Assembly (NCBI GenBank): GCA_963816145.1
Contig: CAWFJP010000031.1
Coordinates: 352,001-416,000 of the forward strand
Direction of reading: 5' to 3'
From: an uncultured delta proteobacterium
GTDB lineage: Bacteria > Desulfobacterota > Binatia > UBA9968
Length of the DNA stretch: 64,000 bases
Within the stretch, counting starts at the first letter, position 1. Each line of letters starts with the position of its first letter. Made by a program: the position numbers and the translations under genes. This document shows positions 1 through 64,000 of the stretch, piece after piece. The notes under the pieces are model-generated. The model did not search any database, was not told the DNA's origin, and worked only from the letters and a program-made list of their open reading frames with translations.

Positions 1-195
1 GAAATTCTCCGGCCGGTGAAAAGCGACTATTACGTCGTGCTGACCCACTGGCAAGACGAGGCTTCGTTCCGCAGCTGGGCCGATAGCGCGGAATTCAAAG
101 AAGCGCATAACAAGCGCCCGCCGGCGGAGATCTTCGCCGGACCGAATGTTTTCGAGATGCACGAGGTAATTCAGCAGGCGGAAAAGCCGCGGTAA
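1..195 (+). CDS. ABM/IsdG-HmoA-like monooxygenase, 3' part (cut by window start)
   Basis: Frame 1 reads EILRPVKSDYYVVLTHWQDEASFRSWADSAEFKEAH...FEMHEV..stop at 193-195; the W-x3-F-x2-W-x2-S-x2-F-x2-AH pattern is typical of the ABM family. Confidence 0.75.
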   Translation, partial: EILRPVKSDYYVVLTHWQDEASFRSWADSAEFKEAHNKRPPAEIFAGPNVFEMHEVIQQAEKPR

Positions 196-213
196 CTAAC
201 TTTACTCGGAATA

Positions 214-325
214 TCTCTCGCAAAGGCGCCAAGACCGCAAAGATCGGAGAATTTTAATGAAGATCTTCAGCGAGAATTTTTATCCTCGTTTTTCGAACTT
301 AGCGTCTTTGCGCCTTTGTGAGAGA
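214..325. repeat. Intergenic inverted repeat built from about three CGCAAAG-like units per arm
   Basis: Left arm tctctcgcaaaggcgccaagaccgcaaag (214-242) pairs imperfectly with right arm cttagcgtctttgcgcctttgtgagaga (298-325). Confidence 0.8.
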
Positions 326-378
326 ATAGCCTAATCCCAGACTCACTAGACATGGTCGATCGATCAGGAGATCGCCGC

Positions 379-1368
379 ATGAAAATGTCCGTCAGGTGGA
401 TCGCTTTACTCGTGCTACTCGTCTCAGCTTACGGAAGCGCGAGCGCTGCGGTGCCGCTCAATCAACTGCTGATCACGTTCGGCAGCTTGAGCGAACGGGA
501 AACCGTGATCTTCGTCGCCAAAGATTTTGGCATTTTCAACAAGCATGGCTTGGATGTGCGGGCGGTGCATGTGCGCAACGGCGCGGTGGCGCTGTCCGCG
601 CTGGCCAACGGCGAAGCGCAGTTCTACATGGGCGCGGCGACCGGCTCGACTCTCGGCGCCATCGCCAACGGTATGGATGCGGTGTTCGTGACCAGCTTGA
701 TTCATACCCTCGAAGGCACCTTCGTGGTCAATCCGGCGATCAAGACGCCGGCCGATTTAAGAGGCAAAAACATCGGCGTTACCAGCATCGGCGGCGGCGT
801 GTGGATGCGCTCGATGCTGGCTTTCGAATATTGGGGCCTCGAGCCGCAGCGCGACAAGATTGCTTTGCGCGTAGTCGGCGACGAATCGTTGCTCGCCCAG
901 GCAATGCCCAACAAGGTGATCGACGGCGCTTATTTCAATTACACTTTCGCCGGCGTGCTCGAACGCCAGGGCTTCCGCGTGCTCGCCGACCTTGCCAAAC
1001 TCAAGATCCCGTATCAGAACACCGCCCTGTTGGCGCAGCGTAAATATCTAAACAGCGCTCCCGATACTGTCGAGCGTTTGCTGCGGGCGCTCTCCGACAC
1101 CGTCGCTTTTGTTCTCGACCCGAAAAACAAATCGCTGGTGCTGCAAAGCGTGGCCAAAGGCCTGCGCCTAACGCGCGTTGAAGACGCTGTCGGCGGCTAC
1201 GAACGCCTTGGCAACATGTACCAACGCCGCATCTTCCCCAACGTCGAGGGCATCCGCTCGACGATCCGATTTCTTGGCGCGACCAATGACAAGATTCGCG
1301 CCTTAAAGGCCGAGGACTTGGTGGATGAGCGGTTTGTTAAGAAGTTGGAGCAGGAGGGGCGGTTTTAG
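379..1368 (+). CDS. ABC-type substrate-binding protein, NMT1/SsuA/TauA family
   Basis: Signal peptide; GIFNKHGLDV, DLRGKNIGVTSIGG; C-terminal DERFVKKLEQEG. Confidence 0.85.
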   Translation: MKMSVRWIALLVLLVSAYGSASAAVPLNQLLITFGSLSERETVIFVAKDFGIFNKHGLDVRAVHVRNGAVALSALANGEAQFYMGAATGSTLGAIANGMDAVFVTSLIHTLEGTFVVNPAIKTPADLRGKNIGVTSIGGGVWMRSMLAFEYWGLEPQRDKIALRVVGDESLLAQAMPNKVIDGAYFNYTFAGVLERQGFRVLADLAKLKIPYQNTALLAQRKYLNSAPDTVERLLRALSDTVAFVLDPKNKSLVLQSVAKGLRLTRVEDAVGGYERLGNMYQRRIFPNVEGIRSTIRFLGATNDKIRALKAEDLVDERFVKKLEQEGRF

Positions 1369-1616
1369 CTCGCATTGTCACCGGCAGAGGTCGAAAGCTG
1401 CAACGATTTCAATTCTGTCGCCGGGTGGGATCGCCGTTCGCCTGGGTTGGGTTGTCCCCAAAATCGCGCAAGGCCTTGCCGTCGCTCGATCTAGCATCGA
1501 TATGGGGAATTGCGCCGGCGTGTTAAGATGGTTTGTGGTACGGCGGTGAAGTTGTCAATAGCGATCATGTGGTTCCAGCATGGGATTCTCGACAATTGGG
1601 CGCGAAGTGCAGCTAT

Positions 1617-2075
1617 ATGAAGTCAGTTGATGACTATTGCAAGATCTTAGGAGTCGATACTAAAGCTACTTCCAAGGAACTGAAAAAAGCTTACAGAGGG
1701 TTGGTTAAGAAATGGCACCCTGATCAATTTTTGCATGATCCTCATCGGCTAAAAAGTGCCAAGGAAAAACTCCAGGAAATCAATGAAGCATACCATGCGC
1801 TGCAGCTGCTCGTTTTAGATCCCAAAAACCGTTTATCGCAGTCCTCTAAGAGGTCGAGTCAACGTAATCCCGCGCCTCCCCGCAAGACGAACGGCCGAAG
1901 TGTAAAAATGTCCAATGCTCCCACCAAATCATTTGTGGACATGCATTTTGCCTCTTGGCGAAAACCTGTGGCCTTGCTGCGGCGCGTGCTCATAGAAACG
2001 GTGAAAGATCCGTGGATAATCACCGTTTTTATCTTGATGCTGACGTTGGCGATCGCCATGGATTGGTTTTACTAA
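1617..2075 (+). CDS. J-domain (DnaJ-like) protein with C-terminal membrane anchor
   Basis: DYCKILGV..ELKKAYRGLVKKWHPD..LQEINEAY; hydrophobic C-terminal WIITVFILMLTLAIAM. Confidence 0.85.
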   Translation: MKSVDDYCKILGVDTKATSKELKKAYRGLVKKWHPDQFLHDPHRLKSAKEKLQEINEAYHALQLLVLDPKNRLSQSSKRSSQRNPAPPRKTNGRSVKMSNAPTKSFVDMHFASWRKPVALLRRVLIETVKDPWIITVFILMLTLAIAMDWFY

Positions 2076-2307
2076 GCTAATTAGATCTTCAATATCGATA
2101 TTTCAGCAAAATCATGCTGAGCGTGCGCGACCAATTGCAGAACGGAACGTTGAGAGGTGATTCGTGAATAAAGCGAACCAGAAACCGATCGGCCTATTCA
2201 GGGCAGAACGATTAACAAAAGCATTCAAGCCCGACTACACAGGGTTTGGCAATTCCGTGGCTCCTAATGAGATAAAGAGTGTGGGAAATGCAGGTAGCGA
2301 CGATACG

Positions 2308-2814
2308 CTATCGTGCACGGTCACGGTTCGACCTTCGGAGATACATATGCACTCCAAGGTCGTATAGTGTGTCAATTCTTAGACTTTCGCTTTTCTGATC
2401 ATATTTGACCGTTAATGAGGTAGTATCGTAGACAATAGCAAATTCATCTGCTCGCTTTCGATCTAAATAGTCGCCGAGTACGCGTAACAACGTCGATAAC
2501 TTGTAGGGGTCTGGTATCGCTGTCGGTTGATCGCGTCGCGATCTATTCTCTTCATCCGCTTGAAGAATTTGGGCGGGGCGCAAGTGAATGGGATTTGGAC
2601 TCTGTGTCGTGGAATCGGGAGAGCGCCGAATCTCCTGGGAGACGCTATTTAGAAATGCATGGGTCCGGCTTTTGCCGTTAGCCTCGCCGCGGTGCATCTG
2701 TACGACATATTCATCCCCGCTTTTTTCTACTTCGAAAGAGTCGATACCAAGTCTGGTCAGTTGCTGACCGATTACTCTAAGAGATTGCGCTGTCGTGATA
2801 GTTTCGATTGTCAT
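2308..2814 (-). CDS. Hypothetical protein with internal two-fold repeat
   Basis: 168-aa ORF; SLRVIGQQL..DSFEV resembles LLRVLGDYL..DEFAI. Confidence 0.6.
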   Translation of the reverse strand: MTIETITTAQSLRVIGQQLTRLGIDSFEVEKSGDEYVVQMHRGEANGKSRTHAFLNSVSQEIRRSPDSTTQSPNPIHLRPAQILQADEENRSRRDQPTAIPDPYKLSTLLRVLGDYLDRKRADEFAIVYDTTSLTVKYDQKSESLRIDTLYDLGVHMYLRRSNRDRAR

Positions 2815-3059
2815 ATTATGGCAATTTTTGGCAACTTAGCACAATTGTCTTGAAATATATAGAAATTTTAAGCCGTTGAATACGATTTTTAGCCAATAAC
2901 GGAAACCTACGCATCTGGAGACTGCCACTATAGAGACCCAATCCGTATCTCGGTCGATTGCCCTGGTCTGGAATTCGTTCGTCTCAGCGTTGGTTCACCC
3001 ATCAGGCGGGTACAACCAGATAGCCAATCGAAATATTGAATAGCTCCCAAGGTTCCACT

Positions 3060-3305
3060 GTGCGGTTGCCCCGGGCGCTCTCCGATACCATCAATTTCGC
3101 TCTCGATCCAGGCTTCGAAGACGTCGTCAGCGGCTACGAACGGCTCGGCAATATGTGCCAACGCTGTATCTTCCCCAACATCGACGGCATTCGCTCGACG
3201 ATCCGCTTCCTCGGCGCGACCAATGAGAAGATTCGCGCGCTGAAGGGTGAGGAGTTGCTTGACGAACGGTTTGTTAAGAAGTTGGAACAGGAGGGATGGT
3301 TTTAA
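3060..3305 (+). pseudogene. Remnant C-terminal fragment paralogous to the 379-1368 SBP
   Basis: RALSDT..LDP..GYERLGNM.QR.IFPN..GIRSTIRFLGATN.KIRALK..L.DERFVKKLEQEG matches the upstream gene; internal deletion, no N-terminus. Confidence 0.85.
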
Positions 3306-3878
3306 TTCTTGCGCTGTTGCCGACGGTCGGCGCAAAATTCGATTGATAGCAATTGCGAAAACACGGACCAACAAGCGTTGGTTCAGAACAATTGAAAGTT
3401 CAGACCGGTTAACGAAGACCTTAAAGGAGACGCGACTAGGATTGATGATGTCCAACTTCGCACGCCGGGATTGATCCGCAGCGTCTATCAGATCAAGCTG
3501 CGGCAAAGTTAGGGAGCTTTGTTATAAGTGCACAATTAAGATAAACCGAGCTCCTACTTGTTGACTGGGAGGTCGTGATGACACTGACTAGGCCGGCATT
3601 GGTCGTGTCGGACTCATGCACCATAAGGTGACGAACGAGATGATTTTGAGAAAGTTCGATGCCAATCTGATGGAAAGAGATGATGCGAAAAAGCGGCGCA
3701 AAAAGGAACAGGAAGTAAGGGCGCTGCCTAGCTCTGCGCCGTTGGTGTGACAGCTTTATCTTTCGTTAGTGTTTTGGTGAACTCAGATCCTGTTCTGTGA
3801 TGATCTTCAAACTCTCGTTCGTTTAAGTAACAAGCCGCCAAAATGCCGTAGTTTCCTAGCGAATTCAGGAATCGCTGA

Positions 3879-4817
3879 TTAGACACCGGACATCTAGCCT
3901 ACGTCCGATCTCAGGGACAGCCGGCCGTTGATTCGGCGGCTTTGGCTGCGGCCTCTGCAGTCCCAAGCGGGAACTGGTCGACGGTTACGGACCGAGCGGC
4001 AATGTTTAATCCCGGCGGCACCAATCCCGGCACTGGAAACAATTATCTCGACAGTCCGAACAATCAAATTAGTCAAAAGAACGTCACACTTGTGAAATAT
4101 GATAACACGTCGGGGGATTTCACCACGTCAGGTGTCAATATCAATAACGCTAACGGCGCTCGAGTAGCATTAGAAAATAGCAACCCGTATGGAGGCGCTG
4201 CTGCAAAATCTATAAAATCACCGCTATTCTTGGCGCCTCTTTTCAATTTGTTCAGCCAAACCACCAAAAACACCACCGATGTGAGTGTCAGCGCCGTTGC
4301 GGTGAACCAGGCGCTTCCGGGTCTACCGATTGTCGCGATCGAGTCTCTCTGTGGCAAAACCGGTGATGTGGAGCTGGATTTCCAATCGGGAGGCAAAAGC
4401 ACGGCCGGTTGGGAAACTTACCAGATAATTAACGCCAGTTCGGATGAAGTTCGCGGGCTCTTTGAGAAACTGCCTTACTGCGCGGGCCAGCCAGCAATCG
4501 ATACCGGCTATTGTGGGAATGTGGCAAACGGCGTGAACGCAACCGTCTTCAATCAGAATCTTAAACCTATGTTCAAGGCCGACCCGTCGCGTTGCTATTT
4601 AATTCCGGTGATACCGAGTGGGGGTAATTTAACTCAGTGCCAAAACATCACAGACTGGGCCAAATTTTGCCCGTCTCAAGGAAACAATACCGCCGACGCA
4701 TTCCCGAGCCAGGGCGTGCTCAAAGGAAGTGTCACTTGTGGCCAGAATCCTTGGACTTCAAGGGATACTCAATGTTACGTGCAGCGTCTGGTTCGCGATA
4801 AATCATCTGGGATGTAG
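3879..4817 (+). CDS. TadG-like (Flp pilus assembly) protein, 5' end disrupted
   Basis: In-frame sequence upstream of the called ORF reads LDTGHLAYVRSQGQPAVDSAALAAASA (Tad N-terminal motif), preceded by TGA at 3876; Cys-rich C-terminal region. Confidence 0.65.
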   Translation, partial: LDTGHLAYVRSQGQPAVDSAALAAASAVPSGNWSTVTDRAAMFNPGGTNPGTGNNYLDSPNNQISQKNVTLVKYDNTSGDFTTSGVNINNANGARVALENSNPYGGAAAKSIKSPLFLAPLFNLFSQTTKNTTDVSVSAVAVNQALPGLPIVAIESLCGKTGDVELDFQSGGKSTAGWETYQIINASSDEVRGLFEKLPYCAGQPAIDTGYCGNVANGVNATVFNQNLKPMFKADPSRCYLIPVIPSGGNLTQCQNITDWAKFCPSQGNNTADAFPSQGVLKGSVTCGQNPWTSRDTQCYVQRLVRDKSSGM

Positions 4818-4990
4818 GGTAAGGCAGGCGGAGATTACGTGATGGCTGCCCGCCCCAACAATAAATTGGTCGTACGTTGCGCTTAGCTGTCACTAATGAC
4901 AAGGGCAATCTATTGTTGGCACTCGGTTCACCGATGAGCTGGACAAAGAAGGTTTTCTCGCCCAAGTGTTTGTGGCCGGTGATTAATCCG

Positions 4991-7383
4991 TTATTTCTTC
5001 TGTTTCGCTTTCTCCAACGCGATGGCGAACAGCCCTGTTGGCGCAGGTGCACGACTCTGTGGGCGAGTGGATAGCGGCGCTTGCCTGTCTCTCTGGTTAC
5101 GCGCTGTATTGGGATCTGCTTCCGGTCGTGCTTGGATTGAGCGGGGTGTATCTCCCGGTGCGTCGGACAGGCGCATGGTGAGGGCGATGCGTTGGCGTTT
5201 CACGTCTACATTCCATCACTCTGACTTTGACTATTTGGCCGGGTTTGACGATCTCGTGGGGATCTTTGACGAACTTGTTCGCCAAAGCCGAGACATGGAC
5301 GAGGCCGTCCTGGTGCACGCCGATGTCGACGAAGGCGCCGAAGGCGGCGACGTTGGTAACCACGCCTTCGAGGATCATGCCGGGCTGCAAGTCTGATATC
5401 GACTCGACGCCTTCCTGAAAGGTCGCGGTTTTGAACTCCGGACGCGGATCGCGGCCGGGCTTTTCCAGCTCCGCTAAAATATCTTTGACCGTCGGCACGC
5501 CGAATTTTTCATCGGTGAACTGTTCCGGCTTGAGTTCTTTCAACACCGCGCTTTGGCTCATCACTTCGCCGATCGTTTTGCCACACCGCGCCAAAATCCT
5601 TTCGACCACCGGATAGGCTTCCGGATGAACGGCGGAGCGGTCGAGGGGATTGTCGCCGTCGTTGATGCGTAGAAAGCCGGCGGCTTGTTCGAAGGTCTTG
5701 TCGCCCATGCGCGGCACTTTGGTGAGTGATTTACGGTTGCGAAACGGGCCGTTGCTGTTGCGGAACTTGACGATGTTTTTGGCGAGCAGGCTGTTGAGCC
5801 CCGATACCCGGGTGAGCAGCGGGACCGAGGCGGTGTTGAGATCGACACCGACGGCATTGACGCAGTCTTCGACGGTGGCGTCGAGTCTGCGCGCCAGGGC
5901 GCGTTGATTGACGTCGTGTTGATACTGGCCGACGCCGATCGCTTTGGGCTCGATCTTGACCAACTCGGCGAGTGGATCTTGCAAGCGGCGGGCGATCGAC
6001 ACGGCGCCGCGCAGGCTCACGTCGAGTTCGGGAAATTCAGCGGCGGCCAACGCCGATGCCGAATAAACCGATGCGCCGGCTTCGCTGACGACGATTTTAT
6101 TGACTTTGCGTTCAGGCATTTTCGCGCCGATTAGTTTTATCACCTCGCCGGCGAGCTTGTCGGTTTCGCGGCTGGCTGTGCCGTTGCCGATGGAGATCAA
6201 GTCAACATTATGTTGCACCGTCAGGCGCGCCAAGGTCGCCAGCGCGCCGTCCCAGTCGTTGCGCGGCTGGTGCGGATAGATGGTGGCGGTATCGAGGAGT
6301 TTCCCGGTGGCGTCGACCACCGCGATTTTGCAGCCGGTGCGGATGCCGGGATCGATGCCGAGCACCGCTTTTGGTCCCGCCGGCGCGGCGAGCAGCAGGT
6401 CGTGCAGGTTGCGGCCAAAAATTTTAATCGCTTCGGCTTCGGCGCCTTCGCGCAACTGCATCAGTAGTTCGGTGCTGATGTGCGGGTGCGCTTTGACGCG
6501 CCAGGTCCAGTTGCAAACCTCGGCGAGCCATTTGTCAGCGTGCCGACCACGATCCTCGATGCCAAAATGGCCGGCGATCATGGCGACGCAAGGATGCGGC
6601 ACCAGGGCTTCCTGTTTTTCATCGAGACTGAGATCGATCGCCAACACGCCCAAACTTTGGCCGCGAAACAGCGCGAGAGCCCGGTGCGACGGAATGGTGC
6701 GAATGGTTTCGGAGTAGGCGTAGTAATCGCGAAACTTCTCTTCCTCGGCCATTTCCTTGTCTTTCATCACCTTGGAGGTGACGACGCCCTGCTCCCACAT
6801 GCGCGCGCGCAGCTTCGCCAAGCAGCTCGGCAGTCTCGGCAAAACGCTCGGACAAGATATCACGGGCGCCGTCGAGGGCGGTTTTGATGTCCGGCACGCC
6901 ATTTTCCGCCGCCGCCTTGTTGTTGACATACTTCGCCGCTTCTTCTTGCGGGTCGAGGTTGAGATCGCCGAGCAGCGCGTCGGCCAGTGGCTCAAGGCCG
7001 GCTTCGCGGGCGATTTGCGCTTTGGTGCGGCGTTTAGGTTTGTAGGGCAAATAAATATCTTCCAGCGCTTGTTTGGTGCTGGCGCCTTCGACGGCTTCCC
7101 GCAGCTCGTCGGTAAGCTTGCCCTGCTCCTCGATGGACGCCAGCACCGTCGCGCGGCGGTCTTCCAGCTCGCGCAGGTAGAGCAGCCGCTCTTCAAGATT
7201 GCGCAGTTGGGTGTCGTCAAGATTGCCGGTCGCTTCTTTGCGATAGCGCGCGATGAAGGGCACGGTGGCGCCTTCGTTCAACAACGCCACGGCGGCCGCG
7301 ATTTGATGGGTGCCGACGCTGAGTTCGCTTGCGATCAGTTGAGTAATCTTGTTTTGGGTAGATTCGGAAATGTCTTGGGCCAT
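4991..7383 (-). CDS. tex: Tex transcription accessory protein (YqgF/HHH/S1), split by two +1 frameshifts
   Basis: [42 protein letters not shown]1 domain [17 protein letters not shown]; frames rejoin near 6818 and 5211. Confidence 0.93.
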
Positions 7384-7517
7384 GAATTAAACCTTGTGCG
7401 CTGTAGAAATCGAATGAGTATAGCAATGCTGCGCCAAGAATGAAGCGAAAAGAAACAAAAGTCGCGCGATCAATCAAGAAATAAACGACCGTCGACTCGA
7501 AGCCGATTCTCTCATGC

Positions 7518-7601
7518 GTCATTTCGGCGCAAGCCGGAAGCCATCTTCGTATTTGTGGCGTGAAGCGAATCCGGATGGATGCCGGCGTTCGCCGGCATGA
7601 C
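7518..7601. repeat. REP-like palindrome doublet (GTCAT..CCGGC..GCCGG family)
   Basis: gtcatttcggcgcaagccggaagcca ... tggatgccggcgttcgccggcatgac in inverted orientation; a second copy lies at 10142-10227. Confidence 0.8.
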
Positions 7602-7663
7602 GAACCTTCGTTTCAGCTGAAGTAAATTCTAGAACCGATTGGCCGGACGAACACGTGTTCAAA

Positions 7664-7698
7664 AATTGATAATGGAGAATGGATAATTGAGAATTGGG
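7664..7698. repeat. Degenerate 7-nt tandem repeat
   Basis: aattgat aatggag aatggat aattgag aattggg. Confidence 0.65.
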
Positions 7699-7763
7699 AT
7701 TCAGGATCGCCCGTCGCCACCCAGTTCCTTGACCTAGCATCGGGTAACACGTAGCCTCGCGGG

Positions 7764-8498
7764 ATGATCGCACAATCGGTTAGAGATGAACTGGCGCCGT
7801 CGGGCACGCTTCGGGTCGGTATCAACTATGGCAATGCGGTGCTGGCGACCAGGGATGCCACGAGCGGTGAGTTGCGCGGCGTGGCGGTGGATCTGGCGCG
7901 GGAACTGGAGCGCCGTTGTGAACTGCCGGTGGAGCTTGTGGCCTTCGAATCGGCCGGGAAAATGACCGCGGCGTTGAAAAGCGGCGCTTGGGATGCGGCG
8001 TTTCTCGCGGTGGAGCCGGGCCGCGCGGGCGAGATCGCTTTCACCGCGCCTTATCTGTTGATCGAAGGCACCTATTTGATCCCGCCGGGCTCGCCGATTC
8101 ATGCCATCGCCGATGTCGACCGCGCCGACGTGCGGGTCGGCGTCTCGACGGGGAGCGCTTACGATTTGTATTTGAGCCGTAACTTGCAGCAGGCGCAAAT
8201 GATCAAGGCGGTGAACCCCAATATGGCGTTTGGTCTGCTGATCGACGGCAAAGTCGATGTGGTCGCCGGCGTGCGCCAGGCGCTGATCGCCAATGCCGCG
8301 AAACTTCCCGGGTCGCGGGTGTTCGACGAACGCTTCATGGCGATCGAGCAAGCGATGGGCATGCCGCATGGGTGTCCAGCCGCCTTGCATTTTTTACGCG
8401 AATTTATCGAAGCGGTAAAAGCCAGCGGTTTTGTCGCCCAGGCGCTCGAACGCGCGGGTATCCGCGGTGTCGCGGTGGCGCCGCCGGCGGTGCTGTAG
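7764..8498 (+). CDS. Amino-acid-type substrate-binding domain protein (SBP_bac_3)
   Basis: LAPSGTLRVGINYGN, GVAVDLARELERR, IAFTAPYLLIEG; no obvious signal peptide. Confidence 0.85.
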   Translation: MIAQSVRDELAPSGTLRVGINYGNAVLATRDATSGELRGVAVDLARELERRCELPVELVAFESAGKMTAALKSGAWDAAFLAVEPGRAGEIAFTAPYLLIEGTYLIPPGSPIHAIADVDRADVRVGVSTGSAYDLYLSRNLQQAQMIKAVNPNMAFGLLIDGKVDVVAGVRQALIANAAKLPGSRVFDERFMAIEQAMGMPHGCPAALHFLREFIEAVKASGFVAQALERAGIRGVAVAPPAVL

Positions 8499-8530
8499 AG
8501 ACGCTTGGATCTTCGGAACTAAAGATATCT

Positions 8531-8610
8531 CACCACGAAGGACACGAAGATCACGAAGTTCGGAATGATTATTATCCGAAACCTTCGTGTCCTTCGTGAG
8601 CTTCGTGGTG
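8531..8610. repeat. Long hairpin with three CACGAAG units per arm at 9-nt period
   Basis: caccacgaaggacacgaagatcacgaag-ttcgga...tccgaa-cttcgtgtccttcgtgagcttcgtggtg. Confidence 0.88.
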
Positions 8611-8686
8611 AAAACGACTTTTTCTTCTCCTGCGGATCTTTGCTTCCGCACTTATGCGATGCGGTTGGTTGTGATAGACGAAATTC

Positions 8687-10000
8687 ATGGACGAGGACGA
8701 TAACCGGCCGGCGCTGCACCCGCCGTTTGCATTGCCGTTTTACTACGGCTGGTTCATTATTGGTCTCAGCTTTCTCGCCTATCTTGCCGCTTCGGCGGTG
8801 CGTTCGGCGCCGTCGGTGTTGATTCATCCTTTGGAGCGGGAGTTTGGTTGGGGCCGGACGGCAATTTCTTCGGCGGCGAGTTTAAATCTCTTGACCTATG
8901 GTTTCATGGCGCCGGTGGGCGGTTGGCTGCTCGACCGTTACGGTGCTCGTCGCGTTGTGATCGGCTGCCTCACCACCATTGCTGTGGGCGTGACCGGCAC
9001 GGTGTTCGTGCGCGAGCTGTGGCACTTCATTATTCTTTGGGGAATTGTGCTTGGCATCGCCACCGGCGTGACGCCGGCGCTGTCGGCGAGCGTGGCGAGT
9101 CGCTGGTTCATCGCCCGGCGCGGTTTGGCGCTGGGGATTCTCACCAACGCTAACGCCACCGGACAGGTGATCTTCCTGCCGATTCTGATGGCGTTGATCG
9201 TGTCGCATGGCTGGCGTCCGGCGATGATGTTGATCGTCGCAACCGCGTTGCTATTGCTGCCGGCGGTCTGGTTGTGGCTGCGGGATTATCCCTCTGAACT
9301 CGGGCTCGAACCTTATAGCGATAGCACGACCACGCTGGAGCAGCGCAATCAGGCACTCGCGGCGCCGCGCGCGTTTTCGTTCGCCTCAATCGGCGATGCG
9401 ATCAAGACGCCGACATTTTGGCTGCTCAGCGGCAGTTTCTTCGTCTGCGGCATGACGTCCAACGGTCTGGTCGGCACGCACATGATTCCCCATGCCATCG
9501 ACCGTGGCATCGCGGCGGTAACGGCAGCGACTGCGGTCGGCATTATGGGCGTGGCGAGTTTTATCGGCACGATGTTCGCCGGTTGGTTATGCGACCGCAT
9601 CGACGCGCGCAAGGTCTTGTCGGCGGCCTATCTGTTCCGCGGTTTGTCGTTGCTCGTTTTGCCCTACGTGACCGACGCTTCGAGCCTGTTCGTCTTCGCG
9701 GTGCTGTATGGCTTCGATTGGTTCGCCACCGGGCCGTCGACGGTAGCGCTCATCGCCAAACATTTTGGCCAGGACCGGGTCGGGGTTTTGTTCGGTTTGG
9801 TCTTCGTGTCGCATCAAATCGGCAGCGCCATTGCCGCCCTCGGCGCCGGTTGGATCTACAGTCGCTTCGGCGAGTACTACTACGCCTTTCTAACTGGTGC
9901 GGTGATGGGGTTGCTGGCGGCCGGGATGGCCATGATGATCCGCCGGGATCGCGATCGGGCGCCGGTGCTTCCCGTGATTGCCGAAGCCGCGGGCGCGTGA
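8687..10000 (+). CDS. MFS transporter (YbfB/MCT-like)
   Basis: About 12 hydrophobic segments; FYYGW, GWLLDRYGARR, GWLCDRIDARK. Confidence 0.9.
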   Translation: MDEDDNRPALHPPFALPFYYGWFIIGLSFLAYLAASAVRSAPSVLIHPLEREFGWGRTAISSAASLNLLTYGFMAPVGGWLLDRYGARRVVIGCLTTIAVGVTGTVFVRELWHFIILWGIVLGIATGVTPALSASVASRWFIARRGLALGILTNANATGQVIFLPILMALIVSHGWRPAMMLIVATALLLLPAVWLWLRDYPSELGLEPYSDSTTTLEQRNQALAAPRAFSFASIGDAIKTPTFWLLSGSFFVCGMTSNGLVGTHMIPHAIDRGIAAVTAATAVGIMGVASFIGTMFAGWLCDRIDARKVLSAAYLFRGLSLLVLPYVTDASSLFVFAVLYGFDWFATGPSTVALIAKHFGQDRVGVLFGLVFVSHQIGSAIAALGAGWIYSRFGEYYYAFLTGAVMGLLAAGMAMMIRRDRDRAPVLPVIAEAAGA

Positions 10001-10141
10001 ACGGGGGCTCGCTTGGCGAGCCCATTTCAAAATCCAAATTCCAGATTCAAAATTGGTTATTTCGGATATCGCAGAGTTTCCCGCTTAATGTCCCTGTCGG
10101 GACTGGTTGATCTCTCTCGCCTTCAGGCGAAGAGAAAATTT

Positions 10142-10227
10142 GTCATGCCGGCGCAGGCCGGCATCCATCACTTGCTCGTGCTGCAAAGCCAAGAGAGAAC
10201 CTAGATTCCGGTGTGCGCCGGAATGAC
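10142..10227. repeat. REP-like palindrome doublet (same family as 7518-7601)
   Basis: gtcatgccggcgcaggccggcatcca ... tagattccggtgtgcgccggaatgac. Confidence 0.82.
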
Positions 10228-10294
10228 CAAAGGAAGAGTCGACTTCCAATCGACAAATTCAGACCTTCTGGGCTTAAAGCCGAGGGTCATTCAG

Positions 10295-11343
10295 TCACTC
10301 GCGGTAGCGCGCCTGCATTTGGGTGAAAAATCCACTGTCGTCCAGTTTGCGGATGAACGAGCTGTCCATCAGGTTCGCGGTGTTGATGTCGGTGAGTTTG
10401 GGGTTTTGCATCGCCATCAGCCGCTGCATGTTTTTCAGTCCTTCCAGGGAGGGGTACGGCTTAGCGTCAAATTCCTTGACGATGTCCGCATAGCCTTCTT
10501 CGGCCAGGTTTGGGTCGGAGAGCTTCAAGCGATTGATAATCGTCTTTACCGTCTGGGTTCTGCCGCGCGGCGACAGGATAAAATACTCCGCTTCGATGAG
10601 CGCCTTGATGACGTTTTCCATGGTTGTTTGATTTCTTTCGATGAAGCTTTTGCGCGCGACGATGCCGGTGGACGACATCGCGGGAAACACTTCGGCCAGG
10701 ACATTGAAGCCCTTCTGCTTGAGCGCCAAGGCGTAGGCCCTGGTCGTCATCACGGCGGCGTCGACAATGCCGGTTTCAAGGGCTCGCACCATGACAGTCT
10801 GGTCGCCGACGACCAGGAGCTGAATCTTATCGCGGGCGAGATCAAGACCGAGCTGTTCCAACGTCAACATGGCGTACATCCAAATCGTCCCGCCGATGCT
10901 TTGCACGCCGAAACGCTTGCCGGCGAGATCGGCGGTCTTGCGGATCTCCGGCTTGACCGTGAGAAAGCCGCGGCCGCGGCTGATGAAGCCGCCGACCATT
11001 TTCAATTCCGCGCCCGCGGCGGCCGCGCCGAGCACGGTCGTGCCGCCGGTGTAGCCGACCTCGAGGTCGCCGGAGATCAGCCCGGCGCTGAGCATTTGAT
11101 TGTTGCGCACGAGGACGACCTGGGCGCTGCAGGCCATACTTGCCGAACAAGTCCAAGTCTTGGGCGACCCATAGCGGTGCGACGCGCGGGCTGGGACTTG
11201 GGTAGGCGATGGTGACTCGGGTGGGAACGCTGGCGCCATGGCTCTCGCCGAGCATTACGATGGTAAACGCGACGATGACTGAAAGCGTGATGCTGCGCCG
11301 CCACGAGCAAATGGCCTTAGGAAAAAAACCCGAGTTGATCCAC
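10295..11343 (-). CDS. NMT1/SsuA-type substrate-binding protein with two apparent +1 frameshifts
   Basis: RBS AAGGAG plus GTG at 11343; ...PLWVAQDLDLFGKYGL then AQVVLVRNNQ.. in a different frame (shift near 11128; another in the A7 run 11322-11328); DLAGKRFGVQSIGG. Confidence 0.8.
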
Positions 11344-11513
11344 GCCCCGTGTCTCCTTGCGTCATTCTGGAAATCCTCGACTACTTATCAAGCTCGGCGT
11401 TGGATGCAAAGCACAATCGCGCCGGTTGACGCGCTGTACGGCAATTTCTGATTAATCGTGAGGTGCTGGAATCAAACAAATAAGGAATTGGGAGATCAGT
11501 AATAGCAATAAAT

Positions 11514-11545
11514 AAAAGCGGCTGGAGCGTTGCGCCCCAGCCGCT
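11514..11545 (-). terminator. Rho-independent terminator after fasciclin gene
   Basis: agcggctgg...ccagccgct stem followed by a T-rich tail on the minus strand. Confidence 0.75.
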
Positions 11546-11562
11546 AAAGGGTTGCTAGCCAG

Positions 11563-12058
11563 TTAAGGGATTACAACCGTGTCGATGACATGGATCACGC
11601 CGTTGCTCGCCATAATATCCGTGGTCACCACTTGCGCGTTGTCGACCATGACCTTGCCGTCGGCGACATTAATCTGTAAGGCGCGACCGTTTGCGGTCTT
11701 CGCGCTTTTAAGAGTTACGACTTCGCTGGCGGTCACTTGCCCGGGCACTACGTGGTAGGTAAGAATCGCTTGCAGTTTGCCAAGATTCTCCGGCTTGAGG
11801 AGACTTTCCACCGTGCCGGCCGGCAACTTTGCAAACGCTTCGTCGGTCGGCGCGAACACCGTCAACGGTCCTTTGCCCTTGAGTGTATCGACCAATCCCG
11901 CCGCCTGGACTGCGGCCACCAAGGTCTTGAATGATCCGGCCGACACCGCGGTATCGACTATGTCTTTTTCCGGCGCCATTTCAGCTTTCGCCGCTCCGGC
12001 CGAGACCCAAACCCACACTGATCACCATCGCCCCTAACGCTGCTTTGAAGATTCTCAT
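11563..12058 (-). CDS. Secreted fasciclin (FAS1) domain protein; +1 frameshift in signal peptide
   Basis: [46 protein letters not shown]; RBS AAGGAGG and ATG at 12058 ([17 protein letters not shown]) is one base out of frame. Confidence 0.92.
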
Positions 12059-12112
12059 TTCACTTTCCTCCTTTTTAATTTTTTTTGTGAACCTTCCTGA
12101 TCCGAGTGTAGA

Positions 12113-12127
12113 GCAAGCGCGGTGCCA
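12113..12127 (-). promoter_or_regulatory. Sigma-54 -24/-12 promoter of fasciclin gene
   Basis: Minus strand reads TGGCAC-CGCGC-TTGC, a consensus match. Confidence 0.88.
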
Positions 12128-12199
12128 GATCTCATTGGGGGTGATTTCTATTGGATTTAACAGGACAAAATCGCTGCGCAGAAAATAGTCGCAGTTGGA

Positions 12200-12261
12200 T
12201 GAGACAACCCATGAGACAGCCAACTGTCTCAAAGCTGTCTCACGCTGTAGCAGCTGAGACA
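12200..12261. promoter_or_regulatory. Probable enhancer (UAS) cluster of five TGAGACA/TGTCTCA boxes
   Basis: TGAGACA at 12200, 12212, 12255; TGTCTCA at 12225, 12236; 75-135 nt upstream of the sigma-54 site. Confidence 0.72.
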
Positions 12262-12266
12262 GTGAG

Positions 12267-14054
12267 TTACTTTTCGCGTGAGGGAATATTGAGATCGGCG
12301 AGGCGGCGATAGAATGTCGCCCGGCTGATGCCCAACAGCCGTGCCGCCTTGGCGCGATTGCCGCCGGCGCGATCGAGCGCTTGCTGCAATCTGGTCTTCT
12401 CATCCGTCGCTGAGCCTGCGGCGACTGGTTCGACGAGGTCGTCCAGGCTGGGGTGGACTTCCGGCGGCAGGTCGTCTTCCTGAACGACGCTGCCCTTGCA
12501 ACCGATGACCGCGTATTCGACAGCGCTTTTCAGTTCCCGGACGTTACCCGGCCAATCGTATTCGGAGAGCAGTCGAAGCGCTTCCAAACTCAGTTCCTTG
12601 ACCGGTTTATCGCTCGCCGTCGCGAATTGAGCGAGAAACGACGCGGCCAATAACTGAGTGTCTTCACGCCGTTGGCGCAGCGGCGGCAGCAGGATGCGCG
12701 CGACCCGGACACGGTAAAGCAAGTCGGAGCGAAAGTTGCCTTTAGCCACTTCGTCGCTTAGCGTTCGGTGCGTTGCGGCGAGCACGCGCACGTCGATCTT
12801 GCGCGGCTTGGACTCGCCGAGACGCAGGATCTCGCGTTCCTGGAGCACGCGGAGCAGTTGGTTCTGCACGGTCATCGGGATATCGCCGATCTCGTCCAAG
12901 AACAAAGTGCCGCCATTCGCCGCTTCGAATAATCCCTGGTGATCCTCGACGGCGCCGGTGAAGGCGCCGCGCTTGTGGCCGAAGAGTTGACTGCCGAGTA
13001 GAGAGTCGGTGAGGCCGGCGCAATTGACGGCGATGAAAGGTTTGTCTTTGCGGTGACTCGACGCGTGGATGGCGCGCGCGACCAACTCCTTGCCGGTGCC
13101 GGTCTCGCCTTCGATGAGCACGGTGGCGTCGACCCGGGCGACATCGCGGATTCGCTGATAGACCAACTGCATACCGCTGCTCTTGCCGAGCAGGTCGTGA
13201 AAGCCGGCGCGCTCGTTGAGCAGCAGGCGCAGGTCATGAACTTCGCTGACGTCATAGAGCAAGAATATCTTGCCGCGGGCGTCGCGCGGATCGTCTTTAA
13301 TCTCGACCTCAAGCCAGGTCCGTCGCCCATCCTCGAGATCGAGATGCACCGGCACTTTGTTGCGTTCCGGTTGCGGTTTTCGTTGCAGTTCCAGCAGCGT
13401 ATTGAGATCTTCATGATCCAGCGGAAATACCTCGTGCCAAACCTGGCCGTAGGCGCTGGCGCCGCGGCTGCCGAGCAATTGACGCGCTATGCGGTTCAAA
13501 AATACCAGCCGGCCCTGTTCGTCGGTCATCGCTGTTCCAAGGCGCAGCTCATTCAGGATTGAGCTCAGATCATTGCGGCTTTTTTCTACCTCCGACAACA
13601 GCTCGGCGAGCTTGGCTTCGGCCAGCTTGCGCGCCGTGACGTCCCGTTGGATCGACAGATACTGGACGGTCTGGCCGCGCTCGTCGCGCACCGGCGAAAT
13701 ATCCCAGGCGACAACGTACTCGCTGCCGTCCTTGCGATAGTTGATGGTTTCGGCCGAGTAGCTCCCGCCGTTGCTGAGAGTCTCGCGCAGCCGTTTGAGC
13801 ATGTCGCGATCGGTTTTGGGCCCCTGGAGGATGCGCGGCGTCTTGCCGAGAATGTCGCTTCGGCTATAGCCGGTCATTTCGGTGAACGCCGGATTGATGA
13901 AAATCACCTCCGGCCCCGGAACATCGAGGTTGGCGGTGGTGATCAGGATCGCTTCCCGGGCTTGTTGCACCGCGGCATCGAGCAGACGGAGCATCTGCTC
14001 TTCATTCAAGTGACTTAGAGAATGCGCCGCGGTGTCACTTTTCTGCTCGCTCAT
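12267..14054 (-). CDS. Sigma-54-dependent activator (bEBP): LOV-like PAS + PAS + AAA+ + Fis HTH
   Basis: GKTPRILQG..INYRKDG..IQRDVT; GETGTGKE, GAFTGA, LFLDEIG, WPGNVREL, GNRAKAARLLGISRATFYRR. Confidence 0.93.
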   Translation of the reverse strand: MSEQKSDTAAHSLSHLNEEQMLRLLDAAVQQAREAILITTANLDVPGPEVIFINPAFTEMTGYSRSDILGKTPRILQGPKTDRDMLKRLRETLSNGGSYSAETINYRKDGSEYVVAWDISPVRDERGQTVQYLSIQRDVTARKLAEAKLAELLSEVEKSRNDLSSILNELRLGTAMTDEQGRLVFLNRIARQLLGSRGASAYGQVWHEVFPLDHEDLNTLLELQRKPQPERNKVPVHLDLEDGRRTWLEVEIKDDPRDARGKIFLLYDVSEVHDLRLLLNERAGFHDLLGKSSGMQLVYQRIRDVARVDATVLIEGETGTGKELVARAIHASSHRKDKPFIAVNCAGLTDSLLGSQLFGHKRGAFTGAVEDHQGLFEAANGGTLFLDEIGDIPMTVQNQLLRVLQEREILRLGESKPRKIDVRVLAATHRTLSDEVAKGNFRSDLLYRVRVARILLPPLRQRREDTQLLAASFLAQFATASDKPVKELSLEALRLLSEYDWPGNVRELKSAVEYAVIGCKGSVVQEDDLPPEVHPSLDDLVEPVAAGSATDEKTRLQQALDRAGGNRAKAARLLGISRATFYRRLADLNIPSREK

Positions 14055-14279
14055 GACGGCAAGATCAACCGAAAATTTCGTCCGAACCGAGCATACGAAC
14101 GAATGTTGTTCGTTGCGCCCGCCATATGCTGGGAGTCGCAGCGTCAATCGCTCGGCGCGGCTAATAAAAAAGGCTAAGACCCAATCCAAGTCATACCGAC
14201 GGACAGCGACTTTGAAGTATTCCTCGAAACCCGCCTGACGCCGTTAGTCGCAATACTCGCAGAAGAGCAGTGTATCGGC

Positions 14280-14780
14280 TTACACAGCTTTGTACGGGTA
14301 GCGTTTCAACTTGGTTGTATTTTTGCCCTCGATGCGCAGCAAGCCCGTTGTCGCAACGCGCTTGGGCGAGTGGACATCGCCTTCGTTATAGATATGCGCC
14401 ATGCCCGGCCTGAGCGTGTAAACGCGGCCGCGTTTGACCTTTCCCGGCTTGCCTTCGGCGGCGGCTTCGAGGACCTCCCAGTCGCTCATTTCGGTCTCGC
14501 CAAAGGCTTGGCCATAGATCGCCCAGGAGTTGCCGTGATCATGGGGATTGGCTTCGCGCGCCTCGCGATTCACATGGGCGCAGACGCAGAAGCCCAGCTC
14601 GGCATCTTCGTAGATCACCTGGCGATCGGCGGTGTTGTCGTTGATGTAGGTCGAGATGAACTTTTCGTCTTTGAGCGCCTCCTGTACCAAATCGCGGACT
14701 TTCTCCCGGCCGGCTCGGCTCGGGTCGGCTTTGAGAATGCGCTGCACGTCCGCTGCGAAAGATTCAAGCGTGAAACTCAT
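14280..14780 (-). CDS. Cupin-fold protein (cysteine-dioxygenase-like)
   Basis: PHDHGNSWAIYG..GET..EGDVHSP His motif. Confidence 0.7.
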   Translation of the reverse strand: MSFTLESFAADVQRILKADPSRAGREKVRDLVQEALKDEKFISTYINDNTADRQVIYEDAELGFCVCAHVNREAREANPHDHGNSWAIYGQAFGETEMSDWEVLEAAAEGKPGKVKRGRVYTLRPGMAHIYNEGDVHSPKRVATTGLLRIEGKNTTKLKRYPYKAV

Positions 14781-14895
14781 GGTTCATCCTCCTATTTAAT
14801 CTGACTCTGATGATTAAACCCTTAACAAAGTCGTGTGGCTACCGTCAATGGTGATCCGATTGACTGATCTACGGCGGAGCCATATAAGCGCAGTC

Positions 14896-15078
14896 ATGCG
14901 GCGATATTTCATCAAGGCGCGCGGGCCGGCCTTAGTCTTTGTGTTAGCGTCGACTGCTCTGTTGGTCGCTGGCTCTTCGGCGGCGCCGACGAGCGATCCT
15001 TATGACACCCAGCCGATTCCAGACGGCTCCAGGTTTCAGGGCAAATGCATCTTTCTCGGCGAGACGGTTGCAGCTTGA
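14896..15078 (+). CDS. Possible small secreted protein
   Basis: MRRYFIKARGPALVFVLASTALLVAGSSAA looks like a signal peptide; only 60 aa. Confidence 0.3.
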   Translation: MRRYFIKARGPALVFVLASTALLVAGSSAAPTSDPYDTQPIPDGSRFQGKCIFLGETVAA

Positions 15079-15258
15079 CGTCATTTTTCTCCGGTGACGC
15101 CGGCTATGAGCGGCGCTGGGCGTGCATCGCGTTTGTCGAACCGAACGGCACCACGGCCGAATAGTGCGGTTCCGTTCCCGGCAGCAGTCGTGTCCCGTGA
15201 AGCATTGCGTCATGTGGTGAATCTTAGAATTCGGCCGTTTAGTTCTAAGCTAATTACT

Positions 15259-16215
15259 ATGGAATACAAAATTCTCGGCCGCACCGGTTTAAAAGTTAGC
15301 GTGGCAGGATTGGGCTGCGGCGGGCCGAGCCGGCTGGGGTTGTCGGGATTGAAGGACCAGACGCGCAGTGAGAGCGAGGTGGTCGCGCACGTGCGCGGTG
15401 CCATCGATCTCGGCATTAACTTTTTCGACACGGCGGAGTGGTATGGCACGGAAGTGGTGGTCGGCAAGGCGATCGCTGGAGTGCTGCGCGATCGCCTGGT
15501 GATCTCCACCAAGAAAAATATCGTGCCGGACGACCATCCTGATCCCGAAAATGAAATTCGCCGTTCCTTCGAACAGAGTCTCAAGAATCTCGGCACCGAC
15601 TATGTCGATCTTTACCATGTCCATGGCGCCGAGCCGAAGGATTATCGCAACGCCGTCGAACGCCATCTGCCGACGCTGCTGCGGCTGCGTGACGAGGGAA
15701 AGATCCGCGCCGTCGGGATTACCGAACGCTTCGTGGTCGACTCACCGCATCAAATGGCCGAGCGTGCGGCACGCGACAATGTCTGGGATGTCGTCATGGT
15801 GGGTTTCAATCTACTCAATCCCTGCGCGCGCAAAAATATATTTCCGCTGACTACGGCCAACGGCGTCGGCGTGCTGGTCAGCTACGCTCTGCGCCGCGCG
15901 CTGAGCCAACCGGAGCGGTTGAAAAAACTCTGCGCTGAGCTTGTCAGCAAGGGTGCGATTCTTCCTGCTGCTATAAATTTGGATGAGCCGTTGGATTTCG
16001 TTACGAAGGACGGTGCCGCGGTTTCGATTCAAGACGCAGCCTACCGATTTTGCCGCCATGAACCGGGCGTCGATGTCGTGCTGACCGGCACGGGGAATCC
16101 AGAACATCTCAAGGCCAACGTCGAATCGCTGTGCCGGCCGCCGCTGCCGGCGCCGGTGCAACAGCGATTAAAAGACCTATTCGGCAACATCGACGGCTTG
16201 ACCGGCAATCAATAA
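15259..16215 (+). CDS. Aldo/keto reductase
   Basis: MEYKILGRTGLKVSVAGLG, GINFFDTAEWYG, SLKNLGTDYVDLYHVH. Confidence 0.92.
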   Translation: MEYKILGRTGLKVSVAGLGCGGPSRLGLSGLKDQTRSESEVVAHVRGAIDLGINFFDTAEWYGTEVVVGKAIAGVLRDRLVISTKKNIVPDDHPDPENEIRRSFEQSLKNLGTDYVDLYHVHGAEPKDYRNAVERHLPTLLRLRDEGKIRAVGITERFVVDSPHQMAERAARDNVWDVVMVGFNLLNPCARKNIFPLTTANGVGVLVSYALRRALSQPERLKKLCAELVSKGAILPAAINLDEPLDFVTKDGAAVSIQDAAYRFCRHEPGVDVVLTGTGNPEHLKANVESLCRPPLPAPVQQRLKDLFGNIDGLTGNQ

Positions 16216-16241
16216 TTCAAGTCAACCAAGGGAGGATGACT

Positions 16242-17270
16242 ATGCTCGATCTCATGCTTCGTCAAATCACGATGGTGATATTGGCTGCGATGCTCATGTG
16301 GCCGATGCCACTGGTGGCGCAGGAGTCCTTTTTCAAAGGCAAGACCGTGCGCATCGTCGTTGGTTTTGCCGCCGGCGGCGGCTTCGATACCTACTCGCGG
16401 GCGATGGCGCGCTACTGGGGCCGGCATATTCCCGGCAATCCGTCGATCATCGTCGAAAACATGGCCGGCGCCGGCAGCTTGATCGCGGCCAATCATGTTT
16501 ACAAAGCGGCGCGGCCGGACGGCTTGACTATCGGTAATTTTGGCGGCGGTTTGTTCATGCAGCAACTCAAGGGCGGCGCCGGCATCGAGTTCGATGCGCG
16601 TAAGTTCGAGTTCTTGGGTGTGCCGGTGCAGGATAATCGCTCCTGCGCGTTCACCAAAGCCAGCGGCATCACCAGCATGGAGCGTTGGATGGCGGTGAAA
16701 ACTCCGGTGAAAGTCGGCGCCACTGCACCGGGCGATTTGGTCCATGACGGACCGAAGATTTTGCAGGCCGCTCTTGGTCTGCCGATTCACCTGGTATCGG
16801 GTTACAAGGGCACGGCGGATATTCGACTGGCCGCGGAGGCAGGCGAGTTGGCCGGCGGTTGCTGGGGTTGGGACTCGATCAAAGCCACCTGGTCGCGGGC
16901 GCTCGAGAGCGGCGATGCGGTCGTGGTGGTGCAGATGGTCTCCAAACCGCATTTCGACCTGGCAAAAGTGCCGCTGGCGATCAGTTACGCTAAATCAGAT
17001 GACGCGCGCCAGCTCATCGAAGCCGGCGTGACAATTCCGGCGATAACCAACCGGCCCTACGTCGTCACACCCGGCACGCCGAAGGATCGCGTGCAGATGC
17101 TGCGCAAAGCCTTCGATGCGACCATGAAGGATCCTGAGTTTGTTGCCGACGCCAAGAAATCGCGTATCGATCTGGAACCGATCGGCGGCGAGGAAGTGCA
17201 GAAAATGGTTGGAGACATGTTCAACTTATCGCCAGCGCTGATCGCCAAGTTGCGCGACGCGCTGAAGTGA
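16242..17270 (+). CDS. Tripartite tricarboxylate transporter substrate-binding protein (TctC/Bug)
   Basis: VGFAAGGGFD, VENMAGAG, ARPDGLTI, GYKG. Confidence 0.9.
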   Translation: MLDLMLRQITMVILAAMLMWPMPLVAQESFFKGKTVRIVVGFAAGGGFDTYSRAMARYWGRHIPGNPSIIVENMAGAGSLIAANHVYKAARPDGLTIGNFGGGLFMQQLKGGAGIEFDARKFEFLGVPVQDNRSCAFTKASGITSMERWMAVKTPVKVGATAPGDLVHDGPKILQAALGLPIHLVSGYKGTADIRLAAEAGELAGGCWGWDSIKATWSRALESGDAVVVVQMVSKPHFDLAKVPLAISYAKSDDARQLIEAGVTIPAITNRPYVVTPGTPKDRVQMLRKAFDATMKDPEFVADAKKSRIDLEPIGGEEVQKMVGDMFNLSPALIAKLRDALK

Positions 17271-17388
17271 GCCCGGCGCAGAATATTACAAATTCACAAT
17301 TCCAGATTTCAAATTTGCTGACCGCGATGGAACGGCGCTATGAGTTGTAGTAGGTTTCGGGCGAGCGAGCGAATTTTCGGGGGGTAAG

Positions 17389-18420
17389 ATGATCGGCAAG
17401 ACTCGATGGTTGGTACTCAATATCACGGCAGCGTTGACGCTGACTATTTCGCTCACCGCGCAGGCGCAAGATATTTTTAAAGACAAGACGCTGACCTTCA
17501 TCGTCGGTTATTCACCGGGCGGCACTTACGACCAGTACACGCGGCTGATGGCGCGCCATATCGGCAAGTATTTGCCGGGCAATCCGACCCGGGTCGTCGA
17601 GAATATGCCGGGCGCGGGCGGCATCATCGCGGCGAATCATCTCTACAACAGGACCAAGCCCGATGGTCTTACCATCGCCGCTTGGGCATCGCCGCTGATT
17701 TTGCAGCATGTGATGGGTAATGAAGCGATCAAGATCGACGGGCGCAAAGTTGGCTGGCTGGGCATCCCCGGGCCTTACGATACTGCCTGTCATTTCGGCA
17801 GTGCGAGCGGCATTCGCACTATGGACGACTGGATCAACGCCAAACGGCCGATGAAAATTGCGTCCATCGGTCCCGGCACAAGTTTGTCCGATGTGCCGAA
17901 ACTTTTGAAGGCCGCATTGAATCTGCCGCTGGAGATGGTCGAAGGTTACAAAGGCGGCGCCGAGGCGCGCATCGCCGTCGAGAGCGGCGAGGTGGACGGT
18001 CTCTGCGCTTCATGGCAAGCGACCAAAGTGACTTGGCGAAGCCAGATGGATACGGGCAAGATTCATGTTGTCTTGCAGGCGACGCTCAAGTCTCATCCCG
18101 ACCTGAACAAAGTCCCGCTGGCAATCAACTACGCCAAGACCGAAGAGGCGAAAATTCTCCTGCGGGTCGCCGACAATGTGCATGTCTATCAGTTTCCCTT
18201 CTCGGTCGCGCCGGGCACGCCGGCCGATCGGTTAGCAGCCCTACAACAGGCGTTCGTCAAAACCTTCCGCGACCGAGAATTGGTTGCCGAAGCGAACAAG
18301 GCGCAGTTGGAAGTGGCGCCGATCGACGGACCGACCACGGCGAAGACGTTTGCCGGCTTGTATGAATTGAACCCTGCGCTGATCGCGAAGTTGAAAGACA
18401 TTCTGATTCCCAAGAAATAA
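17389..18420 (+). CDS. TctC/Bug family substrate-binding protein
   Basis: VGYSPGGTYD, VENMPGAGG, KPDGLTI, GYKGG. Confidence 0.9.
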   Translation: MIGKTRWLVLNITAALTLTISLTAQAQDIFKDKTLTFIVGYSPGGTYDQYTRLMARHIGKYLPGNPTRVVENMPGAGGIIAANHLYNRTKPDGLTIAAWASPLILQHVMGNEAIKIDGRKVGWLGIPGPYDTACHFGSASGIRTMDDWINAKRPMKIASIGPGTSLSDVPKLLKAALNLPLEMVEGYKGGAEARIAVESGEVDGLCASWQATKVTWRSQMDTGKIHVVLQATLKSHPDLNKVPLAINYAKTEEAKILLRVADNVHVYQFPFSVAPGTPADRLAALQQAFVKTFRDRELVAEANKAQLEVAPIDGPTTAKTFAGLYELNPALIAKLKDILIPKK

Positions 18421-18429
18421 ATTTATCGT

Positions 18430-19299
18430 ATGAAAAAAGTTGTCGTTACCGGTGGCAGTGGCAAGTTGGGTCAGTTTGTCATTCGCGATTTACTCGAGCG
18501 GGATTATTGCGTGCTCAACCTCGATCGCGTGGTGCCGCGGGAAAAGCTTAGCATGACCTGGCAGGTCGATTTGCGCCATGCCGGCGATTTGTTCGAGGCA
18601 ATGCGCGGCGCCCACGGGATTATTCATCTTGGCGCTTACCAGGCGCCGAATTTGGCGCCGGACGCGGAGACCTTGAGCAATAATGTCTCGGCAACTTACA
18701 ACGTGCTGCGTGCTGCGGCGGACATGGGCGTGAAACGCGTGGTTTTGGCGTCGAGCACGGCGGCGTTCGGGTTCATCTACGCGACCAAGCTTTGGGCGCC
18801 GAAATACTTGCCGATGGATGAAGCGCATCCATCGACGCCGCAGGATTCCTACGGTTTGTCGAAGGTGCTGGGCGAGCAGATCGCCGACTCGATCGTTTCG
18901 GCACATCGGGACTTGAAGGTGAGCAGCCTGCGTTTCCCCGGGGTGAATTTCGATCTGTCCTACGAGAGTTTTCGCGACCGCTGGCGCAATCCGGTGACGC
19001 GGGCCAGCGGCTTTTGGACTTACATCGACGCCCGCGACGCGGCGATGACCTGCCGCCTGGCACTGGAAGCGAAGTTCACCGGCCACGAAGTGTTCATCGC
19101 CTCGGCGGCGAAGAATTGCATGATCCAGCCGACCCGTGAGCTGGTCAAAAAATATCTGCCCAAGGGAACGCGATTCAAAAAAATTGCCGGCACCCATTGG
19201 AGCTGCGTCGATTCAGCCAAAGCGCGGCGCATGCTTGGCTTCAAGCCGCGGCATCTTTGGCAGGATTATTTGCCTGAGGGGCGCGAACAGAAATATTGA
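18430..19299 (+). CDS. NAD-dependent epimerase/dehydratase (extended SDR)
   Basis: TGGSGKLG and YGLSK motifs. Confidence 0.9.
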   Translation: MKKVVVTGGSGKLGQFVIRDLLERDYCVLNLDRVVPREKLSMTWQVDLRHAGDLFEAMRGAHGIIHLGAYQAPNLAPDAETLSNNVSATYNVLRAAADMGVKRVVLASSTAAFGFIYATKLWAPKYLPMDEAHPSTPQDSYGLSKVLGEQIADSIVSAHRDLKVSSLRFPGVNFDLSYESFRDRWRNPVTRASGFWTYIDARDAAMTCRLALEAKFTGHEVFIASAAKNCMIQPTRELVKKYLPKGTRFKKIAGTHWSCVDSAKARRMLGFKPRHLWQDYLPEGREQKY

Positions 19300-19462
19300 A
19301 ATATTGTCCGTCGCCTGGTCGTGATTTCATGCCGCTTCATCGCCCCACTTTCCGTACGGAGGTGGGGCTTTTTATTTCCGCTTGACGGACGCTGGGCACT
19401 TCAACTAGCTTTGCCGCAGTTGTTCGTTCGCCTATCTCAAGTCGACAGTAAGGAGCCCCGCC

Positions 19463-20485
19463 ATGATCAGAAACTTGCTGACTGCGATCGTCGCCATTGC
19501 CTGGTTATTCGCCGCAAGCGAAGTTCAGGCGCAAAGCGATTTTTATCAAGGCAAAACCATCCGGATCATTGTCGGCTATTCTCCCGGCGGTGGCTACGAT
19601 GCCTTGGCGCGCATGCTGTCGCGGCAGATGCCGAAACATATACCCGGCCATCCGACGATTCTGGTCGAGAACATGGCCGGTGCCGGCAGCTTGCTTGCGG
19701 CCAATCACATTTTCAAAGTCGCCAAACCGGACGGATTGACCATGGGCCATTTCAGCGGCGGCTTCGTCTACAGTCAAGTCATGGGGCAGCCGGGCATCGA
19801 GCTCGACATGCAGAAGTTTGTCTTCGTCGGCGCGGTGGCGCGGGATGAAAGCGCCATCGCCATATCTAAGGCGAGCGGCGTCAACAGCATGGAGCGCTGG
19901 GTCGCCGCCAAGACGCCGTTGAAGATGGGCACCACCGGTCCGGGCGCGTTCGGCACCGATAATGTGCTCAAAGTCGTTAAGGTGGCGCTCAATCTACCGA
20001 TGCAAATCATCTCCGGCTACAAAGGTACCGCCGACATGCGCCTGGCCGTCGAGAGCGGTGAGCTCGACGGTACGACCTGGGGTTGGGACTCGATGCGCGG
20101 TACGTGGCAGAAATCCCTCGAATCCGGCGTGGTGTCGGTGCTGCTGCAAACAGTGCCGAAACCATTTGGCGATTTGCCGAAAGTGCCGCTGGCGATCGAT
20201 CTTGCGAAGACGGCGGAGGCAAAACAATTGATCGAGTACGGCATTCACTTTCCAAGTAAAATCACCAAGACTCTAGCCCTACCGCCGGGCACGCCGGCCG
20301 ATCGCGCGCAGATTCTGCAAAAAGCCTTGCAGGAGACGGTGAAAGATCCCGAGTTCATCGCTGAGGCGGACAAAGCGAAAATCGGCCTCGCGCCGGTTAC
20401 CGTCGATGAAATGAAAAAGACCGTGGAAGGGGTCTTCAAACTCGACCCCGCCCTGCTTGCCAAGCTGAAGGCGATTCTTTTTTAG
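19463..20485 (+). CDS. TctC/Bug family substrate-binding protein
   Basis: VGYSPGGGYD, VENMAGAG, KPDGLT. Confidence 0.9.
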   Translation: MIRNLLTAIVAIAWLFAASEVQAQSDFYQGKTIRIIVGYSPGGGYDALARMLSRQMPKHIPGHPTILVENMAGAGSLLAANHIFKVAKPDGLTMGHFSGGFVYSQVMGQPGIELDMQKFVFVGAVARDESAIAISKASGVNSMERWVAAKTPLKMGTTGPGAFGTDNVLKVVKVALNLPMQIISGYKGTADMRLAVESGELDGTTWGWDSMRGTWQKSLESGVVSVLLQTVPKPFGDLPKVPLAIDLAKTAEAKQLIEYGIHFPSKITKTLALPPGTPADRAQILQKALQETVKDPEFIAEADKAKIGLAPVTVDEMKKTVEGVFKLDPALLAKLKAILF

Positions 20486-20625
20486 AACCTCGGCAAGAAC
20501 GATTCACGGCGAAGCTCGAGAATGACAGGAAGGAGCGATTGAAAGGGCAAGGCAATCGCTTGCCGTTACAAGGCCTATTGGTGGTGAGACCTCCGTAGGC
20601 CCAATCCGAAAGATATAAGGACACC

Positions 20626-21639
20626 ATGAAATTTGGTATTCACATTCTTCCGACGTATATGCCCGATGTCGAAGGGGCATTGCCGGACTTTTACCAACAG
20701 ATGTACGACCAGATTATCGAAGTCGAAAGGCTCGGCTTCGAACAAGCGTGGGTGACCGAACATCACTTCGGCGGTTATGGCGGTACTCTGCCGCATCCGC
20801 CGACATTTTTAGCGGCGGTTGCCGGTAAGACGACGAAGATTCGCTTGGGCGTCGCGGTGGCGGTGTTACCGTTGCACAACCCATTACAATTGGCCGAAGC
20901 CTATGCCATGGCCGATGTGATCTCCGGTGGCCGGCTCGATTTCGGCATCGGCAAGGGCAGCGAGCCGGTGGAGTATCGCAAGTTCGGCATGAACCGCGAT
21001 GAAGCGACGCAGCGTTTTGGCGAGTGCACGGAGATTATCCGCCAGGCGTGGTCCGACGGGCCGGTGAATTTTCATGGCGAATTCTACAATTACGAGGGCG
21101 TCGACATTCTGCCCAAGCCGTTGCAGCGGCCGCACCCGCGCATCTGGGTTGGCGCGACGCGATCTGAGGATACCTTTCGTGGTGCCGGTGCCAACGGTTA
21201 CGATCTAATGACGGTGCCGTTCGTCCATCCGACCACCGACGCGCTGCGCGATTTGGTGCTGATGTACCGGAGCGAGCTGTCGCGCGCCGGCCATGATTTC
21301 GTCGGCCGCGATGTGCTCGGCAAGTTTCACATCTATGTCTCCGATAGTTTCGAACGCGGTATGCGCGAAGCCGCGCCGTTCATGAAGAACTACAGCGATA
21401 TTCACACCGCGGTCGATCCCAAACGCAAAATCACCGAGCGCGATATCGGTTCGGACATGGCGCGCGGGTTTATCATTGTCGGCGACCCCGAGCGGTGTAG
21501 CGACACGATTCGGCGCTGGCAGGAAGAGGCCGGGATCACCGTGTTCTCAGGGACTTTTCATTTCGGCGGCATGCCGCAGGATATGGCGCTCAAAAGCCTG
21601 CGTTTGTTCGCCGACCGGGTGATGCCGGCGCTGGCGTGA
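20626..21639 (+). CDS. Luciferase-like (LLM) flavin-dependent oxidoreductase
   Basis: MKFGI, WVTEHHF, LPLHNPLQLAE, GRLDFGIG, PKPLQRPHP. Confidence 0.92.
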   Translation: MKFGIHILPTYMPDVEGALPDFYQQMYDQIIEVERLGFEQAWVTEHHFGGYGGTLPHPPTFLAAVAGKTTKIRLGVAVAVLPLHNPLQLAEAYAMADVISGGRLDFGIGKGSEPVEYRKFGMNRDEATQRFGECTEIIRQAWSDGPVNFHGEFYNYEGVDILPKPLQRPHPRIWVGATRSEDTFRGAGANGYDLMTVPFVHPTTDALRDLVLMYRSELSRAGHDFVGRDVLGKFHIYVSDSFERGMREAAPFMKNYSDIHTAVDPKRKITERDIGSDMARGFIIVGDPERCSDTIRRWQEEAGITVFSGTFHFGGMPQDMALKSLRLFADRVMPALA

Positions 21640-21736
21640 CTTCAGGGTAGCGTGGTGAATTGCGATCGGACAGTGTCCCCGTGGCCAACCGGATGCATGT
21701 CCTTACTGATCGACGGGCATAAGTCGACCCGAAGGA

Positions 21737-22831
21737 TTATTTGCCGGTGACGAAAGCGCTGGCGAGGTTTTCTTTTGACTGTAAATCTTGGCGCGTCTTT
21801 TCAGCTTCTTGGTTGGTGGAAAAGCGGCCGACCCGGACGCGATACCACAGGGCCGAGTTGATTTCGGCTTCGACGATAAACGCGTCGAACCCTTTGCTCT
21901 TTAACTTGTCCTGCAAAAACTGCGCGGCTGATTGATCCTTGGTGGCGGAAATTTGCACAGACCAGGTGTTGGCCGTTAAATCTTTTTTCGCAGCGGGGCT
22001 GGTCACCGGTTTAGATTCTGCGGTGTCCGGTTGGGTGACGTTGAGGGCGCTCGCTTCCAGGTTTTTCTTCATCTTCGCCGATGGGGCGTCGCCGTCTTGG
22101 GCGATGGCGCTGACGACCTTCAGCGGCGGTACCGCCGTCGTATTTTCGGCCAAGCGTTCGCCTTCGATTGCTCTTGTGTCTGCGGCGGTGTCCTCGGATA
22201 CCGCTTCGGCTCGAGATGACGTGTTAGTCAGGTACGCCAGCACCGGCCGGCGGGCCGCAGCCAATTGCAGAGCGGTTTGCCGTCTTTCGGCGATTTTTTG
22301 GCCGGCAATGAAGCCGAAAAATCCCGCTGCCGCGGCGGTGATGACAAAGCTCATCCCGAGAGTCACCAGCTGGCTACGCGAAAAATAAGTCGGTTGTGGA
22401 GTTGCGTCGGGTTCGCTAGCTGTTGGAGCTTCCGGCCACTGAGGAATTGGCGCTAACATTTTTTCTTTGCTGGTATCGTCCTCTGTCGCTTTACGCTCCG
22501 ATTTTGCCGGCGGCAGAGTGGCCAAGGAAAGCAGCTGCAGGGTTTGAATCGATGGGCGAAACTCGGCGATCAATGCCTGAGCGCGGCTTGCGCGCAGATT
22601 AGTTTCACAGACTTCGAATGAAAAATAGCTCGGTTGCTGGCCACGAAACAACTTTTCTGCTTCTTTTCTATGCAGGAGCAGCGCTTCGCGAAGGTCGGCC
22701 GCTTCGCCGATGAAAAGCTGCTGGCGCCGAGTGTGCAGTCCGTAGACACCGGAAACGGCCGGCACGATTCGCTCGACGACCGCGCCCTCGAATGGGTGGC
22801 AATGGCCTTGCGGCTGCCAGGGGTGTGCCAT
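21737..22831 (-). CDS. SPOR domain protein with N-terminal GIY-YIG-like domain and one TM helix
   Basis: PAVSGVYGL..LFIGEAADLR; TM LVTLGMSFVITAAAAGFFGFIAG; SPOR WSVQISA..L.SKGFDAFI..WYRVRVGRF. Confidence 0.8.
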   Translation of the reverse strand: MAHPWQPQGHCHPFEGAVVERIVPAVSGVYGLHTRRQQLFIGEAADLREALLLHRKEAEKLFRGQQPSYFSFEVCETNLRASRAQALIAEFRPSIQTLQLLSLATLPPAKSERKATEDDTSKEKMLAPIPQWPEAPTASEPDATPQPTYFSRSQLVTLGMSFVITAAAAGFFGFIAGQKIAERRQTALQLAAARRPVLAYLTNTSSRAEAVSEDTAADTRAIEGERLAENTTAVPPLKVVSAIAQDGDAPSAKMKKNLEASALNVTQPDTAESKPVTSPAAKKDLTANTWSVQISATKDQSAAQFLQDKLKSKGFDAFIVEAEINSALWYRVRVGRFSTNQEAEKTRQDLQSKENLASAFVTGK

Positions 22832-23142
22832 CAAAAAAGTTCCCCCGTATTTGGGGTGTGTCCCGGACGGTAAGTCGTAAGGTTCTGCAGGCGTCGGTTC
22901 ACGTTCGTTTGGTTTTGTTTCAGTCGGCTAGATGAGCCGTGCTGTTACTGTGCTGCAAAGATTCTATCGAGGCTAAACAACGTCGCTTTGGGTTGGGCCA
23001 GTATCCGGCACCGATTCCAGATAATTATTAGCTTACGAGCCGGATTTGGACAAGTTCTTTGTCGAACAATTCGCGATTTTTTTCGCGTCAGGCGGGAATT
23101 TATGCCGTTCTACCGAATCCGTTTTTGTGCTACAGATGACCA

Positions 23143-24465
23143 ATGGAGTCGAATCCAGCCAAGGACCGATCGCCGCGTATCCTGAACCTGCTGCCGTTTT
23201 ACTATGGCTGGTTCATCGTCGCGCTCAGTTTCCTCGCTAACCTGACCGCGGCGGGTATCCGTTCGGCGCCGTCGGTGCTGATTCATCCACTCGAAGCGGA
23301 GTTCGGTTGGAGTCGTACGGAAGTTGCTTCGGCGGCAAGTCTCAACTTGCTGCTTCTGGGTTTGTTTGCGCCGGTGGGTGGATGGCTGATTGATCGTATC
23401 GGCGCGCGCCGCGTCATAATCGGAAGTCTCGCGACAATTGCAATTGGACTCGTCGCGGTGACGCAGGTGCAGCAGCTCTGGCAATTGATTTTGCTCTGGG
23501 GCGTGGTCCTGGGTGTCGCTACCGGCATCACACCGGCGCTTGGCGCCAGCATCGCCAGCCGCTGGTTTGTCGACCGACGCGGTCTGGCGGTGGGCATCAT
23601 GACCAATGCCAACGCCGCGGGGCAAATTGTCTTTCTTCCCTTGTTGATGTCGGTTATTGTCGTCGCTGGCTGGCGCAATGCGCTGATGTTGATCACCGCG
23701 ACCGCTTGTGTGTTGATCCCGGCGATCTGGTTTTGGATGCGCGACCGGCCCAGCGAAGTCGGTCTTGAGCCTTACCGCTCCGGCGCGGGCGCCAACGTCA
23801 AGTCCGGCAAGAGTTTTACCCGTGGTGAGATCCGGCCAATGTCGTTCGCAGCGATTTCCGAGGTGATGAAAGCGCCGACGTTTTGGATTCTCGCCGGCTG
23901 CTTTTTTATCTGCGGCGTTACCGCCAACGGCCTGATCGGTACGCATTTGATCCCGTATGCCATCGAACGCGGCATCCCTCAGGTGACCGCGGCGACCGCC
24001 GTGGGCATCATGGGTGGCGCGAGTTTTATCGGCACGACCGTTTCCGGTTATCTGGTCGACCGTGTCGATCCGCGCAAAGTCCTTTCCGTGGTTTACTGTT
24101 TGCGCGGAACGGCGTTGTTGATGCTGCCGTTTGTTTCTACCGCCGTGGGGTTGTTCATGTTCGCTGTCTTATACGGGCTCGATTGGTACGCCTCGGGACC
24201 AGCGACCACGACCATGATCGCGCGGAAATTCGGTTCGGAAAGAGTTGGCCAAGTCTTCGGCACGATCTTTGTTTTTCATCAGCTGGGCGGAGCGGCGGCG
24301 GCCATCGGCGGTGGCTGGGTGCGCGTTCACTTTGGTGATTATCAAAACGCCTTCTTGATCGGCGGCTGCTTGGGTTTGGTCGCCGCGTGCTTGGCTCTGA
24401 CCGTTGACCGGCGCGCAGTGGCGCGGCCGGAGCTGCCGGCGGCACCGGAACTTGCCGGAGCGTGA
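23143..24465 (+). CDS. MFS transporter, paralog of 8687-10000
   Basis: LPFYYGWFI, RSAPSVLIHPLE, GWLIDRIGARR. Confidence 0.9.
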   Translation: MESNPAKDRSPRILNLLPFYYGWFIVALSFLANLTAAGIRSAPSVLIHPLEAEFGWSRTEVASAASLNLLLLGLFAPVGGWLIDRIGARRVIIGSLATIAIGLVAVTQVQQLWQLILLWGVVLGVATGITPALGASIASRWFVDRRGLAVGIMTNANAAGQIVFLPLLMSVIVVAGWRNALMLITATACVLIPAIWFWMRDRPSEVGLEPYRSGAGANVKSGKSFTRGEIRPMSFAAISEVMKAPTFWILAGCFFICGVTANGLIGTHLIPYAIERGIPQVTAATAVGIMGGASFIGTTVSGYLVDRVDPRKVLSVVYCLRGTALLMLPFVSTAVGLFMFAVLYGLDWYASGPATTTMIARKFGSERVGQVFGTIFVFHQLGGAAAAIGGGWVRVHFGDYQNAFLIGGCLGLVAACLALTVDRRAVARPELPAAPELAGA

Positions 24466-24521
24466 GATTCTTGAGGTTCGGCGCATCCCCTGTGACTTGA
24501 ACCAGGAGTGGAAAAATCATC

Positions 24522-25349
24522 ATGGTAAAAACCGGTGATCATGATTCGATCGTAAGACGCAGTTCGTCGTGGTGGTTGTTTGGCTCGTTGCAGAAGTTTC
24601 TAGCGATCCTGACGGTTGTTGCAATTGTCGCGAATTTTGGCGTGAAGGCTCATGCCGCTTCGAGCCAGCCAAAGTTACCATTCAACGCGCAAGTTGATGT
24701 TTTTATCTCGGCCGATGAAACAGCAACGTTGATCGAGACCGTCAGTGACGGCGCGTCGCTGACGCCGATGGGCGAGATGATGGGTGCCGGCGGCGTTAAG
24801 TGGTTCATGGTAAAGACGCCGGCGGGTAATGTCGGTTGGATCAAAGCCGGCGCTAATTCCGCGGCGCGCCAAGTTGACGATCACTTTCGCTCATTGCCGA
24901 AGGAGTCGACGTCGGTCGGGCCGGCTCGCAACCCCCCCCAAGGTGGCTCGGGGATTTCTGCCCAGGGGAGCACGACGATCCCTATCCAAGTGCGAGGTCG
25001 TCACATTATTGTTCCGGTCACTTTCAACGATTCTGTTACCGGCAACTTGGTGTTGGATACCGGAGCCGGCCAGACCATGATCTCGAAACGGATCGCCAAC
25101 GATTTGCGGCTTTACACTACCGGGGCAGGAACTCGGATCGGCATCGGTGGTGCGGTTTCAGTGTCTACTGCAACCCTTGATGCTGTCCGAGTGGGAGATG
25201 CTGACGTTAAGAATCTGCGCGTGAGTATTCACGATATTCCTTTCAACGCGTTTGAAGAAGGGCTCCTGGGAATGGACTTTCTTGGCCGCTTTCAAATGTC
25301 CTTGGACATCGAGAAGCGGGTTTTGATTCTTGCGCCGCGAAAAGGATAA
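24522..25349 (+). CDS. Exported retropepsin-like aspartyl protease with SH3-like domain
   Basis: Hydrophobic N-terminus; WFMVKT..GNVGWI (SH3b-like); LDTGA and GLLGMDFL. Confidence 0.85.
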   Translation: MVKTGDHDSIVRRSSSWWLFGSLQKFLAILTVVAIVANFGVKAHAASSQPKLPFNAQVDVFISADETATLIETVSDGASLTPMGEMMGAGGVKWFMVKTPAGNVGWIKAGANSAARQVDDHFRSLPKESTSVGPARNPPQGGSGISAQGSTTIPIQVRGRHIIVPVTFNDSVTGNLVLDTGAGQTMISKRIANDLRLYTTGAGTRIGIGGAVSVSTATLDAVRVGDADVKNLRVSIHDIPFNAFEEGLLGMDFLGRFQMSLDIEKRVLILAPRKG

Positions 25350-25351
25350 AT

Positions 25352-26368
25352 TTGGCGATCATGCGGCGGCAAAATAGAGTGTTAAGACGGGCCCATCGGA
25401 AAGTATCCGCGACTATGGTAGTCATTGGTTGGTTGGCGTTATTCGCGCCGCCGACTCAGCTGGTCGCCCAAGACCGCGTCAAATTTCCCGCTGGCGTCGG
25501 CACCAAGACACTCGGCACTGGTCTGATCTGGCTAGCCACCAAGAAGGGCTTCTTCGACGAATTTAACCTCGACGTTCAGCCGGTGCTTTTGCGCGGTACG
25601 CCGGTGGCGGTGCAAGCCCTGGTCGGCGAGTCGCTATATCTGACCATGGGCTCGGCCGATGCGATGGCGAGCGCGGCGGCGGGCGGCGCGGAATTGGTGA
25701 GTGTCGCCGGCGTCATCAATGGACTGACCCAAGCAATTGTCGCCGGCAAGAAATACAAGAGTTTCAAGGAACTGCGCGGCACCACTGTCGGTGTGCAGTC
25801 GTTGGCTTCGGGCGCGACCACCGTGCTCAAACGCATCTTCAAAAAGAATGGTCTGGACTATCCCGCCGACTACAAGCTCTTGGCAGTGGGCGGCGGCAAC
25901 TTCAATCTCGCGGCATTGAACTCCGGTCAAGTAGCGGCGGCGTTTCTGGTTGTTCCGTTGGTTTTCAGCGCCGAAGAACAAGGCATGAATGTTCTCGGCT
26001 ACTACAAAGACTATTTTCCGAACTACCAGCTCACCGTGATGTCAGTTAAGCGGGGCTGGGCTGAAAAGAATCGCCCCCTTCTAGTTCGTTTCATAAAAGG
26101 CACGCTGCGCGCGAACCGCTGGCTATTTGCCAATCGTGACGCCGCGAGCGAGTTCTTTGCCAAAGAAATTCAAATGTCGCCGGACATGGCGCGTAGGGGT
26201 TGGGATTACTATACGTCAAACCGCATCTGGCATCCCAATTTGGACTTGAACGGCGATGGGATGAGGTTGGCGCTGGAAATTCTCGCCGAGGAAACCAAAG
26301 CCGCGCCGCAGGACGCGACCAAGTACATCGATCGTAGTTATTTGCAGCAGGCGCTCAAGGAATTATAA
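25352..26368 (+). CDS. NMT1/SsuA-type substrate-binding protein (start uncertain)
   Basis: KKGFFDEFNLDV, ELRGTTVGVQS, YIDRSYL. Confidence 0.85.
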   Translation: MAIMRRQNRVLRRAHRKVSATMVVIGWLALFAPPTQLVAQDRVKFPAGVGTKTLGTGLIWLATKKGFFDEFNLDVQPVLLRGTPVAVQALVGESLYLTMGSADAMASAAAGGAELVSVAGVINGLTQAIVAGKKYKSFKELRGTTVGVQSLASGATTVLKRIFKKNGLDYPADYKLLAVGGGNFNLAALNSGQVAAAFLVVPLVFSAEEQGMNVLGYYKDYFPNYQLTVMSVKRGWAEKNRPLLVRFIKGTLRANRWLFANRDAASEFFAKEIQMSPDMARRGWDYYTSNRIWHPNLDLNGDGMRLALEILAEETKAAPQDATKYIDRSYLQQALKEL

Positions 26369-26382
26369 GACGCGAACGGGAT

Positions 26383-26763
26383 ATGAAAAACCAAATCAAA
26401 CCTGGACTCAAACATTCCCAAACCTACGAAACCACCAATCACATGCGCGCACCGCAGTTGAGCCATGCCGATGTCTTTTCGACGCCGTCGATGATCGGCT
26501 TGATGGAAGGCACCTGCGTGCGGCTGACAGCGCCTTTTATGGACGAGGGCGAAAACAGCGTCGGTATGCACGTCGACGTGCACCACCTGGCACCGACCAA
26601 GATCGGCCAAAGCGTGACCGTGACCGCGGAAATATTGGAAATCGCCGGCAACAAGATCCGCTATGGGGTCTCCGCGGTGAACGACGCCGGCGTGAAAATT
26701 GGCGAGGGCACCCATCGGCGCGCGGTGATACGGCCGAAAAAGGTTGCCGGCGACCGACCCTAA
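26383..26763 (+). CDS. FlK-type (fluoroacetyl-CoA-like) hotdog thioesterase
   Basis: VFSTPSMIGLMEG, SVG..VHHLAPT, GEGTHRRA. Confidence 0.88.
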   Translation: MKNQIKPGLKHSQTYETTNHMRAPQLSHADVFSTPSMIGLMEGTCVRLTAPFMDEGENSVGMHVDVHHLAPTKIGQSVTVTAEILEIAGNKIRYGVSAVNDAGVKIGEGTHRRAVIRPKKVAGDRP

Positions 26764-26822
26764 CGCATGCCGATTTTACTTCCTTTAGACTTCAGCCGGC
26801 GTATGAGGAGAGTGGAGGATTG

Positions 26823-27498
26823 ATGTTGCCGTGCAAGCGCTCACAATTCAATCTTGGGCAAGTTTTTGTGTTGCTCAGTATAGCGGCTTCCAGTTCCCGC
26901 GGACCGGCGATGGTTTCCCACGGGGAGCAGGCCAAACCGATGCCGGCGATACCGTCGGCCGCAGCGGCGACGGTGCTGGGGCAAGTCAGGTGATTCCGCC
27001 CCTGCAGCACCTGGGCCGGGCGGAACACCGCATCCGGCGATGATCACGCCGGCTTTCTATTACGAACCGGTGGGACCGTTCTTTTTCAAGGTCGAAACTC
27101 TGACCAGTACGGGGCCGAGCAAGCATGGTTTCACGCCAACCGTGCCCCGGGTGGACGGCGGTGTATTCAAACGCGGCATGCCCATCGTCATGGGTTTGGA
27201 AATTTTCAATACCGAGACTGGCCCGCATGTGACCAACACGCTAGCGGTAACTCATGACGATGCAGCGACGGGGTATGCCTGCGGCTTTAACAGCAACGGC
27301 GATATCATCATCGATCTGATCGCCACCGGCAAACCGGGAACGCATTTGATCAATCTCTACCCGGCGATCTACAAAGGTAAAGACCGCGTGCCGTGGAATT
27401 ATCAGACGCCGTTTTTGACTTACGCACAGGAATTTCCGGCTCGATTCGCAGGCTACCGTTTGTCCGCTTATCGGTTGGCCATCGAAGTCTCTCCGTAG
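26823..27498 (+). CDS. Hypothetical protein, probably one gene with a +1 frameshift at the G run 26978-26981
   Basis: GGAGG RBS and ATG at 26823; removing one G joins this frame to the 27040-27498 ORF. Confidence 0.45.
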
Positions 27499-27591
27499 CG
27501 CGCTCTTTGATTTCCAATCACTGCGATTTGTTTCCTGTAGCTTGCTCGGTCGAGTTGATTGCGGCTCCGGGAGGCGTCATTTGGCTGGGTT

Positions 27592-28491
27592 TCAAATTTT
27601 TTCCTGTTCGGCCCAGAACTCCGCTATGTCGATGCAGCGGCAAAACCACACCTCGGGATGGGTTTTTACGTATTCCAGAAATTGTTCGAAAACCTTGGCC
27701 AGTCCCGGTCGACCGCCCGTGAAATTATGCATTGCATAGCGAAATTTCATCGGATGGGTGACGCTCTCATCATAATGCGCGTCAAATTCATCGCGCAGTT
27801 GTTGTAGAGCACCACTTAGGCCGAGGGGTAGAAGGTCATTGTCGGTATAGGATGGGCGAACGTAACCGACTGAAACAATCTTCTTGCCGCCGACATCGAT
27901 GATATAGGGCACGTCGGAGTCGCAGTAGTCGCCGTTCCAACGAAAACCCAAAGACGCGCTAAGCTCGAGGGTGAATGGGCTTGGTCGAGGCCCGGGCGAC
28001 ATGTAGCCGAGCGGGCGCACGCCGGTCGCCTTCTCGATCGCCTCGATCGATCTGACAATCGCTTGCCGTTCCTCTTCCCGGTTGTCGTAGTCGAAGGGAT
28101 GCCGGCTTTGGTCCCAGTGGTGGCAGGCGATTTCGTGGCCACGTTTGACGGCTTCTTTCAACGTGTCGGGGAATAGCTCGGCCATCAGGCCGCTGGTAAA
28201 CACTGTGACTTTGACATCAAACTTGCTCAGGACGTCCAGCAATCGGCGAAAGCCGAAGTTGGCTCCGTACTCTCTCGCGCCTAGGGCTAGAAAATCGAGG
28301 CAATTTGTTGCTGCAGACATCGTGCGCTTGCGGATCGTGTTTGAGCGCGGCGCCGACTCCCACTCGTGCATGATATTGAAAGTCACGGCGATGCGGTTGC
28401 CGCCGGGCCATTGCGTGAACCAGGTCGGCCGTCGTGGTGATTGGGGTCGATAATTCCATTGATAAACCTTGGGCAGCTCTCGGCTATCCAT
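27592..28491 (-). CDS. Polysaccharide deacetylase family (CE4, PuuE/allantoinase-like)
   Basis: WPGGNRIAV, EYGANFGFRRL, GHEIACHHW, RPLGYMSPG, DSDVPY. Confidence 0.85.
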   Translation of the reverse strand: MDSRELPKVYQWNYRPQSPRRPTWFTQWPGGNRIAVTFNIMHEWESAPRSNTIRKRTMSAATNCLDFLALGAREYGANFGFRRLLDVLSKFDVKVTVFTSGLMAELFPDTLKEAVKRGHEIACHHWDQSRHPFDYDNREEERQAIVRSIEAIEKATGVRPLGYMSPGPRPSPFTLELSASLGFRWNGDYCDSDVPYIIDVGGKKIVSVGYVRPSYTDNDLLPLGLSGALQQLRDEFDAHYDESVTHPMKFRYAMHNFTGGRPGLAKVFEQFLEYVKTHPEVWFCRCIDIAEFWAEQEKI

Positions 28492-28812
28492 AGCAGGTCG
28501 CCTTTCCCTGAAAAATGATTTGGTTCATTTGAGCTTGCCATCATCCTACGACGCCACTTCGCGGCCGGCGCATTGCGCCGGCCTCATCCAAGCGGGATGC
28601 TCGCCCGCTTTGGAAACACCGGTTAAAGGTTCCATGCTCATATCAGCATGTTCCACGACAAAGTTCCGGCAAAGTTCGGGCCAAACTAACTAACGGGGAC
28701 CGATCATTTTAGACCGAAAGATCATTGGCAGAATGGGAGGGATGAAGGTAAATCGAACGGAAGGACAACGAAAGCGGGCCTGGCTGGCGCAAGTCTTTCG
28801 AATGCAAATAAT

Positions 28813-28847
28813 AAAAAGGGCCTTCGGACTGACCGGAAGCCCTTTTT
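28813..28847. terminator. Rho-independent terminator, bidirectional-looking
   Basis: aaaaagggccttc...gaagcccttttt. Confidence 0.8.
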
Positions 28848-29112
28848 GACCGGAGCGTTCGTACGCTCTAAGTTCTTTCAAAATTTTTAATTCGGCGGCG
28901 AAAGAACTCAACAGGTTGCCGAAATCGGCCTTGGTATTGTCTGCTCGTGTTTAGCCTTGCTATGTACTCGCCTCAGCGAGCCTGTAACCTTTCGGGGTTT
29001 TGCGTGAAGGCGTAACAGCTAGCAATTCGAACCCTGAATCCGCTCTTCCGCAGCGCAATTCTACTGTTTTTGATTCGGTGGAGTTCCCTCATTCATACGG
29101 TGCACCTCCTGT
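28813..29112 (-). ncRNA. Candidate sigma-54-dependent small RNA / sORF transcript
   Basis: Sigma-54 motif at 29124-29138, AGGAGG at 29105-29110, 11-codon ORF at 29061-29096, five hairpins, terminator; no long ORF. Confidence 0.55.
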
Positions 29113-29123
29113 ACACCGCTTGA

Positions 29124-29138
29124 GCAAAGGCGATGCCA
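29124..29138 (-). promoter_or_regulatory. Sigma-54 -24/-12 promoter
   Basis: Minus strand reads TGGCAT-CGCCT-TTGC(T). Confidence 0.75.
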
Positions 29139-29424
29139 AGCGCCCCCGCGATCAATTGCTGGTACTTTCAAGGCTTTGCAGTGAGATCGGTCTGCTCGAC
29201 CATATCATGGGTCGGAATTTTGTCTGTGGGTTTTCCACGAGTTGGGAATTCTCGCGTGCTCGATTTGATCGGAATGATGGCTGCGCAAAAGTTTTCGGGT
29301 CCTAAAGTTGGGCGACTGACCTATCCGGGGAAAGGGACGATGTTGTTTAGCCACGGCGGTTGGCAGGGACAAAACTCTTCTCGACGCCTCGCCGTGCAAG
29401 TGTCCGGAATGCACCCGTACTGCC

Positions 29425-31050
29425 TCAGCTCACGCCGCTGATGGTTCCGTCATCAGCGACGTTCATCTTAACCGCTTGCGGTACCTTCGGCAGGCCGGGC
29501 ATAAGCAGCATGTTGCCGGCGACGGCGACGATATAACCGGCGCCGCTGGATAAATTCGCGTCGGAGATCGCCAGCGTCCAGTCTTTGGGAGCGCCGAGTT
29601 TTTTCGCATCGTCGGATAGCGAGTTCTGCGTCTTGGCAACGCACACTGGCAGATGGCCGAAGCCAAGTGCGGAGAACTTGGCGATTTTCTCTTTGGCTTG
29701 TGGGCTAAATTCGACGGCGCTGGCGCCATAAATTTCAGTGGCGATGCGAGAGATTTTCGCCTCGATGCCAACCTCCGCGCGATAGAGTGGTTGGACTTGG
29801 TCGAGATTTGCTTTGTTTGCAGCGTCGATGACTGATTCGCCGAGTTCGAGCGCACCGGCGCCGCCCTTGGCGAAAACATCGGCGAGCGTGGCCTCGACGC
29901 CAAGGCGGGCGCAGAATGTTTTTATCGTTTGCAGCTCTTCATCGCGGTCGTCGGGAAAGCGATTGAGCGCAACTACCAGTGGCAGATGAAACTTGCCGAG
30001 ATTTTCGATGTGCTTGGCGAGATTGTCCAAGCCAGCCGTCAAAGCGGCGGATGCCGGGTCGTGCCGTTTGAGCGCGCGCACGGTGGCGACCAACACGGCA
30101 GCGGCTGGTTTGATGCCCGACGATGGCATGACTATGTCGAGGTATTTTTCCGCACCGAGGTCGGCACCAAAGCCCGCTTCGTTGACGACATACTCGCCCA
30201 ATGCCAAAGCCATGCGCTGGGCGATAACGCTGCATGTGCCGTGGGCGATATTACCGAAGGGGCCGGCATGAATCAGCGCCGGAGTCTGTTCGGTGGTTTG
30301 CACCAGATTGGGGCGCAGCGCGTCATGGAGCAGTACCATCATGGCGCCGACCGCGCGCAGGTCACCGGCATGAACCGGCGCGCCATCGGCGTTGAAGCCG
30401 ACGGTAATCGCGCCGAGCCGGCGCGCGCAATCGTCCGACGATTGGGCGAGGGCGAGGATCGCCATGACCTCCGATGCCGCGGTGATGACGAATCTGGCGC
30501 GGCGCGGCGCGCCGTTCGCTTTACCGCCCAAGCCGGTTTCGACCTGGCGCAAAGCACGGTCGTTCATGTCGACGGTGCGCGGCCAGGCAATGGTCGCTGG
30601 ATCGATGCGCAACTCGTTGCCGTGGAATATATGCGCGTCGAGCATGGCGGCGAGCAAATTGTGCGCGGCCGTGACGGCGTGTTTGTCGCCGTTGAAATGC
30701 AGATTGATCTTTCCCGCCGGCAAGACTTGCGACTTGCCGCCGCCGGTGGCACCGCCTTTGACGCCAAACACCGGGCCGAGCGACGGTTCGCGCAAAGTCA
30801 CGATGGGCCGCTTGCCGAGTCTTTCGAGGCCTTGGGCGAGGCCAATGGAGATTACTGTTTTTCCTTCGCCGGCGCTGGTCGGCGTAATCCCGGTGACCAG
30901 AATGAGCTTGCCTTTGGGCGCCGCGTCGGGTGCCGGCAAACGGGCGAGGCTGACTTTGGCCGAGTATCGGCCGAAGGTTTCAAGATCGGTCTCGGGGATG
31001 CCGATCTTGCGCGCGATTGCGGTGATCGGTTGTAGCTCTACGTCGGCCAT
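29425..31050 (-). CDS. fhs: Formate--tetrahydrofolate ligase
   Basis: TPTSAGEGKT, LREPSLGPVFGVKGGATGGG, INLHFNGD, HAGPFGNIAHG, EAGFGADLGAEK, VCVAKTQ. Confidence 0.97.
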   Translation of the reverse strand: MADVELQPITAIARKIGIPETDLETFGRYSAKVSLARLPAPDAAPKGKLILVTGITPTSAGEGKTVISIGLAQGLERLGKRPIVTLREPSLGPVFGVKGGATGGGKSQVLPAGKINLHFNGDKHAVTAAHNLLAAMLDAHIFHGNELRIDPATIAWPRTVDMNDRALRQVETGLGGKANGAPRRARFVITAASEVMAILALAQSSDDCARRLGAITVGFNADGAPVHAGDLRAVGAMMVLLHDALRPNLVQTTEQTPALIHAGPFGNIAHGTCSVIAQRMALALGEYVVNEAGFGADLGAEKYLDIVMPSSGIKPAAAVLVATVRALKRHDPASAALTAGLDNLAKHIENLGKFHLPLVVALNRFPDDRDEELQTIKTFCARLGVEATLADVFAKGGAGALELGESVIDAANKANLDQVQPLYRAEVGIEAKISRIATEIYGASAVEFSPQAKEKIAKFSALGFGHLPVCVAKTQNSLSDDAKKLGAPKDWTLAISDANLSSGAGYIVAVAGNMLLMPGLPKVPQAVKMNVADDGTISGVS

Positions 31051-31261
31051 GAAATTTGCTCCTCGGAAGAAGTTGAACGCTGAATAGCGCATCGCGACGT
31101 TGTTGTCCATGCGCGCGGTTTTTCTTTATCGGAATCAGTTGCTACGCTGACTGTAAAGCAGGTCTCAGTTTGTTAAGATCCATCATCTGAAGTGTGGGGC
31201 AAAATGCTTTGGTGTTGTCACTGCGTGCTCGACGATTGTCGGCTCTCTCATTGAAGCCAAT

Positions 31262-33322
31262 ATGAGTTTATCTCAATCGAATTCTCCTGCCGGTGCGCCA
31301 ACGGATGACGATCCTTACCTGTGGCTGGAAGACGTCGCCGGCGATCGCGCGCTCGCCTGGGTGCGTGATCAGAACGCTGCGAGCGTAAGCGAGCTTGAAG
31401 GCTCAGCTGGGTTCGCCAGCTTGTGCACGCGTCTGCTGGCGATCTATGAATCCGACGAGCGTATTCCGAATGTCACCAAGCATGGCACGTACTACTATAA
31501 TTTCTGGCGGGACGAAAAACAGATCCGTGGCGTGTGGCGGCGGACGAGCTTGGAGGAATATCGCAAGGCCGATCCCGCTTGGGAGATCGTCCTCGATCTC
31601 GATCAACTTGCCGGCGTAGAAAAGGAGAACTGGGTCTGGAAGGGCGCCGATGTGTTGCGGCCAAGCCATGACCGGGCGCTGCTTTTTCTATCCCGGGGCG
31701 GCGCTGATGCTGCGGTGACACGCGAGTTCGATTTGGGCAAAAAAGAGTTCGTGGCGCACGGGTTCACTCTCCCGGAGGCGAAAAGCCGGGTGGCTTGGCG
31801 CCATCGCGATGCCATCTACATCGGCAGCGATTTCGGTCCGGGATCGCTCACGAATTCCGGTTATCCGCGGGTTGTTAAAGAATGGCCGCGTGGCACGCCG
31901 GTGGGCGCTGCTAAAACCGTTTTCGAAGGCAAGTCTGAGGATGTCAGTGTCTCTGCTTCGGTGGTGCATGACCATGGGCGTATTTATGAATTCATTTCCC
32001 GCGGCCTGACATTTTTCACCAGTGAAATTCGGTTTCGCCGCGGTGAACAATGGGTGAAGATTGACAAGCCGGCCGACGCGCGGGTCGAGACGTTCACTGA
32101 TCAAATTTTAGTGCGGCTGCGCTCGGACTGGAGCGTCGGCGGGAAAACCTACCGGGCAGGATCACTGCTTGGTACCGATTTTGAGGGTTATTTGCTTGGC
32201 GAGCGGGAGTTCGCCGTCCTCTTCGAGCCAAGCGAGCGCCGGGCGCTGGCGAGCACCAGCGGAACTAAGAACTTCTTGATTCTCAACGAACTGGATAACG
32301 TGCGCAGCAAAGCGTACGCGCTCAAGCTCAATGCTGGGCAATGGCTTCGCAGTCAAGTGGCAACGCCCGCTTTCGGTGCAGTGCGCGTGCGCGGTGTCGA
32401 TGCCGATGCATCAGACGATTACTTTATGACCGTCAACGACTTCTTGACTCCGTCAACTCTGTTTCTCGGCACGGTCGGCACGGAAGCGCAGGAAAAGTTG
32501 AAAGGATCGCCGGAATTTTTCAACACGGAAGGGTTGGACATCAGCCAGCATGAAGCGGTCTCGAAAGACGGCATTAAGATTCCCTACTTTCAAGTGAGCC
32601 GTAAAAGCGTAGCGACAAATGGCACAAATCCCACATTGCTTTACGGCTATGGCGGCTTCAACGTGTCTCAGTTGCCGTTCTACAGCGGCACTCTCGGCGT
32701 GGCTTGGCTTGAGCGCGGCGGTGTCTATGTGCTGGCGAACATTCGCGGTGGCGGTGAGTTCGGTCCCGACTGGCACTATGCTGCGCGCAAGGAAAACCGC
32801 CAGCGGGCCTACGATGATTTCATCGCCGTCGCCGAGGATTTGATCGCGCGCAATGTGACGTCGCCGCAGCATCTCGGCATCCAGGGCGGTTCCAACGGTG
32901 GCTTGCTGGTCGGCGTCGCGCTGACCCAGCGGCCTGATTTATTCAAGGCGGTAGTCTGTCAGGTGCCGCTGCTCGATATGCGCCGCTATAACAAATTGTT
33001 GGCCGGTGCCAGTTGGGTGGATGAGTACGGAGATCCGGACAAGCCGGAGGAGTGGGCTTACATCGAAAAGTATTCCCCCTATCACAATGTCTTTGACGAG
33101 AAAAAATATCCGCGGGTGCTGTTTACGACGTCAACGCGCGACGACCGGGTGCATCCCGGCCACGCGCGCAAAATGTTCGCCAAGATGAAGGCGCAGGGGC
33201 ATGACGTGCTTTACTACGAGAATATCGAAGGCGGCCATGGCGGCGCGGCGGATAACCGACAACTGGCTTACATGTCGGCGCTGACCCATGCGTTTCTAGT
33301 CAAAGAGTTGTTCGCTGAGTGA
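31262..33322 (+). CDS. Prolyl oligopeptidase (S9A)
   Basis: DPYLWLED, YGYGGF, NIRGGGEFG, GGSNGG, DDRVHP, EGGHG. Confidence 0.96.
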   Translation: MSLSQSNSPAGAPTDDDPYLWLEDVAGDRALAWVRDQNAASVSELEGSAGFASLCTRLLAIYESDERIPNVTKHGTYYYNFWRDEKQIRGVWRRTSLEEYRKADPAWEIVLDLDQLAGVEKENWVWKGADVLRPSHDRALLFLSRGGADAAVTREFDLGKKEFVAHGFTLPEAKSRVAWRHRDAIYIGSDFGPGSLTNSGYPRVVKEWPRGTPVGAAKTVFEGKSEDVSVSASVVHDHGRIYEFISRGLTFFTSEIRFRRGEQWVKIDKPADARVETFTDQILVRLRSDWSVGGKTYRAGSLLGTDFEGYLLGEREFAVLFEPSERRALASTSGTKNFLILNELDNVRSKAYALKLNAGQWLRSQVATPAFGAVRVRGVDADASDDYFMTVNDFLTPSTLFLGTVGTEAQEKLKGSPEFFNTEGLDISQHEAVSKDGIKIPYFQVSRKSVATNGTNPTLLYGYGGFNVSQLPFYSGTLGVAWLERGGVYVLANIRGGGEFGPDWHYAARKENRQRAYDDFIAVAEDLIARNVTSPQHLGIQGGSNGGLLVGVALTQRPDLFKAVVCQVPLLDMRRYNKLLAGASWVDEYGDPDKPEEWAYIEKYSPYHNVFDEKKYPRVLFTTSTRDDRVHPGHARKMFAKMKAQGHDVLYYENIEGGHGGAADNRQLAYMSALTHAFLVKELFAE

Positions 33323-33421
33323 AATATGCTGGAACGGCGTTGCTCGCAATCGTCAAAAAGAATCGGAATCGGATAATTAACCGCAAAGAGCGCAAACCAA
33401 TTTACAAGTCCTTCGCATGTA

Positions 33422-33443
33422 AGGGCGACCGGCCGGTCGCCCT
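33422..33443. repeat. Perfect 22-bp palindrome, REP-like
   Basis: agggcgaccggccggtcgccct, between convergent genes and overlapping the LLM stop codon. Confidence 0.75.
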
Positions 33444-34533
33444 ATGCCTCGGCCTTAGGGAAGTACAGCGCGTCGACTTCAAACTTTCTCAGCTCCGGCA
33501 TAACCTGCTCGGTGAATAAGCGCAGCGAATTGAGCGTTTGCTTTTGTGTCAGCTCGCCGAACGTAAACTCGCCAAGAAAAGTGTCACCGCCGGCTTGGTT
33601 GGCGATACTCTTGATTTGCTGCACAACGGTTTCCGGCGCGCCGCAGATAAACGACCCTTCGGCGATGGAGTGTTCCATGTCCATTAGCTGTTGGCGCCGG
33701 CTGCCGTCTAGAATCGTCGTCAAACCGGTGGTTCCGTGGGCGCCGTAGGTGCGCGCGCCGCCGCGCCGCTCCCAGAAGTTCTTCCAATGATACTCGCCAT
33801 CGGCGCGGGCTTGCTTATCGCTCTCGGCGACATAAATCTCGCGCATCAGGCCCATATGTGGTTTGCGGCCTGCCGGTTTGGCGCGTTGGTACGCGTCGCG
33901 GTATTCGTCAAAGGCTTTGCGCGTCGCTTTCATGCCGGACGGCACCCATTGAACGGTGCTGATTCCTGTGGTGGCGGCTTCTTCGATGGACTCCTTGCTG
34001 CGCGTCGGCATCCACAACGGCGGATGGGGCTTCTGCACTAGCGGGATGCTCGAGTCGACATCTTTGCATTGAAAATATTTGCCATCGAAGCTGAAGGTTT
34101 CATGGGTCCAGATGCCTTTGATGATTTGCAGGGCTTCGAGTGTCATCTCGCGCTTCGAATCCCAGTCCACGTTGTAAGCTTTGAAGGAGAACGGACCGAT
34201 GCCGGCGCCAATGCCACATTCCAAGCGGCCGTTCATGAGATTGTCGAGCAGCGCCGCCTCTTCGGCGACGCGCACCGGGTGCCAGAGGGGCAGCACATAA
34301 ACGAGTGGCCCCATGCGAATACTTTTAGTCCGCTGCGACGCCGCGCCGAGGAAACTTCCCGGACTCGGACATTCGGAAAAGCCCATGTCGAAGTGATGTT
34401 CGGCAACAAAGTAAAAATCCATGCCGGCCTGGTCGGCGAACTCCACTACCTCCAAATGATTGCGATACAGGTCGACGTAGGTGCGCGCCGGGTGGTCATG
34501 CTTCTGCATGTGATCGAACAGGCCAACTTTCAT
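33442..34533 (-). CDS. Luciferase-like (LLM) flavin-dependent oxidoreductase
   Basis: FVAEHHF, LPLWHPVRVAEE, GRLECGIGAG, QKPHPP. Confidence 0.92.
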   Translation of the reverse strand: MKVGLFDHMQKHDHPARTYVDLYRNHLEVVEFADQAGMDFYFVAEHHFDMGFSECPSPGSFLGAASQRTKSIRMGPLVYVLPLWHPVRVAEEAALLDNLMNGRLECGIGAGIGPFSFKAYNVDWDSKREMTLEALQIIKGIWTHETFSFDGKYFQCKDVDSSIPLVQKPHPPLWMPTRSKESIEEAATTGISTVQWVPSGMKATRKAFDEYRDAYQRAKPAGRKPHMGLMREIYVAESDKQARADGEYHWKNFWERRGGARTYGAHGTTGLTTILDGSRRQQLMDMEHSIAEGSFICGAPETVVQQIKSIANQAGGDTFLGEFTFGELTQKQTLNSLRLFTEQVMPELRKFEVDALYFPKAEA

Positions 34534-34577
34534 GGTGCTATCCTTCCTTGATGTTAAACCGTCTGGTTAACGGTAGG

Positions 34578-34657
34578 AAAATCCCCCTTGTTCCTCCTTT
34601 TTCAAAGGGGGAGACAGGAGATACCCCTCTCTAAAAAGAGCGGCTTGGGGAGATTTT
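34578..34657. repeat. Composite palindrome of the CCCCCTTT..AAAGGGGG type
   Basis: aaaatccccc..ctcctttttcaaagggggag..cccctctctaaaaagagcgg..ggggagatttt. Confidence 0.65.
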
Positions 34658-34672
34658 GCAATTAGGTCATTT

Positions 34673-35656
34673 TTATTTTGTCGTTTCTTTCTGAATCTCT
34701 TGCAGCAATGAATTGTCGTACATCTTTTCCAGGGCGAGCTTTTTCACTTCAGCGCTGCTTTCGGCGCGAAAGTCCAAGATCGAATTTAGACCGGCGAGTG
34801 AGACATAGGGGATTCTTAACGCATAGTCTTTGACGTTCTCCTTGTAGGTCTCGTCCAAGGTGGCGCCGTCGGTGGTGCGGGTATACTTGCCGATGGTACG
34901 CTTGGCGAATGCCGGATCGGCGATCGCCAGATCGTAGGCGGCGATGGTGGCGCGCAGGACCTTTTTCAGTTCTTCTCGTTTGGTTTTCAACTGCGAGTTT
35001 TTGACGATGAAGCAGCCGTAGTCGAAAGGCAGGCCGATGGCTTCTGTGGTCAACAGCTCACGAAAGCCGAGCTTGCGGGCGCCCAGCGTCAGCGGCAGCG
35101 AGATCGACCCGCCCTGGACTAAATTGTTCTGCATGCCGGCGATGATTTCCTGCGTACCGCCGAGCTGGAGCAGGGCGACGTCTTTGACCGGTTGCAGACG
35201 ATGCTTTTTCAAGACATGGCGCGCGACAAAGTCGGAAAAAGCTCCGAAACGGGTAACGCCCACGGCCTTGCCTTTCAAATCGCCGATGCTGCTGACCGTG
35301 GCAGTGGTAAAAAAAGACGTCTGCCCTTTATCGTACTGGCAAGCGATCATGGTCAGTTCGGCACCGGCGAGATTGGCATCGACCACGGCGCCGGCGGCCG
35401 AGTACATGATATCGATGTCGCCTCCGAGCAAGGCTTGCACGGATTTGGTGCTCGAACCGATGTAGAGCAGCTCCATGTCGGCGCCAAATTTCTGGTACAG
35501 TCCGGCATCCTTGCCAACCCAAAGGACCGTAAAGGTGCCGGCGAAGGCGGTGTAGGCGACGCGGAGCTTGGCTGCCTGGGCGTTGGCATGGGCACTCATC
35601 CCTAACGAACAGAACAAAACCACCATGAGCAAAAGTAGTTTTCCGCTGGGTTTCAT
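34673..35656 (-). CDS. NMT1/SsuA-type substrate-binding protein
   Basis: Signal peptide, KLRVAY, DLKGKAVGVTRFG, YDNSLLQE. Confidence 0.88.
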   Translation of the reverse strand: MKPSGKLLLLMVVLFCSLGMSAHANAQAAKLRVAYTAFAGTFTVLWVGKDAGLYQKFGADMELLYIGSSTKSVQALLGGDIDIMYSAAGAVVDANLAGAELTMIACQYDKGQTSFFTTATVSSIGDLKGKAVGVTRFGAFSDFVARHVLKKHRLQPVKDVALLQLGGTQEIIAGMQNNLVQGGSISLPLTLGARKLGFRELLTTEAIGLPFDYGCFIVKNSQLKTKREELKKVLRATIAAYDLAIADPAFAKRTIGKYTRTTDGATLDETYKENVKDYALRIPYVSLAGLNSILDFRAESSAEVKKLALEKMYDNSLLQEIQKETTK

Positions 35657-35986
35657 CGCCGCTCCTGAGAACCTTGCGATCGGTTTTCGATAGATCATGA
35701 TCGCGACCTTCGTGTCAAGTTTCGCCGGCACGAGCCGAGAAACGGCTTAATCGCCGGGACGTGTTACAGTCTGATGGCAGACCGATTGCGGACGCGAAGA
35801 AAGAATTCTTGCTTTGCTCGAAATGACGCTCAGAGAGTCGCTGTCATCCCGAACGAAGAGAGGGATCTCGTCAATCTTTGCCTTGACCCATCCCTCGCTT
35901 CTAACCTATGGTGGGTGGCGGAATGGAGGGTGGAATTGGATCGCCATAGTAGAGACGTATATTCCCTGGGTCGAGCAGGCCGGCGC

Positions 35987-36952
35987 ATGATATGGTTATT
36001 GGTCTCTACGGCGGCGGTTCTCTGTCTTGCGTCGTCCACGGTGAAGGCGCAAGAGAAAATCAAGTTTCCCGTCGGCGTCGGCACCAAAACAGTCGGCACC
36101 AACATGTTTTGGCTGGGGGTGAAGAAGGGCTTCTTCGATGACGTCGGCTTGGATGTGCAACCGATCTTGTTACGCGGTAGTCCGATCACGACTGCGGCGC
36201 TGGTGAGTGAATCAGTTAACTTGGCGTTAGGTTCCGCCGATGCGGTGATTGCGGCGGCCGCCAATGGCGCCGATTTAGTTGGCGTTGGCGGCGTCGTAAA
36301 CGGACTCACCCAGGCCATCGTCGCCGGCAAGGATTATAAAAATTTCAAAGATTTGCGCGGCGCGACGGTCGGTGTGCAAGCGCTGACTTCGGGCGCCGCC
36401 AACGTGTTACAAAAAATTTTCAAGCAAAACGGCTTGAACTATCCGGTGGATTACAAACTGCTAGCCGTCGGTGGCGGCAGCTTCAATCTCGCAGCGCTCA
36501 CTTCGGGACAACTTGGCGCGACGTACTTGGTGGTCCCTCTCGATTACACTGCCGAGCAGCAGGGTTTTAACCTGCTAGGTTATTTCCGCGATTATTTCCC
36601 CAACTATCAACTTTCCCTGCTCACAGTGAAAAAGAGCTGGGCGGAGAAAAACCGTCCGTTGTTGGTACGTTATTTAAAAGCCACGGTGCGCACGCACCGC
36701 TGGCTCTTCGCCAACAAAGAGGCGGCGATCGATTTTCTCGCCAAGGAAATTCCGCTCAAGCCTGAGATGGCGCGGCGCGGTTGGGAGTATTACACCGCCA
36801 ATCGTATCTGGCATCCCAATGCGGAGATCAATATCGAAGGTCTGAAGTCGACGATGCAGATTTACGCCGACCAGATCAAAGGCCCGCTGCCGGATCCGCT
36901 GAAATACATCGATCAGAGTTATTTGCAGCAGGCGATCAAGGAGTTGGGTTGA
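35987..36952 (+). CDS. NMT1/SsuA-type substrate-binding protein, close paralog of 25352-26368
   Basis: KFPVGVGTKT, VVNGLTQAIVAGK, DYFPNYQL, RRGWEYYT.NRIWHPN. Confidence 0.88.
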   Translation: MIWLLVSTAAVLCLASSTVKAQEKIKFPVGVGTKTVGTNMFWLGVKKGFFDDVGLDVQPILLRGSPITTAALVSESVNLALGSADAVIAAAANGADLVGVGGVVNGLTQAIVAGKDYKNFKDLRGATVGVQALTSGAANVLQKIFKQNGLNYPVDYKLLAVGGGSFNLAALTSGQLGATYLVVPLDYTAEQQGFNLLGYFRDYFPNYQLSLLTVKKSWAEKNRPLLVRYLKATVRTHRWLFANKEAAIDFLAKEIPLKPEMARRGWEYYTANRIWHPNAEINIEGLKSTMQIYADQIKGPLPDPLKYIDQSYLQQAIKELG

Positions 36953-37019
36953 CGGTGTCGCCTGGTTCACCAAGCTTCGGGCGCGGCATTCACTGACCGA
37001 TGACAAGAAGCTTCTCCGG

Positions 37020-38175
37020 TCATATGCCGGCGAGCCGCAGGAGCTTATCGAGCACGACGTCCGAATCGAGGAATTCACGCGCAAAGGAAACCGCCGCAGC
37101 AGCGTGGCGCGAATAATCGCTCTGCACATGGTCGATTGCTGCGGCAGCACTATCGATATCGGTAAAAGTGATTAAGCCTGAACCGGTGGGTAGGCAGGCG
37201 CTCAAGCCGGTGTCCTGCATGATGACCGGGCGACCTGCGGCCAGATAGCACGCGCTCCGGTCGCTGAACCAACCCGTTCGTCCGGCGGCGTATCCATGCT
37301 TCACAGCGGTAAACTCCCCCCGCGAGCCAAATATGTAATCGCGATAGACATCGGAATTTGCCGCATGCACTTTGGGCGAAACGATTTGCCAGCCACACCG
37401 CTCAAGATCCACTCGGTCCCGCTCATCGGGGTGGATGGAAAGACAAAGCTCCAGGGGTGCGCTCACACGGCTCGGAAGATCGATGATTCTTCTGAACTCG
37501 TCGGCTTTTTGACCGTACCAAACGCCTTGCCATTCGACCGGCCCGACGCCGCGCCAGTCGGCGACCGTCGAATATGCTTTTCCGGCCGCTCTTTGGGTTT
37601 GCCATTCTCCGATGATAACCGGAGGCAGGCTTCTTTCCCAACGAATGCCGCAGGTCGGCAGGGGACAATCCGGTTTCCCCAGATTGAGTCCGACGGTTAC
37701 GTAGACATCATGGCCGCGCATGTTCATGTCGACGCCATACTGTTCCTGCCAGATCTGGGTAAATCCCGGGTCCATGTCCACATACATACGACGGCGCACG
37801 GCTAAGAGTATCGACTCGAGATTCAGTCGGCCGGAGAAATTGACCAGCAAATCAACCTCATGCGCGAGTGCCTCAACTTCCGCCAGCGATAGCCCGACGT
37901 AACCGGAACCGGCCGACTCTAGCAAACTGCCAGTGGCCCAGCAGATCGAAATTTTCCATGAGCGCGCGGAAGTGACGCACGTTTGCCGAAGCGCTGAAGC
38001 TCACTGGATTCGCGTTATCGTCGACGCAAGCTTGCGGGTCGAGCTGTTCGACGTAATAGGTTTCGAAACCGAGTCGGCGAAACCCTAGAACATATTGCAA
38101 AAACGCCCAGGTATTGCCCGCACCATAAAGCGGGTGCGTTTCAATGGCGCCGGCGACGATGACGCGTTTTGCCAT
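37020..38175 (-). CDS. GT-B-like putative glycosyltransferase, +1 frameshift near 37930
   Basis: N-part WAFLQYVLGFRRLGFETYYVE and C-part GWFSDRSACYLAAGRPVIMQDTG; paralog of 40783-41991. Confidence 0.7.
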
Positions 38176-38187
38176 ATCGATCGATGG

Positions 38188-38841
38188 TCAAACGGAAATT
38201 ACACCGGCGCTGGTCGGCTTTCGATAACGCGAGATAACGACATCGAGGCTTACACCATTTTTTTGGCCGCGAAAAATCTCTTGCGCGTCGGCTTGAAAGC
38301 CAACATTCAGAAATAGGTCGTGGTAGGTGGCGACGATACAGGAGAGCATAAGAGGATCTCCGATGTCGCCTTGGGTATTGGCCAGAAGCAGGTGCCGGCC
38401 CGGCGCGGTCGCCGCAAATAATTCCGAAGCCAGCCAGCCGACGTCGAAAAAAGAGTAAAGCCAGCCGAGGTAATAAATGGTCTCGCTCATGACGATCAGG
38501 TCCCAGGGGCCTTCCTGTTTGGGATCATAATCCATGATGTTTTGAACGCGGAATTCTGCCTGGCTTGGCGCACAAGCGATCTGTGCAGCCGCTATCGCCG
38601 TGCCGGACACATCGAGTGCCAGCAACCGCCGAGCGCGCGGAGCCAGGAGTCGGGTGAAGGCCCCTGCGCCACAACCGATTTCAAGCACTCTGTCATATCC
38701 CGACGGGTCTAACATAGAGATTAAGCGGTGGTATCTTTCACGGTCGAAGTCGCAGCTTTCCAGCTCCCAGGGATCGCCGCGCGCCCATAAATCGTCAAAA
38801 AATGAACTCGCCTGGGAATTTTTTTGTTCACGCTCGGTCAT
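38188..38841 (-). CDS. NodS-like SAM-dependent methyltransferase
   Basis: DPWEL..FDRERY, VLEIGCGAGAFT..LA, DLIVMSETIYYL. Confidence 0.8.
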   Translation of the reverse strand: MTEREQKNSQASSFFDDLWARGDPWELESCDFDRERYHRLISMLDPSGYDRVLEIGCGAGAFTRLLAPRARRLLALDVSGTAIAAAQIACAPSQAEFRVQNIMDYDPKQEGPWDLIVMSETIYYLGWLYSFFDVGWLASELFAATAPGRHLLLANTQGDIGDPLMLSCIVATYHDLFLNVGFQADAQEIFRGQKNGVSLDVVISRYRKPTSAGVISV

Positions 38842-38903
38842 ACAGTTTTATCAGTATGCGGCGATTTCGGACCGCCGGCTGCGCTAGAAGAAAACGGACC
38901 TGA

Positions 38904-39683
38904 TCACGGACTATTGAATATTTCCACGGCCGCAATGTTTTTGAGATGTTCCCAGTCGTCGAATGAGCAAAGATTGACGCCATGATCTCTGATCACAGCT
39001 CGCACGCGGGGATCGCACAAAGCTTTGAGTTCCTCGCGCCGTTCCATCTGATAGACGGTATTGAGATCGGCCGCATCGCCGGGGTGGCAGATCAATACGG
39101 TTAAGCCGTAAGGCAACGTTGATAGCACATGGATCAAGCGATTGACGCCAATACCTTCGGGGAAAGGGAGCCCCTCAGCCGTTTGACCATAGAACTTTTT
39201 GAAGTAATTAATTTGCGGGCATAAATCTCGTAACGGAATGCCCATGCTGGCGCAGATGCGAAGCGCGATTGACCGTATCGGCTCACGCAGGTGGACGTGT
39301 TGATGCGAGTTGATGTGGCTGGGCTCTCTGCCCACCAGATAGCGAAAAACTTCGAGTTGGTGAGTCACTTCGCGCTCGACGGCGGACTCATCGTCCAGGC
39401 AAACGACTGTATAAAAGGGTACCCAGCGGCCGCCGCGATAAATCCATTCGCCCAAATCGAGATGGAGACCGAGGCTCAGCTCCGGATGGGTTCTCGCGTA
39501 GAGCACGGCTTCGCCGGCCGCCAGCCACCGGGTCATCAGACTTGTGCTGGTGACAATCCCATGCTCGTGCGCCTCGATAATGCCCCGGTTTATGCCTGGG
39601 CTCTGGCCAAAGTCGTCGGCGTTTACGATCAGGTATTTACCGCCAGTCAAAGTCAACTCCCGTAAATCTGTTTGTTTGCCCAA
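38904..39683 (-). CDS. ChbG/HpnK/YdjC family carbohydrate deacetylase
   Basis: LIVNADDFG, GIVTSTSLM, GLHLDL, SHINSHQHVH, ICHPG. Confidence 0.92.
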   Translation of the reverse strand: MGKQTDLRELTLTGGKYLIVNADDFGQSPGINRGIIEAHEHGIVTSTSLMTRWLAAGEAVLYARTHPELSLGLHLDLGEWIYRGGRWVPFYTVVCLDDESAVEREVTHQLEVFRYLVGREPSHINSHQHVHLREPIRSIALRICASMGIPLRDLCPQINYFKKFYGQTAEGLPFPEGIGVNRLIHVLSTLPYGLTVLICHPGDAADLNTVYQMERREELKALCDPRVRAVIRDHGVNLCSFDDWEHLKNIAAVEIFNSP

Positions 39684-39737
39684 GTCTCAAGCGCTGACGC
39701 ACGGCAGCGGTTCACCGCTTGCCGCGAAACTATTCGC

Positions 39738-40724
39738 TTATGCGCTCGGCGGGGACGCAAGCAATCGTCGCCGCAGATCAAACACGACCAGGAATTCACC
39801 TTCAAAACTGCACCGGTAGTTGGAACGAAGGTGCAAATTGAAAGCTGAGTAAGTTTGAAGCCACCACAGAGCCGGCCATGCGAAAACGACGTGGGTGCAA
39901 TCGCGCTGGCGCATTCGCTCGACTTCGCTAATGGCGTGTTGATCGTCAATCGGTCGACCCCAGTATTCGCCGCTGTTTTCCAGGAAAGGCAGAGCCGTTC
40001 GCTCCCGGTCGCACCCCAATCGCGTTTGTGCCTCGTCGACGAGGATATAAGTTGCGCCGGATGGGACCATGGCGCGGATCTTCGACAGGCAAGACTGCTC
40101 GCGCCGAGATTCGATGTCGGCAAAGGACAACCGCCAGGGCTCCCTGGCGTAGAAGTCGCTCATATTGGCGTAGCCGAAGCGTTGCGTGATTTCCGGAGGA
40201 AGCCACTCCATCGTTTGATTCAAGTATCCCCGTATCATCGAGAGACACATAGAGTTACGCTCGGCAAACAGTACATCCATGCCGCGAAAGTCGTCTTCGG
40301 ACCAGACCGAAAGGTGGGCTTCGCTCTTGTGCCCTTCCCAGGAGTCCTGGCGCATTTGCAGGGGAAATTTTACAGCGATGAGTTTGGCGCGATAGACAAG
40401 AAAATTCAGCAAATCTATTCCCACGCTCTTGCGCATGTGTTCGATGCAGTCGCCGATGATCACTGCGTCAAAAGATCCATCCAAGTCGTTCATTAGGTCG
40501 GCAGCATCCATGACATGGACCGTGTCGTACAAATCGCGGAGCTTGTATCGCTCGACGTAGTCGGCGTCCGTTTCGATGGCGATCAGTTTGATTTCCGGTC
40601 GGGCGCGGCGGAGCATGCTGCCGTATTTGCCTTCTCCTGCGCCGATGTCGAGAACGGAATTGTGCCGCGTCAAACGAAAGTACTGTTCGATCTCGTTGTC
40701 AAACTCTATGGCTGAAAAAGGCAT
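39738..40724 (-). CDS. Class I SAM methyltransferase with C-terminal accessory domain
   Basis: VLDIGAGEGKYG, IGDCIEHM; C-terminal PFLENSGEYWGRP..FAWPALWW. Confidence 0.78.
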   Translation of the reverse strand: MPFSAIEFDNEIEQYFRLTRHNSVLDIGAGEGKYGSMLRRARPEIKLIAIETDADYVERYKLRDLYDTVHVMDAADLMNDLDGSFDAVIIGDCIEHMRKSVGIDLLNFLVYRAKLIAVKFPLQMRQDSWEGHKSEAHLSVWSEDDFRGMDVLFAERNSMCLSMIRGYLNQTMEWLPPEITQRFGYANMSDFYAREPWRLSFADIESRREQSCLSKIRAMVPSGATYILVDEAQTRLGCDRERTALPFLENSGEYWGRPIDDQHAISEVERMRQRDCTHVVFAWPALWWLQTYSAFNLHLRSNYRCSFEGEFLVVFDLRRRLLASPPSA

Positions 40725-40782
40725 TGTTGTTCTCTTGGCTGTGGGCGAAACTCAAAAGCATTGCCGACAAATCGTGCCATCG

Positions 40783-41991
40783 TCATAGCCCAATAGCGTC
40801 AATCAATTTCGCCAGCACGGTTTCGGCTTTCAAACATTCCTCAGCGATGGCGCGCGCGGCGCGGCTGTGTCGTGAATAGTCCGAGCTAACCGTTTCGAAA
40901 GCCGTGAGTATGTCGTCCATCGTTGTGAAGGAAAACAATCCTTCTCCAGTGGGAAGGAACTTTCCGAAGCCCGTATCTTGAGTGATCACGGGCCGGCCGG
41001 CAGCGAGATAGGAAGCGCTTCGATCGCTGAACCAACCGCTGCGCAGGCGCACGTTTTGATCCTTGGCGACAGTAAACTCCCCGTGCGATCTCAAGATATA
41101 ATCGCGATATGGTAGTATCTTTGTCGAAAACGACATGGAGTTGACGATGCGCCAGCCATGGGAGGTTAGGAGACGCGCCGTTTCGACGTCGTCAGCGCAG
41201 TCCGCGGCCAGGGCGAGGGCCAACTCGATGGGTTGCGAAGTACGCTTGGGCAGATCGAGAAATTTCAAGAACTCGTGATGCTTGCTCCAAGTATAGCGTT
41301 CGCCCTTCCATTCGAGATCTTTGCCGCTTTGGCGCCAATTGGCTATCGTCGTGAAGCAGCCGGCTGTCGATGCGTGACTGCCGTTGCCGTTTCGGTAGGC
41401 TGAAGGCCGCCACCAATCGAGCACGATCGGTTGTCGGGTCGGGAAATAGCGGAAATCTTGTACCGGAACGCCGCAATCCGGCGCTCCCAGGTTCTCTCCA
41501 TAGCTAAAGTGATGGGTATGGGCGCGCAGCCGTTCGATCGTTGGCTGATTTCCGGTCGCGATCTCGATCTGTGGCAGGACGGGATCGGTTTCAAGATATA
41601 CGCGGATGGGTACCCGCATGTGCTCTTCGCGTAAAACGGTGGACGCGGTGACATTGACAAGCAGATCGGCGCGGTCAAAAAGTTGCCGGACTCGCGTCGC
41701 GGAAAGTCCGAAGGTGCTTCCCTGCGCGCCGTCACGATAGGCCCAGCGGTCGGCGAAGCCGTAAGCGGCCATGACTTGTTCGATGATGTTTATCGAATAG
41801 GTAACATCCCCGGTTACGCTATTTGTTTCAGGATTGTAGGGCCATGCCCCGGTATCCTCGACATAGTAGACGTCGAAGCCAAGCCGACGAAACCCTTCGA
41901 GGTAGTGCAGCACTTGCCACACGACCCCGGCGAGAGGCATGCGGCCCATCATGCCTAAGACAATAAGTAGGCTGGTCCGACGCGCTTCCAT
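40783..41991 (-). CDS. GT-B-like putative glycosyltransferase
   Basis: WQVLHYLEGFRRLGFDVYYVED; GEFTVAK..GWFSDRSASYLAAGRPVITQDTG. Confidence 0.72.
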   Translation of the reverse strand: MEARRTSLLIVLGMMGRMPLAGVVWQVLHYLEGFRRLGFDVYYVEDTGAWPYNPETNSVTGDVTYSINIIEQVMAAYGFADRWAYRDGAQGSTFGLSATRVRQLFDRADLLVNVTASTVLREEHMRVPIRVYLETDPVLPQIEIATGNQPTIERLRAHTHHFSYGENLGAPDCGVPVQDFRYFPTRQPIVLDWWRPSAYRNGNGSHASTAGCFTTIANWRQSGKDLEWKGERYTWSKHHEFLKFLDLPKRTSQPIELALALAADCADDVETARLLTSHGWRIVNSMSFSTKILPYRDYILRSHGEFTVAKDQNVRLRSGWFSDRSASYLAAGRPVITQDTGFGKFLPTGEGLFSFTTMDDILTAFETVSSDYSRHSRAARAIAEECLKAETVLAKLIDAIGL

Positions 41992-42000
41992 GCGCTCCTG

Positions 42001-43782
42001 CTACTTTATCAATCGAAAGTTTCGCTCTTCTTCGTAAAGATCAAATTGTGTGCGATAGAGCGCGGCAAAGGGCCCGTGGCGGCGCAACAGCTCGGCGAAT
42101 GTGCCTTGCTCAACGATCTCGCCACCGCGCAGGACCACGATCAGATCGGCCTGTCTCACGGTTGAGAGGCGGTGGGCAATGATGAACGTGGTGCGACCGG
42201 AGGTGAGTCGATCGAGTCCCTGCATAATCAGGGCCTCTGTTTGCGCGTCTACCGACGAAGTCGGCTCGTCGAGAATCAGGATAGGCGCGTTCAACAAAAT
42301 GGCGCGGGCGATGGTGATGCGCAACCGTTCACCTTCGGACAAGGTCGCGCCTTGCTCGCCCACGACCGTCATGTAGCCGTCGGGCAACTGTTCGATAGAG
42401 TCATGGATCTGCGCCACACGGGCCGCGGCGACGATTTCGCCCATCGAAGCGTCGGGACGGCCATAGGCGATGTTTTCCCGAATGGTAAAAGGAAAAACCA
42501 ACGGGGGCTGAAGAATCATCGCGATCTGGCGGCGCAGCGATTTTAGTTGGAATTCGCGGATGTCGACTCCGTCGATGGTCACGCGACCGGCCAATGGATC
42601 GTAAAAGCGGGGCAGGAGACTGACCAGCGTCGATTTGCCGGCTCCGGTCGCGCCGACGATGGCAACCTTTTGGCCGCCGCTCACGCATAGGTTTATTTTC
42701 TTCAATACCGGCTGCGCGGCGTTATAACCAAAGAAAACATCCTCGAAAACGATATCTCCAGGGCATGCTGCCGGCGCAAACGTTCGGTTACCCTCGGGAA
42801 CTTGTTGCTCCGATTCCAAAACTTCAAAGGCCCGACCGATGCCAACCCGGGCGCTCTGCACCAGACCGTAGGTCTGAAATATGTTGTTGAGCGGCGTATA
42901 GAGTGATGCAAGGTACGAGGTAAACACGACCATGCCGCCGATGGAGAGCTCACCTGCGAAGACATGGCGGGTACCGACCCATAAAATAGCCGCTGTGCCG
43001 ACCGCCATCGTCACATTGACGACGGCATAATAGTAATTTTGCAGGGTATACAGGCGCAGGTCCGCCGCCAGGCTCTCGGTGCTCGCCTTGGCGAAGCGCC
43101 GTTGTTCTTCCTCTTCTTTGGTGAATGCTTGAATGACCCGCATCCCGGCAAAGCTACGCTGCACGACTGAATAAACCGTGCTTTCCTTTTCGCGAGCTTG
43201 GTTTGCGGCCGTCGACATTTTCCCATCGAGCAGAGCGATGGAGCCGAAAAGCAGCGGGCAAACAACCATCGCCAAAAGGGTTAGACGCCAGTCCACCGAA
43301 AGCATGATGGCAAACATGCCCGCCAACAAGATAAGCGCCGATACCACCGTGAAAATGCCGTTCATAGTCAGCGTCTGAAGACCCATCGTATCGGTGGTGA
43401 CCCTATACATCAGATCGCCGATTTGCTGACGATTGTGAAACGCCAGGGAGAGGCGTTGGATGTGACTATAAAGATCGCGCCGTAGATCGTTGACCATTCT
43501 CTGGCCGATTTGAATGGTCGTGCGGTCGTTGAGAATCCGCAACGCCCCGGAGACCAGGTAGATAACTATCAACCCCCCGCAGGCAACCCATAGGAAAGTT
43601 TCAGTCGACCAGGTGTTCGTGAATTCCCATGGCGCGGGTTTTTCGTTCAAAACGTTGTCGATGATGATCTTCAGCGGCCACGGCTTGAGCAGCTCGAAAG
43701 CATTGATAAAAAGCACCTGCGCGAGGGCGAAGACAAACGCCGAACGATAGGGCTTTAGATAAGAACGAACCGTGCGCTTCAT
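42001..43782 (-). CDS. ABC exporter, fused permease/ATPase (MsbA/NdvA type)
   Basis: TM domain; GATGAGKS, LSEGE signature variant, LILDEPT, IAHRLST. Confidence 0.95.
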   Translation of the reverse strand: MKRTVRSYLKPYRSAFVFALAQVLFINAFELLKPWPLKIIIDNVLNEKPAPWEFTNTWSTETFLWVACGGLIVIYLVSGALRILNDRTTIQIGQRMVNDLRRDLYSHIQRLSLAFHNRQQIGDLMYRVTTDTMGLQTLTMNGIFTVVSALILLAGMFAIMLSVDWRLTLLAMVVCPLLFGSIALLDGKMSTAANQAREKESTVYSVVQRSFAGMRVIQAFTKEEEEQRRFAKASTESLAADLRLYTLQNYYYAVVNVTMAVGTAAILWVGTRHVFAGELSIGGMVVFTSYLASLYTPLNNIFQTYGLVQSARVGIGRAFEVLESEQQVPEGNRTFAPAACPGDIVFEDVFFGYNAAQPVLKKINLCVSGGQKVAIVGATGAGKSTLVSLLPRFYDPLAGRVTIDGVDIREFQLKSLRRQIAMILQPPLVFPFTIRENIAYGRPDASMGEIVAAARVAQIHDSIEQLPDGYMTVVGEQGATLSEGERLRITIARAILLNAPILILDEPTSSVDAQTEALIMQGLDRLTSGRTTFIIAHRLSTVRQADLIVVLRGGEIVEQGTFAELLRRHGPFAALYRTQFDLYEEERNFRLIK

Positions 43783-43795
43783 GGACCGGATGTTC

Positions 43796-46531
43796 TCACG
43801 CAGCGCTCTGCGATTTTTTCTCTACCGCCACGAATTCCAACTTGTGCGCAAGCGCTTCTAAAACATGATAGAGCAGGTGGCCCAAGCGGAACTTCTGGTA
43901 GAGGATCGCGCTGCCGTGCGCCCAGCCGATAAATGCGGCAACCGCGGCTACTGCGGGCACGCCCAGAAAAGCAGCGAGTACCGCCACCGCGAAGTATGAC
44001 CATAGACAGGTGACCGAGAGCCTGGACATGCGCAGGGCGCAGCGGACTCGGAGCAGTCGCTTGGGACCGGTGTGATTTTCGGTAGCCGTCTTTAGTTGCG
44101 CCTTGGCCCAAGGTCCCTGGCAAATTTCCAGGTCCCAATCGCTCCAACCCTGGTCCATGGCGATGAGGTATTTGCGCGTCAGAAGAAAGTCCATGACCGA
44201 GTGTAATAGGCTTTCCTTCTCCTGACCGTTTTCGTTCCAATAGGACAAGTAGAACGCGCGCTCGTACCACGAAATTTTGGGTTCCTGCGTGGGCCCGTTC
44301 AAATCGACGGGTTTCACTTCGCGCAACCGACGCGCCCGCCAGCGGTAGCGCTCAAAGGTACGGACGAGAGGTCCAAGATAAATCAAGGACGCTACCAAGA
44401 GAGTCGCCGGAAGGCCGCGGAATTTTAGCGCGATACGCGCTCTGGACGCACTGACTAAGCAACGGCTCAAAGTGAGCATTAAGGGAGCCACGCCAAGCCA
44501 GAACAAGCCGCCGAATGCAAAAGCGCAGACGAGGAGCGCCAGCGAGAGGACATTCCACTCGAGCGTCAGAGGCAAGCACGATATGATCGAAGGCGAAGGC
44601 TGGTAAAGCGTCTGGAACAGCCCTCGCCCGAATACTCCCGAATAGATACGCGGTTGACGACTGAGCAGAAACGAAGAAAGATCGCCGTAGATACGGCCGA
44701 ACCAACGCGACTGTCCCAGGACGTTAAAGCGCGAGGGATGTTTAAAGAAAAGCAGGGTTTCGGCTTTGCCATACCCGCGCTGTTGTTTGAGATAGTCTCT
44801 GATAGTGTTGCGGCGAAAATGCCAGACGACCGCGGCCGGGCTAAAGCCGATCTTGAATCCCTTGTTTTGCAGACGCCAACAAAGGTCCACGTCGTCACCG
44901 GCGGCGCGAAAAATCGGATCGAATCCGTCGATGGCTTGCAGCGCCTCCCGGCGAAAAGCCATGTTGCAGCCTGGGATGTGTTCTGCGACCTCATCGTCGA
45001 GCAAGACATGGGTCGGCGCGCCGGGAGACACGGCGACGCAGGACGCGACGAAAGCGTCGTCCGGCGGCGTCAAATTGGGGCCACCTACGGCGCCGAACTC
45101 CGACGATTGAAACCGCGCAACGAGATGAGTGAGCCAATCGGGATCGGCCATACAATCGGCGTCCGTAAACGCAACAATTTCTCCGCTGGAATGCCGAATG
45201 CCGACGTTGCGAGCTTCACTGAGTCCCATGTTCTCTTGGTGAATCAAGCGAATATAGTCATAGTTCTCGGCGATCTGCCGAGTGCCGTCGGTCGATCCGT
45301 CGTTAACGACCACGACTTCGTAATTCGGGTAATTGAGCTTCTCCAAAGATGCGAGACAGGAATCGATGGTGCGCTCGCCGTTGTAGACGCAAACCACAAC
45401 CGAGACTTTTGGATACGCCGCGAGACGCGGCGGCAGGGGCGCGTCATAATAGTCTTTTACTGCCCAAAAGGCAGGCTTCTTGCGGCGCTCGGCGTCGACC
45501 ACGCCGAAGCTCCAATCCTTGACTTGAAAGCCGCCGTCGCCGGATAACGGGAAGGCATACCAATCGTCGGTCCAAGAAAAGACTACCGTACCGGCGACGC
45601 CGGTTTCGAAGCAGGCGCGCAGTTGCCAACCGAGAGTTTCGGCCTGAAAAACTGTTCCTTGCCGTAAGGAGTCGATGCCGATTTCGGTAAGCACGAGGGG
45701 CCGATCGCCGGCGAGATTATGGAGATGCGACAGATACCGACGAAAGTCTTCTTCGTGATGAAGATAAACGTTGAATGCCAGAAAATCGGCAAATTCGGTT
45801 TCGAGATATTCGGTGGAAGGGAAGTTGGCGTAACTTACAAGGGCATCGGGCTCGACGCTCTTCACGCAATCGACCAGGTTGCCAAGAAACGAACGCATCC
45901 TTTCGCTGCCGTACCAGCGGACAATCTCAGGCGAAATTTCATTGCCGACGAGATATGCAAAGACCGCGGGATGATGTTTGCATGAAGCAACGCTGTGGGC
46001 TACCACATTGCGGATTTCCGCTTGAATTCTACCCGAGTCCAGGAAAGATATGTGCTGGGCCCACGGAATGCCGATGATCACTCTGAGGCCATAGGAAGCC
46101 GCCAGGTCAAGCAGCCATTTGGGCGGCGGCGTGAAGGTACGAAAGCAATTGACGCCGAGCTGCGCCATCAACGCAAAATCACGTTCCGCCGATGCCGGCT
46201 CGGGAAAGGGAACCCCCGGGCGGCTAGGCGCGAAAGGGCCGTACGTGACTCCCTTCAAAAAAAACTTTCTATCGTTTTCAAAGAAGGAGCGACCGCGTAC
46301 AACTAATTTTTCCGGCACAACCTTGCGCTGGTATCGCGCTTCGACGAGCGCTGGCATCGGCAGACGACCGGTCGGTGACGACCGCGGCTCGATAAGAGAT
46401 GGAAAGAGCTGCTGCCTGTGATAATTCGCTTCTTCGAATTCAATTTTGTCGACACTCAAGCGATGAGAGGACATAAAAGCACAACGACTCCAGTCTTGAA
46501 TGCTAGTGGAAGAGCGCAACAATGGTGCCAT
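43796..46531 (-). CDS. Clan GH-A (GH2-like) TIM barrel + GT2 + membrane domain fusion (start uncertain, possibly 46357)
   Basis: KGVTYGPF, VGNEI and LTEIG; VSVVVCVYNG, DGSTD, FTDAD, GDDVD, QQRGYG; C-terminal TM helices. Confidence 0.88.
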   Translation of the reverse strand: MAPLLRSSTSIQDWSRCAFMSSHRLSVDKIEFEEANYHRQQLFPSLIEPRSSPTGRLPMPALVEARYQRKVVPEKLVVRGRSFFENDRKFFLKGVTYGPFAPSRPGVPFPEPASAERDFALMAQLGVNCFRTFTPPPKWLLDLAASYGLRVIIGIPWAQHISFLDSGRIQAEIRNVVAHSVASCKHHPAVFAYLVGNEISPEIVRWYGSERMRSFLGNLVDCVKSVEPDALVSYANFPSTEYLETEFADFLAFNVYLHHEEDFRRYLSHLHNLAGDRPLVLTEIGIDSLRQGTVFQAETLGWQLRACFETGVAGTVVFSWTDDWYAFPLSGDGGFQVKDWSFGVVDAERRKKPAFWAVKDYYDAPLPPRLAAYPKVSVVVCVYNGERTIDSCLASLEKLNYPNYEVVVVNDGSTDGTRQIAENYDYIRLIHQENMGLSEARNVGIRHSSGEIVAFTDADCMADPDWLTHLVARFQSSEFGAVGGPNLTPPDDAFVASCVAVSPGAPTHVLLDDEVAEHIPGCNMAFRREALQAIDGFDPIFRAAGDDVDLCWRLQNKGFKIGFSPAAVVWHFRRNTIRDYLKQQRGYGKAETLLFFKHPSRFNVLGQSRWFGRIYGDLSSFLLSRQPRIYSGVFGRGLFQTLYQPSPSIISCLPLTLEWNVLSLALLVCAFAFGGLFWLGVAPLMLTLSRCLVSASRARIALKFRGLPATLLVASLIYLGPLVRTFERYRWRARRLREVKPVDLNGPTQEPKISWYERAFYLSYWNENGQEKESLLHSVMDFLLTRKYLIAMDQGWSDWDLEICQGPWAKAQLKTATENHTGPKRLLRVRCALRMSRLSVTCLWSYFAVAVLAAFLGVPAVAAVAAFIGWAHGSAILYQKFRLGHLLYHVLEALAHKLEFVAVEKKSQSAA

Positions 46532-46600
46532 CGGAAGCGACGGGTTGTTTTCACTGATTTTTCAACCTTTTGTTTGCGTTGAATCACGTGGGATGCTTTA

Positions 46601-46630
46601 GTCCCGTGCAGGGTAAACCCTGCACGGGAC
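46601..46630. repeat. Perfect 14-bp inverted repeat between divergent genes
   Basis: gtcccgtgcagggt-aa-accctgcacgggac. Confidence 0.85.
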
Positions 46631-46850
46631 GGCGGAAAATTCCTTGCGCGCTCCTTGCGGAAGTTGAAACGTGCGTCTAGCGCCATTTTCATTGTTTGCT
46701 TCAGGGGTTTGCGTGCCGGATATTTCGTCAGCGCTGGAGAGTTGTTCTGAACATGCGGCTGCTTGACTGGACCGTACGAGTTGCGATCGCTGGAGTTGCG
46801 GGCTAGGGCAGTTCTTAGAACCAGGGGCAAAGCAGGAAGAGAGGTGGCGA

Positions 46851-47999
46851 ATGTCCTCCAAGGTAATATCAGATCTTGATTTTCTTCGCGTCGATCAGGT
46901 GGGTAGCCTGCTGCGGCCGCAAAAATTGAAGGACGCCTTCGCCGGTTATGGCGCAGGGAAGCTCGATGAAGCATCCCTGAGGCAAGCGCAGGATAAAGCG
47001 ATTCGCGATGTCGTCGCCAAGCAAGTGGCGCACAATCTGCCGGTGGTCGTCGACGGCGAGTTTCGCCGCACCAGTTTCATGGAGTCCTTTGCGGTGGTGG
47101 CCGGTGTCGAGGAGTGGCAAGCAGGGGCGCGGAGCTACCATGAGATTCTCGCCCGCAAAGATGACGGCAAGGAAGGCACGCATAAGGGGCAGGATCCGAT
47201 CCTGCTCAATCGCAAGCGCGTAACCGCGCCGCTGAAACTGATTCGCAACACTTTAGCAGATGATTTTCGCTTCGCGCAGAGCTTGACCGACCGGCCGGTG
47301 AAAGTAACATTGATCAGCCCGGACCGAATTCAACAATGCTACGATAGCGAAGCTTCGAAAGCGGTCTATCCCTCGACGAATGAGTTTTTGCAGGATGTTG
47401 TCAAAGTCGAGCGGCAGATGCTTAGTGAGTTGACGCAAGCGGGCTGTCGCTATGTCGGCATCGACGGCCCCGGCTACACAGCTTACGTCGACGCGGATTC
47501 CATTGTGGCGATGCGCGCTAGGGGCGAGGAGCCAATGGCGACCATGGAGCGTTCGATCCGCGCCGATAACGAAGTGATCGCAAATTTCCCAGGCGTGACT
47601 TTTGGGATTCACATCTGCCGCGGCAACCGTCAAAGCATGTGGCATCGCGAGGGAAAGTACGATGCCATCGCTGAAAAATTGTTCAGCGGGCTCAAGCACC
47701 AGCGTTTGCTCCTGGAATACGACACCGAACGCGCCGGCGGTTTCGAGCCGCTGCGCTTTGTCCCGAAGGGAAAGATTGCCGTGTTGGGCTTGATTACCAC
47801 CAAGGTGGGCAGAGTCGAGACGTTGGATGAATTGCGCCGCCGGATCGATGACGCGGCGCGCTACTTGCCGCTGGAGCAGTTGGCGCTGAGCCCGCAGTGC
47901 GGTTTCGCGTCGAGCATCCGCGGCAATCTGTTGACCGAAGACGAGCAGTTTCGCAAGGTCGACGTCATGCTCGAAACCGCGCGGCGGGTTTGGGGTTGA
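46851..47999 (+). CDS. Cobalamin-independent methionine synthase II family (single-barrel MetE-like)
   Basis: VGSLLRP, DGEFRR, HICRGN, LEYD, LSPQCGFAS. Confidence 0.92.
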   Translation: MSSKVISDLDFLRVDQVGSLLRPQKLKDAFAGYGAGKLDEASLRQAQDKAIRDVVAKQVAHNLPVVVDGEFRRTSFMESFAVVAGVEEWQAGARSYHEILARKDDGKEGTHKGQDPILLNRKRVTAPLKLIRNTLADDFRFAQSLTDRPVKVTLISPDRIQQCYDSEASKAVYPSTNEFLQDVVKVERQMLSELTQAGCRYVGIDGPGYTAYVDADSIVAMRARGEEPMATMERSIRADNEVIANFPGVTFGIHICRGNRQSMWHREGKYDAIAEKLFSGLKHQRLLLEYDTERAGGFEPLRFVPKGKIAVLGLITTKVGRVETLDELRRRIDDAARYLPLEQLALSPQCGFASSIRGNLLTEDEQFRKVDVMLETARRVWG

Positions 48000-48007
48000 A
48001 TGATTCC

Positions 48008-48040
48008 GTTCAAGAGTTCAAAGGTTCAAGCTTCAAAGTT
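48008..48040. repeat. GTTCAA short tandem repeat
   Basis: gttcaagagttcaaaggttcaagcttcaaagtt just after the stop codon. Confidence 0.6.
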
Positions 48041-48119
48041 GAGATTCACTCTCGGTAGGGATTCCACTTCGCATTCCTTGCATTGATCGACGCGCTCTTG
48101 CTAACCTCTGCGGAACGTC

Positions 48120-48977
48120 ATGCGCGCGAGCGATATCTTTCGGCTGGTGCTGCTCGCGGCGATCTGGGGCGGATCGTTTGTGTTTCTGCGCGTCGTGGCA
48201 CCCGCGTTGGGGCCGATCGTCACTGCCGATCTCCGCGTGCTGATTGCTTGGGGTGCGCTGGCGATTTATTCCCGGGCTGTCGGTCTCAATGTCGGCTGGC
48301 GACGATTTTGGCGGCATTATCTTGTCATCGGCGCATTCAACGCCGCGCTGCCGTTTTTTCTCTTCGCTTTTGCGGCACTGCATATCCCGGCTTCTTACTC
48401 GGCGATTCTTAACGCGACCTCGCCATTTTTCGGCGCGCTTTTCGCCGGGCTTTGGCTCGGTGAGAAGATTACGGTGTTGAAGGGCTTGGGGTTTGTTTTC
48501 GGCATCGCCGGAGTCGGTCTTGTCACCGGCGTCGGGGTCGGCGCACTGGGTAGTTCATCCACGTGGGCGATGGCCGCTTGTCTGTTGGCGTCAGTGAGCT
48601 ATGGATTCGTCAGTGTTTATACGAAGAGATTTGCCGCAGCGGCGAATCCTCGTGCAATTGCCGGCGGCAGCCAGTTGATGGCGGGTTTAATGTTGTTGCC
48701 GTTCACGCCGCTGGCTGCACCACCGGGGCCGGTGACGCTTTTGATCGCGGTAAATATGATCTTGTTTGCGCTATTGAGCAGCGGCGTGGCGTTCTTGCTG
48801 TATTATCGATTGATCGCGGATATCGGTCCGACGAAAGCTCTGACGGTCACCTTTTTGATGCCCGCGTTTACAATGATCTGGGCGGCACTGTTTCTTGGCG
48901 AAACGATTACTACTGTGATGATCGTCGGGGGTGCGTTGATTCTCGCCGGTACGGCGCTGGTGGTGATAAGGAGATAG
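48120..48977 (+). CDS. DMT/EamA family transporter
   Basis: LAAIWGGSF, about 10 TM segments, LFLGE. Confidence 0.92.
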   Translation: MRASDIFRLVLLAAIWGGSFVFLRVVAPALGPIVTADLRVLIAWGALAIYSRAVGLNVGWRRFWRHYLVIGAFNAALPFFLFAFAALHIPASYSAILNATSPFFGALFAGLWLGEKITVLKGLGFVFGIAGVGLVTGVGVGALGSSSTWAMAACLLASVSYGFVSVYTKRFAAAANPRAIAGGSQLMAGLMLLPFTPLAAPPGPVTLLIAVNMILFALLSSGVAFLLYYRLIADIGPTKALTVTFLMPAFTMIWAALFLGETITTVMIVGGALILAGTALVVIRR

Positions 48978-49044
48978 AGATTGAGACAGTGAGCCACCCG
49001 GTGGGATGGTTCTCTGTCTCAGATCTGGTTGCTGATTTTTGCTC

Positions 49045-49500
49045 CTACCGGGTCATGAGGGGGCCACGGTCGTCCGGTTCGCGCATCGACCAAACGTTGC
49101 GCTGGCGCGCACAGAAACGGCGGGCGGCGTCGACCTGGGCGTGCGACCCGTCTAGGTCGACCTGAACGTTGAAACAGTGTTCGCGGCCAGTGTAGCGGAA
49201 ATTTTCAACTACAGGAATTTCGAGCTCGTTAAGGCCCGGGCGCATTCTGTAATTGCGCGCATGGCCGACGATGTTATTGCCTTCGCGGACCATCACGTCG
49301 GTTTCACAATCGCGCTGGCCGGCGAAATTGACGCGCACCCTCCACGAGCGAATCCGCTGGCCTTCGGTGACTGGATCAGGTGACATATCCAAGTCTTGTA
49401 TGTTCAATCGGTCGCCGCGCTGACAACCACGGCCCTGTCCCCGGGCCCAATCGGCCGCCATGCCATCAGGGGTAAAATTGATCATCAGGCTGCTTAGCAA
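49045..49500 (-). CDS. Hypothetical, probably secreted Ig-like protein (start uncertain)
   Basis: 151-aa ORF with four Cys and beta-rich DLDMSPDPV. Confidence 0.55.
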   Translation of the reverse strand: MLSSLMINFTPDGMAADWARGQGRGCQRGDRLNIQDLDMSPDPVTEGQRIRSWRVRVNFAGQRDCETDVMVREGNNIVGHARNYRMRPGLNELEIPVVENFRYTGREHCFNVQVDLDGSHAQVDAARRFCARQRNVWSMREPDDRGPLMTR

Positions 49501-49618
49501 GCCAGTTAGAAATGCCGCTTTGATCCACGACTATTTTATCCTCCTCGATTGTTGGCCTGTTCGTTAGACGTAACAAAGTAAAAAAGTAATACAGCCAAGT
49601 CCCAGTCCAGCGTTGCCG

Positions 49619-50344
49619 CTAGGGCGCCAAACTTTCCATCAAGCGGCCAAATCCTTTCACTTTTTCCTTAATGTCGATCAATTTCATGGCGTACCAGCTG
49701 CACGCCAAGCTGCTGGTGATGACCGGTTTGCCGATTTCATCTTCGAGGACTTGGACATCGGTGATGGTCGGCCAGCGCGGACAGGCGATAAAAACGCCGT
49801 CGGCATCGCGGCCTTTAGCGTAAAGCCGCTTGGCGATCTTGTACGACGCGTGCACCGGCAGGTCGGTGAGCTGAGCGTTCTTGCGCACGCCGTAACCGGC
49901 GATCTGCAAAACCTCGAAGCCGCATTGTTCAAGATGGCGCTTGAGCCGTTGATTGATCTCATCTTCATAGGGGGTACCGACAACGAGCTTCTCGCATTTC
50001 ATGGCTTTGAGCGCTTCGACTTCGGCGGTCAAGCCGGCGGCTACTGGAACGCCGAACTTGTCGGAGAGCTTCTTGCTCAATTCCCGATCGGCGCCGAACG
50101 GCAATCGGGTGAATAGCGGCGAGCCGCTGAAGATGATCGAGTCGCAGTTGTTGTCGACCAGGTCCTGCACCGCTTCTTCGATGCGGCTCAATTGCACCTC
50201 GAAGTCGCTGTCGACCAGTTGGCGCACGGTGCCCGTGGTGTTGAGCATCATGAAGCCTTCGGGAAACATTTTGTAAAATTCGTAGACCAGAGTGTCGCCG
50301 CGCGATGGGGCGACGTGACCGATGCGAGCGCGCCAGCCGTACAT
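49619..50344 (-). CDS. Arylmalonate decarboxylase / maleate isomerase / Asp-Glu racemase family
   Basis: GWRARIG, VGTPY, IACPRWP, GKPVITS. Confidence 0.87.
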   Translation of the reverse strand: MYGWRARIGHVAPSRGDTLVYEFYKMFPEGFMMLNTTGTVRQLVDSDFEVQLSRIEEAVQDLVDNNCDSIIFSGSPLFTRLPFGADRELSKKLSDKFGVPVAAGLTAEVEALKAMKCEKLVVGTPYEDEINQRLKRHLEQCGFEVLQIAGYGVRKNAQLTDLPVHASYKIAKRLYAKGRDADGVFIACPRWPTITDVQVLEDEIGKPVITSSLACSWYAMKLIDIKEKVKGFGRLMESLAP

Positions 50345-50371
50345 ATCTTACCTCCTGCGGAGTTGTCCAAG

Positions 50372-50438
50372 GTTCAAGGGTTCAACGTCAGATTCGTATT
50401 GCTCGGTTCCAGTGGTTCCAGATGTTCCAATCGTTCCA
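50372..50438. repeat. GTTCAA/GTTCCA repeats, 9-nt period
   Basis: GTTCCA at 50406, 50415, 50424, 50433. Confidence 0.7.
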
Positions 50439-50443
50439 TAAGT

Positions 50444-51331
50444 CTATGCAGGCCAGCCGTAGAGTCTTGCCGGATTGTCAGCCAGAATGGCGTTGCGGGT
50501 TCTTTCCTCCGGGACGGTGGCAAGGAGGAAATCGAGCAGATCGCCGTCGTCGGGCATCGGCACACGCACGCCGCCGTGAGGCCAATTGCTGCCCCAGACT
50601 ATATTGTCCGCGCGGTTGCCGACGATGGTGTGAACGACATCGACCATGTCACGATAGTCCGGCGGGCCGGCTTCTGACAACTGGTAGAAGCTGTAGAGAT
50701 TGATCCAGGCTTGCTGTTCGTTTTTGAGGATTTTCAGCAGCTCGGCAAATTCTTGATCTCCGCCGGTCATGTGCGGCTCGGCGTGGGCGACATGGTCGAA
50801 CATGTAAGGGACCTTGAGTGAATTCAGGAACGGCACGGCGCCGATCACTTCCTCAAGAGACTGCGACATGAACTCGACATGCCAGCCAAATCCTTCGGTG
50901 CGAGCGGCCATGCGCTTGCTGTCGTCGAAGGAGAGGCCGCCGCGGCCGTTGGTTTTGATGCGGAATCCGCTGAAGCCACCCTCTCTTAATTCGACAAGTT
51001 CTGAGTCGGTGATCGACGGGTCGAGTAGGGCCAAACCTTTGAAGCTGCCGTTCATGCGTCTCAGTGCGTCGAGGGTGATGGAATTGTTTGTCCCGTTGCC
51101 GCTGCCGGTGACGATGACGGCGCGCTCTAAGCCGAGGGTGCGATGAGTCTTCAAATAATCGTCCAATGTTGAGTGTGGATCGGGATCGTAGCCGCGCTCG
51201 GCCACCAGCGGATAGCGATCGAACGGACCGTAGACGTGCAGATGGGCGTCACAGGCGCTTGGCGGCATTTTGAAGCGCGGTGCGTGGGGATTTGGATTGG
51301 GCGGTTTTACCGGTCGCATGATAGCTGGCAA
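50444..51331 (-). CDS. Amidohydrolase_2 family (LigI/PDC-lactonase-like)
   Basis: ACDAHLHVYGP, LGLERAVIV, FDHVA, WGSNWPH, DNPARLYG. Confidence 0.88.
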   Translation of the reverse strand: MPAIMRPVKPPNPNPHAPRFKMPPSACDAHLHVYGPFDRYPLVAERGYDPDPHSTLDDYLKTHRTLGLERAVIVTGSGNGTNNSITLDALRRMNGSFKGLALLDPSITDSELVELREGGFSGFRIKTNGRGGLSFDDSKRMAARTEGFGWHVEFMSQSLEEVIGAVPFLNSLKVPYMFDHVAHAEPHMTGGDQEFAELLKILKNEQQAWINLYSFYQLSEAGPPDYRDMVDVVHTIVGNRADNIVWGSNWPHGGVRVPMPDDGDLLDFLLATVPEERTRNAILADNPARLYGWPA

Positions 51332-51464
51332 TGTAATGCAAAAGCGGCATAAATATCCAGCTCATTTCAGCTTATCGCCGAATTGGCTTGACGGCGCGGG
51401 GTGTTTTGCTTAGCGTACGGTTTGATCAATCACCAACCAATCTTATACTTGGCGGAGGTAAGTT

Positions 51465-52628
51465 ATGGCAGAGGGAAATCTGCAATTGTTCTTGCTCGGC
51501 GCGGAAAGACTGCTACGTTGCCGGTGGGACGGCCGTAGTGAAAACGTCGAGATCCTCAACAGCGCCATGGACGGCGAAACCTTGCGGGAAGTGGTGCGCG
51601 ATCCATTCAATCCCAGAAAACTCTACGCCGCGACGCTAACCGAGATTCATGTCAGTGAAAATAACGGCGAGAGTTGGCAGTGGTTACCGTCCGGCGGTAT
51701 CGATTACAGAGATATTTGGACCATGGCGGTGCATCCGACACGGCCCAATGAAATCTACGTCGGCACCTTGCCGGCGGCAGTCTATGTCAGCGAGAACGGC
51801 GGAAGGTCTTTTCGCGAGCTTGCGTCGTTTCGCAATCTGCCCGACTACAACAAATGGACTTTCCCTCCCGGCGCTCATGTCGCTCATGCGCGTTCCATCG
51901 CGCTCGACGCACGAGTGCCGGACGAGATCGTCGTCGGTATCGAGGAGGGCGGCGTGGCGCGCAGTCGCGACCGGGGCACGACCTGGGAAGATATCAGCGG
52001 TCCAGCGAGTCCAACAGCCTTTCCCAAGGTCAACGATCCAGCCGGGATCGTGCCGTACGAGATGGGCAAACATGAAGAAGGCCGCGTGTATCGCGACGTT
52101 CACTGGGTGACACGCCATCCATCGCGCTTGGAAACGCTCTATGCCAGCACGGGCATCGGCACCTATCGCACCGACGACGGCGGCAAACACTGGACGAAGT
52201 GCGAGTACGGGTTGGGTCGTGCCTATGCGATTCCAATGGCGACCCATCCAGCGGTGCCGGATCGAGTTTTTCTTGGCGCGGCGGAAAATGGTCCGGCCAC
52301 CTGGGCTGGTTATCGGACCGTACGCGCCGGGCCATACAATACGGTTAAGTTTAGCCGCAATGCCACAGCAGAGACCGGCGGCGCCAAGACCCAGATTTTA
52401 CGTAGCGACGATGCCGGCAAAAGCTGGCGCTATCTCACGGGCGGCCTGCCTGCCGGCACCGAGCATATGACCAGCGGCTTTGCTGCCCATCCCGATGATG
52501 CCAACACTCTGTGCGTCGGTTATACCGACGGTTCAGTTTACGCGAGCAACGATGCGGGGCTAAGTTGGCGCCGATTGATCGTATCGCTGCCAAAGCTTTA
52601 CGGTATAAGATTGATACCGGCTGTTTAG
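51465..52628 (+). CDS. BNR/Asp-box beta-propeller protein
   Basis: Repeated S-x-D/N-x-G-x-S/T-W motifs (SENNGESW, SRDRGTTW, SDDAGKSW, SNDAGLSW). Confidence 0.85.
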   Translation: MAEGNLQLFLLGAERLLRCRWDGRSENVEILNSAMDGETLREVVRDPFNPRKLYAATLTEIHVSENNGESWQWLPSGGIDYRDIWTMAVHPTRPNEIYVGTLPAAVYVSENGGRSFRELASFRNLPDYNKWTFPPGAHVAHARSIALDARVPDEIVVGIEEGGVARSRDRGTTWEDISGPASPTAFPKVNDPAGIVPYEMGKHEEGRVYRDVHWVTRHPSRLETLYASTGIGTYRTDDGGKHWTKCEYGLGRAYAIPMATHPAVPDRVFLGAAENGPATWAGYRTVRAGPYNTVKFSRNATAETGGAKTQILRSDDAGKSWRYLTGGLPAGTEHMTSGFAAHPDDANTLCVGYTDGSVYASNDAGLSWRRLIVSLPKLYGIRLIPAV

Positions 52629-52794
52629 CAGGCGATGGAAACGCTGAATAATCGGTCGTTTCTGTAGCTTTGTGGTTGGATTGGACATTTTATATAATTT
52701 CGTTTTGTAGCAAGAAATGGTTGACAGGGTGAGCGCAATGCTTCACAATTAGCCAATCAAATCAGTCCAGGACGGGGCTGGAAAGGTGGTTTCG

Positions 52795-53352
52795 ATGAGG
52801 GAGCAAAAGCGTATTTTGCACAATGGATTGAAATTGTTGGCGATTACTTTGTTGGTTTCATGTGGTAATCCGGTAAATCCGCCGCCGCCGAAATTTACGG
52901 GGGAGAATCTGCCCGCTGAGAAGCCAAAACCAGCGGCGCCAAAGCCACCGGCGCCGCCACCGGCGCCTAAGACAAGCTTGGACGAACTGCAAACTGGAAA
53001 ACCGGCGGCGGCTGGCCCGCTGAAAGACATTAACTTCAACTTCGACAGCGCCGCTCTTTCAGAAGCAGCACGCACGACGTTGCGAAGCAATGCCGATTGG
53101 CTCAAGTCCAACGCGACGGCGCGTGTGCAGATCGAAGGACATTGTGATGAGCGCGGTGCTGCCGACTACAATATGGCGCTTGGCGCCAAACGCGCCCAGG
53201 CGGCGATGGATTACCTCGCTACATTAGGTGTCGCTGCCAATCGTATGTCGACGATCAGTTACGGCGAAGAAATTCCCGTATGCAAAGAAAAGACCGAGGC
53301 TTGCTGGGCGCAGAATCGGCGTGACCGATTCGTTGTTACTGCCGCGAAGTAA
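52795..53352 (+). CDS. pal: Peptidoglycan-associated lipoprotein (OmpA-like domain)
   Basis: Lipobox LVSC; IEGHCDERG..YNMALG.KRA; ISYGEE; AWAQNRR. Confidence 0.9.
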   Translation: MREQKRILHNGLKLLAITLLVSCGNPVNPPPPKFTGENLPAEKPKPAAPKPPAPPPAPKTSLDELQTGKPAAAGPLKDINFNFDSAALSEAARTTLRSNADWLKSNATARVQIEGHCDERGAADYNMALGAKRAQAAMDYLATLGVAANRMSTISYGEEIPVCKEKTEACWAQNRRDRFVVTAAK

Positions 53353-53380
53353 TATTCGATTAAGCGAAAAACAACTCGAC

Positions 53381-53418
53381 AAAAAGGCCCATGTCATTAT
53401 GATATGGGCCTTTTTTTT
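53381..53418 (+). terminator. Rho-independent terminator
   Basis: aaaaaggcccatgtca-tta-tgatatgggcc-tttttttt. Confidence 0.9.
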
Positions 53419-53569
53419 CGCCTGGAATAGTTGGATGTCTGAGCAATTCAACTCTCGGGCACTGATTGGAGTCACGTAAGCATTGACATAGAAAGTGAGC
53501 CTTTGTTAGGTTCGCACGTCGCTGTACGTGTGCGAGCGACAATTTGACCCAGCAAAAGAGGCGGCATCA

Positions 53570-54310
53570 ATGCGATACGGTTGGCGAGCAAGAATCGGTC
53601 ATATTGCGCCGGCAATTCTCGACACCTCGGGCGAGGAGATGCGCAAGTTGCTTCCCGCCGGTGTGCTGCATGTCGGTTTAACGATCAGCGAGCCGATTCA
53701 AACTCTCGGACCAGAGCAGGCTGCGGCAGCATTTGAACGCATGGTCGATGCCGGCAAACGTTTGGCTGCGGAGAAAGTCGATGTGCTGATCTGTGGCGGT
53801 GCGCCGGTGGCGCTGTCCAAGGGGCCAGCGGGAGATGCCGAGTTGGCAGAGCTGTTGCGGCAGGAGACGAAGTTGCCCGTGGTGACGGCGAACGGGGCTG
53901 TCGTCGATGGCTTGCACAGTTTGGATGCGCGCACTGTGATCGCCGTAAGTCCGTTTATCGATGCACGGAATCTGGAGATCAAAAGTTTTCTCGAAGCGAG
54001 CGGCTTCGCAGTGGCGGCGACCAAAGGGCTTGGCCTCACCAAGAATATCGACTTTGCCAGTCAATCTCCTGATGCCGCGTACTCGCTTGCTTATGACGTT
54101 GCGAAAGCGCATCCGGAAGCCGATGCGATTTATATCGCCTGCCCGCGCTGGCCGTCGGTGGATATCATCGCCGCGCTGGAAGCGGATACCGGCAAAGCCG
54201 TCGTTGCCGCGCCCGCTGCGATGGTTTGGGGCGCGCTGAAAGCGCTGCGGATCAACGATTGCAAGCCGGGTTTCGGCCGACTCATGGAAAGTCTACGGGC
54301 GGTGCGCTGA
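53570..54310 (+). CDS. AMDase/maleate isomerase family, paralog of 49619-50344
   Basis: YGWRARIGHIAP, VSPF, IACPRWP. Confidence 0.87.
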   Translation: MRYGWRARIGHIAPAILDTSGEEMRKLLPAGVLHVGLTISEPIQTLGPEQAAAAFERMVDAGKRLAAEKVDVLICGGAPVALSKGPAGDAELAELLRQETKLPVVTANGAVVDGLHSLDARTVIAVSPFIDARNLEIKSFLEASGFAVAATKGLGLTKNIDFASQSPDAAYSLAYDVAKAHPEADAIYIACPRWPSVDIIAALEADTGKAVVAAPAAMVWGALKALRINDCKPGFGRLMESLRAVR

Positions 54311-54365
54311 ATCGACTCGTGCGTTCAACGACGGTGATTCTGCTTTCGAATTGAAAGGATCTGCC

Positions 54366-55379
54366 ATGATGCTTCGACGATCCGTAACGGTTTTTGCCTG
54401 GACGCTGGTTGCTCTCGGTCAATTTCCTACCACACCCACGGTTGCGCAGGAACGCTTCCGGGTTTCTTACGGCGGATTCAACGAGACCGCAACATCGATG
54501 TGGGTCGGCATCGAGCGCGGCATATTCAAGAAATACGGCATCGACGCGCAAATGGTTCAGGTGCGTAACGGCGCGCTGAGCGTGGCAACTCTGGTCGCGA
54601 AAGAAGTCGAAGCGGTCTGGCCGGCGCAGTCGACGATCTTGAGCACGGTTACCGGCGGCATCAAGCTCACATGCATCGGCGGTCCGGTGAATAAGATCCC
54701 GCGCAATCTCATGGTGCGCAAAGAGGTCAAAAGCGCCGAAGATCTGCGCGGAAAAACCGTCGGCGTGCAAAGCATCGGCGGCGGATTGTGGCTGCAAACG
54801 ATGATCATCCTGGATCACCTCGGTGTCGATCCGGACAAGTATGGCATAAAAGTTCGCGTCATCGGCGATGAAGCGACGCTGGCCCAGGCGATGATCACGA
54901 ACAATATCGACTTCGGCGTGATCACCTACGGATTGAGCGAAACCCTCTACCCGCAGGGATTCAAATCATTAGTCGACGCTGCCGAGATTTCGGCTCCTTA
55001 CCAGGGCCCGGAAATTTGCGGGCTGAAAGAATCCGTCGCCAGCCGCAACGAATTTTACCTGCGCGTCATCAAAGGGCTGGCAGAGGCTGTCGCCTTCATC
55101 CTCGATGACAACAATAAACCGGAAGTAACCAAAGTGGTGCAGCGCAATCTGCGCCTGAGCCGAAACGACGTGATCGAAGGTTCCTACAAAGTGTTGCGCA
55201 AGATGACTACGCTCGACATGGCGCCCAACGTTGCCGCCTTCAAATCCGTTCAACGCATCGTTGCGCGCATCAACCCGAAAATCACCCAGGTCGATCTCGA
55301 CCAGGTCATCGACGCAAGCTTCGTGCGTCAATTGGAGTCGAGCGGCTTCTTGGCGGAGCTGCGCAAGAAGATCAAATAA
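54366..55379 (+). CDS. NMT1/SsuA-type substrate-binding protein
   Basis: GIFKKYGID, DLRGKTVGVQSIGG, DASFVRQLESSGF. Confidence 0.88.
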   Translation: MMLRRSVTVFAWTLVALGQFPTTPTVAQERFRVSYGGFNETATSMWVGIERGIFKKYGIDAQMVQVRNGALSVATLVAKEVEAVWPAQSTILSTVTGGIKLTCIGGPVNKIPRNLMVRKEVKSAEDLRGKTVGVQSIGGGLWLQTMIILDHLGVDPDKYGIKVRVIGDEATLAQAMITNNIDFGVITYGLSETLYPQGFKSLVDAAEISAPYQGPEICGLKESVASRNEFYLRVIKGLAEAVAFILDDNNKPEVTKVVQRNLRLSRNDVIEGSYKVLRKMTTLDMAPNVAAFKSVQRIVARINPKITQVDLDQVIDASFVRQLESSGFLAELRKKIK

Positions 55380-55396
55380 CCGGCGCGGCGGTCATC

Positions 55397-56362
55397 TCAG
55401 GAAAACAAATCCAAGGTTTCCTTGGCGAACAGTTCGTTGACGGCGAATTTGTGCTTTGTCAGCCCTTGTTCATGGGAATAGAGCGTCGCTGCTTCCAGGG
55501 TAGCCGCGTTACTCTTCACGCCGTACGGCGCGATATCCTTGCCGAGCACCTGGCGGGCGTATTCCATATCCAGATTTAGCCACGGAAGCGACGCCAACCC
55601 CTCGTCATAATCCTCGAAGGCCAGCTCCTTGGCGGTTTGGAAACCTTGAGAAAGGCTCACGGCCAAGGATGGATCCTGTTCGTAGATCGCCCGGCGCATC
55701 ACCGTCATGTGCATGATCGGGTAGATTTTCGTACGTTCGTAATACTGCGCCTCGACCGCGCGGCAATCGGGAAACAAGCGCGCGACCAGCGGCGACCCTT
55801 GCAGAAACGCCCGTGGCGGAGATGTGACCGCCACAGCGTCGAGCTCGCCCGCTTCGAGCAAGCCGTCGAGCGTCTGATCCTTGCCGATGTTGTTGATGCG
55901 GATGCCCGGTGGCATGTCGATGGCGACATGTTCGGCGCGGCGGCGAAACCAGTGAATATCCTGCGGCGCGACGCCGTACTCATGTTGCAGCAAGCCGCGC
56001 ACAAACAAGAGAGCCGTCATCGAATAGTCGGCGATGCCGACCTTCTTGCCTTTGAGATCCGCCGCTTGGGCGATGCCTGCTTTGGTATTGACCCAAATAT
56101 AAGAGTGGCGAAACACACGCGAGGGAAAAACCGGGATGGCGACAAAGCGGCGGTCGCCCTTGCCCATGGCGATCATGAAGTTCGATAACGACATTTCCGA
56201 AGCGTCGAATTCTTCGTCGTGCAGCATGCGCAGAAAAATCTGCGACGGCGGCGAAATGTTGACGAACTTCAGATCGACGCCGTCGACTTTCACCCGGCCG
56301 TCGGCCAAGGCGCGGCAGTGATCGTAGTCGCGCATACCGATGGTGATGGTTCGATTTGCCAT
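55397..56362 (-). CDS. 4,5-dihydroxyphthalate decarboxylase-like protein (SBP fold, no signal peptide)
   Basis: DYDH.RAL.DG.V, EFDASEMSLS, IPVFPSRVFRHS, IYPIMH, PYGV. Confidence 0.85.
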   Translation of the reverse strand: MANRTITIGMRDYDHCRALADGRVKVDGVDLKFVNISPPSQIFLRMLHDEEFDASEMSLSNFMIAMGKGDRRFVAIPVFPSRVFRHSYIWVNTKAGIAQAADLKGKKVGIADYSMTALLFVRGLLQHEYGVAPQDIHWFRRRAEHVAIDMPPGIRINNIGKDQTLDGLLEAGELDAVAVTSPPRAFLQGSPLVARLFPDCRAVEAQYYERTKIYPIMHMTVMRRAIYEQDPSLAVSLSQGFQTAKELAFEDYDEGLASLPWLNLDMEYARQVLGKDIAPYGVKSNAATLEAATLYSHEQGLTKHKFAVNELFAKETLDLFS

Positions 56363-56527
56363 AGGTCCTCCGCTTGAAGCGTCGCAAATGTAAGTTGAAT
56401 ATGCTGCGGAAGTCAATCGGAAGACGGACACGGCTCCCGATTCGCTCTGTATCTGGCTCAACTCCTTATCTGGCTAGTGGACAGGTTCAGGTTAATGGGA
56501 TAATGGAGAGTCGAAAGGCGTTGGCGT

Positions 56528-56968
56528 ATGGAGAAACTCAAACTCGATGCTGTGGTGCACTGGTCGATCCCGGTGAATGATTTGGAAGCGGCTGAGCAAT
56601 TTTACGGCGAGATTCTCGGTCTGGAGCGTGTCGGCCGCTTGGCCAACTCGCCGATGTCCTGCTTCAAGCTCGGTAATCACAACATTCTTCTGTGCCAGCG
56701 CAATGATCCGGTCCAGCGTACCGTCGAGCAAGATGGCCGGCTGCACCATGCCTTCGATGTTAGCCCCGAGATGTTCGACAAGGCTTGTAAATTATTTCAC
56801 AAGCTCGGGATTAAGATCCACGAGCCGGTGGATTATCGTCCCGGCGGATTTTTCACCGGACGGCAACTCTTCGTTCTCGACCCCAGCGGCAATCGTATCG
56901 AGTTGCGCGACGCTGGCTGGAAGAAGGGCATGCCGACGCCGACCTATGAAGAAATCGTCGCATCTTGA
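56528..56968 (+). CDS. VOC/glyoxalase family protein
   Basis: HWSIPVNDLEAAEQFY, HHAF, DPSGNRIEL. Confidence 0.9.
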   Translation: MEKLKLDAVVHWSIPVNDLEAAEQFYGEILGLERVGRLANSPMSCFKLGNHNILLCQRNDPVQRTVEQDGRLHHAFDVSPEMFDKACKLFHKLGIKIHEPVDYRPGGFFTGRQLFVLDPSGNRIELRDAGWKKGMPTPTYEEIVAS

Positions 56969-56980
56969 CGCTGCGCGTCT

Positions 56981-57010
56981 GTTCAAATGGTTCAAAACGT
57001 TCAAGTCGTT
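56981..57010. repeat. GTTCAA repeats, 9-nt period
   Basis: gttcaaatg gttcaaaac gttcaagtc gtt. Confidence 0.65.
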
Positions 57011-57045
57011 GTAGATGGGCCATCGCTGCGCTCGGCGAGGTAAGC

Positions 57046-58044
57046 ATGATGAAGCGCTTGGGTTATCTCGGTCATTTTGTACTATTGGCGAACTTATTAG
57101 CCGTCGGTGATTTGCCTGGCGCTGATAAGATTCGCGTCAGCGGTGGCGGTATGACGCCGCTTCATTCGCTCATTTGGGTGGCCAACCAGGAAGGCCTGTT
57201 TAAGAAATACGGCATGGACGTGGAGTACCTGGTGATGAACAGTGGTACGTTGGGAGTGCAGACGATGCTGTCAAACGACAGCCAGTTTCTCTTCTCAACC
57301 GGCGCGCTAGCGGTGACCGCCAATTTACAGGGCGCGGATATCGCGATGATTACCGGCGGTTTTAATCTTTTCGCTTTTAAATTGATTGGCCGGCCGGAAC
57401 TACGCGGTGTGCAAGATTTGCGCGGCAAAAAAATCTCCATCAGCCAATTCGGTTCGGCAACCGATTTCGCGGTTCAAGCAAGTCTGGAAAAGTTCGGCGT
57501 CGACCCCAAACAGGTGACGGTGATTCAGCTCGGCGCCAGTTCCAATCGACTTGCCGCGCTGACGAACGGATCTACGGACGCTTCGCTGTTTACCGAGCCG
57601 TTCGCAACCATGGCGATTAAGAAACACAAAATGAATTTGCTTTTGGACATGGCCGAAGCGGGCATGGCTTATCCGCAGAGTTGTTTGATGATCAAGCGCA
57701 GTTATCTCGACGCCAACCGCGAAAAGGCGACCAACTTCGTCAAGGCGTTGGTCGAAGCGCTGTTTATCGCGAAGCGGGATCGCGCCATGACCATTCAAGT
57801 GATAAAAAAATACATCCGCGCGGACGACGAAGTTTATGGCATCGGTTACGACTATTTTTTGGGAACCCACGCCGAGGGGCTTTTGAGTATGCCGGATCGT
57901 AAAGGCGTCGAGCTGGTGATCGCCCAACTGGCAAAAACCAACCCCAAAGCGAAAGGTCAGACGGTGGATTCATTGAGAGTGATGGAACCGAGCATTCTCG
58001 ATGAGCTTAAGAAGAGTGGGTTTATCGATAAGGTGCGCAAATAA
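57046..58044 (+). CDS. NMT1/SsuA-type substrate-binding protein
   Basis: GLFKKYGMDV, DLRGKKISISQFGS, ILDELKKSGF. Confidence 0.88.
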   Translation: MMKRLGYLGHFVLLANLLAVGDLPGADKIRVSGGGMTPLHSLIWVANQEGLFKKYGMDVEYLVMNSGTLGVQTMLSNDSQFLFSTGALAVTANLQGADIAMITGGFNLFAFKLIGRPELRGVQDLRGKKISISQFGSATDFAVQASLEKFGVDPKQVTVIQLGASSNRLAALTNGSTDASLFTEPFATMAIKKHKMNLLLDMAEAGMAYPQSCLMIKRSYLDANREKATNFVKALVEALFIAKRDRAMTIQVIKKYIRADDEVYGIGYDYFLGTHAEGLLSMPDRKGVELVIAQLAKTNPKAKGQTVDSLRVMEPSILDELKKSGFIDKVRK

Positions 58045-58059
58045 GCCGAGCTATACAAC

Positions 58060-59007
58060 ATGAGGGACACAACATCGCCTTCTCATTATCCCTTCGTACC
58101 GCTACCCGACCGCGGGCCGTTGCGCTTTCCGGGCGGCGCGCAGTTGGCGTTAATAATTACCCTCAACTTGGAGTTTTGGGAGCCGTCGCGCGCTGGACAG
58201 AAGGAACCGCTGTTTACCGGCGGGCCAATGACGATCCCTCACGCGCTGCCGGGGGACGTGCTCGACACCGCGAACTGGACTTGGCGCGAGTATGGCCAGC
58301 GCGTCGGCGTCTGGCGCATGATCGAGATGTTCGACAAGACCGACGTCAAGCCGTCCTGCACGATCAATGGCATGACCATGACCGAGCGCCGCCGCGTCGT
58401 CGATGCCTGCAATGAGCGCGGTTGGGAACTGGTGCCGCATAATTGGGTGCAGAACGATTTGCTGACCTATTATGCGCACAAGCCCGATGAAGAGCGCGCC
58501 GTGATCCGGCGCACCCTCGACACTTACGAAAAAGTTGTCGGCCGGCCGGCGCAGGCATGGCTGTCGTCGGCGATCCGCGGCACGGCGCACACGCCGGCGT
58601 TTCTGAAAGCGTTTGGCCTGATCGCCTACTGCGATTACCTGAACGACGACCAGCCGTACTTGATTCACACCACCCATGGGCCGATCGTCTGCGTGCCTTA
58701 TTCCAACGATATCAACGACTTCAATCTGTTCGCCCGCGGCGGCATGTCGGCGTCGGCGGGATTAGAGACCTTGAAAATCTGCTTCGATCAACTTTACGCT
58801 GAAGGCGCCGGGACCGGGCGCATTATGAACCTCGGCCTGCATCCCCATGTGATGGGCCATGCTCATCGCATCGGCGCCCTGCGCGAGTTCGTCGAATACG
58901 CCCAGGCGCGCGCAAAAGTTTGGTTTACCAGCCGGGAAGAGATGGCGCGGTGGTATTTGACCGTTCATGAAACGCATATTGCGTGGGACGAAGAGGGTAA
59001 GGGGTAA
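58060..59007 (+). CDS. Polysaccharide deacetylase family (PuuE-like)
   Basis: FPGGAQLA, WREYGQRVGVWR, ELVPHNW, DDQPY, GLHPHVMG. Confidence 0.88.
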   Translation: MRDTTSPSHYPFVPLPDRGPLRFPGGAQLALIITLNLEFWEPSRAGQKEPLFTGGPMTIPHALPGDVLDTANWTWREYGQRVGVWRMIEMFDKTDVKPSCTINGMTMTERRRVVDACNERGWELVPHNWVQNDLLTYYAHKPDEERAVIRRTLDTYEKVVGRPAQAWLSSAIRGTAHTPAFLKAFGLIAYCDYLNDDQPYLIHTTHGPIVCVPYSNDINDFNLFARGGMSASAGLETLKICFDQLYAEGAGTGRIMNLGLHPHVMGHAHRIGALREFVEYAQARAKVWFTSREEMARWYLTVHETHIAWDEEGKG

Positions 59008-59059
59008 GGGGTGACGGGCGAGGAGTCAGGGGGTTTGGAGAACAAATTGGGAGTTGAAG

Positions 59060-60067
59060 ATGAAGCGCTTATTACGTCGTGAGTTTTTGTCTGTGATTGT
59101 GGTGTTGTGTGGGTTTGCATTATTTGCGGACCGGGTGCCGGCCCAGGAAGGGCGCCGATTGCGCGCCGGCTATGCTTCGCTCTCCGGTAACATGGTGCCC
59201 TACTGGGCCGGCAAAGATGCGGGGATCTACAAGAAGTTTGGCCTCGACATCGATCTGGTCGCTTTTCCCAGCGGCACCGAAGGGATGGCGGCGATGATTG
59301 CCGGCGAGATCGAATTTCTCGCCATCGCGGGTAGCACGACGGCGAGCGCGGCCATCGGCGGTTCCGATGTGGTCTCGCTGGCGATCACCACCGAACGTTT
59401 GGTGACCAGCTTGATGACCATTCCGAGCATCCAGCGGCCTGAAGAGCTGAAAGGCAAAGCGGTGGGGATCAGCCGTTTCGGCACGTCCATCGATACCGCG
59501 GCGCGGATGGCGATTCAGCACTTCGGCATGGAGCCGGTAAAAGATGTTTCGCTCGTGCAAGCCGGTGCGGTCTCGGCCAACCTGGCGGCGATGCGCGGCG
59601 GTCGCATCCAAGCGGCGATCCTGTCCTATCCGTCGATTATTCAAGCGCGCCGCGAAGGCTTTCGCGAGCTTCTCGATATCGCATCGTTAGGAGTGCCCTA
59701 CGCGTCCACGGGAATTACCGTGCGCAAGAGTTTCATGGCGCAGCGCCGCGATGTCGTGACCAATTTTGTTAAGTCGATACTCGAAGCCACAGCGCGCATC
59801 AAAAGAGACAAAGCGTTCACTATCGACATGATGATGAAGTATTTCCGTACTAAAGACCGCGAGATGATGGAAGAGACTTACGAGGTTTCCGTGACCAAGT
59901 ATTTGAAACGCGTGCCGACGCCAACTGCGGAATCGTTTCGCACCGTGGTCGACGAACTTGCTTTAGTAAACCCCAAGGCCAAGGGACAAGATCCCAAACG
60001 TTTCTACGACGATAGTATCTTGCAGGAATTGGACAAGAGCGGATTTATTAGTTCCGTCAGCCGATGA
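59060..60067 (+). CDS. NMT1/SsuA-type substrate-binding protein
   Basis: LRAGY, ELKGKAVGISRFGT, YDDSILQELDKSGF. Confidence 0.88.
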   Translation: MKRLLRREFLSVIVVLCGFALFADRVPAQEGRRLRAGYASLSGNMVPYWAGKDAGIYKKFGLDIDLVAFPSGTEGMAAMIAGEIEFLAIAGSTTASAAIGGSDVVSLAITTERLVTSLMTIPSIQRPEELKGKAVGISRFGTSIDTAARMAIQHFGMEPVKDVSLVQAGAVSANLAAMRGGRIQAAILSYPSIIQARREGFRELLDIASLGVPYASTGITVRKSFMAQRRDVVTNFVKSILEATARIKRDKAFTIDMMMKYFRTKDREMMEETYEVSVTKYLKRVPTPTAESFRTVVDELALVNPKAKGQDPKRFYDDSILQELDKSGFISSVSR

Positions 60068-60098
60068 GCGCAAAACTCGACGTTCAGCCAACAATTAG

Positions 60099-60962
60099 TT
60101 AGTTCAATAAAGAGGGACCCTCGGAGGTGACGATCTGGATAAAATCTTTCTTGGCATTTTTCATCCGGGCCATCTGGCTGTCCGCTTCCTGCATGAGTTC
60201 GGCGACGGTGCGCGGGGCTTTGGTGCAGGCGACGGCGCTGATATAGAAGTTGAGCGGGTGGGAGTGTTTGCGCCGTTCGTCCTTGAGCACGTTGTGCAGC
60301 TGTTCGAGCGCCAAATTCGCCCCGCTCGAAGCTGTCTTGGGTAATAGCACCGCGAAGGTGGTCCCCGCCAATCTACCGACGAGATCGGGTCGCGCGACGT
60401 TCTCGCGAATCGTGTGAGCGATGGTGCACATCATTTGGTCGCCCGCCGGGTAGCCCTGCCGTTCGTTGACCAACTGTATGCCGCTCACGTCGATGCAAGC
60501 CAGAGTCATCGGTTCAAGTCCAGAAGCGCGGCCCATCTCCTCAGCGGCGAGTTCATAGAAGGCACGGCCGTTGGGCAGGCCGGTGATAAAATCGCGGCTT
60601 GCTAGATTGGACAGTTCGTCGAGCTTGGATTTCAACGATGCTTGGGTGAATGCGAAAATGACAAATACGCCGCTGCGCATGAGCAGGTTCCAGTAGGCGA
60701 TCCAGGGCGAGGAATAGGCCCGGCCACTCAAGGAATCGCTGACAAACCAAACCAGTGATCCAAAGATTGCCAAAGTCACGCCCACATCACGGGAAATAAA
60801 CCAGCTGCCGAGAAAGATCGGAATCAAATTGAGCAACAAGAAATGCATCTCGATGCGGGTGGCGAAATCAAGCACGCCCAGCAAAATCGATAAGGCGATG
60901 GCGATGAAAACCACCGTGAGCTTTGAGCGGCGCTCAAAGAACTTCGTCAGTTTCAAATGCAT
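60099..60962 (-). CDS. Membrane protein with degenerate GGDEF domain
   Basis: About four TM helices; DFITGLPNGRAF, VNERQGYPAGD; signature reads GRLAGTTF. Confidence 0.85.
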   Translation of the reverse strand: MHLKLTKFFERRSKLTVVFIAIALSILLGVLDFATRIEMHFLLLNLIPIFLGSWFISRDVGVTLAIFGSLVWFVSDSLSGRAYSSPWIAYWNLLMRSGVFVIFAFTQASLKSKLDELSNLASRDFITGLPNGRAFYELAAEEMGRASGLEPMTLACIDVSGIQLVNERQGYPAGDQMMCTIAHTIRENVARPDLVGRLAGTTFAVLLPKTASSGANLALEQLHNVLKDERRKHSHPLNFYISAVACTKAPRTVAELMQEADSQMARMKNAKKDFIQIVTSEGPSLLN

Positions 60963-61248
60963 CTATCGACCCCAGGGAAAGCGATTCAAACTTGGCGAGT
61001 GTAAACGACAACTCTGCCCATGGTCAAATCGATTTCTCAAATATAGGGTATCGGAAAAACCAATTTCAGCGAACTTCGCCGTCATGCGGATGAATTGTCA
61101 TTGAGTGGGGCTCACGGATGCGCCATTTTGTTTGTCAAGAATACCTAGAGTTGTTCTAATTACGGCAGTTGATCGGAGCTAGGGGCGAACATGAAATAGC
61201 GCCCCGGCTTTTCTGCTCTCGTCATAACCAGTGATCGAGGAGGGCCCG

Positions 61249-62280
61249 ATGGTCAAATCCACGAACCGCGCATGGATCGTTATCGCTTCGATTGTCGCGC
61301 TCTGCTCTCAGTTTCACCCGGCTGATGCCCAGGAAGTTTTTTATCGGAGCAAAACCATTCGGGTGATCGTCGGGTTGGCGCCGGGCGGTGGTTTCGATAC
61401 CTACTCGCGAGTCATCGCACGCCATATGGGAAAACATATCCCGGGCACGCCGACGATGGTGGTCGATAACATGCCCGGGGCGGCGAGCTTGCTGGCGGCA
61501 AACCATGTCTACAAGGTCGCCAAGCCGGATGGGTTGACGATCGGCAATTTCGTTGGCGGTTTGGTCTTTCAACAGATTCTCGGTTTACCCGGCGTGGCTT
61601 TCGACGGTCCCAAGTTCGAGTACCTGGGGGTGCCGGCGCAGGATAATTTCATTATCGGCATCGCCAAATCCACCGGCATTACCAGTGTCGAGCAGTGGAA
61701 AGCGTCAGGCACTATATTGAAGATCGGCGGGGTTGCGCCGGGCGGCGGCACCGATGATATTCCAAAAGTCTTGAAGGCGACTTTGGGATTGCCGCTACAA
61801 ATGGTGTCCGGCTACAAAGGCACGGGGCCGGTGCGGCTCGCCTTCAACGCCGGTGAAGTGCAGGGCATCAGCAATTCGCTGGAATCGTTTCGTTCGACTT
61901 GGCGTGCCGAGCTCGAAAAAGGCGAAGTGATCTATCTGGTCCAAGCCAATCTCAGGCCCCATCCGGAGATTCCCAACGTGCCTTGGGCCGCCGATCTGAC
62001 GAAAAACGAAGAGGCACGCAAGATGATTCTCACAGCGGCCCGCGTCAACGGCGTGCTGAATCGTTTTTACGTGCTGCCGCCGGGCACCCCCAAGGAGCGA
62101 GTGTTGTTACTGCGTAAAGCCTTCATGGACACGATGACAGATCCGGAGTTTCTTGCCGACGCGCAGAAAGCTAAACTCGATCTCGACCCCATCGACGGTG
62201 AGGAGATTCAAAGGCAGGTGCGCGAGCTCTTCAATCTCGACCCGCCGTTGGTGGCAAAGATGCGAGAGATACTGAAATAG
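61249..62280 (+). CDS. TctC/Bug family substrate-binding protein
   Basis: VGLAPGGGFD, VDNMPGA, KPDGLTI, GYKG. Confidence 0.9.
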   Translation: MVKSTNRAWIVIASIVALCSQFHPADAQEVFYRSKTIRVIVGLAPGGGFDTYSRVIARHMGKHIPGTPTMVVDNMPGAASLLAANHVYKVAKPDGLTIGNFVGGLVFQQILGLPGVAFDGPKFEYLGVPAQDNFIIGIAKSTGITSVEQWKASGTILKIGGVAPGGGTDDIPKVLKATLGLPLQMVSGYKGTGPVRLAFNAGEVQGISNSLESFRSTWRAELEKGEVIYLVQANLRPHPEIPNVPWAADLTKNEEARKMILTAARVNGVLNRFYVLPPGTPKERVLLLRKAFMDTMTDPEFLADAQKAKLDLDPIDGEEIQRQVRELFNLDPPLVAKMREILK

Positions 62281-62341
62281 ATTTTTCACTTCCGCGCAGC
62301 CCAGTTAGGCAATCGCGGCAATCGGCTGCGTGGGCCGGCCA

Positions 62342-62722
62342 TTACCGTATCTGAAATAGTTCCTTCCAGATCTTTTCATACTTGGGGAACTCTTTGACGT
62401 CATCTTGGCCGAGCATGTAGGCATTCGCCGGCCGGACCTTGTCCACGGGCTCGACGTTGGGATGGGCCGGAGTCTCGCCGGCGCGGGCGAAAACGCGCTG
62501 GCCTTCCTCGCTGGTAACCCACCGAGCCCAAAGCAGCGCCGTGTTTGGATGGGGTGCGCCTTTCAGAACGCCAACGCTGCCGCCGATCTCACCGACGCCT
62601 TCGGTCAACAGCGGGACGATCGGAGCGCTGGCAGCGCGGGCTGTCGGCAATGAACTGACGCTCAAAATCCCGAATAGTACTAGGGCAGTGCTTGGAATAA
62701 ACATCATTGTCCGAGTCGTCAT
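62342..62722 (-). pseudogene. Internally deleted Fe/polyamine-type substrate-binding protein
   Basis: Signal peptide fused directly to C-terminal KGAPHPNTALLWARWVTSEEGQ; only 126 aa. Confidence 0.7.
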
Positions 62723-62893
62723 ACTCGTCTGTGGTCCTGATGGTTTCTAATGGAATCACAACGCCTGGAGCGATTTGACGCGTCGCATAGGCAGATGTTG
62801 CTGCGGCGTCAAGTGCCTCGCGCTCTTGTTGCGCCGGCGCGCTTTTGTTATGAGACGAACAAATCGAATGTTTACGTCATGGGAGTGTATTAG

Positions 62894-63919
62894 ATGATTT
62901 CGCGAACTCGATTCAATCTTCTTTTCATCGCTCTGGCCGCCTTGCTGCTGTCACGGTCGGTTCACGCCGCCGCGCCATACTATGAGGGCAAGTCGATTCG
63001 AATCATTGTCGGCACCGCGCCGGGCGGCGGCTACGATACTTACACGCGACTCTTAGCGCGCCACTTTAGCAAACATATCCCGGGAGCCCCGGCGGTCATC
63101 GTCGATAATATGCCCGGCGCGGGCGGTTTGCTGTCGGCCAATTATATGTATCGCGTCGCCAAACCCGACGGCCTGACCATCGGCCATTTTGTCGGCGGGC
63201 AGTTCTTGCAGCAACTGCTCGGCCGTCCGGGAATCGAGTTCGATGCCCGGCGCTTCGAATATATTGGCGTGCCGGCGCAGGATGATTTCGTGCTGACAGT
63301 GGCCAAGGCGAGCGGCGTCGGTAGCATGGATCAATGGATGAATTCTAAGACGTCAATAAAGTTCGGCGCCATCGCGCCAGGGGACGGTACCTACGATACT
63401 CCCAAAGTCATTGAAGCGACGCTCGGTGTACCGATTCAGATCGTTACGGGTTACAAAGGGACGGCGCCGATTCGTTTGGCATTTAACAGCGGCGAGGTCG
63501 CCGGGCTGAGCAACTCATGGCAGTCGCTGAAGTCGACCTGGAGCAAGGAGTTGGAAAGCGGTGAAGCGATCATGCTGGCGCAGATGTCGACTAAACCCCA
63601 CGCCGATTTGGCCAAACTGCCGCTGGCAATGAACCTTGCCAAGAACGAAGAAAGCCGCAAGCTGATTGTCGCCGTGGCGCAAAGTCATGGCGCGGCGGTG
63701 CGGCCGTATCTGCTGCCGCCGGAGACGCCGAAGAATCTCGTCGAGATCTTGCGCAAGAGTTTTCTCGAAGCGATCCGCGATCCGGAGTTGCTCGCCGAGG
63801 CAAAGAAGGCCCGATTGGAAATCAACCCCGGTTCTGGAGAAGAATTGGAGCGAAATGTGAAAGATCTATTGTTGTTGGACAAGCCTCTGGTCGAGCGGTT
63901 GAAGGATATTCTAAAATAG
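62894..63919 (+). CDS. TctC/Bug family substrate-binding protein
   Basis: VGTAPGGGYD, VDNMPGAGG, KPDGLTI, GYKG. Confidence 0.9.
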   Translation: MISRTRFNLLFIALAALLLSRSVHAAAPYYEGKSIRIIVGTAPGGGYDTYTRLLARHFSKHIPGAPAVIVDNMPGAGGLLSANYMYRVAKPDGLTIGHFVGGQFLQQLLGRPGIEFDARRFEYIGVPAQDDFVLTVAKASGVGSMDQWMNSKTSIKFGAIAPGDGTYDTPKVIEATLGVPIQIVTGYKGTAPIRLAFNSGEVAGLSNSWQSLKSTWSKELESGEAIMLAQMSTKPHADLAKLPLAMNLAKNEESRKLIVAVAQSHGAAVRPYLLPPETPKNLVEILRKSFLEAIRDPELLAEAKKARLEINPGSGEELERNVKDLLLLDKPLVERLKDILK

Positions 63920-63924
63920 CGTCA

Positions 63925-64000
63925 ATGGAACTTCGTGCACGGATAAGTTGTGTCGTCGCTCTCGGACTTCTCCTAGACGTCACCAGTTCGGCATTCTGCC
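63925..64000 (+). CDS. Start of a probable secreted protein (cut by window end)
   Basis: MELRARISCVVALGLLLDVTSSAFC, 5 nt after the preceding stop. Confidence 0.45.
   Translation, partial: MELRARISCVVALGLLLDVTSSAFC

Follow-up and report, generated by a model that had tools for sequence, protein, structure and literature searches.

The window analysed here, a 64,000-nucleotide stretch of DNA from an uncultured member of the Binatia, holds between fhs (PF01268) and a polysaccharide deacetylase gene (PF01522) a gap whose minus strand carries an RNA gene of ~300 bases that is real and conserved, and that represents an RNA family apparently undescribed and outside the Rfam catalogue. The predicted transcript (28813..29112, minus strand; start placed from the −12 box) had been proposed in an initial annotation to be a structured RNA that stands by itself, is driven by sigma-54 and contains a micro-ORF. 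Every element listed there is present on the minus strand where it had been placed, and the proposal is supported by the conservation of the unit, its compensatory changes, its presence in RNA libraries and the lack of an Rfam match; none of the contrary outcomes named beforehand (no transcript, no conservation of promoter or hairpins in relatives, or an ordinary longer ORF) came about. Rfam gave no gathering-level match in the window (the best inside the transcript, at E 1.6, was to an unrelated family) or in 27 other loci, including sets of 11 and 15 homolog loci, and the openly readable literature on Binatota RNAs, Geobacter sRNAs and the peptide words held no description, although the supplements of motif surveys could hold one.

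The sigma-54 −24/−12 promoter (29124..29138, minus strand) forms invariant columns in the homolog alignments, and rpoN is encoded in the host genome. Its motif occurs 46 times in this genome versus 9, 14 and 16 times in three shuffles, and 10–18 times at other spacer lengths, the count peaking at the 5-nt spacer. Roughly 110 to 75 nt upstream of the −24 box lies an enhancer, or activator site, of the form TTCC-N8-GGAA-N-TTCC (29214..29249, minus strand), which recurs as TTCC-N8-RGAA-N-TTYC at a fixed distance in 39 of 41 sigma-54-type homologs; the two palindrome-like words first noticed in this region are present (29238-29226 and 29253-29244) and overlap the conserved enhancer, but are not identical to it. 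The strict form has a single other site in the genome (C30:267955-268356, L234), likewise ahead of a sigma-54 motif and there followed by an unannotated hydrophobic protein of 81 residues whose tail is rich in His. This small protein, which has no Pfam match, was assigned no atlas family and has Binatota hypothetical proteins as its nearest atlas clusters (0.87, a lead only), probably belongs to the same activator's regulon; a looser enhancer match occurs at C29:108207. At its other end the RNA closes with an intrinsic terminator (28813..28847, minus strand), whose hairpin is found in 37 of 40 sigma-54-type and 44 of 50 sigma-70-type loci tested, and at which a simple terminator scanner made no call on the RNA's strand. 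Beyond the RNA, a second sigma-54-like promoter (28668..28683, minus strand; present in 7 of 10 loci) would serve the downstream deacetylase gene, and between the two lies a short REP- or MITE-like hairpin repeat (28554-28617, minus strand) with copies on contigs C3, C4, C8, C17 and C18.

BLAST recovered the element from 8 of 30 same-genus genomes. A core pattern search found 11 genomic and 39 metagenomic stretches. The promoter was present at 46 loci, of which 39 were non-redundant once seven near-duplicates were removed, and a first covariance model added three divergent sigma-54-type members from two other genera, for a total of 42. (L030, L036 and L060 were dropped as chance pattern matches and L033 and L051 as cut by contig ends; L055 was left out of later counts, and L142 comes without upstream DNA.) Three of the close homologs are in records titled Candidatus Binatia, others in records labelled Deltaproteobacteria, Syntrophobacter, Acidiferrales or Chloroflexota. 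An ORF-pattern search brought in copies of the same layout behind sigma-70-type promoters, their core sequence diverged (matches in families f3, f8, f13 and f17, two of them read and nine judged by the match line, were treated as chance). With a core-only covariance model of 32 sequences the family was found, mostly as sigma-70-driven paralogs, in at least 52 of 90 family genomes and at least 18 of 23 genera, the 52 being a floor because 45 candidates per genome were scored; 34 further loci found with this model all carry a Shine–Dalgarno (SD) sequence, an ATG and Pro-Pro (34/34), though the ORF lies outside the model. The host genome has three copies, namely the window copy and sigma-70 paralogs on C4 and C2. 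The sigma-54 control originally proposed thus stands for the window's subfamily, which is one placed under a sigma-54 activator, but not for most members, including the two paralogs here, which have sigma-70-type promoters.

Several copies have features of their own. The paralogs in this genome (C4:405100-405970, L185; C2:152960-153800, L186), whose ORFs start MMNGAPPD and MQDGNPPN respectively, lie like L103 and L104 near cytidylate-kinase-like genes; L104 is truncated after hairpin B, lacks a terminator and sits directly upstream of such a gene, where it was possibly recruited as a 5′ leader. A short version in another family of the class (L090, genome G279) keeps the ORF, MEDVTPPG, and the rod base and is missing the apical core. 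In genome G024 (L008:1650-1920 and L072:1-140) a ~270-nt element breaks up the core; its ends are inverted, an 8-bp target duplication accompanies it, and L024 has the intact allele. Carriage by mobile DNA was considered and set aside: viral contigs gave 0 core matches, all four phage matches to the ORF pattern were in gene-dense phage DNA lacking the unit's promoter or terminator, and one Geobacterales unit (see below) had 0 plasmid matches.

The SD sequence AGGAGGTG (29103..29110, minus strand) is an 8-nt match to this genome's 16S tail, such matches running from 4 to 11 nt across all groups, and it stands 7 nt from the start codon in 40 of 42 sigma-54-type homologs. The micro-ORF MNEGTPPNQKQ-stop (29061..29096, minus strand) has a homologous ORF in 42 of 42; in this non-redundant set promoter, SD and ORF all recur. 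Starts are ATG in 40, CTG in one and TTG in one, and length ranges from 8 to 41 codons (8–51 across the family). What stays constant is Met-x-acidic-x-x-Pro-Pro, with acidic residues at positions 3–4 and constraint confined to the first eight codons, no tail being conserved. An alternative 39-codon frame (29092-28973) suggested at first is not conserved, its ATG being found in 9 of 41 homologs.

The two prolines, codons 6–7 (29076..29081, minus strand), are the predicted pause site. On trees of 90 homologs based on the part of the RNA that follows the ORF (40 plus 50 rows; L003, L008, L055, L090, L154 and short loci omitted), these codons took 30 synonymous steps versus 1 replacement step, and the ORF is therefore under coding selection of the kind expected of a dual-function sRNA. 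Pro-Pro occurs in 42 of 42 sigma-54-type ORFs and in 50 of 51 sigma-70-type ORFs (the exception reads Ser-Pro), a count that is circular for the ~11 of the 51 found via the ORF pattern. The residue that follows is Gly, Asp or Asn in 33 of 42 and 44 of 51 respectively, as against 17% after Pro-Pro in this genome's long ORFs, whereas the residue before varies (T, A, I, N, S, E). In the available part of an E. coli study (PMC4140641), PPD and PPN stand solely among EF-P-dependent pausing motifs, and the accessible portions of the work on MgtL describe early acidic residues and prolines that cause ribosomes to pause or drop off (PMC11282234, PMC12856214). An internal SD-like GAGG in codons 3–4 (29085..29090, minus strand; ~8 nt before the second Pro codon), found in 39 of 42 sigma-54-type, 20 of 51 sigma-70-type and 6 of 13 Geobacterales units, would help pausing in the sigma-54 type. 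Use of Pro codons in the Binatia is skewed, CCA coming first in 30 of 42 versus 12% genome-wide, so a constraint at the RNA level also acts; a hairpin sequestering the SD was considered as the reason for the Pro codons, but while 4–5 bp are possible in Binatia, the degenerate codons of Geobacterales would be left unexplained.

A shorter unit with the same micro-ORF occurs in a group that we call Geobacterales, since a ribosomal protein encoded nearby has its named relatives in Trichlorobacter, Geobacter and Desulfuromonadales. These units measure 145–170 nt from the SD, end in a terminator, have neither rod nor core, and in 12 of 13 show no helix at the fixed-spacing site described below. The ORF pattern was found in 1 of 401 genomes of the phylum, in 5 of 61 relatives of that genome and in 13 of 201 genomes of its class, with 0 matches for reversed-pattern controls (among the rows of this search, two, L188 and L196, fall within a coding gene, and a third, L194, is a doubtful case). 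A search with the promoter motif alone, which is not circular for the ORF, gave 31 matches in 24 of 121 genomes compared with 3 in controls. Thirty loci were read: SD, ATG and Pro-Pro are present together in 18 (12 of them new), a further three form complete units that start with ATC and have a single Pro, one is without an SD and eight are chance. None of 13 Geobacterales loci inspected by eye precedes an obvious rimP. The third position of the second Pro codon is fully degenerate (1.9 bits). Because helix and rod are lacking, the link to the Binatia RNA is one of ORF and layout, and the likeness could be convergent. Loci L204, L205, L215 and L233 comprise ATC-start copies (three with a single Pro) and one tandem micro-ORF pair, and the Geobacterales promoter holds a palindrome, AACAG-A-CTGTT, that is a possible operator.

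We consider the tiny ORF likely to be there to pause a ribosome before folded RNA and not for its protein. As to the micropeptide first envisaged, the ORF is selected, but selection falls on the Pro-Pro pair and adjoining residues and not on an 11-residue product. It could still be argued that the peptide is the product, its first eight residues serving as a short linear motif that binds a protein while the fold stabilizes the message or has a second job, as in a dual-function RNA; selection on Pro-Pro at the amino-acid level is consistent with this, as is the near invariance of the motif in Geobacterales, where little RNA structure follows. A prolyl oligopeptidase gene (31262-33322, plus strand) also lies one gene away from the RNA gene, and directly adjoins it in a few close relatives (L003, L010, L025, L026, L027), a notable neighbour for a Pro-Pro peptide that is nonetheless probably a matter of local synteny. 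We hold a peptide product to be improbable, given lengths of 8–51 codons with no conserved tail, a variable residue before Pro-Pro, weak CTG, TTG and ATC starts and the lack of a modifying or partner gene common to all subfamilies; it would also leave unexplained the fixed nucleotide spacing between ORF and helix that is seen in the sigma-70 paralogs.

The predicted 303-nt RNA folds more stably than expected (z = −2.54; 2 of 100 shuffles equally good). The consensus fold is a long irregular rod with a junction of two small hairpins at the tip, followed by an A-rich linker, a small hairpin and the terminator. The 5′ strand of the rod (29037..29058, minus strand) may also form a local hairpin, its register being ambiguous in the window copy, and the 3′ strand is predicted from the consensus fold at approximately 28888..28914 (minus strand). 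The conserved apical core (28943..29023, minus strand) consists of two stacked helices closing the three-way junction with hairpins A (28986..28999, minus strand) and B (28967..28980, minus strand). Hairpin A, C-GRAA-G here and C-UGAA-G in the sigma-70 paralogs, is the weakest helix with 68% of cells paired, and hairpin B has two-sided changes in 5 of 5 pairs. The small hairpin just before the terminator (28853..28869, minus strand) is conserved in position across subfamilies. In an alignment of 32 sequences, 84% of the core's cells are paired, compared with 76% in shuffled alignments (0 of 500 as good) and ~40% in slid controls, and 16 of 21 pairs show two-sided changes, compensatory evidence that is to be read with the structure having been drawn from the same sequences, some of which were chosen by a pattern fixing certain paired bases. 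All hairpins of the initial annotation can be drawn in the sequence, but those at 28918-28929 and 28871-28908 are not conserved, the consensus pairing this region with the 5′ half as the rod. Between subfamilies the sequence of the core diverges and its shape is kept.

In 48 of 51 sigma-70 paralogs the first strand of the rod starts at an offset of 13 nt from the first base of the second Pro codon, corresponding to P-site +14. This distance is held across five hypervariable linker positions, also in four copies where the stop codon comes earlier and in three with Pro-Pro displaced by one codon. The ribosome's mRNA entrance is given as +11 to +14 in the accessible part of PMC8246090. In 43 of 44 copies the partner of this strand is the rod's far end; a switch at the rod base between a local hairpin and the long-range helix was considered, and both partners exist (30 and 26 of 51), but the distal form dominates. 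Counting against a ruler-like geometry, the window's own sigma-54 type has no fixed spacing, with first distal pairing at offsets 9–49 among 39 copies; its local helix starts at offset 17. Separately, many non-sigma-54 copies have in their 5′ leaders a hairpin with a self-complementary GCGC(GC) loop (L076, L105, L106, L137, L138, L175, L179, L182), as do Geobacterales units (e.g. L189), and some of all these leaders also carry an anti-SD CCUCC; the loops resemble kissing-loop dimerization signals.

Parts of the query were found in 20 sequencing runs, 18 of them recorded as RNA, and we examined seven of the 18, from seven studies, together with one control of unrecorded type. The predicted RNA is present in these libraries: near-identical contigs of 112–220 nt with 0–3 differences occur in 7 of 7 metatranscriptome studies, all within 28824-29101 and hence inside the predicted transcript, and three end at 29098-29101. 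Promoter, enhancer and downstream spacer, 60% of the query, had no contig cover in the seven RNA runs; the flanking genes gave short partial matches continuing into unrelated sequence, and missing cover there does not prove silence. In the control run (X20), cover extended over 30 of 30 bins and past the terminator, and the predicted 5′ end was not bridged. As contigs carry no strand, ends or level, they establish the RNA's presence and give hints of its boundaries.

Detection of the RNA in every metatranscriptome study examined would also suit a sink, that is, an RNA made in quantity under stress that holds paused 70S ribosomes or titrates EF-P, ABC-F proteins or Pro-tRNA, its fold bracing or docking on the stalled ribosome with no other target. 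The parts common to Binatia and Geobacterales are only an SD, a start and acidic-Thr-Pro-Pro in a free-standing transcript, and the helix sits at the ribosome's entry channel, both of which fit such a role. However, contigs cannot rank expression, a covarying 200-nt fold with an apical junction exceeds what a sink would need, and in the available part of the rreB study (PMC5711450) overproduction of that tight ribosome binder left growth unchanged, for which its authors cite ribosome excess; we therefore think a sink unlikely.

Returning to the pause, we propose that a ribosome loads at the 5′ end of the RNA and halts at acidic-x-Pro-Pro-(Gly/Asp/Asn), aided by the internal SD-like sequence in the sigma-54 type or by the helix at the mRNA entrance in the sigma-70 type; translation and pausing at Pro-Pro are, from comparative evidence, probable. 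While paused, the ribosome would shield the 5′ end from RNase J and keep the fold intact, much as stalled ribosomes act as 5′ roadblocks in the accessible account of PMC3997798. Release by EF-P or an ABC-F factor would let it move on and unwind the base of the rod, and the level or shape of the RNA would then serve as a readout of elongation stress. The host genome encodes EF-P, three ABC-F proteins and RNase J, although with EF-P present the pause at a single Pro-Pro may be brief. The effector is likely to be the apical core, which would bind a protein in trans; we suppose this because the shape of the core is conserved more than its sequence. Taken as a whole, this chain, in which a stand-alone RNA pauses a ribosome and so couples its own stability or fold to EF-P-dependent elongation, is plausible from sequence comparison, and we would put it a little short of an even chance. 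A wider and more tentative extension, which we think rather doubtful, is that of a Desulfobacterota-wide class of RNA genes acting as a ribosome-read ruler, where a programmed Pro-Pro stall holds the 70S ribosome at the foot of a folded domain, the two making up a regulated ribosome–RNA complex that stores ribosomes or relays EF-P and ABC-F status in trans, with one paralog placed on a sigma-54 stress activator.

The conserved core, the presence of RapZ in the genome and the combination of sigma-54 and sigma-70 paralogs, reminiscent of GlmY/GlmZ, might instead suggest that the RNA is a conventional sRNA acting in trans, or a protein decoy, of the GlmY, CrcZ or CsrB kind, and that its ORF is incidental. 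We regard this as very unlikely: neither Hfq nor CsrA was found in a genome that is 99.5% complete, Rfam offers no match, conservation is highest in the ORF, where selection acts at the codon level, and the core diverges in sequence between subfamilies while its shape stays. The same absences count against an Hfq-dependent sRNA of the CrcZ/Qrr type and a CsrA sponge of the CsrB/RsmZ type. SRP RNA, RNase P RNA and tmRNA were each found elsewhere in the genome, and 6S RNA was also set aside, the RNA gene not lying between zapA and ygfA and RF00013 having no match genome-wide. A ~340-nt gap after zapA and before ygfA- and rny-like genes (C31:87620-87960; L116:1765-2105), presumably the usual 6S site, has no Rfam match and, as RF00013 is matched nowhere in the genome, may hold a divergent 6S RNA.

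Control in cis, with the unit serving as an MgtL-type attenuator of the gene downstream, has in its favour the acidic and proline-containing leader (similar to MgtL in the available text of PMC11282234), the deacetylase gene that follows most sigma-54-type loci and the terminator-less paralog L104 that abuts a gene. Yet in constrained equilibrium folding, the only kind of calculation made, the pairing probability of the terminator stays at 0.95–0.97 whichever stretch the ribosome covers. Moreover, 10 of 18 sigma-70 and 8 of 13 Geobacterales loci are followed by a convergent gene (by a longest-ORF heuristic). With the terminator thus unresponsive, neighbours that vary and are often convergent, and a promoter motif belonging to the deacetylase gene itself, attenuation in cis seems extremely unlikely.

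To our knowledge, proline-pause peptides described so far act as leaders and control the gene that comes next. In this family the proline-pause signal is in a transcript with no gene behind it, present in up to three paralogs per genome and under two sigma factors; if pausing is its function, it would offer a route from elongation stress to a trans-acting RNA signal or a ribosome store. The unit is a variant of the little-understood stand-alone micro-ORF RNAs, and provides a concrete test of the purpose of such mRNAs as rreB. Gene callers and Rfam do not see the family, in hosts where no Hfq or CsrA was found, and its Geobacterales version leads to an order that has members in culture and amenable to genetics.

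Known systems share some of these features. CrcZ and Qrr are sigma-54-dependent, free-standing structured sRNAs with enhancer and terminator, and we know of no such sRNA with a selected Pro-Pro ORF. SgrS/SgrT, RNAIII/hld and SR1/SR1P likewise combine in one transcript a conserved RNA part and a small ORF, whose fixed-length peptides act as products, whereas in the unit only ~8 codons are constrained. Pxr and GlmY also pair a sigma-54 promoter and upstream enhancer with a free-standing structured RNA and a terminator, but Pxr, in the accessible part of its description, is a 108-nt triple stem-loop after nla19 (PMC5568312), from which the unit differs. Promoter and enhancer of this kind are found in the window's subfamily only, there is no Rfam match, and the unit belongs to none of the CrcZ, GlmY, Qrr and Pxr families that had been named as possible kin. 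In the ermC leader and STAB-SD, as far as the available text of PMC3997798 describes them, a stalled or tightly bound 5′ ribosome protects downstream RNA from RNase J; these guard protein-coding mRNAs in Firmicutes, while the unit would guard a non-coding fold.

The closest parallels are two. The rreB/rreR RNAs of Alphaproteobacteria are, in the portions of PMC5711450 available, stand-alone small mRNAs with a strong SD and a micro-ORF, in which ribosome engagement changes RNA stability; they have a 16–17-nt SD, a GTG start and a fixed peptide of 14 or 18 residues. The unit is likewise a stand-alone transcript with a micro-ORF, but it lacks complementarity of 16–17 nt, a GTG start and a fixed length, having instead an 8-nt SD match, mostly ATG starts, variable length and a selected Pro-Pro ahead of a 200-nt fold. 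MgtL, the mgtA leader, shares with it early acidic residues and prolines, with pausing or drop-off changing RNA folding, and is, in the accessible parts of PMC11282234 and PMC12856214, a 5′ leader that governs Rho termination of a gene transcribed with it. The unit, in contrast, has its own terminator and often a convergent gene, with neither a co-transcribed gene downstream nor intrinsic termination switched by ribosome position in silico. It works most like a hybrid of rreB and MgtL, yet is a member of neither.
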